64,000 bases of DNA from Acutalibacteraceae bacterium (lineage in GTDB: Bacteria; Bacillota; Clostridia; Oscillospirales; Acutalibacteraceae). A program made the translations under genes and the position numbers. The stretch covers positions 5,975 to 69,974 of the forward strand of contig JAZOLU010000008.1 of assembly GCA_045653425.1 (NCBI GenBank), given 5' to 3'. The number at the start of each line of letters is the position of its first letter. Position 1 is the first letter of the stretch. The notes below the pieces were generated by a model. The model made no database searches. It had not been told where the DNA came from and worked only from the letters and a program-made list of their open reading frames with translations. Shown here piece by piece: positions 1-64,000 of this stretch.

Positions 1-28
1 AAACGCGCGGCTGATGTCATTTTATCGT

Positions 29-66
29 TAAAAAAAGCACCAAGTTAAAACTTGGTGCTTTTTTTG
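29..66. terminator. Bidirectional intrinsic terminator hairpin immediately 3' of tRNA-Gln
   Basis: A perfect 10-bp stem aagcaccaag/cttggtgctt (35-44/51-60) with a 6-nt loop. An A-run lies on the left and a T-run on the right. Confidence 0.75.
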
Positions 67-140
67 TGGCTGCGGAACTAGGAATCGAACCTAGACAAAC
101 AGATTCAGAGACTGTCGTGCTACCTTTACACAATTCCGCA
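67..140 (-). tRNA. tRNA-Gln (anticodon CUG)
   Basis: The reverse complement folds as a 74-nt cloverleaf. Acceptor TGCGGAA/TTCCGCA, discriminator G and encoded CCA. T-arm CTAGG-TTCGATT-CCTAG. Anticodon loop CTCTGAA, giving CTG. U1:A72 is typical of bacterial tRNA-Gln. Confidence 0.9.
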
Positions 141-159
141 ATGGTGTAAACCGTGTTAT

Positions 160-187
160 ATTATACCCAATTTTTCACATTTGTCAA
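160..187 (-). promoter_or_regulatory. SigA-type promoter for tRNA-Gln
   Basis: On the minus strand: TTGACA (187-182), a 16-nt spacer, then TATAAT (165-160), about 20 nt upstream of the mature tRNA 5' end. Confidence 0.6.
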
Positions 188-280
188 GGGGAAATGCGGA
201 AAAAGTGACATTGGTGGTTAGATTTTATTTGTCATCGTGTATGCGGGGTTTGTATGGTGTTGCATTATCTTACAAGCAGA

Positions 281-315
281 GATAATGCCGGAGGCACCAG
301 TCCTCCGGCATTATC
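281..315 (-). terminator. Hairpin terminator downstream of the SASP gene
   Basis: A 14-bp stem gataatgccggagg/cctccggcattatc with a 7-nt loop. The U-tract on the minus strand is weak. Confidence 0.55.
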
Positions 316-334
316 CTGGACGAAACGCTGAAAA

Positions 335-526
335 TTACTTCAAGCTGTTTTCGTACTGCTCAACCATCTTTTTGACCATCTGGCCGCCGATAGAACCGGC
401 CTGCTTGGAGGTCAAGTCACCGTTGTAACCCTGTTTCAGAGTCACGCCAACCTCGTTCGCCGCTTCCATCTTGAAACGGTTGAGACCTTCGCGAGCCTCG
501 GGAACCATGCTGTTTTTGCTGGACAT
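335..526 (-). CDS. Small acid-soluble spore protein, alpha/beta type
   Basis: The translation contains the SASP signature ...EAANEVGV...GDLTSKQAGSIGGQMVKKMVE. The ATG at 526 is preceded by GAGGAG with 8-nt spacing. The ORF-track start at 535 is a GTG inside that RBS. Confidence 0.9.
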   Translation of the reverse strand: MSSKNSMVPEAREGLNRFKMEAANEVGVTLKQGYNGDLTSKQAGSIGGQMVKKMVEQYENSLK

Positions 527-675
527 ACGATACACTCCTCAAAACTGATTTTGGCTTTTGCCTATATTTGAATCTTGCGTTTGCAGTAGTAGTGTATGTC
601 CGTTATCGCGAATTATATGTGACAATTTATGCAAGCATTTCGTTTTTTTACCAGCTAAATCGCACTTAATAATGG

Positions 676-1464
676 TCAAGTGGTTGCTTTTTGTTCCAAA
701 TATTCCTCCAAGGCCAACCCTGAGCGATTGATGTCTTTTGCGGTGTTAATACCAACAAAACGCCAATGCCAGGATTCATACATAATACCCGTGACGGCGG
801 TCTTATCGGCGGGATAACGCAAAATAAATCCGTAATTTTCCGCATTGGCTTTTAGCCAACGAAATGCATCGGTGCTTTCAAATCTCGATGAAGCAGTGTT
901 AAAATCAATGGCCAGTCCCGTTTGATGTTCGCTGGTGCCGGGGCGAGCAACAGCGCTTGCCGCCACCGTCTCCGCCTGTTCCGCGGGGGTACCTGCGTTG
1001 ATAACTCGTTGCACCTTATTGTTAAACAGATTTTTTTGGGTCGCGTACGAGCGATAGGGGGAACGAACATATAATTTTACCCCGTCCGCATGCGCCGCCT
1101 CCACCATAGCAATCACATAGGGATAGATGCCACCGTCAATCTGTTTAAGACTACCGTTCAAATATTTGTTGGGAATGGTTACCAGTGCCTTGGTGTTATC
1201 GTAATCTGCGGGGAGCGGATGCTCCGCATTGACCAACAGCAACCGCGAATAGGAAGGGTCCAGCGAAACGGATGCCTGCGTAGGTGCAGGGAATACATTG
1301 AGAATGGTCGTTGTCGTGGTGGCCGCGGCCATAACGGCGGTTGTCGTAACTGTTGTGACAGTGGTCGGTGCGGTTGAGGTTGTCATTGTGACAGGTTCTT
1401 GCCCACAACCCGCCAAGACCACACACAAAGCCGCAATCAAAAATTGCGCAAGAAGCCGTTTCAT
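676..1464 (-). CDS. VanY/M15B-family D-alanyl-D-alanine carboxypeptidase, lipoprotein
   Basis: Signal peptide with lipobox LAGC, then a Thr-rich linker. Motifs SPYRSY, SEHQTGLAIDF and ESWHWRF are typical of the zinc D,D-carboxypeptidase VanY family. Confidence 0.85.
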   Translation of the reverse strand: MKRLLAQFLIAALCVVLAGCGQEPVTMTTSTAPTTVTTVTTTAVMAAATTTTTILNVFPAPTQASVSLDPSYSRLLLVNAEHPLPADYDNTKALVTIPNKYLNGSLKQIDGGIYPYVIAMVEAAHADGVKLYVRSPYRSYATQKNLFNNKVQRVINAGTPAEQAETVAASAVARPGTSEHQTGLAIDFNTASSRFESTDAFRWLKANAENYGFILRYPADKTAVTGIMYESWHWRFVGINTAKDINRSGLALEEYLEQKATT

Positions 1465-1539
1465 TGTTATCGCTCACCCTCTTTTTAATCTGTTCCCATC
1501 ATAACACACCAAAGGACAGAAAACAACAAAATTCGCCAA

Positions 1540-1570
1540 AAACAAAAAGCATCGCCTATTTGGGCGGTGC
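1540..1570 (-). terminator. Intrinsic terminator after the small ORF 1601..1774
   Basis: Minus strand reads gcaccgcc-caaata-ggcgatgc followed by TTTTTGTTTTT, with one mismatch in the 8-bp stem. Confidence 0.55.
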
Positions 1571-1600
1571 TTTCAGTCGGTTCGAGGGTGTCGGTTTCGG

Positions 1601-1774
1601 CTATAAATCGTCGGCGTCTTGCTCCGGCGTTTCGTAGTTTTGTGCCGTACCGGTGTAACTGCCCAATACGTCGGACACAATATCACCGCGCCCTTGATTG
1701 GGCAATGTATGGGCACTGTTTTCTGCCGTGTTTTCCATTTTAACGCGAATACGACGATGCGGTTTCTTTTGCAT
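1601..1774 (-). CDS. Hypothetical small hydrophilic protein (57 aa)
   Basis: The ATG at 1774 is preceded by GGGAG with 10-nt spacing, and the gene has its own terminator downstream. I do not recognise a family for MQKKPHRRIRVKMENTAENSAHTLPNQGRGDIVSDVLGSYTG... Confidence 0.45.
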   Translation of the reverse strand: MQKKPHRRIRVKMENTAENSAHTLPNQGRGDIVSDVLGSYTGTAQNYETPEQDADDL

Positions 1775-1816
1775 AGTTGCCACACTCCCTATTTTGGTGT
1801 TAGGGTTAGTATGGCA

Positions 1817-3085
1817 TTATTCCTCCACAATATACGCTTTTACCTGTTCCAAAATGCGAGTGCCGAGTGTTACCGTCATTCGCAACCCGTCTGCTACGTA
1901 TTCCTCCGATTCCACCGCGCCCTCACGTCGGCAAACACCCGCCAAAGCACCTTTGTCAAAGGGAAGAAGCAAGTGAACCCGCCGTCGGTCCGGCGGCAGA
2001 GCACGGGCGATTTGCTCCAACAAACGGTCAATTCCCGCGCCCGTGGCGGCACTGATACACAGCACCGTACCGTTTTGCGGTTCCACGGGAGGAAGTTCAT
2101 AAGGACGGTCACATTTATTAAACACGGTGAGTATCGGTCGGTCGCCGCAACCCAGTTGTGTTAACAATTCGCGCGTTACGGCTAAATGTTCCGCGGCATC
2201 CGGGCTGGAGATGTCACACAAATTCAGCAGAACATCCGCCCCGGCGGCCTCGCCCAGCGTGGAGCGAAAAGCGTTTACCAAATGATGAGGCAAACGGCGG
2301 AGCAAGCCGACCGTGTCAATTAGCAATACCGTGCGGCCATCCGGCAATTTCAGCGCGCGGGCGGTGGTATCCAGTGTGGCAAACAATTTGTCCTCGGCCA
2401 GCACACCGGCATCCGTCAATCGGTTCATCAGCGTGGATTTTCCCGCGTTGGTGTAACCCACGATTGCCACCGTTTGAACGTTGTCTTTGCGGCGGCGTTC
2501 ACGGCGCAACAAGCGTTGCTGTTCCACAGCGGCCAACTGCTGGCGTAGAGCTTGAATACGCCGACGAATGTGCCGTCGGTCGCTTTCCAATTTGGTTTCG
2601 CCGGGGCCGCGTGTGCCGATACCGCCGCCCAGCCGCGATAGTGCCACGCCTTGCCCCGCCAGCCGCGGTAAGAGGTATTGCAATTGTGCCAATTCCACCT
2701 GCAAGCGTCCTTCGGCAGAACGCGCACGCGCGGCGAAAATATCCAAAATCAGCATGGTGCGGTCCACCACGCGGCAGGGGAGTCGGTCCTCCAAATTGCG
2801 TTGTTGTGTGGCGGTGAGTTCGCGGTCAAAAATGACCAAGTCCGCCTCGGCGTTTTCCGCCAGCAGGGCCAGTTCCTCCAATCGACCACCGCCCAAGCAG
2901 GTGGCCTTATCGGGCGATTCGCGCTTTTGTACCATTCTCCCCAGCACTTGCGCACCGGCGGTAGCCGCTAAATCTTCCAATTCATCCAGCGAAACTTCCA
3001 CGTCAAATTCGCCGGTGTCTATGGATACCAAAAAAGCGGTTTCCGGTTTAGTATCCGACGTTTCCACGGATAATTGTTCGGTCAT
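1817..3085 (-). CDS. hflX: GTPase HflX
   Basis: HflX N-terminal domain followed by G-motifs GYTNAGKST, DTVG and NKCD. RBS GGGAGGTGAG lies upstream. Confidence 0.93.
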   Translation of the reverse strand: MTEQLSVETSDTKPETAFLVSIDTGEFDVEVSLDELEDLAATAGAQVLGRMVQKRESPDKATCLGGGRLEELALLAENAEADLVIFDRELTATQQRNLEDRLPCRVVDRTMLILDIFAARARSAEGRLQVELAQLQYLLPRLAGQGVALSRLGGGIGTRGPGETKLESDRRHIRRRIQALRQQLAAVEQQRLLRRERRRKDNVQTVAIVGYTNAGKSTLMNRLTDAGVLAEDKLFATLDTTARALKLPDGRTVLLIDTVGLLRRLPHHLVNAFRSTLGEAAGADVLLNLCDISSPDAAEHLAVTRELLTQLGCGDRPILTVFNKCDRPYELPPVEPQNGTVLCISAATGAGIDRLLEQIARALPPDRRRVHLLLPFDKGALAGVCRREGAVESEEYVADGLRMTVTLGTRILEQVKAYIVEE

Positions 3086-3265
3086 ATATACTCACCTCCC
3101 GGGCGATTGTTTTACTCAGTATATCAAATGTTGGCGGCGATTGTCCATAGTGTGCGCGAAAAAGCAAAAAAATTTCTTAACAGATTTGCAATTTCCTGTT
3201 CCCTTGTGTCGAAAAGTGTGGTACAATGGTGTTGAACTATTTTGCAAAGAGGGATGGGGAACAGT

Positions 3266-4408
3266 ATGTCACAAGAAATTAGCAGTGAAAAAATCTTTAC
3301 AATGCCGAATCAGGTTGCGCCGCTCAGCATTATTGCGCAACCCGGTACCGACGAATTGGCGGGCAAGATTAACTATTATCTTACCGAATGGGCCAAAAAA
3401 GCCGGCGTCCCGCAAGACACGTTTTTGGTAGAGGCGGAATGCCCGCGTTTTTCCTCCGGCGATGGTAAAGGTCTCATTAAATCCAGTGTGCGCGGTGACG
3501 ATTTGTTTATTTTGGTGGACGTTGGCAACTACAACGTGAAATACAATATTTTTGGTGAGCAAAACTGTATGTCGCCGGACGACCATTTTCAAGATTTAAA
3601 GCGTATTATCCAGGCGGCGGGCGGTAAAGCGCATCGCATTAACGTTATTATGCCCATCCTTTTCGGCGGCAGACAACACCGTCGCAACTACCGCGAATCG
3701 CTGGACTGCGCCGTGGCGTTGCAGGAATTGGAGCGTATGGGTGTTGCTAACATCATCACGTTTGACGCACACGATGCCCGCGTGCAAAATGCGGTGCCGC
3801 TTATGGGTTTTGATAACATTATCCCCGCATACCAAACTCTAAAAGCGTTGTTCCGTCGCTATCCCGATATGGTGGCTGACCGCGACCATTTAATGATTGT
3901 CAGCCCCGACGAAGGCGCGATGAATCGCAATATGTTCTATGCTTCCACGTTGGGTGTGGATTTGGGTATGTTCTATAAACGCCGTGACTACGCGCACGTG
4001 GTTAACGGGCGCAACCCCATTGTGGCGCACGAATACTTGGGCAACTCGGTGGAAGGCAAGGATATCTTTATTGCAGACGATATTATTTCCTCCGGTGAAT
4101 CCATGCTGGATATTGCGTATGAGCTTAAAAAGAGAAAGGCAAACCGCATTTTCTGCTATGCGACCTACGCCATTTTCACCAACGGGTTGGACAAGTTCGA
4201 CCAAGCTTACAAAGACGGCATCATTGCCGGTGTGCTGGGCACCAATTTGACCTACCGTTCGGAAGTGCTGAAACAACGCGAATGGTTCTGCGAAGTGGAC
4301 GTTTCTAAGTATATTGCTTACTTTATTGCCTCGCTCAACCACGATATGTCGGTCACTCGCTTGATTGATTCTCACGAAAAAATTAAAAAGTTGCTTGCGG
4401 CTCGGTAA
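3266..4408 (+). CDS. prs: Ribose-phosphate pyrophosphokinase family protein (long-form paralog)
   Basis: Prs-like motifs RFSSGDGK, GGRQHRR, FDAHDARVQN and the PRPP-binding loop IADDIISSGES. It is about 380 aa, longer than canonical Prs. The start was chosen at the ATG after a G-rich RBS and is uncertain by a few codons. Confidence 0.8.
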   Translation: MSQEISSEKIFTMPNQVAPLSIIAQPGTDELAGKINYYLTEWAKKAGVPQDTFLVEAECPRFSSGDGKGLIKSSVRGDDLFILVDVGNYNVKYNIFGEQNCMSPDDHFQDLKRIIQAAGGKAHRINVIMPILFGGRQHRRNYRESLDCAVALQELERMGVANIITFDAHDARVQNAVPLMGFDNIIPAYQTLKALFRRYPDMVADRDHLMIVSPDEGAMNRNMFYASTLGVDLGMFYKRRDYAHVVNGRNPIVAHEYLGNSVEGKDIFIADDIISSGESMLDIAYELKKRKANRIFCYATYAIFTNGLDKFDQAYKDGIIAGVLGTNLTYRSEVLKQREWFCEVDVSKYIAYFIASLNHDMSVTRLIDSHEKIKKLLAAR

Positions 4409-4416
4409 AAGTATAA

Positions 4417-4466
4417 AACGGCACCGCCCCGATGGATAAAATTCCGTTGGGGCGGTGCTTTGTGTT
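4417..4466 (+). terminator. Intrinsic terminator after prs
   Basis: A 10-bp stem gcaccgcccc/ggggcggtgc (4421-4430/4449-4458) followed by TTTGTGTT. Confidence 0.7.
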
Positions 4467-4545
4467 ATCGCAAAACGGCATGAATGGATTGGTATATTTT
4501 CCGCAAACTTTTGCATACAGTGGTAGCATACAGGGGGGATTGGCT

Positions 4546-5784
4546 ATGAATTGGGTAAAACGAGGGCTGACAGTGCTGCTGGTAACGGCGGTGCTGGGGT
4601 CGAGTATGCCGGCGAATGCCGCTACGTGGATAACCGATACCGAAGCAGGCGAAAGTGTTCAGGAGTTTTTAACACTGGAAACACCCAAGATATTGGACGA
4701 CGCGCTACCGGTGGCCGCCACGCCGGCGGCGTTGGAGGTGGGGGGCAAATCGGCTATACTGATGGATATTGCCTCTGGCACGGTGATGTACGAAAAAAAT
4801 GCGCATGAGAAACTGCCCATTGCCTCGGTTACCAAGGTGATGACCTTGCTGCTGGTAATGGAGGCACTTGACCAGGGGCACATTACTTTGGAGGAACCGG
4901 TGACTTGTTCTCCGGAAGCGGCATCGATGGGCGGTTCGCAGATTTGGTTGGAACCGGGCGAGATTATGTCGGTGCACGATTTGGTGAAAGCGGCGGCGGT
5001 GGTATCGGCCAACGATGCGTGCGCCGCGCTGGCAGAGCATTTGTGCGGCTCTATTGAAGGGTTTGTAGAACGGATGAACATTCGTGCCGCAGAACTGGGA
5101 ATGAACGACACGCAGTTTTTGGATTGCAGTGGTTTGAACGACGAAGCTCATTCCAGCGCGTATGACGTGGCACTGATGTCGTGCGAGTTGATGAAGTATC
5201 CGCTGATTAAACAATACACCACCATTTGGATGGATACCTTGCGCAATGGGGAATCGCAACTGGTGAACACCAACAAACTGGTGCGCTTTTACCAGGGTAT
5301 TACCGGTTTGAAAACCGGCACCACCTCCACGGCGGGGCACAATTTATCTGCCACCGCCGAGCGCAACGGTATGGGGTTAGCGGCGGTGATTTTGGGATGC
5401 AGTACCACCGATGAACGTTTTGGCGGAGCGCGGCGAATGTTGGATTACGGTTTTGCGCATTACAGTTTGTACATGCCGCAGATTGACCCGTCTTCACTAA
5501 CGCCCATTCCTGTGTTGCGCGGAGTAGAGACGCAGGTGGAAACAGCGGTTGGTGAGTTGTCGCCGATGTTGCTGAAAAAAGGAGAAGAAAAACAAATGAC
5601 CTGTACGGTGAAATTGGCGGATGATGTGGAAGCACCGGTTGAGGAGGGGCAGATTGTTGGTCGGGTAACGGTAATGAAAAACGGCGAGGAGTGTGCGACG
5701 TATCCCGTGTATGCCAAAACGGCGGTGGCACGGCTGGGTTTTGGCGAGTCGCTAAAACGGCTGTTTCGGGCATTGTGTGTGTAA
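4546..5784 (+). CDS. D-alanyl-D-alanine carboxypeptidase (S11, PBP5/DacB-DacF type)
   Basis: Signal peptide MNWVKRGLTVLLVTAVLGSSMPANA. Active-site motifs SVTK, SAND and KTGTT, plus a C-terminal PBP5 domain. The upstream part of the ORF overlaps the prs terminator and is discarded. Confidence 0.88.
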   Translation: MNWVKRGLTVLLVTAVLGSSMPANAATWITDTEAGESVQEFLTLETPKILDDALPVAATPAALEVGGKSAILMDIASGTVMYEKNAHEKLPIASVTKVMTLLLVMEALDQGHITLEEPVTCSPEAASMGGSQIWLEPGEIMSVHDLVKAAAVVSANDACAALAEHLCGSIEGFVERMNIRAAELGMNDTQFLDCSGLNDEAHSSAYDVALMSCELMKYPLIKQYTTIWMDTLRNGESQLVNTNKLVRFYQGITGLKTGTTSTAGHNLSATAERNGMGLAAVILGCSTTDERFGGARRMLDYGFAHYSLYMPQIDPSSLTPIPVLRGVETQVETAVGELSPMLLKKGEEKQMTCTVKLADDVEAPVEEGQIVGRVTVMKNGEECATYPVYAKTAVARLGFGESLKRLFRALCV

Positions 5785-5851
5785 TCGCGGCTAAAACTTC
5801 GCCTTTCGTGAAAATTCTGCAAAATATTTGTGAAAAATACAAAAGTATCGG

Positions 5852-5880
5852 TTGCAATTATGCGTGAGATATAGTAAAAT
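5852..5880 (+). promoter_or_regulatory. SigA-type promoter for pgi
   Basis: TTGCAA (5852-5857), a 17-nt spacer, then TAAAAT (5875-5880). Confidence 0.55.
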
Positions 5881-5917
5881 AAAACCAAGAAAATAGCACG
5901 AAAGCAGAGGAAGATAT

Positions 5918-7258
5918 ATGGCCGTTACATTGGACACACGGTATTTGGATGGGTTTGTTCGCAAGCACGAGTTGGCGGGAATGCAGGAACAGGTTAACGC
6001 CGCCCACGAAATGCTGCACAACGGTACCGGTTTGGGAAATGATTTTTTGGGTTGGCTCACTTTGCCGACGGATTACGATAAAGAGGAATTTGCCCGCATT
6101 CAGGCGGCGGCTCAGCGTATTCAAAGTGATACGGATGTGTTCATTGCCATTGGCATCGGCGGTTCCTATTTGGGTGCTCGCGCCGTTATTGAATTCCTGA
6201 AATCACCTTTATATAATACACTGGGCAAAAACACGCCGGACGTGTATTTTGCCGGCAACAATATCAGCGATTCTGCGCTTACCGAGTTGCTCGCTTTGTG
6301 TAAGGGCAAACGCGTTTCCATTAACGTAATTTCCAAATCCGGTACCACCACGGAGCCGGCCATTGCGTTCCGTGTGTTCCGCAAATATTTGGAGCAAACC
6401 GTGGGTGTTGAGGAAGCGCGCCGTCGCATTTATGTGACAACGGATAAGGCCCGCGGTACACTCAAGGGCTTGGCAGACCGTGAAGGGTATGAAACCTTTG
6501 TGGTACCGGACAACGTGGGCGGTCGGTTTTCGGTGCTTACGGCGGTGGGGTTATTGCCCATTGCGGTGGCGGGGTGCGACATTGCCGCGTTAATGGCGGG
6601 TGCCGCCGAAGCGCAGACCGCCTTGGCCGACCCGTCGTTGGAAACGAATGACTGTTACCGCTATGCGGCGTTGCGTAACATTTTGTTGCGGAAAGGCCGT
6701 AGCGTAGAGTTGATGGTGAGCTACGAGCCGCGTTATGCACTGATGGCGGAATGGTGGAAACAACTGTACGGCGAAAGCGAAGGGAAAGACGGGAAAGGTT
6801 TGTTCCCGGCTTCGGTGATATTCTCCACGGATTTGCACTCGCTGGGTCAGTTTGTGCAGGACGGCGCGAACATTTTGACGGAAACGGTGGTATTAATTGA
6901 CAAATCACCGGTGGAAGTCACGGTGGAGGAAGACCCTGAAAATATTGACGGTTTGAATTTCTTAACGGGCTGTACAATGGCGGAAATCAACCGCAAGGCG
7001 TTTGAGGGTACCGTGCTTGCACACACTGACGGCGGCACACCGAATATGGTGGTACACGTTCCCTCTGTGTGCGAAAAGGAATTGGGATATTTACTGTATT
7101 TCTTTGAAAAAGCGTGCGCCATTTCCGGATATTTACTGGGTGTTAACCCGTTTGACCAACCCGGTGTGGAGGCGTACAAAAAGAATATGTTTGCTTTGCT
7201 GGGCAAGCCCGGCTATGAGCAGGAAAAAGCGGCGTTGGAACGTCGCTTGGGACGGTAA
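5918..7258 (+). CDS. pgi: Glucose-6-phosphate isomerase
   Basis: Full-length Gram-positive type Pgi of about 446 aa, with motifs [20 protein letters not shown] and [11 protein letters not shown]. Confidence 0.95.
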
Positions 7259-7308
7259 AGTGGCAGTTGCCGCCGCACGGCGGTGAATATAGACTGGGAG
7301 GAATGAAA

Positions 7309-7722
7309 ATGATTACATTGATTCTCGGGAAAAAGGGCTCGGGTAAAACAAAGCGGTTACTCGATATGTGCAACGAAGCGGTTGTGCAGTCCAAAGGCAA
7401 CGTCGTGTTTATTGAAAAGGACACGACCTTGACGTATAACCTGAGTCATAAGGTGCGTTTGGTTGCGGCGGATGAATACGCCGTCCGCGGTTTTGATAGC
7501 TTTTACGGCTACATTGCCGGTATGTGTGCCGGCAACTACGACATTACCGATATTTTTGTGGATTCCACATTAAAAATCGGCGGTGACGTGGGCGAGATTC
7601 TGCCCTTTGTGCAGAAATTGAAAGCACTTAGTGATATGGCCAATACCAACGTGGTGTTGTCCGTGTCCGCAGACCCTGCGGAAATTCCGGCAGAAATTGC
7701 GGATTTGGCGCGCGAGATTTAA
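7309..7722 (+). CDS. Small P-loop (Walker A) protein of unknown function
   Basis: MITLILGKKGSGKTKRLLD... carries a GxxGSGKT Walker A motif. RBS GGGAGGA lies upstream. I do not recognise a named family. Confidence 0.6.
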   Translation: MITLILGKKGSGKTKRLLDMCNEAVVQSKGNVVFIEKDTTLTYNLSHKVRLVAADEYAVRGFDSFYGYIAGMCAGNYDITDIFVDSTLKIGGDVGEILPFVQKLKALSDMANTNVVLSVSADPAEIPAEIADLAREI

Positions 7723-7740
7723 CATTTCCCGCCTGCTACG

Positions 7741-7782
7741 CGGAGCACCGATTTCGGTGCTCCGTGTATTGGCTTGTTTTTT
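7741..7782 (+). terminator. Intrinsic terminator after the P-loop gene
   Basis: Stem cggagcaccg/cggtgctccg with loop atttc, followed by a T-rich tail ending in TTTTTT. Confidence 0.65.
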
Positions 7783-7838
7783 GGACAAGTCCTGCGTAAA
7801 ACTTTTTGTCTCTGTGCGTGGTTTTTCGCAAAAAATGG

Positions 7839-7867
7839 TTGACAAATCGGGCGCAGACCGATATAAT
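7839..7867 (+). promoter_or_regulatory. Consensus SigA promoter for yceD-rpmF
   Basis: TTGACA (7839-7844), a 17-nt spacer, then TATAAT (7862-7867). Confidence 0.7.
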
Positions 7868-7893
7868 ATTCTGCGTGATTATTGAGGTGAAAT

Positions 7894-8388
7894 ATGCTTC
7901 TGAAACTGAAATCCTTGTTTTTGGGCGAAACGAATTGTTTACCGATTGATTGCACGTTGGATTTTTCCCGCGTGGAATGGAACGGTGGGTATCCGTTTCA
8001 AGAACCCGTCAAGGTGAAAGGGCAAATCACCCTGTCCGCCGATGTGGTAACGCTCAAAGCCACGGTGTACTACCGTTACGATGGTACGTGTGACCGTTGT
8101 ATGGGCGATATCCACCGCGAACAGCAGATGACGATGGAGCATATTCTTGTGGTTTCCCTCAATCACGAGGAAAATGACAGCTTTGTCCTGTTGGAGAATT
8201 ATCAACTGCCGTTGGACGATTTGGTAGAAGAAAATCTCATTTTGGACCAGCCGTCGAAGATACTGTGCAGCGAGGATTGCCGCGGGTTGTGCCCGCAGTG
8301 CGGCAAGGACTTGAATCAGGATTCTTGCAACTGCCGTGTTGACACGGTGGACCCACGTTTGGCAGTATTACAGCAGTTGCTGGATTAG
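7894..8388 (+). CDS. yceD: DUF177/YceD family protein (23S rRNA accumulation protein)
   Basis: Conserved position directly upstream of rpmF. The C-terminal Cys cluster [20 protein letters not shown] is typical of DUF177. Confidence 0.85.
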
Positions 8389-8417
8389 TTTTTGATTATG
8401 TTAAGGAGGTGCTGACG

Positions 8418-8600
8418 ATGGCGGTACCGAAGAGAAAGAGTTCCAAGGCGCGTCGTGACAAAAGACGCAACAATGTTTGGAAGACGATGGCTCCCGAACT
8501 GGTGAAGTGCCCGCAGTGCGGCGCATACAAGCGCCCGCACCGTCTTTGCGGAACCTGCGGTTACTACAACGGCAGACAAATCGTTAAGGTTGAGGAGTAA
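8418..8600 (+). CDS. rpmF: 50S ribosomal protein L32
   Basis: [17 protein letters not shown]... with CPQCG...CGTCG zinc-ribbon motifs. RBS AAGGAGGTG lies upstream. Confidence 0.95.
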
Positions 8601-8640
8601 TAGGCCAACCTGTCCACAATACCCCAAACAAGCAAGAATA

Positions 8641-8679
8641 GAGGGTGTGTCCCGGTTGGGCCGCACCCTTTATTTTTTA
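8641..8679 (+). terminator. Intrinsic terminator after rpmF
   Basis: Stem agggtg...caccct enclosing a GC-rich loop, followed by TTTATTTTTT. Confidence 0.65.
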
Positions 8680-8686
8680 CGGAGGG

Positions 8687-10000
8687 ATGGCTATGGCGGT
8701 AACTATCACGGCAGTACAACCAGGTAGTCCGGCACAAAAAAAGAAAATCCATGCCGGTGACAAGCTGGTTTCCGTGAACGGACACGCCGTTACCGATGTG
8801 CTGGATTATCGCTTTTATTTAACGGAAGAACGGTTAATACTGGAACTGGAAACCCCAAAGGGTGCCCGCACTGTGCGGTTGTGCAAACCGGAATACGAGG
8901 ACATTGGGTTGGAGTTTGAGACTTACCTAATGGATAAACAGCACACGTGCCGCAACGGGTGCGTTTTCTGCTTTATAGACCAAATGCCTCCCGGTATGCG
9001 GGAAAGTTTGTATTTTAAAGATGATGATAGCCGCCTTTCGTTTTTGTTTGGCAACTATATTACGCTGACAAATTTGTCTGAGCACGAAATAGAGCGGATT
9101 ATGGCGTTGCATATCAGCCCTATTAATGTATCGGTGCATACCACCAATCCGGAACTGCGTTGCCGTATGATGAACAACCGCTTTGCGGGGGATTCGTTGA
9201 CGTTGCTCAAACGGTTTGCGGATGCCGGTATTCGGTTAAATTGCCAACTGGTGATTTGTCCCGAATGGAACGACGGCGCGGAACTGGAACGCAGTATGCA
9301 CGATTTGGCGGTGTTATCGCCGGCCGTGGAAAGCGTGGCGGTGGTGCCGGTTGGGCTTACCAAATACCGCGAGGGATTAACACCCCTGCGTCCCTTTACC
9401 GCGGCGGAGGCCGATGCGGTGATAGAGGCGGTTGAACGGTTTGGCAACGCTATGGTGGCGGCTACGGGCACACGGGTGGTATATCCGGCGGATGAATGGT
9501 ATTTGCTGGCGGGTCGTCCGTTGCCGGATGAAGCGTTTTATGAGGAAATGTCTCAACTGGAAAACGGCGTGGGTCTGTTAGCGTTGTTGCGTGCGCAATT
9601 TACCGAGGCATTGGCAGCGTGTAACGACACCGCCACGGCAACCGACGTGGATACGGTGCTGGTTACCGGTATGGCGGCGGCACCAATTTTGGAGGAACTG
9701 GTACAGGCGGCACGTGCGCGCTTTCCGCAGTTGCGGGTGCGCGTTGTGGCCATACGCAACGACTTTTTTGGTGAACGCATTACGGTGGCGGGGTTGGTTA
9801 CCGGTGGCGATATTTGTGAGCAGATGCGGGGCGTTGCGTGTGAACGCGTGGTGATTCCGGACGTGATGTTGCGGCACGAGCGTGACCGCTTTTTGGATGA
9901 TGTAACACTGCCGGACTTGGAAAAAAGATTGGGTGTTCCGGTTGAGATAACGGCCACCGATGGCGAATCGCTGTTGGCGGTACTATTGGAGACGAAGTGA
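8687..10000 (+). CDS. PDZ + radical-SAM-like + DUF512 domain protein
   Basis: N-terminal PDZ-like segment (ITAVQPGSPAQKKKIHAGDKLVSVNG) and a CX3CX2C motif (CRNGCVFC). It occupies the conserved position upstream of der seen in Clostridia. The start is placed after the rpmF terminator. Confidence 0.8.
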   Translation: MAMAVTITAVQPGSPAQKKKIHAGDKLVSVNGHAVTDVLDYRFYLTEERLILELETPKGARTVRLCKPEYEDIGLEFETYLMDKQHTCRNGCVFCFIDQMPPGMRESLYFKDDDSRLSFLFGNYITLTNLSEHEIERIMALHISPINVSVHTTNPELRCRMMNNRFAGDSLTLLKRFADAGIRLNCQLVICPEWNDGAELERSMHDLAVLSPAVESVAVVPVGLTKYREGLTPLRPFTAAEADAVIEAVERFGNAMVAATGTRVVYPADEWYLLAGRPLPDEAFYEEMSQLENGVGLLALLRAQFTEALAACNDTATATDVDTVLVTGMAAAPILEELVQAARARFPQLRVRVVAIRNDFFGERITVAGLVTGGDICEQMRGVACERVVIPDVMLRHERDRFLDDVTLPDLEKRLGVPVEITATDGESLLAVLLETK

Positions 10001-10005
10001 GAAAT

Positions 10006-11337
10006 ATGGCAAAACCTGTGGTAGCGGTTGTGGGTCGCCCCAATGTTGGCAAATCCACACTGTTTAACAAGTTAATAGGAAAACGGTTGTCCATTGTTAA
10101 GGATACGCCGGGTGTCACGCGGGACCGCATTTTGTCTCCTTGTGAGTGGCGGGGACGCTCCTTTTTGTTGGTGGACACCGGCGGTATTGAGCCACATTCG
10201 GACGACATTATTTTGTCGCAAATGCGGCGGCAGGCGCAGTTGGCGATTGAGCAGGCGGATGTGATTGTGCTGGTAACCGACCTGCACGCCGGCGTTACTG
10301 CTAATGATGCCGACGTGGCTGTAATGTTGCAAAAAAGCGGCAAACCCGTGGTGGTGTGCGTGAACAAATGCGACCGTATTGGTACACCGCCGGCGGAGTT
10401 TTATGAATTTTACAACTTGGGTTTGGGTGACCCGGTGGCGGTATCCTCACTGCACGGCACAGGTACGGGTGATTTGCTGGATGCGGTGTTTGAGTATTTG
10501 CCGGAGGACATTGAGGAAGAAGAGGACGATGATGTCATTAAAGTGGCAATCATCGGTAAACCCAATGCGGGCAAATCCTCGCTGGTGAATAAACTGGCGG
10601 GGGAGGAACGCAGTATTGTTTCGGATATTGCGGGTACCACGCGCGATGCGATTGACACCGAAATTACCAACGCCCACGGTAAGTTTTTGTTGATTGACAC
10701 GGCGGGGTTACGCCGCCGCAGTCGCGTGGATGATGCCATTGAAAAGTACAGTATTTTACGTGCCGAAATGGCGGTGGAGCGAGCCGATGTATGCGTCATT
10801 TTGATTGACGGCACCGAAGGTTTTACCGAGCAGGACAGCAAGGTGGCGGGCATTGCGCACGAAAAAGGCAAAGCGTGCATTATTGCCGTGAACAAATGGG
10901 ATGCGGTGGAAAAGAATGACCGTACCATGGCACTTACCCGCAAAAAACTGGAAAACGATTTTAGTTTTATGGCGTACGCGCCGTTTATTTTCATTTCTGC
11001 AAAAACGGGACAACGGTTAGACCGTTTGCTGGAATTGATTACCTACGTAAACGGACAAAACGCTATGCGTGTGTCCACAGGGGCGCTTAACGACGTGTTG
11101 GCGCAAGCCACGGCGCGCGTGCAGCCGCCCACCGACCGGGGACGGCGGTTAAAGATTTATTACGTAACTCAGCCGTCTACCCGACCGCCCACCTTTGTGT
11201 TTTTTGTGAATCGCGCGGATTTGTTCCATTTTTCGTATCAGCGGTATTTGGAAAATCAGTTGCGAGAAACCTTTGGCTTGGAAGGTACGCCTTTGCGATT
11301 TATTATTCGTGAACGTGGTGACAACAGCGGCAAGTAA
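10006..11337 (+). CDS. der: Ribosome-biogenesis GTPase Der (EngA)
   Basis: Two tandem GTPase domains (GRPNVGKST and GKPNAGKSS, each with DTAG/DTGG and NKxD motifs) plus a KH-like C-terminus. Confidence 0.95.
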   Translation: MAKPVVAVVGRPNVGKSTLFNKLIGKRLSIVKDTPGVTRDRILSPCEWRGRSFLLVDTGGIEPHSDDIILSQMRRQAQLAIEQADVIVLVTDLHAGVTANDADVAVMLQKSGKPVVVCVNKCDRIGTPPAEFYEFYNLGLGDPVAVSSLHGTGTGDLLDAVFEYLPEDIEEEEDDDVIKVAIIGKPNAGKSSLVNKLAGEERSIVSDIAGTTRDAIDTEITNAHGKFLLIDTAGLRRRSRVDDAIEKYSILRAEMAVERADVCVILIDGTEGFTEQDSKVAGIAHEKGKACIIAVNKWDAVEKNDRTMALTRKKLENDFSFMAYAPFIFISAKTGQRLDRLLELITYVNGQNAMRVSTGALNDVLAQATARVQPPTDRGRRLKIYYVTQPSTRPPTFVFFVNRADLFHFSYQRYLENQLRETFGLEGTPLRFIIRERGDNSGK

Positions 11338-11352
11338 AAGGAGAAAACTTGT

Positions 11353-12063
11353 ATGATTTCGTTTTTGGAAAACAGTTGGTTGGCGCTTTTGCTGGCGGCT
11401 GTAACCGCGTATTTGCTGGGCAGCGTCAACTTTGCCATTGTGGTTACCCGCGTCTTTGCCGGCAAAGACATTCGCTCGTTTGGCAGCGGCAACGCGGGGG
11501 CAACCAACGTGTTGCGTTCACAGGGCCTTAAACCCGCGTTGATTACCTTTTTTGGCGATTTGGCCAAAAGTATGGTGTCGGTATCTTTGGGCGGGTGGTT
11601 TGTGCAGCACATTCAACTAAGCCCCGCCACCGCGGCGCAGGTCGATTTGTTGATGTACAATACCGAAAATTTAACGCTTATCGGATGCCATTTGGCGGCC
11701 GTGTTTTGTCTGTTTGGGCACTTGTACCCGTTGTTTTTCGGATTCCGCGGCGGTAAGGGTGTTATGACCACGTTGGGTATGCTTTTGTTGTTGGATTGGG
11801 CTTCGGCGCTGGTTATGATTGCGGTATTCGGCATTTTCTTGCTTACCACCCGTATGGTATCGGCCGGTTCACTGGCCGCGGCGGTGGTGATGCCGATACT
11901 AACGTATTTGGCACGCACGTATGTGTATGGTCAGGAATGGCCGACTGTTGCGTTTTGTACGGTGGTGGCGTTTGTGATTTCCGTTACGGTGATTATTAAA
12001 CATCGCGAAAATATAAAACGCATTTGGAACGGCACCGAAAGCAAAGCGTGGGGCAATAAATAA
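11353..12063 (+). CDS. plsY: Glycerol-3-phosphate acyltransferase PlsY
   Basis: Polytopic membrane protein with the PlsY motifs GSGNAGATNVLR and FRGGKG. It holds the conserved der-plsY position. Confidence 0.9.
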   Translation: MISFLENSWLALLLAAVTAYLLGSVNFAIVVTRVFAGKDIRSFGSGNAGATNVLRSQGLKPALITFFGDLAKSMVSVSLGGWFVQHIQLSPATAAQVDLLMYNTENLTLIGCHLAAVFCLFGHLYPLFFGFRGGKGVMTTLGMLLLLDWASALVMIAVFGIFLLTTRMVSAGSLAAAVVMPILTYLARTYVYGQEWPTVAFCTVVAFVISVTVIIKHRENIKRIWNGTESKAWGNK

Positions 12064-12083
12064 GCGTTCCGTAATAATTGATT

Positions 12084-12128
12084 AAAAATTGCCGCTCTCA
12101 TCACTGTGATGAGAGCGGCAATTTTTTC
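12084..12128. terminator. Bidirectional terminator between plsY and dut
   Basis: A 16-bp perfect stem attgccgctctcatca/tgatgagagcggcaat with a 3-nt loop, flanked by an A-run and a T-run. Confidence 0.8.
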
Positions 12129-12133
12129 TGCTT

Positions 12134-12631
12134 TTATTTTTTACTTGTACTGCCGAACCCGCCGTGGCGTATGGCAGTTGCCTCGTCGTCCTCGGTAATG
12201 CCGAACGGTAAAAAGATTCCTTGCGCAAACGCATCGCCGGCGGAAAGCGTTAGGGTTTTCCCCTCGGTGTTGGCGTTGGTGAGTTTAATAAGAATGTGGC
12301 CTTCGTTGTCGGCATAATAGTAATCGCTGTCAATAATGCCAACGGTGTTGTTAAGTTGCAGACGGTACTTAAACCCCAATCCGCTGCGCGGAAAGAGTTG
12401 CAGTACCCAACCCTCTGCCATTTTCACTCGAACACCGGTAGGGATTTTTACGCTTTCGCCCGCTGCCAGCGTGAGTGGTGCGGGGGCATAAAAATCGTAC
12501 CCCGCCGAACCGGCGGTGGCGCGGCGCGGCAAAGCCGGCAGAGAGGGTACGGGCGTGTTGCCGAACGCCTCCTCCCAATCGGCGGCAAAACGGGCGGCGG
12601 AAACGTGTTCAAAACGAGCAATGGCTTGCAT
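12134..12631 (-). CDS. dut: dUTP diphosphatase
   Basis: dUTPase motifs AGYDFYAP, RSGLG and GIIDSDY. The ATG at 12631 is preceded by GGAGGTTTATATT. The 96 upstream codons of the ORF-track entry are Arg/Ser-rich, overlap the PPTase gene on the other strand and are discarded. Confidence 0.88.
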   Translation of the reverse strand: MQAIARFEHVSAARFAADWEEAFGNTPVPSLPALPRRATAGSAGYDFYAPAPLTLAAGESVKIPTGVRVKMAEGWVLQLFPRSGLGFKYRLQLNNTVGIIDSDYYYADNEGHILIKLTNANTEGKTLTLSAGDAFAQGIFLPFGITEDDEATAIRHGGFGSTSKK

Positions 12632-12698
12632 AATATAAACCTCCAACTGGACAAAATGGGGGAATTGCGGTATACTGAAACCCAAGGGGGGGAACGCT

Positions 12699-13352
12699 AT
12701 GGTGTTGGTGGCGGTACATACCGATACGGTGCGTGAGTGCGCCGCGTTTGGAAAGTGCTTGGCGGCAGTTTCTGCTGACCGGCGCGAGCGGGTAATGGCC
12801 GCGGCACAACCGGACGAGCGTTGCCGCCGTTTGTGCGCGGGTTTGGCATTGGATGCCTGTTTGCACACCGTGGGTCTGCGCGAAGCAGAGGAGCCGCTCA
12901 AACGTGGGGCAAACGGCAAACCGTGGTTGGCGGCGCACCCTACGTTACAATTTAATCTTTCACACAGCGGGGAATGGGCGGTGTGTGTGCTGGCACACTC
13001 GCCGGTGGGGGTGGATATACAACAACTGCGAAACGAGGATACCCGTGCGCTTGCCGCACGCTATTTTACCACCGCAGAGCGGGTGTGGATGGAATTGTTG
13101 CCCACGGCAGAGCAGCAAACGGCGTTTTTTCGCTTGTGGGCCGCCAAAGAAAGTGTTTTAAAGGCGCAGGGTGAGGGGTTGCGGAGGCTATGTTCTGTGC
13201 CGATAACCGGCGGGGATGTTTTGTGCCCACCCGCGCCGTGGCGGTTGCGGGAGTACCCTATGGACGGTTATGTATTGACAGTATGCGGTACAGAGCCGTT
13301 TGCCGAAACGGTATCGGTTATTTCTTCCGCCGATAGCGTTCTTCTTCGCTGA
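12699..13352 (+). CDS. 4'-phosphopantetheinyl transferase (Sfp type)
   Basis: Motifs FNLSHSGEWAVC, GVDIQ and FFRLWAAKESVLKAQG are typical of Sfp/EntD-family PPTases. Confidence 0.85.
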   Translation: MVLVAVHTDTVRECAAFGKCLAAVSADRRERVMAAAQPDERCRRLCAGLALDACLHTVGLREAEEPLKRGANGKPWLAAHPTLQFNLSHSGEWAVCVLAHSPVGVDIQQLRNEDTRALAARYFTTAERVWMELLPTAEQQTAFFRLWAAKESVLKAQGEGLRRLCSVPITGGDVLCPPAPWRLREYPMDGYVLTVCGTEPFAETVSVISSADSVLLR

Positions 13353-13851
13353 ACACGCAACCGCAGTATTTTTGCATATACAAATTACTGTTCCGTGCAG
13401 CTTGTTGCCCTTCACGGAAATAGGGACGAAAATCACGATAAAGAAATGTAACGCCGTGACGCGTGGCGGCTTCTTCGGCAACGCGCACCAACAGTTCGTG
13501 GTTTTGGTACGGGCTAATGAGTAAGGTGGTGCTGAACGAGTCAAATCCTTCCTCTGCGGCGCGGCGCGCCGTTTCTTCCATACGCAAACGGTAACAGGTT
13601 TCGCAGCGGTCTTCCAGCGCGGGGTACACGGCACGCACAAACGAGCGCAGGCCGTAGTCGTCATTGACAATAAGACGCAGGTTAATGGATTGCGCGTATT
13701 CCTGTAACGTGGTTTTTCGGCTACGGTATTCGGTGTAGGGGTGAATGTTGGGGTTGTACCAGTACCCTGTCGGTTCAATCCCTTCCGCACGCAACGTTTC
13801 AATGCAACGAATGGAGCAGGGGGCACAGCAAATGTGCAATAAACACGCCAT
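13318..13851 (-). CDS. queH: Epoxyqueuosine reductase QueH (DUF208)
   Basis: The N-terminal LLHICCAPCS motif and the downstream cysteines CETCY and YCGC match the QueH family. The ATG at 13851 is preceded by GGAGGTG. Confidence 0.85.
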   Translation of the reverse strand: MACLLHICCAPCSIRCIETLRAEGIEPTGYWYNPNIHPYTEYRSRKTTLQEYAQSINLRLIVNDDYGLRSFVRAVYPALEDRCETCYRLRMEETARRAAEEGFDSFSTTLLISPYQNHELLVRVAEEAATRHGVTFLYRDFRPYFREGQQAARNSNLYMQKYCGCVFSEEERYRRKK

Positions 13852-14019
13852 ACGCGCCACCTCCTGTGGTAATTTTATTCAGTATAACATAGTTTTTGGG
13901 AAAATACCAGTACTTACGCACGGCAAAATTGCGTTTTGCCCTTTACAGTTGAGGCGATTTATAGTAGAATATACCAAGGACCCAACAAACGAAGTTTATA
14001 GGGAAAAGAGTGTGGACAA

Positions 14020-14727
14020 ATGGTACCGAAGTATAAACGCGTATTACTCAAACTCAGCGGCGAGGCCATGTCCGGCGCCAAAGGATTTGGTCTGGATTTT
14101 GATACGGTAAACCGTGTGTGCCGTTCCGTTAAAGAATGTGTGGATGCCGGTGCGCAAATTGCCATTGTGGTGGGCGGCGGCAACTTTTGGCGCGGCCGCT
14201 CCAGCGGCGAAATGGACCGTACCCGTGCGGACCATATGGGTATGTTGGCTACCACCATTAACTCGTTGGCACTGGCAGATTCGCTGGAGCAACTGGGGTG
14301 TCAGGTGCGGGTGCAAACCGCCATTGCTATGAACGAAATTGCCGAGCCGTATATCCGCAACCGTGCGGTGCGGCATTTGGAAAAAGGGCGTGTGGTCATT
14401 TTCGGGTGCGGGACGGGAAATCCGTTCTTCTCTACCGACACGGCCTCCGCGTTGCGCGCGCTGGAAATTGAGGCAGATATTATTTTTAAGGCGAGTATGG
14501 TAGACGGTGTGTACGACAGTGACCCCAAAAAGAATCCCGATGCGAAAAAGTTTGACGAATTGTCGTATATGGACGTACTGAATCGTGATTTGAAAGTGAT
14601 GGATTCTACGGCCGCCAGTTTGTGTAACGATAACAACTTACCGCTGTTGGTGTTTAATTTGGAACAACCGGAAAACATTGTTCGCGCGGTAGCGGGCGAA
14701 AATATTGGCACCATTGTACATTCTTAA
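14020..14727 (+). CDS. pyrH: UMP kinase
   Basis: [12 protein letters not shown]..., GGGNFWRG and [12 protein letters not shown] motifs. Confidence 0.95.
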
Positions 14728-14746
14728 ATTTAGGGGGAACGCAACT

Positions 14747-15301
14747 ATGCAACAGATTTTTCAGACTGCTCAGGAAAAAATGGATAAAAGTATTAACGCG
14801 TTGATGAACGAGTACGCCACCATTCGTGCCGGACGGGCGACCCCCGCTGTGCTGGATAAAATTATGGTGGATTATTACGGCAGCCCCACCCCCGTTCAGC
14901 AAATGGCGGCGGTATCGGTGCCGGAACCGCGTACGCTGTTGGTGACGCCGTGGGACAAGAATACCCTGCGCGATATTGAAAAGGCAATTTTAACGTCCGA
15001 TTTGGGGCTTAACCCGCAAAACGACGGGAACGCCTTGCGGCTGACGTTTCCGCCGCTCACGGAGGAACGCCGTCGTGAACTGGTTAAGGGTGTGTACAAG
15101 TACGCGGAGGAAGCCAAGGTAGCGGTGCGTTCCATTCGTCGCGATGCGTTGGAAAAATTAAAGGATATGAAAAAGAAGTCCGAAATTACCGAGGACGATT
15201 TGAAAAACGGCGAAAAGAAAATTCAGGATTTGACCGATAAAGCGTGCAAAGAGATTGACGGCATCTCCGCCAAAAAAGATAAGGAGATTATGGAAATTTA
15301 A
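14747..15301 (+). CDS. frr: Ribosome recycling factor
   Basis: RRF signature ...IRAGRATPAVLD...RLTFPPLTEERRRELVK... Conserved position after pyrH. Confidence 0.95.
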   Translation: MQQIFQTAQEKMDKSINALMNEYATIRAGRATPAVLDKIMVDYYGSPTPVQQMAAVSVPEPRTLLVTPWDKNTLRDIEKAILTSDLGLNPQNDGNALRLTFPPLTEERRRELVKGVYKYAEEAKVAVRSIRRDALEKLKDMKKKSEITEDDLKNGEKKIQDLTDKACKEIDGISAKKDKEIMEI

Positions 15302-15375
15302 TCGGTGTATCTTTTGTTCAACCAATATGACCGGCCGAGGGGGAACTTTCGCCGGTCATGTTCATAGGAGGAAGT

Positions 15376-16116
15376 ATGGGGTTGTTTTGTAAACGGCAAC
15401 CGTCAAAATCGGAAATAACGGTTGTGCCGGCACATTTAGGCATTATTATGGACGGCAACGGTCGCTGGGCAAAAAAGCGCGGATTACCGCGCCAAGCGGG
15501 TCACGTTACCGGTGCCAAAGTGTTTCGCACCATTGCCAAGCACTGCGAAAAGCGGGGCATTGGCACGGTGACGTTTTATACCTTTTCCACAGAGAACTGG
15601 AAGCGTCCCGCCGAAGAAGTGGATGCGATTATGAATTTGCTGCGCGAGTATTTAAAAGAGTCGCTTGCCGATTTTGCCAAAGAAAATATTTGCACGCGCT
15701 TTATTGGTGACCGCACGGCTCTGGCACCGGATATTCAGGCATTAATGGCAGAGGCGGAGGAAAGCACCGCCCACAAAACCGGTATGGTGCTGAACATCGC
15801 CATAAACTACGGTGGCCGTGCCGAATTGACGGCTGCCGCCCGCCGCATTGCCGAAGAGGTGCAGGCGGGAACGTTAAAACCCGAGGACGTGGACGAGGTA
15901 TGCCTGGCCAATCGGTTGTACACCGCCGGTCAGCCGGAGGTGGATATGATTCTGCGGCCGAGCGGCGAATACCGGTTGTCGAATTTCCTGATTTGGCAGT
16001 GTGCTTATGCCGAATATGTATTTGACGACATTTTGTGGCCGGATTTCACCACAAAGGATTTAGACCGCGCGCTGGCAGCATACGCCGGCCGGCATCGCCG
16101 TTTCGGTGGGGTCTGA
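15376..16116 (+). CDS. uppS: Isoprenyl transferase (undecaprenyl diphosphate synthase)
   Basis: HLGIIMDGNGRWAK, FSTENWKRP and RLSNFLIWQ motifs. RBS AGGAGGAAG lies upstream. Confidence 0.93.
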   Translation: MGLFCKRQPSKSEITVVPAHLGIIMDGNGRWAKKRGLPRQAGHVTGAKVFRTIAKHCEKRGIGTVTFYTFSTENWKRPAEEVDAIMNLLREYLKESLADFAKENICTRFIGDRTALAPDIQALMAEAEESTAHKTGMVLNIAINYGGRAELTAAARRIAEEVQAGTLKPEDVDEVCLANRLYTAGQPEVDMILRPSGEYRLSNFLIWQCAYAEYVFDDILWPDFTTKDLDRALAAYAGRHRRFGGV

Positions 16117-16132
16117 AAGGAAGTGTAAGCGT

Positions 16133-16960
16133 ATGAAAACGCGCATTATTACCGCGGCAGTAGCAGGCAGTTTCATATTAACGGCAATCTTTTTGCCGTG
16201 GACTATGGTGCTCACCACAATAACGTCCATTATTGCTGCTATTGCGGTATATGAACTTTTTTCCATTACGGGTATGTTGCGTCATCGCGGGTTGGAAAGT
16301 GTGGCTATGGTGTTTGCTATGGCTGCGCCCCTGTTTAGCTATATGTCCGGCGCAGCGGTGGGCATCACCTGCGCGGCGTATGCGTTGCTGGTGGCTGCCC
16401 TGCTTATGATGTATCGTGAAGAAGTGTCGGTCAAACGCATGGCCGCCATATTTGCACTTTCACTGTTTGTTACGTTGTCGTTGTCGTGCTTATCGTATTT
16501 GCGGAATGTACCCTCTCCCCGCAACGGCGACGGCGTGTTTTACGTATTGCTCACGTTGGTAATGGCGTGGCTAAACGATTCCGGCGCGTATTTTGTGGGT
16601 GTGTTTTTGGGAAAACATAAGTTATGCCCGCGCATCTCTCCCAAAAAGACTGTAGAAGGTCTGGTGGGCGGCATTGCGTGTTCGCTGGTGTTCAGCGTGT
16701 TTACTGCGTGGTGTTACCAACTGGTGTTGGGGGATACGGCGCGGGTCTCCTACGGCGGCGTGTTGGTGTTGGCGCTGATTTGCGCGCCGCTGGCCGTGGT
16801 GGGAGATTTGACCGCTTCGGTTCTTAAACGGGTGTGCAAGGTAAAAGATTTTGGTAATCTTTTTCCGGGCCACGGTGGTATGATGGACCGATTTGACAGT
16901 TTGTTGTTTGTGTTTCCCGTGTCGTATTTTGCGGCGCGCGTTTGTTCGCTGATTGTGTAA
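16133..16960 (+). CDS. cdsA: Phosphatidate cytidylyltransferase
   Basis: Polytopic membrane protein with the CdsA C-terminal signature SxLKRxxxxKDxGxxxPGHGGxxDRxDS. Confidence 0.9.
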   Translation: MKTRIITAAVAGSFILTAIFLPWTMVLTTITSIIAAIAVYELFSITGMLRHRGLESVAMVFAMAAPLFSYMSGAAVGITCAAYALLVAALLMMYREEVSVKRMAAIFALSLFVTLSLSCLSYLRNVPSPRNGDGVFYVLLTLVMAWLNDSGAYFVGVFLGKHKLCPRISPKKTVEGLVGGIACSLVFSVFTAWCYQLVLGDTARVSYGGVLVLALICAPLAVVGDLTASVLKRVCKVKDFGNLFPGHGGMMDRFDSLLFVFPVSYFAARVCSLIV

Positions 16961-16976
16961 AAGGGGAGAAACCGTT

Positions 16977-18152
16977 ATGGCAAAACGAGTGGTTCTGTTG
17001 GGGTCTACCGGTTCCATCGGCACACAAGCACTGGATGTGGCACGGCAACAAGGCTTTGTTGTAACCGCCCTTGCCGCGCACAGCAACGTGACTGAGTTGG
17101 AAAAGCAGATTCGTGAATTTCGTCCCCAAGCAGCCGCCTTGTTTGACGAGGCGGCCGCCCGCGATTTGCGGGCGCGTGTGCGGGATTTGGATGTGGAAAT
17201 TCTTGCCGGTATGGAGGGGTTGTGTGCCCTTGCCGTGCGGGAAGATGCCGACGTGGTGTTAAATGCCGTGGTTGGTATGGTGGGGTTGCAACCCACGTTA
17301 ACGGCACTTAATGCGGGCCACGATGTGGCACTTGCCAACAAGGAAACACTGGTGGCGGGCGGCGAATTGGTGATGCGCACCGCTCGTAAAAATGGGGTGC
17401 GTTTGTTGCCGGTGGATAGTGAACATTCCGCCATTTTTCAGTGCTTGCAGGCCACTGCACAGAGTGCTTGGGCACCACCGCAAAGCAGTGCAAGTATGGG
17501 GGTGCAGCGGATAATTTTAACCGCTTCCGGCGGTCCGTTTTTCGGAAAAACCCGTGAACAACTGAATGCGGTAACGCCGAAAGAGGCGTTGCAGCATCCT
17601 AATTGGAGCATGGGGCCGAAAATTACCGTGGATTCTGCCACTATGATGAATAAAGGGTTGGAACTGATTGAGGCAAAATGGTTATTTGACTTGCCTGAGG
17701 AGAATATAAATATTGTAGTACACCGCGAAAGCGTAATTCATTCGCTGGTGGAATTTGCGGATAACTCGGTGTTGGCGCAGTTGGGCGTGCCGGATATGCG
17801 TATTCCCATTCAATATGCCTTAACGTGGCCGGAACGCGCGCCGTCATCGGTGCCGCGGTTGGATTTGGCGGCGTTTGCCAAACTCACGTTTTTTGAACCG
17901 GATGACGAGGCGTTCCCCGGAGTTTTGTTGTGCCGCCGAGCCTTGCGGCAGGGTGGGGCATACCCGGCGGCGGTCAATGCCGCAAACGAGGAAGCCAACG
18001 CCGGATTCCGCGCCGGCAAAATTGGGTTTGCGGATATTGGCACGGCGGTAACCGCGGTGCTGGATGAACGCTTGCCGGCCGTGAACAGTATTGAGGATAT
18101 TTTGGCGGTGGATGAGTATTGCCGCCGTCGCGTGCGGGAACAGATGAGGTGA
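16977..18152 (+). CDS. dxr: 1-deoxy-D-xylulose 5-phosphate reductoisomerase
   Basis: LGSTGSIG NADPH-binding motif, LANKE, DSEHSA and NKGLE motifs. Confidence 0.95.
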   Translation: MAKRVVLLGSTGSIGTQALDVARQQGFVVTALAAHSNVTELEKQIREFRPQAAALFDEAAARDLRARVRDLDVEILAGMEGLCALAVREDADVVLNAVVGMVGLQPTLTALNAGHDVALANKETLVAGGELVMRTARKNGVRLLPVDSEHSAIFQCLQATAQSAWAPPQSSASMGVQRIILTASGGPFFGKTREQLNAVTPKEALQHPNWSMGPKITVDSATMMNKGLELIEAKWLFDLPEENINIVVHRESVIHSLVEFADNSVLAQLGVPDMRIPIQYALTWPERAPSSVPRLDLAAFAKLTFFEPDDEAFPGVLLCRRALRQGGAYPAAVNAANEEANAGFRAGKIGFADIGTAVTAVLDERLPAVNSIEDILAVDEYCRRRVREQMR

Positions 18153-18171
18153 TGGTATCTTAACGGTTTTA

Positions 18172-19305
18172 ATGCATATCGGCCGGTTGTTGGCGGCGTT
18201 GTTTGTGTTCGGCATTATTGTGACAATACACGAATGGGGACATTTTTTGGCCGCCAAAGCCATGGGCGTGCAAGTGAATGAATTTTCTATTGGCATGGGA
18301 CCGAAATTACTCGGTTTTGGTAAAGGAGAAACCAAATACAGTTTGCGTCTGTTTCCGGTTGGCGGATTTTGCGCTATGGAAGGGGAGGATGCCGCCGGCG
18401 GCGGAGAACTTTCTCTGGAACAACGCGAGGTAGCCGCCCAAAACCCGCGCTCGTTTTTGCGCAAACCCGTGTGGCGACGCGTGGTGATTACCGTGGCGGG
18501 CGTAGTGATGAATCTGGTTTTGGGATTTGTACTGCTCATGGTATACCACGGGGTGTGTACGCCGCCGTCCGCCGATGGGAATACCTATTATGCGGGCACA
18601 CAAATTGCTCAACTGGCAGAGGATACGCCCAGTTGCCAAAGCGGTTTACGTGTGGGCGACACTTTGCTGAAAATTGACGGAAAACGTGTGTTTTCCTCGT
18701 ACGATATTCAAGCGTTGTTGCAAGGCAGTGACGACGGCGTTTTGGAAATGCAGGTACGCCGCACGGTGGATGGTGAGGCATGCACGGTGACACTTCCGGC
18801 GGTAAAGTTTGACCGCACCTATTCCGAGGAAACCGGGCGGTACACCTTGCGGTACGATTTTTATGTAAATCCCATCCCGCAAACCGTGGGGTCTACCTTG
18901 GCAGAGGCGGCACGCACCGAATGCAGCGTGGCAGTAATGGTGTGGCGCACGTTGTCCGGTATGGTCACGGGTCAATACGGGCTTAACGAGTTGTCCGGTC
19001 CTGTCGGCACGGTGGATGCTATTGGTGACGTGGTGGAAAACGCGGTACAGCAAACCGATTGGCGGGCCGGCGTGGGCAGTATTTTGATGTTAATTGCGCT
19101 GCTCACTGTAAACGTGGGTGTGTTTAATTTACTCCCCGTGCCCGCGCTGGACGGGGGAAGACTGCTGTTTTTGGCATGGGAGGGCATTACCCGCAAACCC
19201 GTGCCGCCCAAGTATGAAGGTTGGGTACACGCCGCAGGACTCGTATTGTTGTTGTTGCTTATTGCGGTTGTGACGTTTAACGATATTGTGAAGTTGTTTG
19301 CCTAA
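18172..19305 (+). CDS. rseP: RIP metalloprotease RseP (site-2 protease, M50)
   Basis: HEWGH zinc motif in TM1, a central PDZ segment, and the C-terminal NLLPVPALDGG motif. Confidence 0.92.
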   Translation: MHIGRLLAALFVFGIIVTIHEWGHFLAAKAMGVQVNEFSIGMGPKLLGFGKGETKYSLRLFPVGGFCAMEGEDAAGGGELSLEQREVAAQNPRSFLRKPVWRRVVITVAGVVMNLVLGFVLLMVYHGVCTPPSADGNTYYAGTQIAQLAEDTPSCQSGLRVGDTLLKIDGKRVFSSYDIQALLQGSDDGVLEMQVRRTVDGEACTVTLPAVKFDRTYSEETGRYTLRYDFYVNPIPQTVGSTLAEAARTECSVAVMVWRTLSGMVTGQYGLNELSGPVGTVDAIGDVVENAVQQTDWRAGVGSILMLIALLTVNVGVFNLLPVPALDGGRLLFLAWEGITRKPVPPKYEGWVHAAGLVLLLLLIAVVTFNDIVKLFA

Positions 19306-19317
19306 GAGGTGTAGTAT

Positions 19318-20367
19318 ATGCAACGTCGAGTATGCAAAACCGTGAATGTTGGTGGTGTGGCTATTGGCGGCACCGCGCCCATTGCGGTGCAATCTATGGG
19401 GAATGTACCGTCTCACGACGTGGAAGGCACGGTGCAGCAGGCACGTGCTCTGAAACAGGCGGGGTGCGATATTTTGCGCATTGCCGTGCCGGATGCGGCG
19501 GCAGTACGGCTGATTGACGCGGTGAAATCGCAAGTGGATATTCCGCTGGTGGCAGATATTCATTTTGACTACCGCTTGGCGTTGGACAGTGTGGCGGCGG
19601 GTGTGGATAAAATCCGCATTAACCCCGGCAATATCGGTGAGGAATCCCGCGTAAAAGCGGTGGCGCAGGCGTGCCGTGCGGCGGGGATTCCCATTCGTAT
19701 TGGGGTAAATTCCGGCTCGCTGGAAAAGGAGATTTTGCAGAAATACGGGCATCCGTGCGCTGAGGCCATGCGGGACAGTGCCTTGTACCACGCCTCGTTG
19801 CTTGAAAAATACGATTTTGATGACATTGTGCTGTCTATAAAATCTTCCCGCGTGGAAACGATGGTACACGCGTATGAACTCACGGCACAGGCGTGTGCAT
19901 ACCCGCTGCACTTGGGCGTGACGGAGGCGGGCACGGCGCAGATGGGCGAAGTGAAATCCGCCATCGGCATTGGGTCGCTGTTGTTGCGCGGTATTGGAGA
20001 TACCATTCGCGTTTCGCTCACCGCTGACCCGATAAGCGAGGTTGAGGCGGGACGGCGCATTTTATCGGCATTGGATTTGTTGGAAGGTGAGCCAACGCTC
20101 ATTTCCTGCCCCACCTGTGGGCGCACACGCGTGGATTTAATTGGTATGGCAGCTCAGGTGAATGAGCAATTAAAAGCGGTACACAAACCGGTGCGTGTGG
20201 CGGTAATGGGGTGCGTGGTAAACGGTCCCGGCGAAGCGCGTGAAGCGGATATCGGCATTGCCGGCGGCGATGGTAAAGTCGCCTTGTTTAAAAAAGGAAA
20301 AGTAATTCGTACCGTGCCGGAAGCGGTGGCGGTCGAGGAATTGATGAAGGAATTGGAGTCTTTATGA
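19318..20367 (+). CDS. ispG: 4-hydroxy-3-methylbut-2-en-1-yl diphosphate synthase
   Basis: The IspG/GcpE TIM-barrel motif pattern and the C-terminal CPTCGR...GCVVNGPGE Fe-S motif. Confidence 0.95.
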   Translation: MQRRVCKTVNVGGVAIGGTAPIAVQSMGNVPSHDVEGTVQQARALKQAGCDILRIAVPDAAAVRLIDAVKSQVDIPLVADIHFDYRLALDSVAAGVDKIRINPGNIGEESRVKAVAQACRAAGIPIRIGVNSGSLEKEILQKYGHPCAEAMRDSALYHASLLEKYDFDDIVLSIKSSRVETMVHAYELTAQACAYPLHLGVTEAGTAQMGEVKSAIGIGSLLLRGIGDTIRVSLTADPISEVEAGRRILSALDLLEGEPTLISCPTCGRTRVDLIGMAAQVNEQLKAVHKPVRVAVMGCVVNGPGEAREADIGIAGGDGKVALFKKGKVIRTVPEAVAVEELMKELESL

Positions 20368-23300
20368 ACTGTCAGGATGTAACCGCACTGTTTTCACCGT
20401 ACATAGCCGATGCGGCGGTGCTCGCACCCTTTGCCTCTGCCACGGTTTGTGAAATTCAGGTAAACCGTGCGGAGCTTTTGTTGCGCGCCCGTTTGCAGTT
20501 GGAACGGTTTGTGCCGATTGAGGCAATTGAACAGTTGGAACAAGCGGTAGCATCGGGACTGGCGTTGCGTGCGGTAGAATTGCTGCCGAAATATCCGGCG
20601 GATACACTGAATGAGTCGTGTTTCCCCACGTTGGTGGCGTTGCTTCGGCGGCGTTGTGTGGCGGTAAACGGCACGTTTAACGATGCGGAATTCACGCGTA
20701 ATAACGAGGGCTTTACCGTGACGTTACACCACGGTGGATTGAATATGTTGCGTGCTACGCACACTGACACGATGTTTGAAAAACTGATTACCGAATTATT
20801 TGGTGTTCGGGTGACGCTTACGTTTTGCGGTGCCGACGGCGTGGATGCTATGGACGAGCAGTATCGCCAAGCGATGCAACAGGCAGAGCGGGAATCCCGC
20901 GAGGCGGTACAGCGTGCGGTGCAGGCGGCTGTTTCTAAACCGGAAAAAAGCGGCGCGGCAGAACCGATACGCCCCACTAAACCGACGGACCCCACCGTCC
21001 CCCCGGCGGATGGATTACCGATTTACCGCGAGACCGCCAATTCGTTGTTCGGTCCGATTCCGCGTGAAATGCCCACCCCGCTGGTAAACTTAAGAGAGGG
21101 AACTACCGTTACGGTGTGGGGCGAAGTGTTTGGGTACGAAACCCGCGCATTCCGCGACGGTACGCGTATTCGCCACACCTTTTATATTACCGACCAAACC
21201 AACTCCATTGCGGTAATTTTGTGGACAGATACCAAGCGCGACAAAGCCAAATTGGAGGCGCTGGAATCGCTGAAAAACGGTGTGTGCGTTATAGCAAACG
21301 GCTTATACGAATTTGACGAGTTTGCCAAGGAAAACGTGTTGTCGCCCAAATCGCTGGCACTGGTAAATCGCTTTCAAAAGCAGGATACCGCCGAGGTAAA
21401 ACGTGTAGAGTTGCACCTGCACACCAAAATGTCCGCTATGGACGCGGTGTCCGATGCGGCGGCACTGGTGTTGCGCGCCGCCGATTGGGGACATCCGGCG
21501 GTAGCCATTACCGACCACGGTGTGGTGCAAGCATTCCCCGAGGCAATGAACGCCGCGGAAAAAGCGCGCAAAGCGGGGAAACCCATTAAAATTTTGTACG
21601 GCGTAGAGGCGTATTACGAAAACGATACCGCCGCCATTGTGGTGGGGGATACGGCCGCGCTGCTTACCGATGAGTGTATTGTATTTGACCTGGAAACCAC
21701 GGGACTTAACGCCGGCAACGACCGCATTACCGAAATTGGTGCGGTGCGGTTGCGTGGCGGCGAGGTGGTAGAGGAGTTTAACACGTTTGTTAACCCGGAA
21801 AAACCCATTCCCGCCAAAATTACGGAGTTAACCGGCATTACGGATGATATGGTGCAGGATGCCCCGCGCGAAGCGGAGGCGTTAGCGGCATTTTTTGAGT
21901 TTTGCGGGGACAACCCCGTGTTGGTGGCGCACAATGCCCGCTTTGATACCGGTTTTGTGCGCGCGGCGGCGGGGCGCGTGGGAAAAACGTATGCGTTCTC
22001 CTCGGTGGATACGGTGCCGATTTGTCGGGTGTTGTATCCCAAATTGAAAAATCACAAACTGGACACGGTGGCCAAGCATTTGCAACTGGCGGCGTTTAAC
22101 CACCACCGCGCGTGTGACGATGCGCGCGTATTGGCGCAGATTTTTGCTAAAATTACCGAGGAATTAAAACAATCGTACGGATTAAAAACAGTGGCGGATA
22201 TCAACACGCTTGCCGGCGGCGAAAGCCAACGCAAGGCGCGCCCGTACCACCAAATTTTGTTGGCAAAAAACACGGTTGGCTTAAAGAATTTGTACAAGTT
22301 AATTTCGTACAGTCACTTAAAGAATTTTTACAAGCGTCCGCGCGTGACCCGCAGTAAATTAACCGAACTGCGGGAAGGGTTAATTGTGGGCAGTGCGTGT
22401 GAACAGGGCGAGTTATTTGCCGCCATTGTGGAGGGCAAGCCCTGGGATGAACTGTGTGCCATTGCGCGGTTTTACGACTTTTTGGAAGTGCAACCGTTGG
22501 GTAACAACCGCTTTATGTTGCGTAACGGCACAGCCCGTGATGAAGAACAACTGCGCGAGTTTAACCGCACGGTGATTCGCCTGGGTGAAGAATTGAATAT
22601 TCCGGTGTGCGCCACGGGTGACGTTCATTTTATGAATGCCGAGGACGAGGTGTACCGCCGCATTTTGCAGGCGGGACAAGGTTACGGCGATGCGGATATG
22701 CAACCGCCGCTGTATTTCCGCACCACCGAAGAAATGCTGGCGGAATTTGATTATCTGCCGTCGGAAAAGGCGTATGAAATTGTGGTGGAAAACCCGCGCC
22801 ACATTGCGGAAATGATTGAGGAGATTCGCCCCATTCCGGAAGGCAACTACCCGCCGCACATTGACGGTTCGGAGGAGCAGTTGACCGAGATTACTTGGAA
22901 CCGCGCCAAGGAAATTTACGGCGACCCTGTTCCGGATATTGTGGCGGCACGGTTGGAAAAGGAGCTTAACTCCATTATTAAAAACGGCTTTGCCGTGTTG
23001 TATATGATTGCGCAAAAACTGGTAAAGAACTCGGTGGAAAACGGCTATTTAGTCGGTTCGCGTGGTTCGGTTGGTTCCTCCTTTGTGGCACATATGGCGG
23101 GCATTTCGGAAGTGAACCCTCTGGAACCGCATTACGTGTGTTCCGGGTGCAAATATTCGGAATTTATTACCGACGGCTCTTACGGTTCCGGTTTTGATTT
23201 ACCGGAAAGGAAGTGTCCGGTGTGCGGTATGCCCATGGCGCGAGACGGGCAGGAAATTCCGTTTGAGACCTTTTTGGGTTTTGACGGTGATAAAACGCCC

Positions 23301-24737
23301 GATATTGACTTGAACTTTGCCAGCGAATACCAAACGCGCGCACACAAATATACCGAGTCTCTGTTTGGCAGTGACCACGTGTTCAAAGCCGGCACGATTT
23401 CCACGGTAGCGGAAAAAACCGCCTTTGGGTATGTAAAAAAATACGCTGAGGAGCGGGGCCTTTCGCTGAGCAATGCGGAAATTGCGCGGTTGTCAGAAGG
23501 GTGTACCGGCGTCAAACGTACCACCGGTCAGCACCCCGGCGGTATGGTGGTTGTGCCCAACGAGTATGTGATTGAGGATTTTTGTCCCGCACAACATCCG
23601 GCAGACGACCCGCATTCCGACGTGATTACCACGCACTTTGATTTCCATTCCATTCACGATACCATTTTGAAGTTGGACAACCTGGGTCACGTCATTCCCA
23701 CCACGTATAAATATCTGGAGGAATACACCGGTATCAGTGTTATGGACGTGCCGATGTCCGACCCCGAGGTGTACAAATTGTTCACTTCGCCCGAACCGCT
23801 GGGTGTCACACCGGAGCAGATTGATTGCGAAACCGGCACCTTGTCGTTGCCCGAAATGGGCACTCCGTTTGTGCGGCAAATGTTGTTGGATTGCCGTCCC
23901 ACCACGTTTGCGGACTTGCTTCAAATTTCCGGCTTGTCCCACGGCACGGACGTGTGGTTGGGCAATGCGCAGGAGCTCATTCGGGCGGGGACGTGCACCA
24001 TTTCGGACGTTATCGGTACGCGTGATAACATTATGACCTACCTGATGCACAAGGGTCTGCCGCCAAAAATGGCGTTTAAGATTATGGAAATTGTGCGTAA
24101 AGGCAAGGCAACAAAACTGCTCACCGAGGAGCATTTTGCCGCAATGAAAGAAAACAATGTTCCGGATTGGTACATTGATTCGTGTATGAAGATTAAGTAT
24201 ATGTTCCCCAAAGCGCACGCGGCGGCGTATTGCACCGCGGCATTGCGCGTGGCGTGGTACAAAGTGCACCGTCCGGCGGAATATTACGCGGCGTACTTTA
24301 CCGGCCGCGGCGAAGATTTTGATGCCGAACCCGTACAGGGCGGCAGGGATGCCGTTAAACGGTTAATGGATAGTATTCGCGCCAAAGATAAAAAGGAAGC
24401 CACGGCTAAAGAATTGTCCCAGGCAGAAACGTTGCACATTATTTACGAAGCGATGCAACGCGGTATTGAATTTTTGCCGGTGGATTTGTACCGTTCTCAT
24501 TCGTATAAGTTCTTAATGGAGGACGGCAAAATCCGTTTGCCGTTCAGTTCGGTTAAGGGCTTGGGCGATTCGGCGGCACAATCGTTAATGGAAGCACGCG
24601 CGGACGGTGAGTTTATCTCGTGTGATGACTTGCAAAACCGTTCGGGCATTTCCAAGTCGGTGGTGGAATCGTTGAGCGTGCTGGGTGCGCTGGGTTCGTT
24701 GCCCGCCACCAGTCAAATGAATTTGTTTGAAATGTAA
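20364..24737 (+). CDS. polC: DNA polymerase III PolC-type (Gram-positive replicative polymerase)
   Basis: 1457 aa. PHP domain (HLHTKMSAMD), an inserted DnaQ-like exonuclease (FDLETTGL...HNARFD), a Zn-finger region (CSGCKYSE...CPVCG) and the pol III alpha core. It overlaps ispG by 4 nt. Confidence 0.97.
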   Translation: MNCQDVTALFSPYIADAAVLAPFASATVCEIQVNRAELLLRARLQLERFVPIEAIEQLEQAVASGLALRAVELLPKYPADTLNESCFPTLVALLRRRCVAVNGTFNDAEFTRNNEGFTVTLHHGGLNMLRATHTDTMFEKLITELFGVRVTLTFCGADGVDAMDEQYRQAMQQAERESREAVQRAVQAAVSKPEKSGAAEPIRPTKPTDPTVPPADGLPIYRETANSLFGPIPREMPTPLVNLREGTTVTVWGEVFGYETRAFRDGTRIRHTFYITDQTNSIAVILWTDTKRDKAKLEALESLKNGVCVIANGLYEFDEFAKENVLSPKSLALVNRFQKQDTAEVKRVELHLHTKMSAMDAVSDAAALVLRAADWGHPAVAITDHGVVQAFPEAMNAAEKARKAGKPIKILYGVEAYYENDTAAIVVGDTAALLTDECIVFDLETTGLNAGNDRITEIGAVRLRGGEVVEEFNTFVNPEKPIPAKITELTGITDDMVQDAPREAEALAAFFEFCGDNPVLVAHNARFDTGFVRAAAGRVGKTYAFSSVDTVPICRVLYPKLKNHKLDTVAKHLQLAAFNHHRACDDARVLAQIFAKITEELKQSYGLKTVADINTLAGGESQRKARPYHQILLAKNTVGLKNLYKLISYSHLKNFYKRPRVTRSKLTELREGLIVGSACEQGELFAAIVEGKPWDELCAIARFYDFLEVQPLGNNRFMLRNGTARDEEQLREFNRTVIRLGEELNIPVCATGDVHFMNAEDEVYRRILQAGQGYGDADMQPPLYFRTTEEMLAEFDYLPSEKAYEIVVENPRHIAEMIEEIRPIPEGNYPPHIDGSEEQLTEITWNRAKEIYGDPVPDIVAARLEKELNSIIKNGFAVLYMIAQKLVKNSVENGYLVGSRGSVGSSFVAHMAGISEVNPLEPHYVCSGCKYSEFITDGSYGSGFDLPERKCPVCGMPMARDGQEIPFETFLGFDGDKTPDIDLNFASEYQTRAHKYTESLFGSDHVFKAGTISTVAEKTAFGYVKKYAEERGLSLSNAEIARLSEGCTGVKRTTGQHPGGMVVVPNEYVIEDFCPAQHPADDPHSDVITTHFDFHSIHDTILKLDNLGHVIPTTYKYLEEYTGISVMDVPMSDPEVYKLFTSPEPLGVTPEQIDCETGTLSLPEMGTPFVRQMLLDCRPTTFADLLQISGLSHGTDVWLGNAQELIRAGTCTISDVIGTRDNIMTYLMHKGLPPKMAFKIMEIVRKGKATKLLTEEHFAAMKENNVPDWYIDSCMKIKYMFPKAHAAAYCTAALRVAWYKVHRPAEYYAAYFTGRGEDFDAEPVQGGRDAVKRLMDSIRAKDKKEATAKELSQAETLHIIYEAMQRGIEFLPVDLYRSHSYKFLMEDGKIRLPFSSVKGLGDSAAQSLMEARADGEFISCDDLQNRSGISKSVVESLSVLGALGSLPATSQMNLFEM

Positions 24738-24748
24738 GGAGACAACCA

Positions 24749-26125
24749 ATGCTGCAAAAAAACCAAATTATACCGCTGTGCATTACGGCAATGAGTGCCG
24801 AGGGCAGTGGCATTGGACGGTATGCGCCCACCGAGGGCGAGAGCGGCATTGCGGTGTTTGTGCCGTTTACGGCGGTGGGAGATGTCATTGATTGCCGTAT
24901 TGTGAAGGTGCAAAAGAACTTGGCATACGGCAAGGTGGAAACGCTGGCTTCCGCCTCACCACACCGTGTGGCGGAGGTAGATTGCCCCGCTTTTGGTAAA
25001 TGCGGTGGGTGCGTGTATCGTCACATTTCTTACGAGGCAGAATTGCGTTACAAATGGCAACGCGTGGCAGATGCGTTGCGGCGCATCGGCGGATTTGAGC
25101 TGGAACCGCAACCCATTGTAGCGTGCGAACAACCTGACCGTTACCGCAACAAAGCACAGTATCCGGTGGCGGCGGGTGAGCATCGCCCGCAAATCGGCTT
25201 GTATGCCGCACGCAGCCACCGTGTTATAGAACAGCGGGATTGTTTGTTGCAACCGGCCGACTTTCGTGCCTTGTTGGATGCAATCGCAAAATGGGCAAAG
25301 ACCAATTGTGTGTCGGTTTATGATGAAACCACCGGCGCGGGATTGTTGCGCCATATTTACATCCGCGCGGGTGAGCGCAGTGGGGAATGTATGGTGTGTT
25401 TGGTGTGCACCAGCGGAAAATTGCCGGATACCGATGGTTTGGTACGCACTTTATTGGAAATTGAATCAAAGGTTACCTCGGTAATGGTAAATATCAACGC
25501 GGCGGATACCAACGTGGTGTTGGGCAAGGTTAGTTACCCCTTGTATGGGAAACCATATATTACCGATACGTTGTGCGGGCTCACGTTCCGTTTATCACCG
25601 CTTTCGTTTTATCAAGTAAACCGCACGCAGGCCGAGCGATTGTATGCTTTGGCGGCAGATGCCGCGGCACTTACCGGTAAGGAAAAATTGCTGGATTTGT
25701 ATTGCGGTACGGGGACTATCGGCTTGTCAATGGCGCACCGCGTACGCGAACTGGTGGGGGTAGAGGTTGTTCCGCAGGCGGTGGAGGATGCCGTGCGTAA
25801 CGCGCAGGAAAACGGGATTACCAACGCACGCTTTCTTGCGGCGGATGCCGCCGAGGCAGCACGACGGTTGGCGGCGGAGGGCTGGCATCCCGATGTGGTG
25901 GTACTTGACCCGCCGCGCAAAGGGTGTGAGCCGGCATTGATTCATACCGTGGCGGGTATGCAACCCAACCGCGTGGTGTACGTTTCTTGCGACCCCGCCA
26001 CGTTGGCGCGTGACCTGCACCGCTTTGCGGAGGAGGGCTATGTCACACAGTGCGTTACACCGGTGGATATGTTCCCGCGTACTGCACACGTAGAGTGCGT
26101 CGCAAAATTATGTCGTAATAACTAA
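24749..26125 (+). CDS. rlmD: 23S rRNA (uracil-C5)-methyltransferase RlmD/RumA family
   Basis: N-terminal TRAM domain, an Fe-S Cys cluster (CPAFGKCGGC), SAM motif LDLYCGTGTIG and catalytic DPPRKG...SCDPATLARD. Confidence 0.9.
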   Translation: MLQKNQIIPLCITAMSAEGSGIGRYAPTEGESGIAVFVPFTAVGDVIDCRIVKVQKNLAYGKVETLASASPHRVAEVDCPAFGKCGGCVYRHISYEAELRYKWQRVADALRRIGGFELEPQPIVACEQPDRYRNKAQYPVAAGEHRPQIGLYAARSHRVIEQRDCLLQPADFRALLDAIAKWAKTNCVSVYDETTGAGLLRHIYIRAGERSGECMVCLVCTSGKLPDTDGLVRTLLEIESKVTSVMVNINAADTNVVLGKVSYPLYGKPYITDTLCGLTFRLSPLSFYQVNRTQAERLYALAADAAALTGKEKLLDLYCGTGTIGLSMAHRVRELVGVEVVPQAVEDAVRNAQENGITNARFLAADAAEAARRLAAEGWHPDVVVLDPPRKGCEPALIHTVAGMQPNRVVYVSCDPATLARDLHRFAEEGYVTQCVTPVDMFPRTAHVECVAKLCRNN

Positions 26126-26140
26126 CGGGAGTGATGTCGT

Positions 26141-26800
26141 ATCGTTACCTTTGAGAATATTCAGAACAACGAGGCAATCCGCGCATATATTTCTCGCGCG
26201 GACGAGTCTTTACGTGCGCAGGGGTTCACGGAACACGGATTTGCGCACGTTACCCATACCGCCAAAACGGTGGCATACCTACTCACAACCTTGGGTTATT
26301 CCGAACACGAGGTGGAATTGGCGCGTATTGCGGGGTATTTGCACGATATTGGCAATTTGGTGAACCGTGACGACCATTCGCAAAGTGGTGCGGTGATGGC
26401 GTTTGGCATTTTGAGCGATATGGGAATGCCTGCCGAGGATATTGCCACCATCACCACCGCTATCGGAAACCACGATGAAGGCACCGGTGTGCCGGTGAAC
26501 GCGGTGGCGGCGGCGCTGATTTTGGCGGATAAATCGGATGTACGGCGCACCCGCGTGCGTAATGAGGATGTCTCCAATTTTGATATTCACGACCGTGTAA
26601 ACTACTCGGTACGCCGTGCGGAACTTAAAATTAACAAGGAAAAAACCGCCGTTAAACTGGATTTGGTACTGGACGCCGGTTACGGCTCGGTAATGGATTA
26701 CTTTGAGATTTTTTTGCACCGTATGTTGTTGTGCCGCAAGGCGGCAGAACGGTTGGGACTGCAATTTCGGCTGATTATTAACGGTCAAACCCTGTTATAA
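26141..26800 (+). CDS. HD-domain phosphohydrolase family protein (start codon non-canonical or uncertain)
   Basis: The HD motif GYLHDIGN and the upstream conserved His (EHGFAHV) lie in one frame. That frame is open from 26135, directly after a TGA at 26132-26134. The first ATG/GTG/TTG is the GTG at 26270, downstream of the first conserved His. GGGAG at 26127-26131 sits 9 nt before the ATC at 26141. Confidence 0.65.
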   Translation: MVTFENIQNNEAIRAYISRADESLRAQGFTEHGFAHVTHTAKTVAYLLTTLGYSEHEVELARIAGYLHDIGNLVNRDDHSQSGAVMAFGILSDMGMPAEDIATITTAIGNHDEGTGVPVNAVAAALILADKSDVRRTRVRNEDVSNFDIHDRVNYSVRRAELKINKEKTAVKLDLVLDAGYGSVMDYFEIFLHRMLLCRKAAERLGLQFRLIINGQTLL

Positions 26801-26805
26801 AGCAA

Positions 26806-26838
26806 CAACCCCGAGGTACAAACCTCGGGGTTGTCTTT
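26806..26838. terminator. Bidirectional terminator between the HD gene and tspO
   Basis: Stem aaccccgaggt/acctcggggtt with a 4-nt loop. Confidence 0.7.
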
Positions 26839-27313
26839 ATCGGTTAAGAATATAAAACGCAAGATTAAGGTAGGCAGCAAACAGTAGCCATATAAAATAG
26901 GGTACCATCAGCCAAAACGCGGTGTTGCTGATGGGGCGAAATCCGCGCATTGTCAGCGCAACCAATACAATCAGCAGCAGCAGCCAAATAAACGCGAACA
27001 GCCGCCACTCCAAGCGGAAAAAGAAAAGCGGCCATAAGATGTTGACGAGTACTTGCAACAGATACAAGCGCAGCGGGCGCGACTTATCCAAATCGTTGCT
27101 GACAAACACCAGATATGCCGCCACCGCCATAAGAGCATACAAAACGGTCCACACAACGGGGAATAACCAATCCGGCGGGGTAAGCGGCGGCGCGGTTAAT
27201 CCGTCGGTGTTAGAAGAACCGCCGAGCAGAGTACCGATTCCCGCTAAAATAAAGGTGTACAGTAGAAAAAAGAGCAGGGGTTTCCATTCAATCTTATGCC
27301 GTGTCACACGCAT
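26837..27313 (-). CDS. tspO: TspO/MBR family tryptophan-rich sensory protein
   Basis: Five TM segments with Trp-rich motifs (PPDWLFPVVWTVLY, LWPLFFF, WLLFAAYLN). The ATG at 27313 is preceded by AAGGAGGTCG. Confidence 0.85.
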   Translation of the reverse strand: MRVTRHKIEWKPLLFFLLYTFILAGIGTLLGGSSNTDGLTAPPLTPPDWLFPVVWTVLYALMAVAAYLVFVSNDLDKSRPLRLYLLQVLVNILWPLFFFRLEWRLFAFIWLLLLIVLVALTMRGFRPISNTAFWLMVPYFIWLLFAAYLNLAFYILNR

Positions 27314-27399
27314 CGACCTCCTTGTGTTGGTAATGTATGCAACGGCGGTAAAAAATATGAAACGCGGCAAACACCGTTTGCCGCGTTAATAGTTTGGGG

Positions 27400-28371
27400 T
27401 TACATTCTCATAAATAATGAGAGGTAGGTAAATACCATATTTACCAAATACGGCAGTGCCGCCAAGGCGAACGACACACCGCCTGCCAAGCGAAAATCGC
27501 GCTCAAACGGCGGGCGCGGGTCGCGTTTAAGTTGCTCGGCTTTTTTGAGGATGTTTTGCATATACAAATAATTGCCAAACAGACCGCTGAGTAAGCGAAT
27601 TGAAAATTGCACCAGTGAAATTACCAGCCATATTGCCAGAACCCAACGGTAGGAGAGCAGTTGGTCGACGGTTGTCACGTTGGTGGGCATTTGATTAATC
27701 GCTACCTGACTAAACAAATTTAATATTGTCCAAAACGCCAACGACAAACCGCCCCACAACAAGTTTTTGCGGTACAGTAACCAGTGGCAAGGAATTAAAA
27801 ACGCCGCCCAGTTCCACGAGATTTTGGAGCGGCCGCGGCTCATCTCTTGGAAACGGGGGAGATAATACGCGGCGTTGTTACCCACCAGTTCCGCCAGTTG
27901 TTCGGCGCGAAACCCGCTAATTTCCTCATCCCGCGGAACACCGCCGAGCGGGTCCATCGCCGTGGGGTTAAAAGGCGGGGTAAAGGGCGGGATATAGCCG
28001 CCAAACGGCGGGGTATACTGACCAAAGTGCGCGGCGTGCGGCGGCGTGGATGCGGTGGTCCAATCCTCTGTTTCCAGTTCGCGGCCGCAATGCGCACAAA
28101 ATTCCGCAAATTCCGGATTCTGCTTGCCGCAGTGCGGGCAAATAAGGGAGTCCCCCTGCGGACGGGGCGGTTCTTTTTTTGCTTGGGGTTGCGGTTCTCT
28201 TACTGCCCACTGACGCTCCGTACCGTGGTCGGCGGCAAAATGGCAATGCCCTTCCTGCTTCCAGCAGTCGCGATGATGCGGGCAGCCGCACTGCGGGCAA
28301 GCCACTACATCGTCGTTTTCCGCAAAATGTTTGCCGCATACGGGGCAGGATTGTCCTTCGTAAAAAAACAT
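27400..28371 (-). CDS. Double zinc-ribbon protein with Pro-rich linker and DUF2628-like membrane domain
   Basis: CPVCG...CPQCGCPHHRDCW and CPHCG...CAHCG motifs, a PPFGGYIPPFTPPFNP linker, and a C-terminal WNWAAFLIPCHWLLYRKNLLWGG segment typical of DUF2628. Confidence 0.7.
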   Translation of the reverse strand: MFFYEGQSCPVCGKHFAENDDVVACPQCGCPHHRDCWKQEGHCHFAADHGTERQWAVREPQPQAKKEPPRPQGDSLICPHCGKQNPEFAEFCAHCGRELETEDWTTASTPPHAAHFGQYTPPFGGYIPPFTPPFNPTAMDPLGGVPRDEEISGFRAEQLAELVGNNAAYYLPRFQEMSRGRSKISWNWAAFLIPCHWLLYRKNLLWGGLSLAFWTILNLFSQVAINQMPTNVTTVDQLLSYRWVLAIWLVISLVQFSIRLLSGLFGNYLYMQNILKKAEQLKRDPRPPFERDFRLAGGVSFALAALPYLVNMVFTYLSLFMRM

Positions 28372-28480
28372 AGTGTCACACTTTCTGTACAAAGTTGGTC
28401 GACATTCGACGATACTAGTATTGTACCGCCACTCGTCGCCGGTTGCAAGGAAATAGCACAAGATTTAAAAATTGTTAATA

Positions 28481-28675
28481 TTACCGCCGCCGCAACAACA
28501 GAAAAGATACCGCCAGTACTGCGGCGATGACGCACAGTGCCAGTACCATTACCTTGGTAATATCGTTGTTAATGAACCCCATAACGGGATTAAAGCGGTC
28601 CACTATCAGCAACACCAGCAGCATCAGCACCAAAATGATACAGGCGTGAGAAAGCAGAATGAGGGCACGTTTCAC
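28481..28675 (-). CDS. Small two-TM membrane protein (64 aa), hypothetical
   Basis: Two hydrophobic helices. Its start overlaps the stop of the upstream gene by 4 nt, which suggests translational coupling. Confidence 0.55.
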   Translation of the reverse strand: MKRALILLSHACIILVLMLLVLLIVDRFNPVMGFINNDITKVMVLALCVIAAVLAVSFLLLRRR

Positions 28676-29679
28676 GGCGTGTCCACCTCCCCGATATACA
28701 CAATGTCGCTTACTTCGCGTCCGTTTTTATAGGGTTGATTTACCACTTCGTCGCCAAGCGCCATCATAGCGGTGCGCCCGCCGTCCATATTATACGCCGC
28801 GGTGCATCCCAACGATTCAAATAACGAGGATAGTTGTTTCAGCGACATCCCCGCCGAGTAATTGGCTTGTCGCCCGTCTACCAGCACAAACACATAATGC
28901 CCCGGTTCATAATACCCCATAGCACAACGCGGGTGAGCAGAGGTGAGCGAACTGTTAAACTTAAGTTTAGCAGAGCCGTCGTCCGCCAGCAACGCAGGGC
29001 CGAAACTCCACACCTGCCACGCGCCGTTTGCCTGTTCAGTTTCTGCGTTAAATGTACCCTTGGCAAAGGTTTTCATTGTGCCGTCCCTATACAATACGCA
29101 CACGTCGGCACCGCCGTCGGTGTTGCGATACAGAATCCCATTGCGAAGTACGGGGCCGTAATGGCGGCCGTAATAGTCGCCGGAAATGGCCAGCAATGCG
29201 TTGTTGGCAGAGGCGAGGCTTAACACTGGCTCAGATACCCCGCGGCCGTACGTGTCTTTGGCCAACCCTGTGCGAAAACAATCAATCGTGCGCAAATAAA
29301 TATCTGCCACGTAATACGTTATGAGAGATTTACCCTCACCCTGGGTGCGTTGCTCCACGGTGATGGCGATGTTAGGACTGGTGTATGAGCGAGCAGTGCG
29401 TTGTACCGTGTCGGTGAATTTGTCACGGAATTTAGCACCCATGGAAGTGTCCGTTACCTCCTCATCTGAGGGGGCAGAAGCGGACGGCGGGGGAGAACTT
29501 TGCCACTCCTGCGGAATAACGTGGTGAAATAATGCAAACACACAAAGCAGAGCACCGGCAATAACAATGTCCGCCACAAACGCCGCCCACAACGGAAAAC
29601 GGCGGGCGTTCTTTGGTGGTGTTGCGCGGTGCGGGTGTGCGTTGTTAAGAATGACCTGTTCCACCGTGATTTTCTCCAC
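28672..29679 (-). CDS. Phosphodiester glycosidase family protein (DUF2233), N-terminally membrane-anchored
   Basis: A single TM anchor, then ISGDYYG..., HPRCAMGYYEPGHYVFVLVDGRQ... and AYNMDGGRTAMM motifs typical of the NAGPA/DUF2233 fold. GTG start preceded by GGGAGG. Confidence 0.75.
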   Translation of the reverse strand: MEKITVEQVILNNAHPHRATPPKNARRFPLWAAFVADIVIAGALLCVFALFHHVIPQEWQSSPPPSASAPSDEEVTDTSMGAKFRDKFTDTVQRTARSYTSPNIAITVEQRTQGEGKSLITYYVADIYLRTIDCFRTGLAKDTYGRGVSEPVLSLASANNALLAISGDYYGRHYGPVLRNGILYRNTDGGADVCVLYRDGTMKTFAKGTFNAETEQANGAWQVWSFGPALLADDGSAKLKFNSSLTSAHPRCAMGYYEPGHYVFVLVDGRQANYSAGMSLKQLSSLFESLGCTAAYNMDGGRTAMMALGDEVVNQPYKNGREVSDIVYIGEVDTP

Positions 29680-29880
29680 AAGAATGCCTCCCTTCGCAAA
29701 TAATCAAGAAACAATTTTTATTATACACGCTTTGTGTCGAAAAAGCACGAACTTTTTTTGAACACAGTTGGCTTGTTTAAAAAATCGGCGGTAAAACTTG
29801 ACGAAACACCTATATATAGTGTAAAATAACTTTGTGTATACCCTATATTTGGAAAAGGTAAGGCAACGGAGGGAATCTCT

Positions 29881-31863
29881 ATGGCGGCAAAAAAATCCGG
29901 TTACGGCAACGAAAGCATCTCCTCGCTGAAAGGTGCTGACCGTGTTCGCAAACGGCCGGGCGTTATTTTTGGCTCGGATGGTTTGGAAGGTTGTGAACAC
30001 GCTGTTTTTGAAATTTTGTCCAACTCCATTGACGAAGCGCGTGAGGGGCACGGCAAAAAAATTGTGATTACTCGGTATGAGGATGGCTCGTTTGAGGTAC
30101 AGGATTTTGGGCGAGGCATTCCCGTGGAATACAACCCCAAAGAGGAACGGTATAACTGGGAATTGATTTTTTGCGAAATGTACGCCGGCGGTAAATACAA
30201 TACCAACGAAAGCGAAAACTACGAATACTCGCTGGGGCTTAACGGTTTGGGCGCGTGTGCCACGCAGTATTCTTCGGAGTATATGGATGTGGAAGTACGG
30301 CGTGACGGGTTTCGGTATACGTTGCACTTTGAACACGGCGAGAACGTGGGCGGCTTGCAAAAAGAGCCCTATGCCAAGCGGGATACCGGCACAACAATTC
30401 GCTGGAAACCCGACTTGCAGGTGTTTACGGACATTGCCGTACCGGTGGAGTATTTTCGCGATATTTTGAAGCGGCAAGCGGTGGTTAACCCCAACCTGTT
30501 ATTTGTGTTGCGCTGGCAAAATGGGCGCAGTTTTGATACTGAGGAATTTGTGTACGAAAACGGCATTGCCGACTATGTGCGTGAACTGGCGGGCGAACAG
30601 GCAATGACGGACGTGCAAGTTTGGTCGGCGGAACGCCGTGGGCGTGACCGCGAGGACAAGCCCGATTACAAGGTGAAACTGAATGTGGCACTGTGTTTTT
30701 CCAACAAAACCAATTTGTTGGAATATTACCACAATTCCAGTTGGTTGGAACACGGCGGCGCGCCGGAAAAGGCGGTGCGCTCGGTATTTGTATCGCAAAT
30801 TGATGCGTATTTGCGGCAAAACGGCAAGTATTTGAAAAACGAAAGTAAAATCACGTTCCAAGACGTGCAGGATTGTTTGGTGTTGGTCTCGTCCTCTTTT
30901 TCTACACAGACATCGTATGAAAACCAAACCAAAAAATCCATCACCAACAAGTTTATACAAGAGGCCATGGCGGACTTTTTACGCCACAACTTGGAAGTAT
31001 ACTTTTTGGAAAACAAGGCAGAGGCAACGCGTTTAACTGAGCAGGTGCTTATTAACAAGCGTAGCCGTGAAAAGGCAGAGACCACCCGCCTCAATTTGAA
31101 AAAAACGTTACAATCCGGCAACGATTTGGCCTCCCGCGTGCCGGGGTTTGTGGATTGCCGCACTCGCGACGTAGCCCAGCGCGAACTGTTTATTGTGGAA
31201 GGCAAATCTGCTATGGGTGCGTGCATTCAGGCGCGCAATTCGGAATTTCAGGCAATCATTCCCGTGCGTGGTAAAATCCTCAATTGCTTAAAAGCGGAAA
31301 TGGACAAGATTTTCAAAAGTGAGATTATTGTTAACTTGCTGAAAGTAATGGGATGCGGGGTAGAGGTGAAATCCAAATCCAACAAAAATTTAGCCACGTT
31401 TGACTTGTCGCAACTGCGGTTTTCCAAAATTATTATTTGTACCGATGCGGACGTGGACGGGTTCCAAATTCGCACCTTAATACTCACAATGTTGTATCGG
31501 TTAACCCCCACGTTGATTGACAAAGGCTATGTGTTTATTGCGGAAACGCCGTTGTATGAGATTAATACAAAAACCGACACGTATTTTGCGTATAATGACC
31601 GCGAAAAAGTGGAAATTTTGGAAGAAATCGGCGATGTTAAATATACCATTCAACGCTCCAAAGGGTTGGGCGAAAACGAGCCGCAAATGATGTCGCTTAC
31701 CACAATGAACCCCGCCACGCGCCGTTTGGTAAAGGTAAACCCGTGCGACGTGGAGGAAACCGCGCATATGTTTGACGTGTTATTGGGTGACGATTTGGAC
31801 GGCCGCAAACAGATAATTGCCGAGCGCGGCGCGGAATACATTGATATGCTGGATTTACAGTGA
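29881..31863 (+). CDS. parE: Type IIA topoisomerase subunit B (ParE-like / second GyrB paralog)
   Basis: GHKL ATPase N-terminus (RKRPGVIFGS..., EILSNSIDEA), a transducer domain and a Toprim domain (ELFIVEGKSA, DADVDG). 660 aa. Confidence 0.85.
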   Translation: MAAKKSGYGNESISSLKGADRVRKRPGVIFGSDGLEGCEHAVFEILSNSIDEAREGHGKKIVITRYEDGSFEVQDFGRGIPVEYNPKEERYNWELIFCEMYAGGKYNTNESENYEYSLGLNGLGACATQYSSEYMDVEVRRDGFRYTLHFEHGENVGGLQKEPYAKRDTGTTIRWKPDLQVFTDIAVPVEYFRDILKRQAVVNPNLLFVLRWQNGRSFDTEEFVYENGIADYVRELAGEQAMTDVQVWSAERRGRDREDKPDYKVKLNVALCFSNKTNLLEYYHNSSWLEHGGAPEKAVRSVFVSQIDAYLRQNGKYLKNESKITFQDVQDCLVLVSSSFSTQTSYENQTKKSITNKFIQEAMADFLRHNLEVYFLENKAEATRLTEQVLINKRSREKAETTRLNLKKTLQSGNDLASRVPGFVDCRTRDVAQRELFIVEGKSAMGACIQARNSEFQAIIPVRGKILNCLKAEMDKIFKSEIIVNLLKVMGCGVEVKSKSNKNLATFDLSQLRFSKIIICTDADVDGFQIRTLILTMLYRLTPTLIDKGYVFIAETPLYEINTKTDTYFAYNDREKVEILEEIGDVKYTIQRSKGLGENEPQMMSLTTMNPATRRLVKVNPCDVEETAHMFDVLLGDDLDGRKQIIAERGAEYIDMLDLQ

Positions 31864-31877
31864 GGGGAGGGACATAA

Positions 31878-34127
31878 ATGGCTACCAAGAAAAGCAAAAA
31901 GGTGGTTGCCGAACCGGGCAAACTGCCGCCGAATGCCCACATTGCCGGCGCGGGCGAAGTAGAACAACAGGCGATTGTGGATACGTTGCAAGAAAACTAT
32001 ATGCCGTACGCGATGAGTGTGATTATGTCCCGCGCCATTCCGGAAATTGATGGCTTTAAGCCCTCGCACCGCAAATTGTTGTATACGATGTATAAAATGG
32101 GGCTGCTGAACGGCAGTTTAATTAAATCCGCGAACATTGCGGGGCAGACAATGCGACTTAACCCCCACGGCGACGCCGCCATTTACGATACCATGGTGCG
32201 CCTTTCCCGCGGGAACGAATCGTTGTTGCACCCGTACGTGGAATCCAAGGGCAACTTTGGTAAGGCCTATTCTTCGGATATTGAATGTGCCGCTTCGCGG
32301 TACACCGAGGCAAAGTTGGCACCGATTGCGGCAGAATTGTTCCGCGATATTGATAAAGAAACCGTCGATTTTGTGGATAACTACGATGCCACTATGAAAG
32401 AACCGTCGTTATTGCCGGTAACGTTCCCCTCCATTTTGGTAAATAACAACTTGGGTATCGCCGTGGGTATGGCCAGCAACATTTGCTCGTTTAATTTGGC
32501 AGAGGTGTGTGAAACTGCCATTGCGCTGATACGCGACCCCGCGCACGATTTGTTATCTACCCTGCAAGCCCCGGATTTCCCCAGCGGCGGCCAACTCATT
32601 TATCGCCGCGAGGATTTGGAGAAAATTTACGAAACCGGTCGCGGCAGTGTGCGTGTTCGCGCCGTGTACCAATACGATAAGTCTAACAACTGTTTGGATA
32701 TTACGCAAATCCCCTATTCCACCACGGTGGAGGCCATTGTCGGCAAAGTAACGGAATTGGTAAAAAGCGGGAAACTGCGCGAGATTAACGATATCCGCAA
32801 CGAAACGGATTTAAGTGGTCTGAAAATCACCATCGACTTAAAGCGCGGCACCGACCCCGACAAGGTAATGAGCAAATTGTACGCCGCTACGCCGTTGGAG
32901 GATGCGTTTGGGTGTAACTTTAACGTGCTGATTGCCGGCGTGCCGCAGGTGCTGGGCGTGCGTGCCTTGTTTGAGGAGTGGACGGCATTCCGCATTGAGT
33001 GTGTCCGCCGCCGCGTGGTGTACGATTTGAATAAGGCCAAAGACAAATTGCACTTGCTTAAAGGTCTGCAAAAGATTTTGCTGGACATTGACAAAGCGGT
33101 GCGCATTGTTCGCGAAACCGAGGAGGAAGCCGAGGTTGTTCCCAACTTAATGATTGGGTTTGGCATTGATGAGACACAAGCGGAATACGTGGCGGAAATT
33201 AAATTGCGCCATCTCAACCGCGAGTATATCCTCAAACGGTTGGACGAGGTGGAACGGCTGGAAGCAGAGATTGCCGAAATGCAGGAAACGCTCAGCAGTT
33301 CCCGCCGCATTAAGTCGATTATTATTGACGAACTGCGCACCGTGGCTAAAAAGTACGGACAACCGCGCCGTACCACGTTGTTGTACGCTTCGGATTTGGA
33401 GGAGGAACGTGAAGCCGAGGAGGCGGATATTCCGGAATATCCCTGCACGTTGTTCTTTACGGCGGAGGGGTACTTCAAAAAAATTACGCCGCAGTCGTTG
33501 CGTATGAGCAGTGAACACAAACTGAAAGAGGGCGACCACATTGTGCAAACGGTGGAGAGCAACAATCGCCAAGAACTGTTGTTTTTTACCAATGCCGGCA
33601 CGGTGTACAAAACACGCGCCTCGGATTTTGCGGATACAAAGGCCAGCGTGTTGGGCGAGTACGTTGCCGCAAAACTGGGTTTTGACGAGGGCGAAAAAGC
33701 CGTGTTTATGGCAGTGACAAACGATTACAGCGGCTACTTGGTATTTTTCTTTGAAAACGGCAAAGCCGCCAAAGTGGAACTGGCATCGTATGCCACCAAG
33801 ACCAATCGCCGTAAACTGGTGGGTGCGTTTTCGGATAAATCGCCGCTGGTGGCGATGTTCCAACTGCCGCAAGACAGTGAATTTTTTGTGGGTTCTACCG
33901 CAGGCCGTCGCTTGATTGTGCACACGGGAGCCATTGCCGTTAAAACCACCCGCAACACGCAGGGCGTGCAGGTGTTAACGCTAAAAGGTCAGCATCGTTT
34001 GGAATCGGTTGTTCCGTTTGTGGAATCCATGGTGGTTAAGCCGGCGCGTTACCGCACCCGTTCACTGCCCGCCGCCGGTGCTGTTCTGTCTGCGGAGGAT
34101 GTGGGAGAACAGTTGACGTTACTGTAA
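31878..34127 (+). CDS. parC: Type IIA topoisomerase subunit A (ParC-like)
   Basis: YAMSVIMSRAIPEIDGFKPSHRKLLY, catalytic AASRYTEAKL, and a short beta-pinwheel C-terminal domain. 749 aa. Confidence 0.85.
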   Translation: MATKKSKKVVAEPGKLPPNAHIAGAGEVEQQAIVDTLQENYMPYAMSVIMSRAIPEIDGFKPSHRKLLYTMYKMGLLNGSLIKSANIAGQTMRLNPHGDAAIYDTMVRLSRGNESLLHPYVESKGNFGKAYSSDIECAASRYTEAKLAPIAAELFRDIDKETVDFVDNYDATMKEPSLLPVTFPSILVNNNLGIAVGMASNICSFNLAEVCETAIALIRDPAHDLLSTLQAPDFPSGGQLIYRREDLEKIYETGRGSVRVRAVYQYDKSNNCLDITQIPYSTTVEAIVGKVTELVKSGKLREINDIRNETDLSGLKITIDLKRGTDPDKVMSKLYAATPLEDAFGCNFNVLIAGVPQVLGVRALFEEWTAFRIECVRRRVVYDLNKAKDKLHLLKGLQKILLDIDKAVRIVRETEEEAEVVPNLMIGFGIDETQAEYVAEIKLRHLNREYILKRLDEVERLEAEIAEMQETLSSSRRIKSIIIDELRTVAKKYGQPRRTTLLYASDLEEEREAEEADIPEYPCTLFFTAEGYFKKITPQSLRMSSEHKLKEGDHIVQTVESNNRQELLFFTNAGTVYKTRASDFADTKASVLGEYVAAKLGFDEGEKAVFMAVTNDYSGYLVFFFENGKAAKVELASYATKTNRRKLVGAFSDKSPLVAMFQLPQDSEFFVGSTAGRRLIVHTGAIAVKTTRNTQGVQVLTLKGQHRLESVVPFVESMVVKPARYRTRSLPAAGAVLSAEDVGEQLTLL

Positions 34128-34129
34128 TA

Positions 34130-34168
34130 AAAAATCACTGCCGGAAAACAATTTTTCCGGCAGTGATT
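34130..34168. terminator. Hairpin after parC
   Basis: A stem of about 16 bp, aatcactgccggaaaa/tttttccggcagtgatt. The A-run lies upstream, so the U-tract is on the minus strand only. Confidence 0.5.
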
Positions 34169-34192
34169 GGCAACAAATACAGCAAACGCAAG

Positions 34193-34232
34193 CGGGCAAT
34201 GTATCTGTGCCACGGTTAGATTGCCCGTTTTA
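34193..34232 (+). terminator. Second intrinsic terminator in the parC-secG spacer
   Basis: Stem cgggcaat/attgcccg (34193-34200/34220-34227) followed by TTTT. Confidence 0.5.
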
Positions 34233-34333
34233 CCAAAAAAGATACACAACATAAAAATGTACTTGCGTTTTTTGTTTGTTTGTGCTACTATAATAGGCGT
34301 AACTTTGTGGATATGTTCAGGGAGGACTTAATT

Positions 34334-34588
34334 ATGACCGTTTGGGAGTATGTTATTGGTGCTGTTTTAATTGTTTTTTCGTTAATCATCATCGGCGTGG
34401 TGTTGTTGCAAGAGGGCCGCGAGGCCAACATCGGTGCCATTTCCGGCGCGGCGGACACGTTTTTTGACAAAGGCCGTGCCCGCACGTTGGATGCGTTTTT
34501 GGCGCGGTGGACAAAATGGCTGGCTGTCATTTTCTTTGTGCTGGTGTTGGCGGGTATGCTCATCACCAAGTTTTTGGGTGCTAAATAA
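34334..34588 (+). CDS. secG: Preprotein translocase subunit SecG
   Basis: About 84 aa with two TM segments and the LLQEGR motif region (VVLLQEGREANIGAISG). RBS GGGAGGA lies upstream. Confidence 0.88.
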   Translation: MTVWEYVIGAVLIVFSLIIIGVVLLQEGREANIGAISGAADTFFDKGRARTLDAFLARWTKWLAVIFFVLVLAGMLITKFLGAK

Positions 34589-34600
34589 TTTGGTTTGTTG

Positions 34601-34638
34601 TAAAAGCTCCTGTGCTTCGGCATGGGAGCTTTTTGTGT
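34601..34638 (+). terminator. Intrinsic terminator after secG
   Basis: Stem aagctcc...gggagctt around a ttcg tetraloop sub-stem, followed by TTTTGTG. Confidence 0.7.
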
Positions 34639-34665
34639 AAAAAGAATGGAAGAAAAGACTATTTG

Positions 34666-34708
34666 CGCCCCCTCTTGCGTAAAGTAAAAGCAAGAGGGGG
34701 CGTTTGTT
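34666..34708 (+). promoter_or_regulatory. 13-bp GC-rich hairpin plus TTTGTT that sequesters the bofA Shine-Dalgarno
   Basis: cgccccctcttgc (34666-34678) pairs with gcaagagggggcg (34690-34702). The 3' arm holds the only SD-like sequence (GAGGGGG), 8 nt before the bofA ATG at 34709. Confidence 0.5.
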
Positions 34709-34978
34709 ATGGCGTGGTGGGTAACGGCGGTGTGCATTGGTGCGCTCACGGTGTTAACGGTGTGGTTGTTTATCACGTTGTTCCACACCGGAAAACCAAT
34801 ACGCAGTCTGTTGAGCAGTGGGTTACAGGGCGCGTGTGCGTTGGCGGCGGTTAATGTTACGGGGGCACTTGCCGGTGTTTCGCTGGGGCTTAATTGGTTG
34901 TCGGCGGTGGCTTGCGTGGCACTGGGGGTGCCGGGAGTTATCGGGCTGCTTTTGTTGCAAGTAATTTGCCGAGTGTAA
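34709..34978 (+). CDS. bofA: Pro-sigmaK processing inhibitor BofA
   Basis: 89-aa membrane protein. KPIRSLL..., AAVNV..G and the C-terminal LGVPGVIGLLLL motif parallel B. subtilis BofA. Confidence 0.85.
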   Translation: MAWWVTAVCIGALTVLTVWLFITLFHTGKPIRSLLSSGLQGACALAAVNVTGALAGVSLGLNWLSAVACVALGVPGVIGLLLLQVICRV

Positions 34979-35025
34979 TTGCAAAGTTTGCACGAATGTG
35001 GTACACTGGCGATGGGTGAGAGAGT

Positions 35026-35859
35026 ATGAAGTTGCCGCACAGTCAAACATTAACTGCCAACAATAAAGACGGCGTTATTTATTACAGTTTTCCCGCGTTT
35101 GATGCCATACCGTTTGTCCGCCACGGCTTTTCCACGCGCGTGGGCGGTGTGAGTACCGGTATATACGCGAGTATGAATTTGAGTTTTACGCGTGGTGATG
35201 ACCCACAGTGTGTGCGGGAAAATTTTGACCGTTTTTGTGCCGCGGTGGGGGTGGACAGCCGCCACGCCGTGGTGGCGGCGCAGGAACATCACACGGTGGT
35301 GTACAACGCCACCGCCGCCGACCGTGGACGCGGCGTGTACCGTGAACGGGGGTATACCGATATTGACGGGTTGCTCACCAGTGAGCCGAATGTGGTGTTG
35401 TTCACGCAATATGCCGATTGTGTGCCGCTGTTTTTTGTTGACCCTGTTCGGCGCGTGGTGGGCACGGCTCATGCCGGCTGGCGTGGCACGGCGGCGGGTA
35501 TGGGCGCCGTTATGGTGGAGCGTATGGTGGCGGATTACGGTTGCCGCCGTGAGGATATTTTGGCGGCGGTGGGTCCCTCCATCGGTCCGTGCTGTTTTGA
35601 GGTGGATGAACCGGTACGGCAAGCATTTGCGGAAGCGTTTCCGTTTTCTGCGGCGTGTATCGTGGTGGGCGAGGGCGGCAAAAGCCACATTGATTTGTGG
35701 GAGATAAATCGCCGCACGTTGCTTTTGGCGGGAATTACTGCCGAGCATATCACGGTAACGGATGTGTGTACCCGTTGTTACCCGGAGTTGTTGTGGTCAC
35801 ACCGCGCTACCGGCGGTGAGCGCGGCAGTTTGGCGGGGTGCATTGCCATTGGTGAATAA
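35026..35859 (+). CDS. pgeF: Peptidoglycan editing factor PgeF / YfiH (DUF152, laccase-domain) protein
   Basis: Motifs TQYADCVPL, HAGWRGT and GPCCFEV are typical of the YfiH family. Confidence 0.88.
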   Translation: MKLPHSQTLTANNKDGVIYYSFPAFDAIPFVRHGFSTRVGGVSTGIYASMNLSFTRGDDPQCVRENFDRFCAAVGVDSRHAVVAAQEHHTVVYNATAADRGRGVYRERGYTDIDGLLTSEPNVVLFTQYADCVPLFFVDPVRRVVGTAHAGWRGTAAGMGAVMVERMVADYGCRREDILAAVGPSIGPCCFEVDEPVRQAFAEAFPFSAACIVVGEGGKSHIDLWEINRRTLLLAGITAEHITVTDVCTRCYPELLWSHRATGGERGSLAGCIAIGE

Positions 35860-35862
35860 TGC

Positions 35863-35899
35863 AAAGTCCGACGAATCGCACGATTCGTCGGACTTTTTT
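35863..35899. terminator. Bidirectional terminator between pgeF and the pseudouridine synthase gene
   Basis: A 15-bp stem aaagtccgacgaatc/gattcgtcggacttt with a 4-nt loop, flanked by A and T runs. Confidence 0.8.
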
Positions 35900-35904
35900 G
35901 TGGT

Positions 35905-36867
35905 TTATAGGTTGCCGGTGCAAAATTCATCGGCGAACCAAACGTTGGGTAATGTGAATTCACGTCCGTTTAAATAATTCAGTTCGCCCGCATCGTCAGT
36001 AAAAGCAAATTTCAAGCGGTACGAGCACAGTGCTTGTTTGTGAAACCCTGTGCCTTTGTTTAAGTCGTTGGTGCCGTACTTGCCATCTCCCAACAACGGG
36101 TGACCAATGGAGGCGAGATGCGCCCGAATTTGGTGGGTACGTCCGGTGAGTAATTCAATCTCCAAAAGCGACAATCCGTTATGTTCTTTCAATACCCGAT
36201 ACCGCGTGGCAATGGTACGCGCGCCACGTTGTTGGTGCTCAGAAACGTATACGCGGTTTTGCGCCTCGTTTTTTTGTAAAAAGCCGTGCAGCGTATCCTC
36301 AGGCTTTTCCAAATGCCCGTGTACCAAACACAGGTAATATTTTTCAATTTCACGGCGGCGCAGTTTTTCGTTCAAAATACGCAGTGCAGCGGCGGTTTTG
36401 GCGGCAATCACAATGCCGCAAGTGTTGCGGTCAATGCGGTTCACCAGCGCGGGAGCAAAACTGGCTTCGTCCTGCGGGGCGTATTCGCCCTTTTCAAACA
36501 AGTAGCGTTGAACGCGAAAAATCAGCGTATCGCGGTATTCCTCAGTATCCGGGTGTACCAGTAACCCCACCGGCTTGTTGAGCAACAAAATATGCTCATC
36601 CTCATACACAATATCCAATTTGGTACCGGCGTGCATAAATTCGTATACCGGCGCGGCACATTCCAAAAATTCGTCCGGTGCGTAAACGGCAACCACATCG
36701 CCTTCTTCCAACCGCTGCGAGATGGTGCAACGTTTGCGATTGACTTTAATATCTTTTTGGCGAATGTATTTGTACATCATTGATACCGGCAAATTCGGAA
36801 ACGCTTTGGTCAAAAAGCGGTCCACGCGTTGACCGGCATCGTTTTTTGCAATGGTGAGTTGTTTCAT
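35905..36867 (-). CDS. RluA-family 23S rRNA pseudouridine synthase (RluC/RluD-like) with S4 domain
   Basis: N-terminal S4 motif (QRVDRFL...IKVNRKR), catalytic NRIDRNTCG, and the THQIRAHLASIGHPLLGD motif. Confidence 0.9.
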   Translation of the reverse strand: MKQLTIAKNDAGQRVDRFLTKAFPNLPVSMMYKYIRQKDIKVNRKRCTISQRLEEGDVVAVYAPDEFLECAAPVYEFMHAGTKLDIVYEDEHILLLNKPVGLLVHPDTEEYRDTLIFRVQRYLFEKGEYAPQDEASFAPALVNRIDRNTCGIVIAAKTAAALRILNEKLRRREIEKYYLCLVHGHLEKPEDTLHGFLQKNEAQNRVYVSEHQQRGARTIATRYRVLKEHNGLSLLEIELLTGRTHQIRAHLASIGHPLLGDGKYGTNDLNKGTGFHKQALCSYRLKFAFTDDAGELNYLNGREFTLPNVWFADEFCTGNL

Positions 36868-36967
36868 TTATCAGCCCTCCAAAACACAGTATACCGCATC
36901 TGACCCGCAAACACAAGAGGTTTCATAACACACGGTGCGGCGGGTATACTGATGGTGAGGTGATACA

Positions 36968-38299
36968 ATGACATCGTTATGGACACAAACGGCAAAATTG
37001 CCGTCATTTTGGCCACTTACGCGTGATGAACGTACCGATGTACTGGTAATCGGTGGTGGAATGGCGGGGTTGCTCTGTGCTTTTCGGTTACAGCAAGCGG
37101 GGTTATCGGTAATTGTGGCGGAAGCCGGACGTTTGGCACAAGGAACAACAGCGGGTACGACTGCCAAATTGACGGTGCAACACGGTGGAAGCACCTATTC
37201 AACGCTGATTGAGAAACAGGGTGTGGAGTATGCCAAACGATATCGACAAGCACAAGAGCAAGCACTGGTATGGTTTGACGAATTGGCGGCGCGTTTTCCG
37301 TGCGATGCACAAACGGTGGATGCACTGCTATATACCCGTGAGGATGCGGAGGCACTGTGGCGTGAACAAACCGCTATTCGCCTTGTGGGCGGCGAGGCGG
37401 AACGCACGGAGCAACCGTTGCCGTTTCCGGTAAAGGGTGCTTTGCGACTGCCGCGACAACGGCAGTTTCATCCGTTAAAATTGTTGGCGGGTATTGCGGA
37501 GGAATTGACCGTGTATGAGCGTACGCGTATTGCGGAAGTGCAGGACAATATTGCCACTACCGAAGAGGGCGTAGCCATAACGGCCAAACACATTGTGGTG
37601 GCTACGCATTTTCCGTTTATTAACCGTCGCGGACTGTATCCGCTAAAACTGTATCAAAATCGGTCGTATGTGCTGGCACTCACGGGCGCGCCTCCGTTGC
37701 CGGCTATGTTGCTGGATGCCGCCGGCGACGGCTTGTTTTTACGACAGTATGGTGAGTATTTGCTAATGAGTGGGCTGGGACACCGCACCGGCACGTTAGG
37801 CGGTGGCTGGAAACCGCTGGAACGCGTGGCGCGGCAGTGGTTTCCCAAAGCGAGTGTGGCAGGACGATGGGCGGCGCAGGATTGTTGCACGGCAGATGAC
37901 GTAGCGTATGTGGGCGCGTATTCATCGCACACACCAACGTGGTCGGTAGCCAGCGGGTTTAACGGTTGGGGTATGAGCGGTTCGTTGGTAGCCGCCCAAG
38001 TGCTGACTAACCGCATACTGGGCAACGCCGAGCAAGCACACACACTGTTTTCACCGCAACGGCGCGTGCCAGCCGCGCCGTTGTGGGTAAACGCGGGGGA
38101 ATCGGTAAAAGGGTTGCTCACACCAACCGCACCGCGTTGCACGCATTTGGGGTGTGCTCTGCACTGGAATCCGTGGGAACACAGTTGGGATTGCGCTTGC
38201 CACGGCTCGCGTTTTGGGAGCGGCGGTCAATTGCTTCACGGGCCGGCAATGCGGGACTTGGTGCATCCGCCCAAACAAAAACAAGCGGGAGACGAGTAG
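36968..38299 (+). CDS. FAD-dependent oxidoreductase fused to a C-terminal Rieske [2Fe-2S] domain (YhfW-like)
   Basis: N-terminal DVLVIGGGMAGL dinucleotide fold. C-terminal Rieske motifs CTHLGC...CACHGSRF. Confidence 0.85.
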   Translation: MTSLWTQTAKLPSFWPLTRDERTDVLVIGGGMAGLLCAFRLQQAGLSVIVAEAGRLAQGTTAGTTAKLTVQHGGSTYSTLIEKQGVEYAKRYRQAQEQALVWFDELAARFPCDAQTVDALLYTREDAEALWREQTAIRLVGGEAERTEQPLPFPVKGALRLPRQRQFHPLKLLAGIAEELTVYERTRIAEVQDNIATTEEGVAITAKHIVVATHFPFINRRGLYPLKLYQNRSYVLALTGAPPLPAMLLDAAGDGLFLRQYGEYLLMSGLGHRTGTLGGGWKPLERVARQWFPKASVAGRWAAQDCCTADDVAYVGAYSSHTPTWSVASGFNGWGMSGSLVAAQVLTNRILGNAEQAHTLFSPQRRVPAAPLWVNAGESVKGLLTPTAPRCTHLGCALHWNPWEHSWDCACHGSRFGSGGQLLHGPAMRDLVHPPKQKQAGDE

Positions 38300-38310
38300 T
38301 CTCCCGCTTG
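38282..38310. terminator. Hairpin between convergent FAD genes
   Basis: An 11-bp stem caagcgggaga/tctcccgcttg whose loop contains the TAG stop of the Rieske-fusion gene. Confidence 0.6.
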
Positions 38311-38321
38311 TCGGCGTTGTG

Positions 38322-39725
38322 TTATACGCTTTCTTTTTGTGCAATTTTGCGGCCCATTAGTACGCCCATAACGGATGCCATCATTAACCCGCGAGTCCAA
38401 CCGCTGGAATCGCCCAAGCAATGCAAGCCATGCACGTTGGTGTTCAAATCGGTATCCATACGCACACGGTTGCTGTAAAATTTAAGTTCCGGCGAGTACA
38501 ACAACGTTTCGTACGAGGCAAAACCGGGTACCACGTGGTCTACCGCTTGGATAAAGTTGATAATGTTAATCATTGCACGGTAGGGCATGGCGGCGGTGAT
38601 GTCACCCGCCACCGCATCCGGCAAAGTCGGCTTTAAGTTGGATTGCGAGAGTTCCTTTTGCCAAGTGCGCTTACCATCTAAAATATCACCAAACCGTTGC
38701 ACCAAAATGTGGCCCGCGCCAAGCATATTGGTGAGTTCGCCCACCTTTTGCGCATAAGCAATGGGTTGGTTAAATGGTTCACTGAAATTGTGTGAACACA
38801 AAATGGCAAGGTTGGTGTTGTTGGATTTGAGTTCCTTGTACGAATGGCCGTTAACTACCGCCAAATCGTCATCGTAATTCTCCTGGCTGACAAAGCCGCC
38901 GGGGTTTTGGCAGAATGTGCGCACCTTGTTTTTGAACGGTTGCGGGTAACCGATAAGTTTGGATTCGTACAACGTTTTATTGACTTTTTCCATCACTTCG
39001 TTGCGCACTTCCACACGCACGCCGATATCCACCGTGCCGGGTTGGTGAGCAATGTTGTGTTCGGCACAAATTTTTTCCAACCAATCCGCGCCGCGGCGAC
39101 CGGTGGCAATCACGGTGTGGGTGGCGTAAATGTCAATATCCTGTTTGCCGTCGGTTACGGTAATGCCACGGCAACTTTGACCGTCCAAAAGCAGGTTGGA
39201 ACATTCGTAGCCGAATAACATTTCCACCCCGTGTTGCTGCAAGTGCTGTTGAATGGACAAATAAATACCTTGTGCTTTTTCCGTGCCCATATGGCGAATG
39301 GGGCAGTCCACCAACTTTAAGCCCGCTTGAATAGCGCGCTTGCGAATTTCCTTAACCTCTTCGGTGTTTTCCAGTCCTTCCACGTGTGTGTCGGCACCAA
39401 ATTGCAGATAGATATTGTCTGCATAATGAATGGTTTCTTGTACCAAATCTTCGCCGACCAGTGACGGCAGGTCGCCGCCAACTTCGTAACTTAGCGACAA
39501 TTTACCGTCGGAAAAGGCACCGGCACCGGAAAAACCGGTGGTGATGTGGCAGTACGGCTTACAGTTAACACAATGCCCCACCGTGGATTTGGGGCAACGT
39601 CGTTTTTCAATGGGTTGGCCTTTTTCCACAAGAACAATGCGTTGTTTGCTGCCGCAGTTGAGCATTTCCAACGCAGTAAAAATACCGGCAGGGCCGGCAC
39701 CGACAATGACAACATCCGTTTGCAT
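38322..39725 (-). CDS. NAD(P)/FAD-dependent oxidoreductase (uncharacterised FAD-dependent dehydrogenase, COG2509-like)
   Basis: N-terminal DVVIVGAGPAGIFTALEM Rossmann motif. Length about 467 aa. The C-terminal GDSSGWTRG motif is typical of this family. Confidence 0.8.
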   Translation of the reverse strand: MQTDVVIVGAGPAGIFTALEMLNCGSKQRIVLVEKGQPIEKRRCPKSTVGHCVNCKPYCHITTGFSGAGAFSDGKLSLSYEVGGDLPSLVGEDLVQETIHYADNIYLQFGADTHVEGLENTEEVKEIRKRAIQAGLKLVDCPIRHMGTEKAQGIYLSIQQHLQQHGVEMLFGYECSNLLLDGQSCRGITVTDGKQDIDIYATHTVIATGRRGADWLEKICAEHNIAHQPGTVDIGVRVEVRNEVMEKVNKTLYESKLIGYPQPFKNKVRTFCQNPGGFVSQENYDDDLAVVNGHSYKELKSNNTNLAILCSHNFSEPFNQPIAYAQKVGELTNMLGAGHILVQRFGDILDGKRTWQKELSQSNLKPTLPDAVAGDITAAMPYRAMINIINFIQAVDHVVPGFASYETLLYSPELKFYSNRVRMDTDLNTNVHGLHCLGDSSGWTRGLMMASVMGVLMGRKIAQKESV

Positions 39726-39769
39726 AGGGTAGACCCCTCCTAAACTATAATCCGCTTGACCAAAAAATT

Positions 39770-39798
39770 AATATACCGTAATTTCGTGGTTTTGTCAA
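39770..39798 (-). promoter_or_regulatory. SigA-type promoter for the FAD-dependent gene at 38322..39725
   Basis: Minus strand: TTGACA (39798-39793), a 17-nt spacer, then TATATT (39775-39770). Confidence 0.6.
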
Positions 39799-39820
39799 GA
39801 ATAATGCAGTGTATTACCCC

Positions 39821-39850
39821 TTGCACAGTGGTGTAAAAATGTGGTATACT
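39821..39850 (+). promoter_or_regulatory. SigA-type extended -10 promoter for the DUF951-prfA operon
   Basis: TTGCAC (39821-39826), an 18-nt spacer, then TGgTATACT (-10 at 39845-39850). Confidence 0.6.
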
Positions 39851-39886
39851 CAATTGTGTCAAAATACGGTACAGGAGGAAGTGCGT

Positions 39887-40072
39887 ATGGATATTCGCGT
39901 AAACGATGTACTGACAATGAAAAAAGCACACCCGTGCGGCGGCAATCGGTTTCGTGTATTGCGTATCGGTATGGATTTCCGCCTGCGGTGCGAATTGTGC
40001 GGGCACGAAATTATGGTGCCGCGTATCCGTACCGAAAAACACATACGTGCCGTGGAGCGCGCAGAGGAGTAG
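39887..40072 (+). CDS. DUF951 family small protein
   Basis: MDIRVNDVLTMKKAHPCGGNRFRVLRIGMDFRLRCELCGHEIMVPR matches the DUF951 pattern. RBS CAGGAGGAAG lies upstream. Confidence 0.8.
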   Translation: MDIRVNDVLTMKKAHPCGGNRFRVLRIGMDFRLRCELCGHEIMVPRIRTEKHIRAVERAEE

Positions 40073-40108
40073 CGACTTTTTCCATAATTGAACCGAGGAG
40101 GAAAAAGT

Positions 40109-41209
40109 ATGTTACAACGACTGAGCGAAGTGGAAAAACGCTACGAGGAATTGATGGCGCGATTGTGCGACCCATCGGTTGTTTCGCAAGCAGAAACTTA
40201 CCGCACTTTGATGAAAGAAAGCAGTGAGTTGGAGCCGGTGGTAACGGCGTATCGCGCCTATGCTTGCGCTTGCAAACGCGAGCAAGAGGCAAAGGAATTG
40301 CTTGCGGGCGGCGGGCTGGACCGGGAACTTAGGGAATTGGCGGAAGAAGAATTGGCAGACAGCCGCGCGACAGTGGAACAGTTAACCGAAGAACTGCGTG
40401 TGTTGTTGCTCCCGCGCGACCCTAACGACAGCCGCAATGTGATTTTGGAAATTCGTGCCGGTGCGGGTGGCGAGGAATCGGCATTGTTTGCCGGCAGTTT
40501 GTTGCGGATGTACACACTGTATGCGCAAACGCAGGGGTATCGTCTGGAAGTGGTAAACGCCAACGAAACGGAACTCGGCGGTTACAAAGAAGTGAGTTGT
40601 ACCGTGACCGGAGATGGGGCATACAGCCGTTTGAAGTTTGAAAGTGGGGTGCACCGCGTTCAGCGCGTGCCGGAAACCGAAACCGGCGGGCGAATTCACA
40701 CCTCCACCGCCACGGTGGCGGTACTGCCGGAGGCGGAGGAAGTGGAACTGACCATTGCGCCCACCGATTTGCAAATTGACACCTACCGTTCCAGCGGTGC
40801 GGGCGGTCAGCATATTAACAAAACGGAATCCGCCATTCGCATTACCCACCTGCCCACGGGTATGGTGGTGGAATGTCAGGATGAACGGAGCCAGCATAAA
40901 AACAAAGAAAAAGCCATGCGAGTGTTGCGAGCTCGTCTGTTTGAGCAATTGCAAAATGAGCAGCAATCTGCCATTGCCGCCGACCGCCGCGCACAGGTGG
41001 GAACCGGCGACCGCAGCGAGCGAATTCGCACTTACAATTTTCCACAGGGGCGGGTAACCGACCACCGCATTGGGTTAACCTTGTACAAACTGGATTCGGT
41101 GCTGAACGGTGCGTTGGATGAGGTAGTGGATGCGCTCATCACCGCCGACCGTGCCGAAAAACTGCAAAGAGGGCAAACGTATGCAAACAAAGCATTTGAC
41201 AGCGAGTGA
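40109..41209 (+). CDS. prfA: Peptide chain release factor 1
   Basis: RF1-type tripeptide PET in [17 protein letters not shown], and the GGQ motif in [15 protein letters not shown]. Confidence 0.95.
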
Positions 41210-42197
41210 AGAGGATATACGTACCGCCGCGGCGTTGTTGTCCGCGGGGGAATTGGTTGCTATTCCCACCGAAACGGTATACGGCTTGGCGGCAGATGCC
41301 CGCAACGGCGCAGCGGTGGCTTCCATTTTTCGCGCCAAGGGTCGTCCCGCGGATAATCCGCTGATTGTACATATTGCGCAGTGGGAGCAACTTAACGGCT
41401 TGGTGCGTGATATCCCGCCGGTGGCACGCGCGTTGGCGCAAGCATTTTGGCCGGGGCCGCTAACTATGATTTTTAACAAAGCCCACGACGTTCCGGGCGA
41501 AGTTACGGCGGGTTTATCCACGGTGGCAGTGCGTATGCCGTCGCATCCGGTAGCGCGACGCATTATTGAACTTTCTTGCCCACTCGCGGCACCTTCTGCC
41601 AACCGTTCCGGCAGTCCCAGCCCTACGGATGCACACCGCGTGGCACAGGATATGGACGGGCGCATTGCCGCGGTGGTGGATGCCGGTGCGTGTGATGTCG
41701 GCGTGGAGTCCACGGTAGTTACGGTAACGGATAATCGCGTGCGGGTGTTGCGTCCGGGCGCGGTAACGGTGGAAATGATGCAAGCGGTTGTTGGTGCGGT
41801 GGAAGTGGATGCCGCCGTGTTGCAACCCTTGGGCGACGGGGCGCAGGCCGCTTCCCCCGGTATGAAATACAAACATTACGCCCCGCAAGCGCGGGTGATA
41901 CTGGTGCGCGGCACGGCGGATGCGTACCGTCGTTATGTGAACAAAAATGCTGCGGATGGCGTGATGGCACTGTGCTTTGACGGCGAGGAAACGGGGCTGG
42001 ATGTGCCGTACCTCACTTATGGACGGCGGGACGATGCCGCCTCGCAAGCGCGACGCGTGTTTGAAGCATTGCGCCGGTTGGATGAACGCGGCGCAACCGT
42101 GGCGTATACGGCGTGCCCCACGCCCGAAGGAATTGGGTTGGCGGTGTATAACCGTTTGTTGCGCGCGGCGGGATTTGAGGTGATTATGCTTGACTAA
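41181..42197 (+). CDS. tsaC: L-threonylcarbamoyladenylate synthase (Sua5/YwlC/TsaC, long form)
   Basis: The YrdC domain motifs [22 protein letters not shown] and [13 protein letters not shown], plus the C-terminal Sua5 domain. It overlaps the prfA 3' end by 29 nt. Confidence 0.9.
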
Positions 42198-42792
42198 CAC
42201 GTTGGTAATCGGGTTAACCGGTTCAACCGGTGCCGGCAAAAGCACGGTATCGCGTATGCTTTTGGCAGATGGCTTTTACGTGATAGATGCCGATGCCTTG
42301 GCGCGGGAGGCAGTCGCTCCCGGTTCGCCGTGCTTGCGTGCCATTGCGGAGCAATTTTCGTCGGCGGTGCTCAATAAGGATGGCTCGCTCAACCGTGCGG
42401 CGTTGGCACAAATGGCGTTTGCCACACCCGCCGCCACGGAAGCGTTAAATGCCATTGTACATCCTACCGTAATTGCTATGATGAACGAGCGGCTGGCGGC
42501 CGCCCAAAAGCGGGGGGAACGCACGGTGCTGTTGGATGTCCCGTTACTGTTTCAAACACATACAGAATCACTGTGCGACAGTACACTTGCCATTACCGCG
42601 CCGCCGTCGGTGCGGTGTGCGCGCATTTGCGAACGGGACGGGCTCACGCCCGCGCAGGCTTTGGCGCGTATGAACGCTCAACCGCCCGATTCGTATTACG
42701 CCGAGCGGGCAACTCACACGTTGGAAAACACCGGTGATGTATCGGCACTGCGCAAAGCGGTGGACGATTGGCGTCGCAGCATAGGGAGGTAA
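42190..42792 (+). CDS. coaE: Dephospho-CoA kinase
   Basis: IGLTGSTGAGKSTV P-loop and VDVPLLFQ motif. TTG start overlapping the tsaC stop. Confidence 0.9.
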   Translation: MTNTLVIGLTGSTGAGKSTVSRMLLADGFYVIDADALAREAVAPGSPCLRAIAEQFSSAVLNKDGSLNRAALAQMAFATPAATEALNAIVHPTVIAMMNERLAAAQKRGERTVLLDVPLLFQTHTESLCDSTLAITAPPSVRCARICERDGLTPAQALARMNAQPPDSYYAERATHTLENTGDVSALRKAVDDWRRSIGR

Positions 42793-42796
42793 CGGT

Positions 42797-43381
42797 TTGA
42801 CCAAACGAGTAAAGCAATGGCTGTGGTGGCTTTTGTTGGCGGTGGTTGCGTTGGCAGTAGCGGTAGGGCTATTTCGCTGGGGGTATGACACCTATTTAAA
42901 GGCGGCATACCCGCTGGAATATGAGGACTATGTCGCCGCTTCTGCCGCGGAATACGATTTGCCGCCCACGCTGGTATATGCGGTTATTCATACCGAAAGC
43001 CATTTTGACCCGAATGCGGTTTCTTCGGCGGGTGCTAAGGGATTAATGCAGTTAATGGATGCCACATACGAATGGATACAAACCCAAATGACGGGCGAAA
43101 CACAGCCATCGGAACGTATTTACGACCCGCAAGTGAACATCCGTTGCGGGTGTCGGGTGCTGGATGTTTTAATGAGCCAGTTTGACAACACGGAAACCGC
43201 GCTGGCGGCGTATAACGCGGGAAGCGGCAACGTGTCCAAATGGTTGAAAAACCCAGAGTATTCCGATGACGGCGTTACCTTAAAAGAAATTCCCGTCCGG
43301 GAAACGCGCAACTATGTAAAACGCGTGTTAAAAGCGTGGGAACGGTATCAAACTATATACGAATGGGAAACGGAGGAATAA
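42797..43381 (+). CDS. Lytic transglycosylase (SLT domain), membrane-anchored
   Basis: N-terminal TM anchor, with catalytic IHTESHFDPNAVSSAGAKGLMQLM and AYNAGSGNV motifs. Confidence 0.88.
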   Translation: MTKRVKQWLWWLLLAVVALAVAVGLFRWGYDTYLKAAYPLEYEDYVAASAAEYDLPPTLVYAVIHTESHFDPNAVSSAGAKGLMQLMDATYEWIQTQMTGETQPSERIYDPQVNIRCGCRVLDVLMSQFDNTETALAAYNAGSGNVSKWLKNPEYSDDGVTLKEIPVRETRNYVKRVLKAWERYQTIYEWETEE

Positions 43382-43384
43382 TGT

Positions 43385-44797
43385 ATGGCAGAAAAAAGTC
43401 AGAACGAGGCATTGCGTGAGCAACTACTGTACCAACCGAAAAGTGCGTATCGGGTGGTGTCGGATGATGAATTGCGTGAGGCAGAGACCTACTGTGAAGG
43501 GTACAAGCATTTTTTGGATGCTGCAAAAATTGAGCGCGAAGCCGTAACCGAGGCAATCCGCTTGGCGGAGGAACAGGGCTTTGTTCCGTTTGACCGGCAC
43601 AGTACACTGAAAGCGGGCGACCGTGTTTATGTGAACAACCGCGGTAAGGCATTGATTTTGGCGGTTATCGGAGAAAAATCCATTGAGGAGGGCATCTCCA
43701 TTGCCGCGGCACACATTGACTCGCCCCGTTTGGATTTGAAACCCAATCCGTTGTACGAGGACCACGAATTGGCGTATTTTGACACGCACTACTACGGCGG
43801 CACTAAAAAGTACCAGTGGACGGCGGTGCCGCTCGCGTTGCACGGCGTGGTTGTGCGGCAGGATGGCACCCGCGTGAACATTGTTATTGGCGAGGCGGCG
43901 GAGGACCCTGTGTTCTGCGTGACCGACTTGTTGCCGCATTTGGGTGCCAATCAAATGAAAAAGACCGCCGCCGAGGTGATTGACGGCGAAAATTTGAACA
44001 TTCTTATCGGTTCGCGCCCGCTGTGCGATGACGAGGGCGGCGATGCCGTAAAACTCAACATTTTGCGTATTCTTTCCGAAAAATACGGTATTACAGAACG
44101 TGATTTTCTTTCTGCCGAATTGGAAATGGTACCGGCGTTTGGTGCGCGTGACGTGGGGTTGGACCGTAGTCTTATTGGCGCATACGGACACGATGACCGC
44201 GTGTGTGCCTATCCGGCACTTACTGCCCTGTTTGCCTTAAAACAACCGGCGTATACCGCTGTAACGGTGCTGGCGGATAAAGAGGAAACCGGCTCGGAGG
44301 GCAACACCGGTATGCAATCCGCCTTTTTGAAGTATTTTGTGGAGGATTTGGCGGCCGCATTTGGTGTGGAGGGTCGTCACGTTCTCAGCCGCTCGCTGTG
44401 CTTGTCGGCGGATGTGAATGTGGCGTTTGACCCCATTTACCCCGAGGTGGTAGAAGCGCGCAACTGCGCGGTGCTCAATCGCGGTGTGGTGTTAACAAAA
44501 TACACCGGTTCACGCGGCAAATCCGACACAAGCGATGCCTCGGCGGAGTTAATGGGCTTTTTCCGCCGTGTTATGGAGCAAAACGACGTTTTGTGGCAAA
44601 TTGGGGAACTGGGCCGCGTAGACGTAGGCGGTGGTGGTACGGTGGCAAAGTATATTGCCGACCTTAACGTAGATACCGTGGATTTGGGCGTGCCGGTGCT
44701 TTCTATGCACGCGCCGTTTGAAGTGGTGGCAAAGCCGGATGTATATATGGCTCATAAGGCATTTTTCGCCTTGCTTTCGCGCGGGGAATCCCTGTAA
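43385..44797 (+). CDS. M18-family aminopeptidase
   Basis: About 470 aa, with AAHIDSPRLDLKP, GHDDRVCAY, DKEETGSEG and SMHAPFE motifs typical of aminopeptidase I/M18. Confidence 0.88.
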   Translation: MAEKSQNEALREQLLYQPKSAYRVVSDDELREAETYCEGYKHFLDAAKIEREAVTEAIRLAEEQGFVPFDRHSTLKAGDRVYVNNRGKALILAVIGEKSIEEGISIAAAHIDSPRLDLKPNPLYEDHELAYFDTHYYGGTKKYQWTAVPLALHGVVVRQDGTRVNIVIGEAAEDPVFCVTDLLPHLGANQMKKTAAEVIDGENLNILIGSRPLCDDEGGDAVKLNILRILSEKYGITERDFLSAELEMVPAFGARDVGLDRSLIGAYGHDDRVCAYPALTALFALKQPAYTAVTVLADKEETGSEGNTGMQSAFLKYFVEDLAAAFGVEGRHVLSRSLCLSADVNVAFDPIYPEVVEARNCAVLNRGVVLTKYTGSRGKSDTSDASAELMGFFRRVMEQNDVLWQIGELGRVDVGGGGTVAKYIADLNVDTVDLGVPVLSMHAPFEVVAKPDVYMAHKAFFALLSRGESL

Positions 44798-44818
44798 TCT
44801 ACACGAACCGAACAAGCC

Positions 44819-44864
44819 AAGACCTCATAGGATGGAACAAACCATCCTATGGGGTCTTTTTTTA
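44819..44864 (+). terminator. Intrinsic terminator after the M18 aminopeptidase gene
   Basis: A 15-bp stem gacctcataggatgg/ccatcctatggggtc with a 6-nt loop, followed by TTTTTTTAT. Confidence 0.85.
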
Positions 44865-44892
44865 TGGCGATTCGGCGAAAAGGAGGAGTTGT

Positions 44893-45777
44893 ATGAAAAC
44901 TGTGGAAACGTTTGCCGTTATCGGCGGGGATTTACGGTCGGCATATTTGGCGGGGGCCTTGGCGGCTGAGGGGTTTCGGGTGATTAGTTCCGGTTTTGAC
45001 GGCACCGAACTCCCGCCGTGTGTCACGGCGTGTACCAACCCGGTGCAAGCCATTCCGCTGGCAGATTGTGTCATTTTGCCATTACCCGTAACCACCGACG
45101 GCGTGAATGTTAACGCGCCGTTTTCGCGCACACCCATTCCGTTAGAAACGGTTTTGCAGGCGGTGCGCGAGGAGCAGTTGTTGTTGGGCGGTCAGGTGAG
45201 TGATACCTTACACCGCGCCGCGGCATTGCGCGGGTTAACGGTGGCAGATTACTTTTCTCGCGAGGAGTTGGCGGTACTTAACGCCGTTCCCACGGCGGAG
45301 GGAGCTATCCAACTGGCTATGGAGGAGTTACCCATAACGTTAGCGGGGTCGCGGTGTTTAATTACCGGTTACGGACGCTGTGCGCGCGTTTTGGCACGCT
45401 TGTTACGGGCACTGGACGCACACGTAACCGTGGCGGCTCGTCGTTGTTCCGACCGTGCGTGGGCGGCGGCTCAGGGGTGCAAAGCTATGGAATTAACGGC
45501 GCTTAGCGGCAAAGAACAATACGATGTTATTTTTAACACCGTACCGCACCGCATTTTCACCAAAGAGGTGTTGGAAAAGCTGGATGGCGGCACGTTGCTG
45601 ATTGATTTGGCATCACGTCCCGGCGGGGTAGATTTTAACGCCGCGGCGCAATTACGTCTCAAAACCGTTTGGGCGTTGTCGTTGCCGGGGCGTGTGGCTC
45701 CCAAAACCGCGGGCGAAATTATTAAGCAGACCATTGTGAATATGATTAAGGAGGAACCGACGTGGATACTAAAATAG
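44893..45777 (+). CDS. dpaA: Dipicolinate synthase subunit A
   Basis: SpoVFA-like: N-terminal FAVIGGDLR and a central NAD-binding ITGYGRCAR segment. It is followed by an overlapping dpaB. Confidence 0.88.
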   Translation: MKTVETFAVIGGDLRSAYLAGALAAEGFRVISSGFDGTELPPCVTACTNPVQAIPLADCVILPLPVTTDGVNVNAPFSRTPIPLETVLQAVREEQLLLGGQVSDTLHRAAALRGLTVADYFSREELAVLNAVPTAEGAIQLAMEELPITLAGSRCLITGYGRCARVLARLLRALDAHVTVAARRCSDRAWAAAQGCKAMELTALSGKEQYDVIFNTVPHRIFTKEVLEKLDGGTLLIDLASRPGGVDFNAAAQLRLKTVWALSLPGRVAPKTAGEIIKQTIVNMIKEEPTWILK

Positions 45778-46327
45778 GGTTTGCACTGTGTGGCTCATTT
45801 TGTACGTTCCACCGCGCATTGGAGCAAATGGAAACTCTCACCGCGGAGGGAATGTCGGTAACACCGATATTGTCGTTTTGTGCGGCTACCACCGACACCC
45901 GTTTTGGCACGGCTGCGGGGTGGCTTGAGCGGTTTCGAAAGGTAACCGGTAACGAACCGTTACTTACGTTGACCGAAGTGGAACCCATTGGCCCCAAAGG
46001 GTATTTTGACGTACTGGTGGTGGCACCGTGTACCGGCAGTACGCTGGGGCGGTTGGCAAACGGTATTAGTGATACGCCGGTGGCATTGGCGGTAAAATCA
46101 CAGTTGCGCCGCAATCGCCCTGTGGTTATTGCGGTATCCACCAACGATGCCTTGGGATTTTCAATGCGTAACATTGCCTTGCTTAAAAATAGCAAAAATT
46201 TGTATTTTGTACCGATGTCACAAGACGATGCCACTAACAAGCCCAATTCGTTGGTGGCGGATTTTACCAGACTTTCCTCAGCCATTCACGCGGCGCAGGT
46301 GGGAGTTCAACTGCAGCCGTTGTTTGA

Positions 46328-46331
<4 letters not shown>
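45762..46331 (+). CDS. dpaB: Dipicolinate synthase subunit B
   Basis: SpoVFB-like flavoprotein fold with IGFALCGSFCTF and VAPCTGSTLGRLANGISDTP. Confidence 0.9.
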
Positions 46332-49043
<2,712 letters not shown>

Positions 49044-49049
49044 TAGAAT

Positions 49050-49080
49050 ACCGCGCCGACCTACCACAGGTCGGCGCGGT
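49050..49080. terminator. Bidirectional terminator between ligA and the DUF47-like gene
   Basis: An 11-bp GC-rich stem accgcgccgac/gtcggcgcggt. Confidence 0.7.
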
Positions 49081-49081
49081 G

Positions 49082-49624
49082 TTATGTTTGTTTAAGGAGT
49101 ATCACACGCAGGGTGTTTGCTGCCGCAAGACATACGCTGGACAAACCGTGTAACGCGGTATGATACGGCTCCTCGGTGACAATGGCGTCGGCACGCAAAT
49201 GCTCAAATTCCAGTGCCGCCAGCGATTTTAGCACGGTGGCGGTGCGGGGATACGTATGCAAGGACTTTAACACCGCTTCCCAGTGCTCGCATTGCGCAGT
49301 CACGGCGCTAAGCAGCGGTGTTGCGCTTTCCGGTAACGCAGTTAACCCATAGCGGTGCAGAGTGAGCAGCACGTCCTCGGCGGCGCGGGTAACCGACTCG
49401 GCGCATTGGCGCAACAACAGCAAATCTTCTCGGTCAAACGGGGTGATAAAAGCGTGGCGTAGTTCTTCAAAGGTGGCCTGCATTGCTAGGGCGGCGGTGT
49501 GGCGGCGCAGGTGTACTTCACGCACGGTACGCTCGGTTACGGCACGCCGTTGCCGCAAATGTTGCAATACGTCTTGTGTTTGTTGCGAACTGCGGTAACA
49601 CTGTTCAAAAAGAATATATCCCAT
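49082..49624 (-). CDS. DUF47/PhoU-like helical protein (weak assignment)
   Basis: An all-helical protein of about 180 aa with an ITPFDREDLLLL motif reminiscent of DUF47 (YkaA-like). The ATG at 49624 is preceded by GGGGGTG. No phosphate transporter gene is adjacent. Confidence 0.5.
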   Translation of the reverse strand: MGYILFEQCYRSSQQTQDVLQHLRQRRAVTERTVREVHLRRHTAALAMQATFEELRHAFITPFDREDLLLLRQCAESVTRAAEDVLLTLHRYGLTALPESATPLLSAVTAQCEHWEAVLKSLHTYPRTATVLKSLAALEFEHLRADAIVTEEPYHTALHGLSSVCLAAANTLRVILLKQT

Positions 49625-49795
49625 AACGGCACCCCCGAAACAACTATATCGGTGTGCCGCTTTTTTTATGACAAGCCGCGGGGGACGAGCATACATTAAC
49701 AATATAAGGGGTGTGAATTACGGTGTGGCCGGATTAGAACGCCGCTGTTCGGGGTACACTAGTGGTGCAAACAGAGAAGGAAAGGGTCGAGAGAT

Positions 49796-50170
49796 ATGCA
49801 TACAGTTCGTCGCGGCGATATTTATTATGCGGATTTAAGCCCGGTGGTGGGCTCAGAGCAGGGCGGGATTCGTCCGGTGCTGATTGTGCAAAACGATGTA
49901 GGGAATCGGTTTAGCCCCACGGTGATTGCCGCCGCCATTACCAGCCAAAAGGATAAAGCGCGACTCCCCACGCATATTCAGGTGAATTCCGCCGATAGCG
50001 GCCTAACAAAAGATTCCATTGTGTTGCTGGAACAAATTCGAACCATTGACAAGCGACGGTTAAAGGAACATATGGGCCGCTTGGACGATTATTTTATGAA
50101 TCGCATTGACCAGGCATTGCAAATTAGTTTTGGGTTGGGGACGGATAACACGCATCCGCGCGTTCCGTGA
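49796..50170 (+). CDS. mazF: MazF/PemK-family endoribonuclease toxin (EndoA/NdoA-like)
   Basis: [46 protein letters not shown]...[13 protein letters not shown] closely parallels B. subtilis EndoA (NdoA). Confidence 0.92.
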
Positions 50171-50182
50171 ACCCGTTGTAGT

Positions 50183-50212
50183 TACCGTCGCCGGCCGGCG
50201 ACGGTATTTTAC
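50183..50212 (+). terminator. Intrinsic terminator after mazF
   Basis: Palindrome taccgtcgccgg/ccggcgacggta followed by TTTTAC. Confidence 0.65.
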
Positions 50213-50367
50213 TTGTGTGCCGTTTCGACGGTATTAGCACACGAATGGGTATATACTGGATGTCCACGATAAAAGAATACACCCAAAAAGCAGGATGATA
50301 TTTGTTGATATGTAACAAATTTTGTAAAAAATATTTTGTGAAGTTCAATTAAATTACCCAAATCTGC

Positions 50368-50397
50368 TTGACAGTGTGTGGATAAAGTTGGTAAAAT
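50368..50397 (+). promoter_or_regulatory. SigA-type extended -10 promoter for glgBCDA
   Basis: TTGACA (50368-50373), an 18-nt spacer, then TGgTAAAAT (-10 at 50392-50397). Confidence 0.6.
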
Positions 50398-50430
50398 AAC
50401 AATGAGGCATGGGAAAGGGAGAAAGGACGT

Positions 50431-52356
50431 ATGAGTGAATGTGCCGAAAAAGACCGCTTGCCGTTTGAGCAAGTGTTCTCACAAGAGCAATTTCGTGCGT
50501 ATGAGGTGCTGGGTTGCCATGCGTGCGCGGGTGGGTATGTGTTCCGCGTGTGGGCACCGCACGCCTGTTCCGTTTCTCTGGTGGGTGAATTTAACGGGTG
50601 GAACAGTGCCGCCTTGCCGTTATCCCGTGTGAGCGAGGATGGCATTTGGGAGTGTTTTACCGACCAAGTGCACGAATACGACACCTACAAATATTATGTG
50701 GTGGGTGCCGACGGCCGCGGCGTTATGAAATCCGACCCGTATGCGTATCATTTTGAAACACGGCCATCCACCGCTTCTCGCGTTTATACGCTGGAGGGGT
50801 ATGCGTGGCAGGACGAGGCGTGGCAGAAAGGAAAAGCTAAGCGGCCGTTGTACGATGCGCCGGTGAATATTTACGAAGTACACGCCGGTTCGTGGAAACG
50901 CTATCCCGACGGACACTTCTTTTCGTATGAAAAATTGGCGGAGGAATTGCTTCCGTACGTGTGCAATATGGGGTACACCCATATTGAATTGATGCCGCTC
51001 ACCGAATATCCCTTTGACGGTTCGTGGGGGTATCAGGTTACGGGGTATTATGCACCCACCTCGCGTTACGGCACACCGCACGACCTAATGCGGTTTGTGG
51101 ACCGGTGCCATCAGTGCGGTATCGGCGTTATTATGGACTGGGTACCGGGTCACTTTCCCAAGGACGAATACGGGTTGTATCGGTTTGATGGCGAGGCGTG
51201 CTATGAGTACGCCGACCTGCGCAAAGGTGAACACAAACGTTGGGGTACTTGTGTGTTTGACTATGGTCGCCCCGAAGTACGCAGTTTTCTTATTTCCAAC
51301 GCCCTGTTTTGGTTGGAAAAGTACCATATTGACGGTATTCGGGTGGACGCAGTTGCATCGATGTTGTATTTGGATTATGACCGCAACGAGGGCGAATGGT
51401 TGCCCAATTGCCACGGCGGGCGCGAAAACTTGGAAGCCATTGACTTTTTACAAAAACTTAACGAGTCGGTATTCGCGGCGTACCCGCACACTATGATGAT
51501 TGCGGAGGAATCCACGGCGTGGCCGCTGGTGTCTCACCCCACAAGCGAGGGCGGGTTGGGGTTCAATTTCAAATGGAATATGGGTTGGATGAACGATATG
51601 CTGCGGTATGTGTCGCTGGACCCGTTGTATCGCAGCGGCAATCACAACGCCCTAACGTTTTCGTTCTTTTATGCGTTTTCGGAAAATTTTGTATTGCCCA
51701 TATCGCACGACGAAGTGGTGCACGGCAAATGCTCACTGATTAACAAAATGCCCGGCGAATATCCGCAAAAATTTGCAGGGGTACGCCTGTTTTTGGCGTA
51801 TATGATGGCGCATCCCGGCAAAAAACTTACGTTTATGGGCACAGAGTTTGGACAGTTTATTGAATGGAATTACGAACAGGAATTGGACTGGCTGCTGCTG
51901 GATTACCCGGCGCACCGTGAACTGCAACAATTCACTCGCGAACTAAATCATTTTTATCGCCGTACGGCACCGTTGTGGGAAAATGATTTTTCGTGGGAGG
52001 GATTTTCGTGGATTGCCAATGACGATGCGGCGCAAAGTGTGATTGCGTTTCGTCGCATTGACCGTCGCGGCAAAGAAGTGATTGCCGTGTGCAATTTCAC
52101 ACCCGTACAACGTGAGGAGTATCGAATTGGTGTGCCGTTTTATGGTGTGTATGAGGAAGTGTTCACCACGGATGCCGCGGTATTTGGCGGCAGCGGCGTG
52201 GCAAATGGTACAGTTACTGCGGCGCAGGTGCCGCTGCACGGATGTGAGCAATCGGTGTCGCTCACTTTACCGCCGCTTGCGGTTGTTTTTCTAAAATGCA
52301 AACGGCGGTTGCCGTTGCCCAAAAGCCATAAAACCACTCAAAAATCAAAGACTTGA
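50431..52356 (+). CDS. glgB: 1,4-alpha-glucan branching enzyme
   Basis: GH13 catalytic motifs [19 protein letters not shown] and SHDEV. 641 aa. Confidence 0.96.
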
Positions 52357-52372
52357 AGGAGGTCTTTTTTGT

Positions 52373-53590
52373 ATGTTTCGTAAGCAGGAATGTGTAGCGA
52401 TGTTGCTGGCGGGAGGACAGGGAAGCCGCTTGTATGCGCTTACCAAAAACGTGGCAAAACCGGCAGTCCCTTATGGCGGCAAGTATCGTATTATTGATTT
52501 TCCGCTGTCCAACTGTGTTAACTCGGGTATTGAAACCGTGGGCGTACTTACCCAGTATCAGCCGTTGGAACTAAGCGATTATATTGGTTCGGGGCAGCCG
52601 TGGGATTTGGACCGAATGGAAGCGGGGGTGCATTTGTTGCCGCCGTACCAGCGCAACAAGGGCGCAGACTGGTACAAAGGCACCGCCAACGCCATTTATC
52701 AAAATATGGTATTTATTGAGCGCTACGACCCCGAATACGTGCTGGTGTTATCGGGCGACCATATTTACAAAATGGATTATTCGCAAATGATTGCGCAACA
52801 TAAGCACACCAACGCGGACTGCACCATTGCGGTGATTGAGGTGGAACTGTCTGAAGCCAGCCGTTTTGGTATTCTTAACACCAACGAAGATGGTTCCATT
52901 TACGAATTTGACGAAAAGCCCGCCGTGCCCAAGAGCAACTTGGCATCCATGGGCATTTACGTGTTTAATTGGAAAAAGTTAAAGCATTATTTGGAAGAGG
53001 ACGAAAAGAACAAGAAATCGCAAAACGATTTTGGCAAAAACGTTTTGCCGGCTATGTTGGCCGCCGGTGAGCGGATGTTTGCTTACCGTTTTGAAGGGTA
53101 CTGGAAAGACGTAGGAACCATTGATAGTTTGTGGGAAGCCAATATGGATTTGCTGAACCCCAAAGTACCGCTGGATTTATCAGATGATACGTGGCGCATT
53201 TATTCCCGCACACCGGGACTGCCGCCGCATCATCTCGGTCCTACCGCCGCCGTGCAGAATAGTATGATATCGCAAGGCGGCAACATACACGGTCGGGTGG
53301 AATCCTCGCTTTTGTTTGCGGGTGTAACCATAGAGGAGGGCGCACAGGTGCGCGATTCCATTATTATGCCGGGCGTAACGGTAGAACGCGGCGCGGTAGT
53401 ACAATATGCCATTGTAGCAGAGGACGCCCGCATCGGTGCAAACGCCGTGGTGGGTGAACTGCCGGAGGAGGTCGCCTCGCTGGATAACTGGGGTGTGGCG
53501 GTGGTTGCCTCCGGTGTAACGGTGGAAGCAGGTTGTCGGGTGCCGGCCAAAGCGATGATTGACAGCGATGTAAAAAAGGAGGAAGCGTGA
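52373..53590 (+). CDS. glgC: Glucose-1-phosphate adenylyltransferase, catalytic subunit
   Basis: LAGGQGSRL nucleotide-binding motif, GTANAIYQN, and a C-terminal left-handed beta-helix. Confidence 0.95.
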
Positions 53591-53591
53591 G

Positions 53592-54704
53592 ATGCGTTAT
53601 CATACCACACTCGGTTTGTTGTTTTCCAATATGCACGACGATGTCTTGCCGGAATTCACCGGCATTCGCGCCATTGGTTCGGTACCGTTTGGCGGGCGAT
53701 ATCGGTTAATTGATTTTGCGCTGTCCAACTTGGTTAACGCCGGTGTTTCTAAGGTAGGCGTTGTTACCAAAAGCAACTACCAATCGTTAATGGACCACTT
53801 GGGCTCGGGGAAATCGTGGGATTTATCGCGAAAAACGGAGGGGTTGTATTTTCTGCCGCCGTTTGGTGCAGGGGAGGCGGATTACGATGGGCGCATCTCC
53901 TCGCTTTCGGGGATTATGCCGTTTTTACGCAATTCCAAAGAGGAATACGTTATCTTATCCGACTGTCATTTTGTGGGCAACATCGATTACCGCCGCTTGA
54001 TTGACGCACACGTGGAGAGCGGGGCGGAGATTACCATAGCGTGTTGCAGCGGTGAATTGCCGCGCAATATGGCATCGCCGGTGATAATTGCCGACGAGAG
54101 CGGGCGTATTGAGGATATGATTATTACCGACCACGCCGACGGCAGTGTGACTTACGGTTTGGGGTTGTACATTTTGTCGCGCCAATTGCTGATGCAGCTT
54201 GTAGACAGTGCCGTGAGCCGCAATTTGCGCAGTTTTGAATGGGATATTTTGCAACGCAACGTGGCAACACATCGCTTTTATGCATACCACGTACCGGAAT
54301 ATACACAAGTGATTTCATCGTTGGAAAGCTATTTTCAAGCCAACTATGCACTGTTGGATGCCGCAGTACGCGAAAAGTTGTTTGTGAGTAGCCGTCCCAT
54401 TTACACCAAGGTGCGCGATTGTGCGCCCGCTTTGTACGGTCTGCACGCCGAGGTAACCGATTCGCTGATTGCCGACGGTTGTAAAATTGAGGGCACCGTA
54501 CGCAATTCCATTTTGTTCCGCAACGTGCGTGTAGCGCGTGATGCGGTGGTGGACCATTGCATTTTAATGCAGGGCAGTATGATTGGTGCGGGCAGTCATT
54601 TGGATTATGTCATTACGGATAAATACGTGTGTGTGCGTGATAGACGGTCACTGCAAGGGTGTGACGGGTATCCCGTAACGGTTCGCAAAAACACGATGGT
54701 ATAA
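53592..54704 (+). CDS. glgD: Glucose-1-phosphate adenylyltransferase, GlgD subunit
   Basis: A GlgC paralog lacking the GGxGxRL motif (it has FGGRYRLIDF). Its position between glgC and glgA matches Firmicute glg operons. Confidence 0.9.
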   Translation: MRYHTTLGLLFSNMHDDVLPEFTGIRAIGSVPFGGRYRLIDFALSNLVNAGVSKVGVVTKSNYQSLMDHLGSGKSWDLSRKTEGLYFLPPFGAGEADYDGRISSLSGIMPFLRNSKEEYVILSDCHFVGNIDYRRLIDAHVESGAEITIACCSGELPRNMASPVIIADESGRIEDMIITDHADGSVTYGLGLYILSRQLLMQLVDSAVSRNLRSFEWDILQRNVATHRFYAYHVPEYTQVISSLESYFQANYALLDAAVREKLFVSSRPIYTKVRDCAPALYGLHAEVTDSLIADGCKIEGTVRNSILFRNVRVARDAVVDHCILMQGSMIGAGSHLDYVITDKYVCVRDRRSLQGCDGYPVTVRKNTMV

Positions 54705-54727
54705 TGTTAGCGGAGGGAGGAAGAAAA

Positions 54728-56152
54728 ATGAAGGTATTGTACGCAACCAGCGAAGCGCATCCGTTTGCCGCCTCCGGTGGATTGGCGGATGTAGCCGGTT
54801 CTTTGCCCCGCGCATTGCGCACCCGCTTGGTGGGGTGCCGCGTGGTGATGCCGCTATACGAAGCCGTGCCGCAGGAATTGCGGGAGGGTATGACCTTTCT
54901 TACCAGTTTTTCGGTACCGGTGGCGTGGCGCCGTCAATATTGCGGTGTGTTTGAGGCAAAGCATAATGGGGTTATTTACTATTTGTTGGATAATCAGTAT
55001 TATTTTAAGCGTCCCGGTTTGTACGGGCATTACGACGATGCGGAACGGTTTGCCTTTTTCTCTCGCGCGGTGTTGGAGATGTTGCAGTATATTGATTTTA
55101 AGCCGGACATTTTGCACGCCAACGATTGGCAGTGTGCTTTAATCCCCACGTATCACACACTGTTTTACGCGCAATCAGAACCGTACCGTTCTATGAAAAC
55201 GGTGTACACCATTCATAACATTCAGTACCAGGGCAAATACGGGCTGGAAATTATGGAAGACGTGTTCGGTCTGCCGGCGGAAGCACGCGATTTTGTGGAG
55301 CAAGATGGGTGTCTTAACTTGATGAAAGCGGGTATTGAGGCGGCTAACCGAGTAACCACCGTGAGCAATACCTATGCCAAAGAGATTTTGGACCCGTGGT
55401 ATTCGCATGGACTGGATTCCATTTTGAAACTGCGCGAATGGAAGTTGTCGGGTATTCTTAACGGGATTGACACCGTGGCGTACAATCCGGAAACCGACCC
55501 GGCTTTGTACGCCCCGTATTCGGCAGAGGATATTTCCGGCAAAGCGGAAAACAAACGTGCCTTGCAGGAACGGCTGGGTTTACCGGTGCGTTCGGATGTG
55601 CCGCTTATCGGTATGGTCAGCCGCTTGGCATCGCACAAGGGGTTCGACTTGGTAAAGCACGTGCAGGAGCAGTTGTTGCAAGAGGATGTGCAAATGGTTA
55701 TTCTGGGTTCGGGCGAATGGACGTACGAAACCTTTTTCCGCGAAATGCAGGGAAAATATCCGCAAAAATTCAGTTTTTGCTCCGGTTTTGTGCCGGAATT
55801 GGCGCAAAAAATTTATGCAGCATCGGATTTGTTCTTAATGCCATCACAAAGCGAACCGTGTGGGTTATCGCAAATGATAGCGTGTCGCTACGGGGCAGTC
55901 CCCATTGTGCGGGAAACCGGCGGGCTCAAAGATTCTATCCACGATTTGGGCGACGGCGAAGGCAATGGGTTTACGTTCCAAACTTACAATGCCGACGATA
56001 TGCTGCACGCCATTCACCGTGGCTTGGGGGCGTACCATAACAAGTTGCATTGGGGTGGCATTGTGAAACGTGCCATGCAGTGCGATTTCAGTTGGGGCCG
56101 CTCGGCAAACGAGTACATTCGTTTGTACAAATCACTGTTAAAAGAAGAATAA
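54728..56152 (+). CDS. glgA: Glycogen synthase (ADP-glucose type)
   Basis: MKVLYATSEAHPFAASGGLADV (KxGGL-type motif region), and the C-terminal GT5 motif PSQSEPCGLSQM. Confidence 0.95.
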   Translation: MKVLYATSEAHPFAASGGLADVAGSLPRALRTRLVGCRVVMPLYEAVPQELREGMTFLTSFSVPVAWRRQYCGVFEAKHNGVIYYLLDNQYYFKRPGLYGHYDDAERFAFFSRAVLEMLQYIDFKPDILHANDWQCALIPTYHTLFYAQSEPYRSMKTVYTIHNIQYQGKYGLEIMEDVFGLPAEARDFVEQDGCLNLMKAGIEAANRVTTVSNTYAKEILDPWYSHGLDSILKLREWKLSGILNGIDTVAYNPETDPALYAPYSAEDISGKAENKRALQERLGLPVRSDVPLIGMVSRLASHKGFDLVKHVQEQLLQEDVQMVILGSGEWTYETFFREMQGKYPQKFSFCSGFVPELAQKIYAASDLFLMPSQSEPCGLSQMIACRYGAVPIVRETGGLKDSIHDLGDGEGNGFTFQTYNADDMLHAIHRGLGAYHNKLHWGGIVKRAMQCDFSWGRSANEYIRLYKSLLKEE

Positions 56153-56160
56153 GTAGCGCA

Positions 56161-56193
56161 AAAAACGGAGTGAGGCCATCACTCCGTTTTTTG
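56161..56193 (+). terminator. Intrinsic terminator after glgA
   Basis: A 9-bp stem acggagtga/tcactccgt followed by TTTTTGTG. Confidence 0.8.
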
Positions 56194-56215
56194 TGAGAGA
56201 AATGTGTAGGAAAGG

Positions 56216-56244
56216 TTGAAAACTGTCGCAGAATTCGGTATAAT
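56216..56244 (+). promoter_or_regulatory. SigA-type promoter for the GT2-GtrA gene
   Basis: TTGAAA (56216-56221), a 17-nt spacer, then TATAAT (56239-56244). Confidence 0.65.
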
Positions 56245-56264
56245 CAAATACAAGAGGTGGAAGT

Positions 56265-57326
56265 ATGGAAGTAAATGGTCAGGTATGTGTGATTATACCT
56301 TCGCTTAATCCCGATGAAAAGTTGTTACAGTTGCTGGGCGACTTGCGTGCTGCGCAGTTTGAACACATTGTGTTGGTGAACGACGGCAGCGCACCGGAGT
56401 ACGACTGTTTCTTTGAAGAAGCACGTACAACCTATGGCTGCACAGTGCTGAAACACGCGGTGAATCAGGGAAAAGGCCGTGCTATGAAAACGGCGTTTCA
56501 TCACCTGTTATGCGCCCAAACGCCGTGTGCGGCGGCAGTGGCGGTGGATGCAGATGGCCAGCACCGCGTGGCAGATATTCAGGCCGTGGCGGCACAAACA
56601 CTGGCGCACCCTGAATCGTTAATTATGGGATGTCGCGATTTTAGCAGTAAACAAACCGATATTCCCGCGCGCAGTCGGTTCGGCAACGTGTTAACCAGTC
56701 GGTTGTTGCGGTTGTTGTGCGGTATCACTCTGTCGGACACACAAACCGGCTTGCGCGGCTTTTCCGCGCCGCTAATGCGGCGGTTCCTCGCCACTAAGGG
56801 CGAGCGGTATGAGTTTGAGATGAATATGATTTTGGATGCCAAATCTTCCTCCATCCCCTTAATAGAGGTGCCCATAGAAACGGTATATATTGAGGATAAT
56901 CGCTCCTCGCATTTTAACCCGTTAGTCGATTCCCTACGCATTTATGCCGTGTTTGCCAAGTTTTTGGCAGCATCACTGTCCTCGTTTGCGGTGGATATGC
57001 TGCTATACACCTTGTTTTACAAACTGTTTGCCGGCGTGGCGGAAAAAGAACTGGCGATCATTATTGCCGTGTATGCGGCGCGGGTGCTTTCTTCACTGTT
57101 TAACTACACCGTTAACCGCAACGGCGTGTTCAAAAGCCATGCCGGTGGCGGCAGCATCGTGCGGTATGCGGTATTGTGCGTGGCGCAAGTTACCGTATCG
57201 GCTTTTGCAACCAGCACGTTGTTTGCACTCACAGGGTGGGGACAAACGTTCTGGAAACTGGTCGTAGACATTATACTGTTTTTGGTTAGTTTCCGCATCC
57301 AGCGTGGTTGGGTGTTTCGGACATAA
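56265..57326 (+). CDS. Glycosyltransferase family 2 fused to a GtrA-like membrane domain
   Basis: N-terminal GT-A fold (VIIPSLNPDE..., VDADGQH). The C-terminal four-TM region has the GtrA-like RYAVLCV...SF..QRGWVF pattern. Confidence 0.8.
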   Translation: MEVNGQVCVIIPSLNPDEKLLQLLGDLRAAQFEHIVLVNDGSAPEYDCFFEEARTTYGCTVLKHAVNQGKGRAMKTAFHHLLCAQTPCAAAVAVDADGQHRVADIQAVAAQTLAHPESLIMGCRDFSSKQTDIPARSRFGNVLTSRLLRLLCGITLSDTQTGLRGFSAPLMRRFLATKGERYEFEMNMILDAKSSSIPLIEVPIETVYIEDNRSSHFNPLVDSLRIYAVFAKFLAASLSSFAVDMLLYTLFYKLFAGVAEKELAIIIAVYAARVLSSLFNYTVNRNGVFKSHAGGGSIVRYAVLCVAQVTVSAFATSTLFALTGWGQTFWKLVVDIILFLVSFRIQRGWVFRT

Positions 57327-57433
57327 GAAGAACCCGACCCGCCGGTTGCAATTAAAATTGCGGGCGGGTACCCCGGAACCTTGTTGCTTTCGCAATAAAA
57401 CGCCCGTCCGGTTGGACGGGCATTTTGTGAGCA

Positions 57434-58102
57434 TTATATGTTTCCCAATCGGTTTTCCGCGCTTTTTAACAAAGCGAGTAGTGAAGCGGAAAAAAGCGGA
57501 TATACTTTGGTTAGTTCTTTGGGCGACAGGGCAGGGACTTTGCTGTGTTGCAAAGCTTCGGGTGCCAGCAACGTAATGCGTGCAGCACCAACGCTCATTG
57601 CTCCGGCGGCGGCGGGCTGGTATAGTTTTTTCGGCACGTCAAACAGAGCGGCGGGATTGCGGTTATCCGCCCCGTATAACGCACGGAACACGGTGTAAAC
57701 GGCTAAATTCAAGTATGCGGTTACTTCGGTGGTCAAATCTTTGCTGTCGTACCGTTGCAGCAATCCAAACAACAGGTTTACGGCATTAAGTATCAGTTTT
57801 TTGTTCAGTATCGGCAAAGTGCTGCCCGTGACCTGGTCCTCGTTGGCGTCACCCTCCGGTATTTCCTCCACAGAAATGGTGGCACCGGATTTGTCTGCGG
57901 TACGTCCCAGCAGATAATCACAAGAAACGCCGTAAAAATCCGCTACGCGCACCACAAACTCCAACCCGCATTCGCGGATACCGCGTTCGTAGTGAGAAAG
58001 CAGTGCCTGTGAAATTTTGAGCGAGGCAGCTGCCTCCTTTTGGCTGATGCCGCGCTCCTTGCGCAGCAATGTCAGCACACGGTGAAACGATGTGGTTACC
58101 AT
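57434..58102 (-). CDS. XRE-family helix-turn-helix transcriptional regulator
   Basis: N-terminal HTH_3 pattern LRKERGISQKEAAASLKISQALLSHYERGIRE. I do not recognise the C-terminal domain. Confidence 0.8.
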   Translation of the reverse strand: MVTTSFHRVLTLLRKERGISQKEAAASLKISQALLSHYERGIRECGLEFVVRVADFYGVSCDYLLGRTADKSGATISVEEIPEGDANEDQVTGSTLPILNKKLILNAVNLLFGLLQRYDSKDLTTEVTAYLNLAVYTVFRALYGADNRNPAALFDVPKKLYQPAAAGAMSVGAARITLLAPEALQHSKVPALSPKELTKVYPLFSASLLALLKSAENRLGNI

Positions 58103-58218
58103 AGCGATTCTCCTATGAAACGGGCGAAAACGCCCGAAATTATACAGTGCGTTTTCGATTATAACTCAAATGTTACAATTTGTAAACCCCAAAATGTCGG
58201 TTTTGAAAGGGAATTTTT

Positions 58219-58842
58219 ATGAAAAGTTACAAAATTCATCTCATTCGGCACGGATTAACGGAGGCAAATGAGAAGGGATTGTATATCGGATTGACGGATT
58301 TGCCGTTGTCTGCGCGGGGCCTGCGAGACTTGTTGGATAAAAAAGAGGAAGCGGATTATCCCACCGCCACGCGGTTTTACACCAGCCCGCTTACGCGTTG
58401 CCGACAAACGTTGGAGGTGTTGTATCCCGGTTGTCAACCGGAGGTGATTGCGGGGCTGGCGGAGTGTGATTTTGGCAAATGGGATGGGCGTAGTGCGGCG
58501 GACTTGCAAAATGACGAAGCGTTCTGCCGCTGGATTTCGGGTGAGGAGAAGCGTATTCCCGACGGTGAGGATACCGAGGTATTTCAACAACGGGTTATGG
58601 CTGCTTTTGAATCGCTGGTGGAGGATGTGATGCGGCACGGCGACAGTGATACAGTGGTGTGTACACACGGCGGCGTTATTATGCTGATAATGGCGGCCTA
58701 TGCCTTGCCGCGTGCGGATATTTCCGCCTGGGGGACAGAAAGCGGATGCGGGTTTACCTTGCGCATTACGCCAAGTTTATGGATGCGTGAACCGGTAGCG
58801 GAGGCCATTGGTTACGTGCCGCTGGTGCCGGTAACAGAATAA
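58219..58842 (+). CDS. Histidine phosphatase family protein (PGM/CobC-like)
   Basis: Catalytic LIRHGLTEAN (RHG) motif near the N-terminus and a second His in VVCTHGGV. Confidence 0.85.
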   Translation: MKSYKIHLIRHGLTEANEKGLYIGLTDLPLSARGLRDLLDKKEEADYPTATRFYTSPLTRCRQTLEVLYPGCQPEVIAGLAECDFGKWDGRSAADLQNDEAFCRWISGEEKRIPDGEDTEVFQQRVMAAFESLVEDVMRHGDSDTVVCTHGGVIMLIMAAYALPRADISAWGTESGCGFTLRITPSLWMREPVAEAIGYVPLVPVTE

Positions 58843-58844
58843 TC

Positions 58845-58884
58845 ATAAAAAGCAACCGCCCGATGTGAACTCACATCGGGCGGT
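58845..58884 (-). terminator. Intrinsic terminator, stronger on the minus strand
   Basis: A 13-bp stem accgcccgatgtg/cacatcgggcggt (58855-58867/58872-58884). On the minus strand it is followed by TGCTTTTTAT. On the plus strand the tail is only ACTGCTTTGTG. Confidence 0.7.
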
Positions 58885-58885
58885 A

Positions 58886-59092
58886 CTGCTTTGTGTAGGC
58901 CCCGCTCTGCCGTAATGTCCTCCGGTTAACCTGCTACTAACGAAGCAGGTGGGTGCCGTCCCACCGGGTTCACGCTCCCTTCGTCCCGCCACGGCGGGGA
59001 GGTCTGCAATCTGCCGGCGGAGCACAGCTCCCGTAATCACAGTGTAGTAGGGTTAAAAGAGGATGGTCCGCGCACAGAGCAGGGGGTACGGC
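58886..59092 (-). ncRNA. Candidate structured ncRNA or 3'UTR element of unknown class, downstream of DUF1292
   Basis: GC-rich non-coding gap between convergent genes. About 28 bp of long-range pairing joins 58900-58939 to 59045-59085. This encloses three local hairpins (58948-58965, 58985-58998, 59019-59031). The strand was chosen from the terminator U-tract and is not certain. Confidence 0.4.
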
Positions 59093-59395
59093 TTACGGTT
59101 CCAGTTCTTCTACTTCGTACAGTTCCGACAAGCGTTCCTCAAAAATTTGAGCAATTTCCTCAAACTCGTCATCATCCTCAATGGGAAGAAGCAGGTCTTC
59201 GCCGTTTTCTTCTTTTACGGTTAAAATCACCAATTCACCGTCGTCGTTTACCAGGTCGGCGGGGTTGTCATACACCGGTACCAAGGCGACGTAACGGCCG
59301 TCGTCGGTTTCAATCGCATCCAGAATTTCAAACTGGTGTTGATTGCCTTCGTCGTCTACCACTGTTACCAAATCGTTTCCGTATTCCTCAGACAT
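59093..59395 (-). CDS. DUF1292 family protein
   Basis: Acidic protein of about 100 aa. ...VTVVDDEGNQHQFEILDAIETDDGRYVALVP...DGELVILTV... matches the DUF1292 (YrzB-like) pattern. The start is placed downstream of the mapped promoter. Confidence 0.8.
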   Translation of the reverse strand: MSEEYGNDLVTVVDDEGNQHQFEILDAIETDDGRYVALVPVYDNPADLVNDDGELVILTVKEENGEDLLLPIEDDDEFEEIAQIFEERLSELYEVEELEP

Positions 59396-59438
59396 TTTCA
59401 TTCTCCGTTCTTTCATTACTTTGAATTCCTGTAATTTA

Positions 59439-59467
59439 ATATTACCTTGTTTTTGCATTTTCGTCAA
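59439..59467 (-). promoter_or_regulatory. SigA-type promoter for the DUF1292 gene
   Basis: Minus strand: TTGACG (59467-59462), a 17-nt spacer, then TAATAT (59444-59439). Confidence 0.55.
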
Positions 59468-59535
59468 GCCAAAACTTGGCGAATTGTGTCGCTGTCAAAA
59501 CCAATAAAAAATATTAACTTTTTAACAAAAAACTA

Positions 59536-59564
59536 TTGACAATACACAAAGGGTGTGGTATAGT
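59536..59564 (+). promoter_or_regulatory. Near-consensus SigA promoter with extended -10 and an UP-like A/T tract
   Basis: TTGACA (59536-59541), a 17-nt spacer, then TGgTATAGT (-10 at 59559-59564). About 45 nt of A/T-rich sequence lies directly upstream of the -35 element. Confidence 0.7.
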
Positions 59565-59612
59565 ATAGATGACAAAAGGAAAGAGAGAAAATGACGAGAA
59601 CCGAAAGAAAGA

Positions 59613-59795
59613 GGTGAGTCCCGTGAACTAAGCACCGGAACCCACAAAATGAAGTAAAGGTGAGTCCGATGGTTTGTTAACGAGATGTATTTTCCAAAAA
59701 ATTATACAGCCTATCGCAAAGAAAGGGTAAGGTGAGTCCCGTGGGTCAAGAGGTAGAGCGTACTCTACGAAATTAAAGAAAAGGTGAGTCCCATG
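59613..59795 (+). repeat. Four dispersed direct repeats GGTGAGTCC(C/G)(G/A)TG, each preceded by a purine tract
   Basis: Copies at 59613-59625, 59659-59671, 59731-59743 and 59783-59795, with spacings of 46, 72 and 52 nt. Each ends in GTG or ATG and opens a mini-ORF: 59623-59631 (MN), 59669-59680 (MVC), 59741-59776 (MGQEVERTLRN) and 59793-59810 (MHLNV). Confidence 0.85.
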
Positions 59796-59860
59796 CACTT
59801 AAACGTTTAGTAACCCTTTTTGTAGACTGTGAACCAAATATTAAAGAAAGAGAGTTAACC

Positions 59861-59898
59861 CCGGAGGTTTGTGTAACGCAGACCTCCGGTTCTCTTAT
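59861..59898 (+). terminator. Intrinsic terminator/attenuator upstream of the TSUP genes
   Basis: An 8-bp GC-rich stem ccggaggt/acctccgg (59861-59868/59882-59889) with a 13-nt loop and a TTCTCTTAT tail. Confidence 0.6.
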
Positions 59899-59950
59899 GG
59901 TATAAAAACGCCCTCACACCACACACTAAGAGAAGAAATGGGGTGAAGGC

Positions 59951-60310
59951 GTGAAAACCGGCCGAAAATATCTTATTACAGGTGCGTTGGCGGGTGCTGC
60001 CAACGGTTTGTTTGGTTCCGGCGGGGGATTGTTTTTGGTGCCTCTGCTCACCCGCTGGACAGGGATGGAGCAAAAACGTGCATTTGCTACTTCGGTTGCC
60101 ATTGTTTTTTTAATGTCTCCCGTATCGTTGGTGGTGTTTTGGCTGAACGGCGGAATGGATTGGAACGGCGTGTGGCCGTATTTGGTGGGTGGCGCCGCGG
60201 GAGGGCTGCTTTCCGGCTTTTTGTTCCGTAAAGCATCGGCCACCCTGCTACGTCGTTTGTTTGGTGCTTTGCTGTTATATGGCGGCGTGCGGGCCGTGCT
60301 GTTATTATGA
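59951..60310 (+). CDS. Half-size TSUP (TauE/SafE, DUF81) membrane protein, subunit 1
   Basis: 119 aa with about 4 TM segments and the GxxxGLFGSGGGLFLVP motif typical of DUF81 repeats. GTG start preceded by GGGGTGAAGG. Confidence 0.8.
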   Translation: MKTGRKYLITGALAGAANGLFGSGGGLFLVPLLTRWTGMEQKRAFATSVAIVFLMSPVSLVVFWLNGGMDWNGVWPYLVGGAAGGLLSGFLFRKASATLLRRLFGALLLYGGVRAVLLL

Positions 60311-60684
60311 AAGTAGCCATTGGTATTCTTGCCGGCTTGCTCACGGGCATTCTCAGCGGGTTTGGTGTGGGCGGCGGTTCCTTGCTCATTTTGTATTTAA
60401 CCGCGTTTGCCGGGGTGAACCAGTATACGGCGGGTGGCATAAACCTACTGTATTTTTTGTGCTGTGCACCAACCGCATTGATTTCCCATATTCGAGAAAA
60501 ACGGGTGGTGTGGCCGGCAATTTGGTGGTGTTCCGCGGCGGGGGCGCTCACTTCTGCCGCCGCGGCGTGGGCGGCATCCGCTATGGATACCGACCTGTTG
60601 CGCCGCTTGTTCGGCATTTTGCTCATTGCGGTGGGGTTGCGCGAGATATTTTGCAAAAGCCAAAAAAAGAACCGCACTGAATAA
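60307..60684 (+). CDS. Half-size TSUP (TauE/SafE, DUF81) membrane protein, subunit 2
   Basis: 125 aa with about 4 TM segments and the GILSGFGVGGGSLLILYL motif. Its ATG overlaps the upstream stop (ATGA). Confidence 0.8.
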   Translation: MKVAIGILAGLLTGILSGFGVGGGSLLILYLTAFAGVNQYTAGGINLLYFLCCAPTALISHIREKRVVWPAIWWCSAAGALTSAAAAWAASAMDTDLLRRLFGILLIAVGLREIFCKSQKKNRTE

Positions 60685-60708
60685 TACACGGTGCGGTTCT
60701 GTGTTTTT
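60662..60708. terminator. Bidirectional terminator between the TSUP genes and the YabE-like gene
   Basis: A 10-bp stem agaaccgcac/gtgcggttct flanked by an A-run and TGTGTTTTT. Confidence 0.75.
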
Positions 60709-60712
60709 AAGG

Positions 60713-61786
60713 TTATTCCAAAATATACACTTTTACAGTGCGCCGACCAAAGGCAAAACAGTCTTCCCGCGTGTTCATATACAAGTCGGCAACAATTTGG
60801 TTTTTCATTAACGCGCCGCCGGTATCCTCTGCCGTGGCATACCCGTAAACGTATCCACTGTTGGAAACAATGAACAGTTTGGAACCATAAGGGATAATTT
60901 TGGGATTAACCGCCACGGTACCAATGTGCGGCGTGGTGCCGGTGGCGGTTACCGCGCCGGCTTTGGCGGTGTAGGCGCAGGCTTTGCCCTCAATTACTTG
61001 CTTGTATTTAACAGGAATTCCGTTTTCATCCAGCGGGTATTCTGCCGCAAAAGCGGGAAGTTCACCCTGACCTACCAGTATCACGGCATTCACCGGTTGC
61101 TTGGTCAGTTCTTCGGATGTCAGTTCGCTGCGAACCACCTCGCCATCGTGCAGATAATCGGTATAGCGGCAGGTTTTTTTGCCCACCACGCCTTTTTGAA
61201 CAATTTCTTGGCTGCCTACCGGTCTATCTTCCGTATAACGGTAGGTGGTGATAAACGGAATTTCCTCGGTTTCCACACGCTCAGCCGTTTCCAGTTCCTC
61301 CACACAAATGTTCAGCCCGTCGGTAACCAAATCTGTGCCGGATAGGTTGGTAACGGTAATAAAATCGGTGGAGATTCCCGCCAATTCCAAAGCGTCGTTT
61401 ACCGTGCCGCCGGTAAGACGTACCACGGTAGCATCGCCATCGTTCACGGTGACGCTCACGTCAAAAGCGCGTTCAATACAAATGCGTTTTTCCGGACCGT
61501 CAAGCGATGCGGTAACCACATCGTCATCTGCCAAACGAATACCGGCACCTGCCAAAATGGCGTTTGGTGTGCGTGCCAATGTGAACACCGTACGGGTGGT
61601 GCCGTTGTCCTCTACAATAACCGGCACCATCATAGCGCCCACCGAGAACAATACAACCAAGCACAACAATGCCGCGCCGGAAAATGCCGCGGCCGACGGA
61701 TGACGCCGCAACAGGGCTTTTGCTTTATCGGCAATATCGGTAATGGCGGAAACGCAAAGCGGAGCGAGGTTCTTTTGCTTTTTCAT
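60713..61786 (-). CDS. YabE-like cell-wall protein (TM anchor, DUF348 repeats, G5 domain, C-terminal 3D domain)
   Basis: The C-terminal AYTAKAGAVTATGTTPHIGTVAVNPKIIPYGSKLFI...ATAEDTGGAL... is a 3D (MltA-like) domain. The upstream segments resemble DUF348 and G5. Confidence 0.8.
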   Translation of the reverse strand: MKKQKNLAPLCVSAITDIADKAKALLRRHPSAAAFSGAALLCLVVLFSVGAMMVPVIVEDNGTTRTVFTLARTPNAILAGAGIRLADDDVVTASLDGPEKRICIERAFDVSVTVNDGDATVVRLTGGTVNDALELAGISTDFITVTNLSGTDLVTDGLNICVEELETAERVETEEIPFITTYRYTEDRPVGSQEIVQKGVVGKKTCRYTDYLHDGEVVRSELTSEELTKQPVNAVILVGQGELPAFAAEYPLDENGIPVKYKQVIEGKACAYTAKAGAVTATGTTPHIGTVAVNPKIIPYGSKLFIVSNSGYVYGYATAEDTGGALMKNQIVADLYMNTREDCFAFGRRTVKVYILE

Positions 61787-61852
61787 CAAAATTCAGACCC
61801 TTTCCGAAAAGCTTCCAACTTAAAATTTCGCTGGTTTTACACAGCACTGCTG

Positions 61853-61881
61853 ATTATACTCGCCAAAACCCACGCTGTCAA
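61853..61881 (-). promoter_or_regulatory. Consensus SigA promoter for the YabE-like gene
   Basis: Minus strand: TTGACA (61881-61876), a 17-nt spacer, then TATAAT (61858-61853). This leaves a 5'UTR of about 55 nt. Confidence 0.7.
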
Positions 61882-62267
61882 ACGCTTTTGAGTACGGTTT
61901 TTTGGTAACATTGCACAAATGTTGTGATTTTTGAAATACATAAGCGTGACTTTCGGCCTTATAACAGAAAAAAGGACAATTCTTTGTCATTTTTTTCAAA
62001 AAATACAAAAAGGAGAAGTTGGTTTTGTAGGTTTCAACAACAGTTTTTGTCAAAACACAACACCGTTGACAGCGAAAAGCCGACGATGCATATAATATTT
62101 ATTCACTCGTATCACCTGAAAATCCTCAATAAATTTGTGCAACCGCACAGAAAACGCCACTTTGACAGGGGAAAATGGCTTAAAAACGGAGGATAAGCGT
62201 TTTTTGAGCAAAAAACAAGCCGAAAATTGTAGAATATTCATACAAAAACCAGAATAATTATGAAATT

Positions 62268-62300
62268 GATAAAAAGAAAACGCCCGCCATTGGGCGGGCG
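62268..62300 (-). terminator. Intrinsic terminator after asnB
   Basis: Stem cgcccgcc/ggcgggcg with loop attg. On the minus strand it is followed by TTTTCTTTTT. Confidence 0.8.
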
Positions 62301-62313
62301 TGGGGTGCGACAC

Positions 62314-64000
62314 TTACTCTGCGGGGAAATACTGAGTGTACCATATCAGGAACATATACACGGTCCAAATTTTGCGGCTGTTATCGCGGCGGCCGGTATA
62401 ATGCTCATCCAAAAAGGAAAGCAATACATCGGTGTTAAACAACCGTTCAGCGGCGGGGGAGAGAAACGCCTCTTTCACCTTAGTATAATACGGTTCCTGT
62501 CGCAACCAAATGCGAATGGGAACCGGGAAGCCCAGTTTTGGGCGGGCGGTATCCTTTTCCGGTATGTGGCGGCGTGCGGCCAACCGCATCGCGTACTTGG
62601 TGGTGCCGCCGGCTATGCGATGTTTTGCGGGGATGCGTGCTGCAACCTCAAACACGTGCTTGTCCAAAAACGGTACGCGCAGTTCCAGCGAATGAGCCAT
62701 ACTCATACGGTCGGCTTTCAGCAAAATATCGCCCACCATCCAACGGTTAATATCCAAATACTGCATCCGCGTAACATCGTCCAGCCCGCGGCAACGGTCG
62801 TACCACACGGTGTTATGTGTGGCGGGGTCAGTTGTCGGAATGGATTTGAGCAACCGTTCTTTCTCGGTTTTTGAGAACATATAGGCGTTGCCGATAAACC
62901 GTTCTTCCAGCGACTTTGAGCCGCGAATTAAAAAGGATTTTCCCTTAAAATCCGCCGGAACGGCCCGCGCCAGTGCCGCCAAGGCACGGCGCAACCAGCG
63001 CGGCAAACGCTGATACCCAGCGAGCGAAAGTGGTTCGTGGTAAATGCGATAGCCGCCGAACAATTCGTCCGCGCCCTCGCCGGAAAGCACCACTTTGACG
63101 TGTTGCGAGGCCAATTTGGAGACAAAATACAACGCCACACACGCCGGGTCAGCCAATGGCTGGTCAAGCATATATTGTACACAGGGGAGAGAATTCCAAT
63201 ATTCCTCCGGTGTGATTAAATGACGATGATGCTCAATGCCAACTTCCTTGGCCAACTCGGCAGCAAACGAGGTTTCGTTATAATGTTCGCCGTTGTCAAA
63301 CCCCACGGTAAAGGCCTTTTGTCCGCCAAAGTAGGAGGCAACAAAGCAAGAATCCACCCCGCCGGAAAGAAAACAACCCACTTCCACGTCGCTAATACGG
63401 TGTGCTTCCACCGAATTGGTAAACACGTTGTCAATTTGATTCACAGCGTCGTCCAACGTCATACTTTCGTCCGGTGTGAATGTGGCTTCCCAGTAGCGCG
63501 TTTCTTGCACCTCGCCGTTTTGGTACCGCAGATAATGCCCGGGTTGGAGACAGTAAATCCCCTTAAAAAAGGTATCCCGCGGTAGCGAGTACTGATAGGA
63601 CAAATAGTTGTCCAACGCGGATTCGTTAAATACACGGGGGACATCGGGGTGTTCCAGTAAACTCTTAATTTCCGAGCCGAACACCAGCCGCCCATCGGGA
63701 AGTAGACAATAGTGCATCGGTTTAATGCCAAAAAAGTCCCGCGCAAGGAACAGCGATTGCGTGGGCTTGTCCCATATCGCAAAGGCGAACATACCGCGCA
63801 CGCGGTCAAGCAGAGCGGTATCCCATTCCTCAAATCCGTGCAGCAATACCTCGCTGTCCGATTCGGTGGTGAACCGATGCCCCGCGGCGAGCAACTGCTC
63901 GCGCAGGTCGCGGTAATTGTAAATCTCGCCGTTAAACATCAGCACTTTGCTGCCGTCTTCGTTTTCAATGGGTTGGTGGCCGCCTTCCAGGTCGATAATG
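62314..64000 (-). CDS. asnB: Asparagine synthase (glutamine-hydrolysing), 5' end beyond the window
   Basis: The frame stays open to the window edge (…IIDLEGGHQPIENEDGSKVLMFNGEIYNY…). It shows the AsnB synthetase-domain motifs CFLSGGVDS and LSGEGADELFGGY. Confidence 0.93.
   Translation of the reverse strand, partial: IIDLEGGHQPIENEDGSKVLMFNGEIYNYRDLREQLLAAGHRFTTESDSEVLLHGFEEWDTALLDRVRGMFAFAIWDKPTQSLFLARDFFGIKPMHYCLLPDGRLVFGSEIKSLLEHPDVPRVFNESALDNYLSYQYSLPRDTFFKGIYCLQPGHYLRYQNGEVQETRYWEATFTPDESMTLDDAVNQIDNVFTNSVEAHRISDVEVGCFLSGGVDSCFVASYFGGQKAFTVGFDNGEHYNETSFAAELAKEVGIEHHRHLITPEEYWNSLPCVQYMLDQPLADPACVALYFVSKLASQHVKVVLSGEGADELFGGYRIYHEPLSLAGYQRLPRWLRRALAALARAVPADFKGKSFLIRGSKSLEERFIGNAYMFSKTEKERLLKSIPTTDPATHNTVWYDRCRGLDDVTRMQYLDINRWMVGDILLKADRMSMAHSLELRVPFLDKHVFEVAARIPAKHRIAGGTTKYAMRLAARRHIPEKDTARPKLGFPVPIRIWLRQEPYYTKVKEAFLSPAAERLFNTDVLLSFLDEHYTGRRDNSRKIWTVYMFLIWYTQYFPAE

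Follow-up and report, generated by a model that had tools for sequence, protein, structure and literature searches.

Organization of the Locus

The window (the whole stretch of 64,000 nucleotides analyzed here) carries a DUF1292 gene and a 6S RNA gene on its minus strand and, divergently oriented beside them, a short transcription unit in which four minicistron-like modules lie between a promoter and a terminator (Table 1). The shared strand and the position of the 6S RNA gene directly downstream suggest that DUF1292 and 6S RNA are co-transcribed. The 6S RNA is located 480 nt from the module RNA. It is well supported that 59536-59898 (+) is a self-contained gene for an RNA of ~330 nt, which encodes no protein of ordinary size.

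Table 1. Features of the module RNA gene and its neighbors in the window.
Feature	Position	Strand	Evidence and remarks
6S RNA gene	58895-59088	-	Rfam RF00013, 64.1 bits; 5 nt 3' of DUF1292
DUF1292 gene	59093-59398	-	Pfam PF06949, E = 2e-20; divergent neighbor
UP-element-like A/T-rich tract	59500-59535	+	Sequence reading; A/T-rich in relatives too; putative function
Promoter, sigma-70/sigma-A type	59536-59564	+	TTGACA (59536-59541), 17-nt spacer, TGgTATAGT (59556-59564); 11/12, extended -10
5' leader, GAUGACAAAAGGAAAGAGAGAAAAUGACGAGAACC, with start-less SD-like AAAGGAAAG	59568-59602	+	Conserved in relatives
Module 1	59603-59631	+	GAAAGAAAGA, GGUGAGUCC (59613-59621), C, GUG AAC UAA (59623-59631); MN, stop
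Module 2	59649-59680	+	GAAGUAAA, GGUGAGUCC (59659-59667), G, AUG GUU UGU UAA (59669-59680); MVC, stop
Module 3	59718-59776	+	AAAGAAAGGGUAA, GGUGAGUCC (59731-59739), C, GUG..UAA (59741-59776); MGQEVERTLRN, stop
Module 4	59772-59810	+	AUUAAAGAAAA, GGUGAGUCC (59783-59791), C, AUG CAC UUA AAC GUU UAG (59793-59810); MHLNV, stop
Purine-rich tract 5' of the terminator	59840-59857	+	Not a module; no module-profile score
Intrinsic terminator, 13-pair hairpin (59861-59889) and tail UUCUCUUAU	59861-59898	+	Compensatory changes in relatives
Promoter-like element of TSUP, GTATA-N17-CACACTA	59900-59928	+	7/10 family members; an element of TSUP rather than of the RNA

The near-consensus promoter of the preliminary description is present as it was described. 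Its TTGACA and T(G)GTAnAGT elements show little or no variation in L001-L003, and a like promoter, with TTGACA and a -10 hexamer, lies 5' of the RNA in L014, L027, L074, L083, L102, L112, L125 and L127. As placed from the -10 hexamer, transcription would start at ~59570 (+/- 2 nt). The leader GAUGAC.AAAGGAAAGAC..AACGAGA is kept in 10/10 close relatives and in L125, and its conserved AAAGGAAAG is found ~5-15 nt from this putative 5' end and is not followed by a start codon at the distance usual for an SD. The earlier statement that no ORF exceeds 11 codons is not strictly true, as a 20-codon ORF on the + strand (59569-59631) is possible, provided that the AUG of GAUGAC falls inside the transcript; conservation of this ORF was not found in the relatives. 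The AUG of another proposed ORF (MTRTERKR) is absent in relatives, and that ORF is judged to be a coincidence.

Regarding the terminator, its position, hairpin and tail stand as first proposed, and its stem, given there as 8 bp, comprises 13 pairs with mismatches (8 of them G-C) followed by TTCTCTTAT. It is the sole helix with compensatory changes among 10 relatives, with double changes in 7/11 pairs (RNAalifold). The U-tract is interrupted in the window and strong in relatives, and in the long relatives the end of a 6-codon ORF falls precisely at the terminator's 5' arm. The purine-rich tract in front of it had been taken for a fifth, degenerate copy of the repeat (59840-59862); it receives no score from the module profile and is not conserved as a module, the relatives keeping just loose purines (GAGAAAA).

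Four Modules in the Window

Four copies of AGGTGAGTCC-N-(A/G)TG were located at 59613, 59659, 59731 and 59783, with spacings of 46, 72 and 52 nt and 13-26 nt common to the copies. The 13-mer GGTGAGTCC(C/G)(G/A)TG has exactly four sites, all on the + strand, and with one mismatch allowed no further copy was detected elsewhere in the 64 kb (chance expectation 0.24). Exact GTGAGTCC is likewise confined to these four copies within the 64 kb. Additionally, a profile HMM constructed only from the modules of other genomes recovered the four sites, with E-values of 2e-6 to 3e-4; after them, the best match has E = 7. The fourfold repeat reported earlier is thereby confirmed as unique in the 64 kb and independently found, and all four of its mini-ORFs read as previously given.

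Module 1 retains GTGAGTCCCGTGAACTAA in 9/10 relatives. The counterparts of module 2 encode MA, MV, MAY or MAL before the stop in most relatives, and the longer MVQDSRLQ in L074. The 11-codon ORF of module 3 holds a hairpin (GUAGAG-CGUA-CUCUAC, 59753-59768); it spans 10-11 codons in 9/10 relatives, beginning with MG(Q), and reads MGQSEEPQ.. in the distant L057. In module 4, AGAAAAGGTGAGTCCCATG is invariant in L001-L003, and the ORFs of the relatives are MR, MK or MY followed by a stop. The predicted duplexes with the 16S tail amount to -19.3, -13.8, -20.3 and -14.8 kcal/mol for modules 1-4, respectively.

Synteny and Database Searches

The promoter-modules-terminator unit is conserved in nine syntenic relatives, and the synteny check suggested in the preliminary description showed that the repeats are kept in close relatives alongside the same flanking context. 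DUF1292 adjoins the RNA in divergent orientation in the 10 close relatives and in L017, L020, L034, L057, L058, L075, L080, L091, L114, L125 and L127, and it is located ~1 kb from the RNA in L055 and L065. The RNAs of the family are usually found divergent beside the DUF1292-6S RNA operon. A 6S RNA on the DUF1292 strand reaches the gathering score in L002, L017, L020, L034, L057, L058, L075 and L125, and the L127 match (40.4 bits) is slightly under it; in relatives, these matches lie from a few nt to ~340 nt beyond the DUF1292 gene. L125 and L127, which present the same architecture, are DUF1292 loci that were chosen without regard to the motif. In L126, a DUF1292 locus with 72% identity, the RNA is absent at that position.

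Rfam 15 matched just the 6S RNA and a tRNA in the window at the gathering threshold, both outside the RNA, and a search of 59400-60000 with E up to 10 returned noise (best 24 bits vs. a cutoff of 53). The 22 related loci yielded 6S RNA and tRNA matches alone, none over the module RNAs. The earlier view that this is not a known riboswitch or leader class thus holds against Rfam 15, by the cmsearch-type check that had been proposed, for the window and the 22 related loci. Blastn against phage and plasmid collections gave zero matches. Literature searches with the literal motif led to unrelated eukaryotic papers only, and those on DUF1292 to passing mentions, with nothing on function. Likenesses of the module motif to a tRNA T-arm or T-box (GGU..GAGUCC) and to a eukaryotic 5' splice site (AAG|GUGAGU) were dropped, having no supporting structure or context.

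Concerning secondary structure, one further pair besides the terminator shows two double changes among the 10 relatives, and the other helices are invariant or changed on one side (RNAalifold). The leader:module-1 and module-3:module-4 pairings that had been suggested show no variation and consequently carry no information. MFE z-scores are modest (-2.65 for the + strand, -1.7 for the - strand). The prediction gave the modules no more single-stranded character than their flanks, and accessibility therefore lends ribosome binding no support; the predicted probability of being unpaired is 0.38 in the modules vs. 0.46 in the rest of the RNA, the modules being slightly more paired.

A Family of Module RNAs in Oscillospirales

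The window RNA is, with good support, one member of a family of RNAs, 240-1100 nt long, in Oscillospirales. The carriers are MAGs of Acutalibacteraceae, Ruminococcus and Oscillospiraceae, and the 9-mer is conserved throughout. They originate from human and animal guts and include Ruminococcus bromii and relatives; R. bromii and R. callidus (loci L016, L043) are cultured carriers. The sole family-wide building block besides promoter and terminator is, also with good support, a minicistron composed of a purine tract, GGUGA(G)UCC, one nucleotide, AUG or GUG, 0-2 sense codons (sometimes ~10) and a stop. Copies number four in the window RNA and 2-8 in relatives, between promoter and terminator and with no long ORF.

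An in-frame stop within two sense codons occurs in 81 of 109 unique modules (74%), vs. 11/109 and 7/109 in the other frames, in counts that take in homologous copies and are therefore not independent events. No sense codon precedes this stop in 3 modules, one does in 54 and two do in 24, and literal AUG-UAA start-stops are present in three modules of relatives. The start codons of the 109 modules are ATG (89), GTG (19), TTG (1) and CTG (0), the stop codons UAA (58), UGA (14) and UAG (10), and the second codon is variable. Just one module in 123 heads a long ORF, and GTGAGT is present in 1/146 ordinary gene starts of the same loci. The cross-genus 9-mer and the rarity of modules heading long ORFs bear out the earlier claim that selection acts on the RNA rather than on ordinary gene starts. 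A DNA-pattern control gave 119 genome matches and 34 loci with at least two start-plus-short-ORF modules; 33 of these loci are Clostridia-type records, and the ~70 non-clostridial matches contain zero such loci. DNA-level operator repeats are unlikely, all copies being on the promoter/terminator strand with a start/stop grammar.

Modules 1 and 2 of the window are built like minigenes: the start codon lies at functional spacing from an SD, and the stop comes after one or two sense codons. The window RNA is also a dedicated non-coding transcript with reiterated motif copies, as a sponge or decoy would be. In 19 copies (AGGAG-UGAGUCC) the core is retained and AUG, GUG or UUG is absent at the usual position; these copies are unexplained by a ribosome-binding reading.

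Predicted Pairing With the 16S 3' Tail

The predicted duplexes with the tail GGCUGGAUCACCUCCUUUCUA have a median of -14.6 kcal/mol for the modules vs. -11.6 kcal/mol for the control (p = 3e-15), the control set being biased toward strong sites and the 16S 3' tail of these organisms being assumed canonical. With such a tail, the modules are predicted to pair more strongly than ordinary gene starts, and these energies fit the "super Shine-Dalgarno" reading of the preliminary description. The share of UCC in the predicted duplex energy is ~3.5 kcal/mol. The invariant G at -5 weakens the predicted pairing, and removing it would lead to a predicted -18.4 kcal/mol; since its deletion would strengthen pairing, something besides maximal SD pairing is selected, and this bulged G is unexplained by the extended-SD reading. 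A 16S tail of GGACUCACC instead of GGAUCACC, if true, would alone account for the "bulged" G; when the tail was deduced from gene starts, extended SDs among ordinary starts were too few to tell. Pairing up to position -2 may also clash sterically with a P-site position for the start codon. The AAAGG- and AGGAG- upstream variants each seem to complement the 16S tail in their own register. A search of metagenomes for a bulge-less tandem module (GGTGATCC...) gave three unrelated matches, a weak negative given that it had no same-database positive control. These matches included a CRISPR array and a eukaryote-like satellite. In Staphylococcus aureus, which also belongs to Bacillota, cryo-EM has revealed an SD helix extended start-codon-proximally into the same 16S region (PMC13009471).

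Proposed Function and Alternatives

We tentatively propose, with a probability of roughly 0.45, that this is a multivalent ribosome-binding RNA of tandem minigenes that acts in trans, a mechanism deduced from the grammar of the sequence. Each module would be a very high-affinity translation initiation site. There, GGUGA and UCC would be base-paired to the tail's 5' portion (GGAUCACC of the 16S 3' end), thereby lengthening the SD helix almost to the start codon, and the upstream purines would contribute further pairs to CCUCCUUUCU. A captured 30S subunit or 70S ribosome may initiate and would terminate at once; as it would still be tethered at termination, it could rebind. The transcript would thus be a platform for four ribosomes in the window RNA and up to ~eight in relatives, and its role in trans would be to buffer initiating ribosomes or to serve them as a decoy. 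Being loaded with ribosomes in this way and having a start-less SD-like leader would also shield a largely unstructured RNA from decay; in Bacillus subtilis, RNase J1 is blocked by initiating ribosomes at a strong SD (PMC5737220). Among the three roles put forward in the preliminary description, that of an independent abundant sRNA or 30S decoy fits the comparative data best, and that of an attenuator is unsupported.

A more far-reaching form of this proposal, which we regard as doubtful, would make the module RNA a ribosome counterpart of 6S RNA, i.e., an abundant RNA that docks 30S subunits or 70S ribosomes on harmless one-to-two-codon tracks and would represent an undescribed class, the bacterial ribosome sponge. 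Initiating ribosomes could be buffered or parked, e.g., on entering stationary phase or sporulation; alternatively, new 30S subunits could go through a trial round in which their mature 16S 3' end is checked. Full-text literature searches for ribosome-sponge or ribosome-decoy RNAs did not return a bacterial example.

By analogy with CsrB, the RNA could instead be a sponge or decoy for an RNA-binding protein or a C/U-rich sRNA recognizing GGUGAGUCC, with start and stop codons being secondary, e.g., a safeguard against translation of a purine-rich RNA. We consider this unlikely. It would accommodate the invariance of the 9-mer across genera, including the G that weakens the predicted 16S pairing, the 19 copies that retain UGAGUCC with no canonical start codon, modules for which no special accessibility to ribosomes is predicted, the bulge-less tandem version not being found in metagenomes, and the several copies within one dedicated transcript. 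However, the start-codon hierarchy and the frame-specific immediate stops are hard to explain without ribosomes, and the partner for GGUGAGUCC is hypothetical. Moreover, the target genes expected of such a regulator are nearly absent (one module and one gene start in the counts above), and both upstream variants appear complementary to the 16S tail.

Quite improbable is a polycistronic micro-peptide mRNA, in which a few small ORFs would be functional and the one-to-two-codon ORFs would be decayed duplicates of an initiation site. The candidates are MGQ.. (10-11 aa) in the window and MYS(D/E)xDxQ.. (24-37 aa) and MKETPPA.. (11-12 aa) in relatives. Hints of peptide-level conservation in these ORFs (MGQ.., MYS(D/E).., MKETPP..) count against the ribosome-dock reading: the length and MG(Q) start of the module-3 ORF are kept and recur in the distant L057, M(Y/H)S(D/E)(S/T)(D/E)xQ is common to the first-module ORFs of L055, L125 and L127, Pro-Pro codons vary synonymously in the leader ORFs of L017, L021, L075, L107 and L109, and Thr codons change synonymously in the Ruminococcus copies. 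Nevertheless, 74% of the module ORFs, with two sense codons at most, are incapable of encoding a functional peptide, and yet they are what is conserved and repeated. Apart from its length and start, the MGQ peptide varies strongly, each of the longer ORFs is missing from some lineages, the window RNA bears neither the MYS nor the PP ORF, and the nucleotide invariance sits in the untranslated 9-mer.

Relation to the Downstream TSUP Genes

The genes 3' of the RNA encode TauE/TSUP half-transporters, and the module RNA does not appear to control them. A translation-coupled attenuator was among the earlier suggestions. In such a device, or in a translation-stress sensor, occupancy of the mini-ORFs, shifting, e.g., under antibiotic or tRNA stress, would set read-through of 59861-59898 into the split TSUP permease; we find this very improbable. 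RNA and TSUP are indeed co-oriented, with short ORFs and a terminator both present 5' of TSUP and the terminator 52 nt 5' of its start codon, a sigma-70-type promoter is absent between them, and the interrupted U-tract of the window and the 6-codon ORF that ends at the terminator in long relatives would suit such a device. Upstream ORFs of tiny size with a strong SD that respond to ribosome-targeting antibiotics are also a known kind (toiL; PMC12121999).

However, TSUP lies directly 3' of the RNA in the closest clade only. In L034 and L057 it is on the other side, beyond 6S; other genes or none are found 3' of the RNA in L017, L020, L058, L075, L125 and L127; and the Agathobaculum TSUP homologues (L004, L005) have no such RNA. 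Synteny is with DUF1292-6S instead, and stable linkage to one regulated gene is lacking. The terminator-to-TSUP interval is unconserved apart from a promoter-like element, G[CT]ATA-N17/18-CA[CT]ACTA, which is exact here in 7/10 family members (the window and six relatives) and of which shuffles give 0.05 per 64 kb. The same element precedes the TSUP match on the TSUP strand of L034, where TSUP does not adjoin the RNA. TSUP thus appears to have its own promoter, possibly of a sporulation type; the element may resemble the forespore sigma-G/sigma-F consensus. No conserved or covarying antiterminator alternative to the 5' arm of the terminator was detected among the 10 relatives (RNAalifold), nor a conserved antiterminator/terminator exclusivity overlapping a leader ORF, and the U-tracts of the relatives are strong. 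The resemblance of the TSUP initiation region to the repeat, pointed out earlier, gets no module-profile score, is unconserved in relatives and is attributed to coincidence. A type III antitoxin (ToxI-like) array was rejected, its period being irregular and the downstream gene a permease.

Comparison With Known Systems

The bar minigenes of phage lambda are two-codon minigenes, the STAB-SD of cryIIIA is a Bacillus mRNA 5' stabilizer that binds ribosomes, 6S RNA is a decoy of RNA polymerase and CsrB a multi-site sponge, and the erm and cat leaders are leader-peptide attenuators. Similarly to the modules, bar and the Enterococcus axe-txe minigene (PMC8708949) have an SD and a start codon that a stop follows after one or two sense codons, and in these systems the effects stem from ribosome engagement and peptidyl-tRNA drop-off rather than from the peptide. 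Known minigenes are single and reside inside phage or operon transcripts, whereas here a dedicated, conserved RNA that ends in a terminator carries an array of 3-8. Unlike them, the modules share a near-invariant 9-nt extended SD plus spacer across genera. Start-stops and tiny ORFs from start-site profiling likewise show initiation followed by an immediate or near-immediate stop, and they are scattered, sequence-diverse and located within mRNAs (10.1101/520783; PMC13009471), whereas the modules are repeated, conserved in sequence and account for the bulk of what is conserved in the transcript.

The start-less leader AAAGGAAAG resembles the STAB-SD. In stabilizers of this kind, among them hbs (PMC5737220), strong SD-like sites bind 30S subunits or initiating ribosomes and protect the RNA 3' of them from RNase J1, productive translation being unnecessary. 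Stabilizers serve a downstream protein gene, whereas the module RNA has no conserved cargo and its elements are reiterated with start and stop codons. As in the extended SDs of S. aureus (PMC13009471), mRNA 3' of the core SD would pair 5' of CCUCC (A1543/U1544 region); there, an unpaired nucleotide is tolerated within the SD helix, and a strong extended SD accompanies non-canonical starts. The S. aureus sites gain two extra pairs and belong to real genes, whereas the predicted helix of the modules reaches the base of h45 (GGA) and mRNA position -2, contains an invariant bulged G and precedes mini-ORFs only.

The 6S and CsrB decoys are, like the module RNA, dedicated and probably abundant non-coding transcripts with a ligand mimic (reiterated in CsrB). 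The module RNA shares its locus with 6S RNA, and its presumed ligand differs, being the ribosome or the 30S subunit. Attenuators, including antibiotic-sensing uORFs such as toiL (PMC12121999), also have short ORFs with a good SD 5' of an intrinsic terminator; unlike them, the module RNA has no conserved antiterminator alternative or regulated gene, and a promoter-like element of its own precedes the gene downstream.

Significance

These data correct the annotation of the neighboring genes, TSUP apparently having its own promoter and 6S RNA being located on the DUF1292 strand. They also provide a searchable motif, GGUGAGUCC-N-AUG-(N3)1-2-stop, that flags RNAs of 240-1100 nt left without annotation in many MAGs. 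If the modules are ribosome docks, this would be a natural RNA selected to engage ribosomes and not to be decoded, and the decoy principle of 6S RNA and CsrB would be extended to the translation machinery. It would also offer a system for studying how far the SD helix can reach toward the start codon and the role of a bulged nucleotide, and what becomes of ribosomes when an ORF is over with the SD helix still in place would become testable. Even if the ribosome reading is wrong, the modules still define a conserved RNA family, absent from Rfam, with an unusual repeated motif.

Organization and Conservation of the Module RNA

The comparative evidence shows the module RNA as a predicted independent and conserved transcription unit, whose content shared family-wide is a series of reiterated "SD, start, immediate stop" modules. 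The near-consensus promoter of the preliminary description was confirmed (score 11/12, with an extended -10). The four-fold 13-mer also held: all copies lie on the forward strand, a search of all 64 kb that tolerated one mismatch gave no further copy, the shuffle expectation for the repeat is 0.24, and exact GTGAGTCC is confined to the same four copies. A module profile trained on other genomes only recovered the same sites independently (E = 2e-6 to 3e-4) and detected no additional site in the window below E = 7; neither the supposed fifth degenerate copy nor the TSUP initiation region, previously likened to the repeat, obtained a module score. The mini-ORFs read as described, and the terminator is present where it was placed, its 13-pair stem being longer than the 8 bp reported. 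The statement that no ORF exceeds 11 sense codons falls if transcription includes the AUG of GAUGAC, as this conserved AUG, at the inferred transcription start, opens a 20-codon ORF in frame with the module-1 GUG AAC UAA. This ORF is not conserved in relatives: the same AUG opens a 14-codon ORF ending at the UGA inside module 1 in the MAG loci L001 and L002, and a stop follows after 4 codons in L003. The AUG of MTRTERKR, a further ORF proposed earlier, is absent in relatives. Rfam searches over 59400-60000 gave zero family matches, even with E up to 10, in line with the earlier opinion that no known riboswitch or leader class is involved.

Features of the module RNA locus and associated elements in the window
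Feature	Position	Strand	Remarks
Promoter -35, TTGACA	59536-59541	+	Read from sequence
Promoter extended -10, TGgTATAGT	59556-59564	+	17-nt spacer after TTGACA
20-codon ORF, MTKGKRENDENRKKEVSPVN-stop	59569-59631	+	If AUG of GAUGAC is transcribed
Modules 1-4, GGTGAGTCC(C/G)(G/A)TG	59613, 59659, 59731, 59783	+	MN, MVC, MGQEVERTLRN, MHLNV, each followed by a stop
Intrinsic terminator	59861-59889 (hairpin)	+	13-pair hairpin, then UUCUCUUAU
DUF1292 gene	59093-59398	-	Pfam E = 2e-20; upstream of RNA, divergent
DUF1292 promoter	59467-59439	-	TTGACG, 17 nt, TAATAT
6S RNA gene	58895-59088	-	Rfam 64 bits; begins 5 nt past DUF1292 stop codon
G(T/C)ATA-N17/18-CACACTA	59900-59928	+	
Half-size TauE/TSUP gene 1	59951-60310	+	Downstream of RNA; 119 aa
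Half-size TauE/TSUP gene 2	60307-60684	+	125 aa; overlaps gene 1 by 4 nt (ATGA)
Second G[CT]ATA-N17/18-CA[CT]ACTA copy	1807-1835	-	3' end of 422-aa ORF 1817-3085 (-)
Unannotated 60-aa ORF	1601-1783	-	Directly downstream of the second copy

Syntenic MAG loci (L001-L003) were reached through TSUP homologues, and L014, L027, L074, L083, L102 and L112 were added by a genome-wide pattern scan. The layout DUF1292 / promoter-RNA-terminator / TSUP is kept in 9/9 close relatives. Conservation extends to the promoter, a 5' leader GAUGAC.AAAGGAAAGAC..AACGAGA, module 1 (as GUGAGUCCCGUGAACUAA), module 3 (whose MG(Q) ORF has 10-11 codons), module 4 (as AGAAAAGGUGAGUCCCAUG) and the terminator stem, the last with compensatory changes. 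The relatives differ in the sequence between modules, in total length (240-366 nt) and in copy number, which is only three in L003. RNAalifold limited compensatory changes to the terminator helix, bar one extra pair with 2 double changes. Thermodynamic folding gave P(unpaired) of 0.38 at modules vs 0.46 in the rest of the RNA, the modules not being predicted as especially open.

Distribution and Translation Grammar of the Modules

A scan for pairs of nearby copies in 185,579 species genomes returned at least 119 loci. Among the matches listed, high-GC loci are mostly coding repeats and ~45 records are Oscillospirales (Ruminococcus, R. bromii and R. callidus included, Acutalibacteraceae, Oscillospiraceae); several of their module RNAs cannot be aligned to the window RNA. 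The codon at +8 is ATG in 89, GTG in 19, TTG in 1 and CTG in 0 of the 109 unique modules among the matches listed, counts that include homologous copies. An in-frame stop follows after 0, 1 or 2 sense codons in 3, 54 and 24 of them (74%), whereas equally early stops occur in 11/109 and 7/109 in the other two frames; stops of all three kinds occur, and the second codon varies. Since the DNA pattern of the scan fixed NNTG only, the frame-specific stop is no pattern artefact. Among the matches listed, 33 of the 34 loci that hold two or more modules with a start and up to 3 codons come from Clostridia-type records, and ~70 non-clostridial matches have no such module. A long ORF is headed by 1/123 modules, ORFs of 21-36 aa by seven, and GTGAGT occurs in 1/146 ordinary gene starts of the same loci. 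Because early stops are frame-specific and modules nearly absent from long ORFs and ordinary starts, we conclude that the module is an initiation-site-like element of a special kind, restricted to these RNAs, and that selection favors an ORF that ends nearly at once.

The Ruminococcus bromii locus L016 (3470-4235, +) bears a ~750-nt promoter-to-terminator RNA with neither a long ORF nor an Rfam match (similar in L008, L028, L043, L061, L095, L118); its structured-looking 5' half precedes 2-3 GGUGAGUCC mini-ORF modules and a start-less AGGAGUGAGUCC copy. As this type lies away from DUF1292, a single genome may have two or more module RNAs. An 11-12-codon ORF opens the RNA of AT-rich lineages (L017 4968-5020, L075 1215-1265; equivalents in L021, L107, L109), reading MKETPPAHEAKF, MKTEAPPRKVS, MNEVPPESYPK or MKEDTPPAQNQK before the stop, with synonymously varying Pro-Pro codons; an EF-P-dependent leader peptide that stalls at proline is one possibility, and the window RNA has no equivalent. 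Long forms (900-1100 nt) begin with an ORF of 24-36 aa (M(Y/H)S(D/E)(S/T)(D/E)xQ start; MYDEEPQ in L114) and finish with a 6-codon ORF, MITPFR, MTEPFF or MFEPYY plus stop (L055, reverse complement (rc), 4990-5060; L114 3690-3760; L127 (rc) 1105-1170), with a canonical AAGGAGGA SD in front and its stop codon touching the terminator 5' arm. A Deltaproteobacteria MAG (L098 (rc) 2000-2300), the sole non-clostridial match with purine tract, 9-mer and start-like codon among those listed, has a 43-nt tandem repeat of 5-6 units (hairpin GACCCCUACUAUAGGGGUC, then GAAAGGUGAGUCCAUUGAC), which may be a coincidence or an unrelated repeat element.

Predicted Pairing with the 16S Tail and Proposed Function

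Duplexes were computed against the canonical 16S tail (...GGAUCACCUCCUUUCU), which is assumed for these organisms. In the predicted pairing, GGUGA joins UCACC and UCC joins GGA (~3.5 kcal/mol), the G between them is bulged, and upstream purines add pairs; the four window copies reach, in order, -19.3, -13.8, -20.3 and -14.8 kcal/mol with this assumed tail. The median predicted duplex of 103 modules is -14.6; a control of the best start in each long ORF (n = 223), a choice that favors strong sites, gives -11.6 (p = 3e-15). By cryo-EM, the S. aureus SD helix extends start-proximally into the same 16S part and tolerates an unpaired nucleotide (PMC13009471). Deletion of the invariant G strengthens the predicted pairing (-18.4), so this G would count against simple "maximal SD" selection. 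A scan of metagenomes, run without positive control, found no bulge-less tandem module, a second point against such selection; its by-products, a CRISPR array (L129 850-1900, repeat GTCCTTCCCGCACACGCGGGGGTGATCC) and a 32-nt satellite-like tandem repeat on GC-rich eukaryote-looking contigs (L128, L130), are unrelated to the module RNA. Nineteen AGGAG-UGAGUCC copies lack a canonical start and would be complementary to the 16S tail in another register. Those of Ruminococcus open the frame AUC GAA ACN NNN GCG AAR GAA UGA, whose synonymous changes hint at a non-canonical start.

We favor, with a probability of about 0.45, a ribosome-docking RNA that would work in trans, buffering initiating ribosomes or serving them as a decoy. 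Each module would dock one ribosome, initiation, if any, would be aborted within 1-3 codons with the SD helix still intact, and several ribosomes would decorate one RNA. Loaded ribosomes, together with the SD-like leader that has no start codon, would also shield the RNA, which is otherwise unstructured; RNA stabilisers that depend on ribosomes are known from B. subtilis (PMC5737220). As an alternative, a sponge that titrates a protein or sRNA recognising GGUGAGUCC seems unlikely to us; it would explain why the G is invariant and why some copies lack a start, but not the frame-specific stops. Somewhat less probable still is a micro-peptide mRNA, to which peptide-like conservation in some ORFs points, most ORFs being too short for it.

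Genomic Context and the TSUP Genes

On the strand of DUF1292, the 6S RNA gene starts immediately past the stop codon of that gene, an arrangement suggestive of co-transcription and subsequent processing. This gene order recurs in L002, L017, L020, L034, L057, L058, L075, L125 and L127, distant Oscillospirales included (gap of a few nt to ~340 nt; the L127 6S match is slightly under the Rfam gathering score), and the DUF1292 promoter is also conserved.

An attenuator of TSUP, as formerly suggested, or a translation-stress sensor is very improbable, the TSUP leader reading being rejected because in distant genomes the RNA remains beside DUF1292-6S with no TSUP behind it: TSUP lies on the other side, beyond 6S, in L057 and L034, and non-TSUP DNA follows the RNA in L017, L020, L058 and L075. 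Among DUF1292 homologue loci chosen blind to the motif (L125-L127), L125 and L127 each carry, divergent from DUF1292-6S, an 860-950-nt RNA that contains GGUGAGUCC modules and lies between a strong promoter and a terminator, and L126 has no module RNA at that position. Neither locus (L004, L005) of a TSUP homologue annotated Agathobaculum desmolans has one.

Between terminator and TSUP, the sole conserved piece is G(T/C)ATA-N17/18-CACACTA, exact in 7/10 family members (window and 6 relatives) and present in L034 upstream of the TSUP match on its strand (shuffle expectation 0.05 per window). It looks like TSUP's own promoter, whether or not of the sigma-G/sigma-F type, the forespore consensus that we take G[CT]ATA-N17/18-CA[CT]ACTA to resemble. 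A second copy precedes a 60-aa ORF that Pfam and NCBIfam did not match. The first TSUP ORF matches positions 129-236 of the Pfam TauE model, its C-terminal half, and the second matches positions 2-111, the N-terminal half, so that the two halves stand in permuted order; a length of ~119 aa is shared by more than 100 homologues of the first half.

Relation to Known Systems

The module unit equals a minigene such as lambda bar. Another such minigene is described in PMC8708949, and three modules are start-stops of the sort found in 10.1101/520783. The window RNA leader resembles STAB-SD, and the overall logic that of decoy RNAs, for example the neighbouring 6S RNA. Tests of membership failed for every Rfam family (searches of window and related loci) as well as for two other classes, leader-peptide attenuators and type III antitoxin arrays; the phage and plasmid collections searched hold no module RNA homologue, and the literature searched describes no bacterial ribosome-sponge RNA. 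Three features appear to be new: minigene arrays that make up an RNA family of their own, an extended SD that is nearly invariant along with its spacer, and the fixed association with DUF1292-6S. The module RNA family is real and conserved, and apparently undescribed; its building block is of a known kind in an unusual architecture, and the function is our proposal. That the module RNA may be the ribosome counterpart of 6S RNA is a bolder reading, which we regard as rather doubtful.
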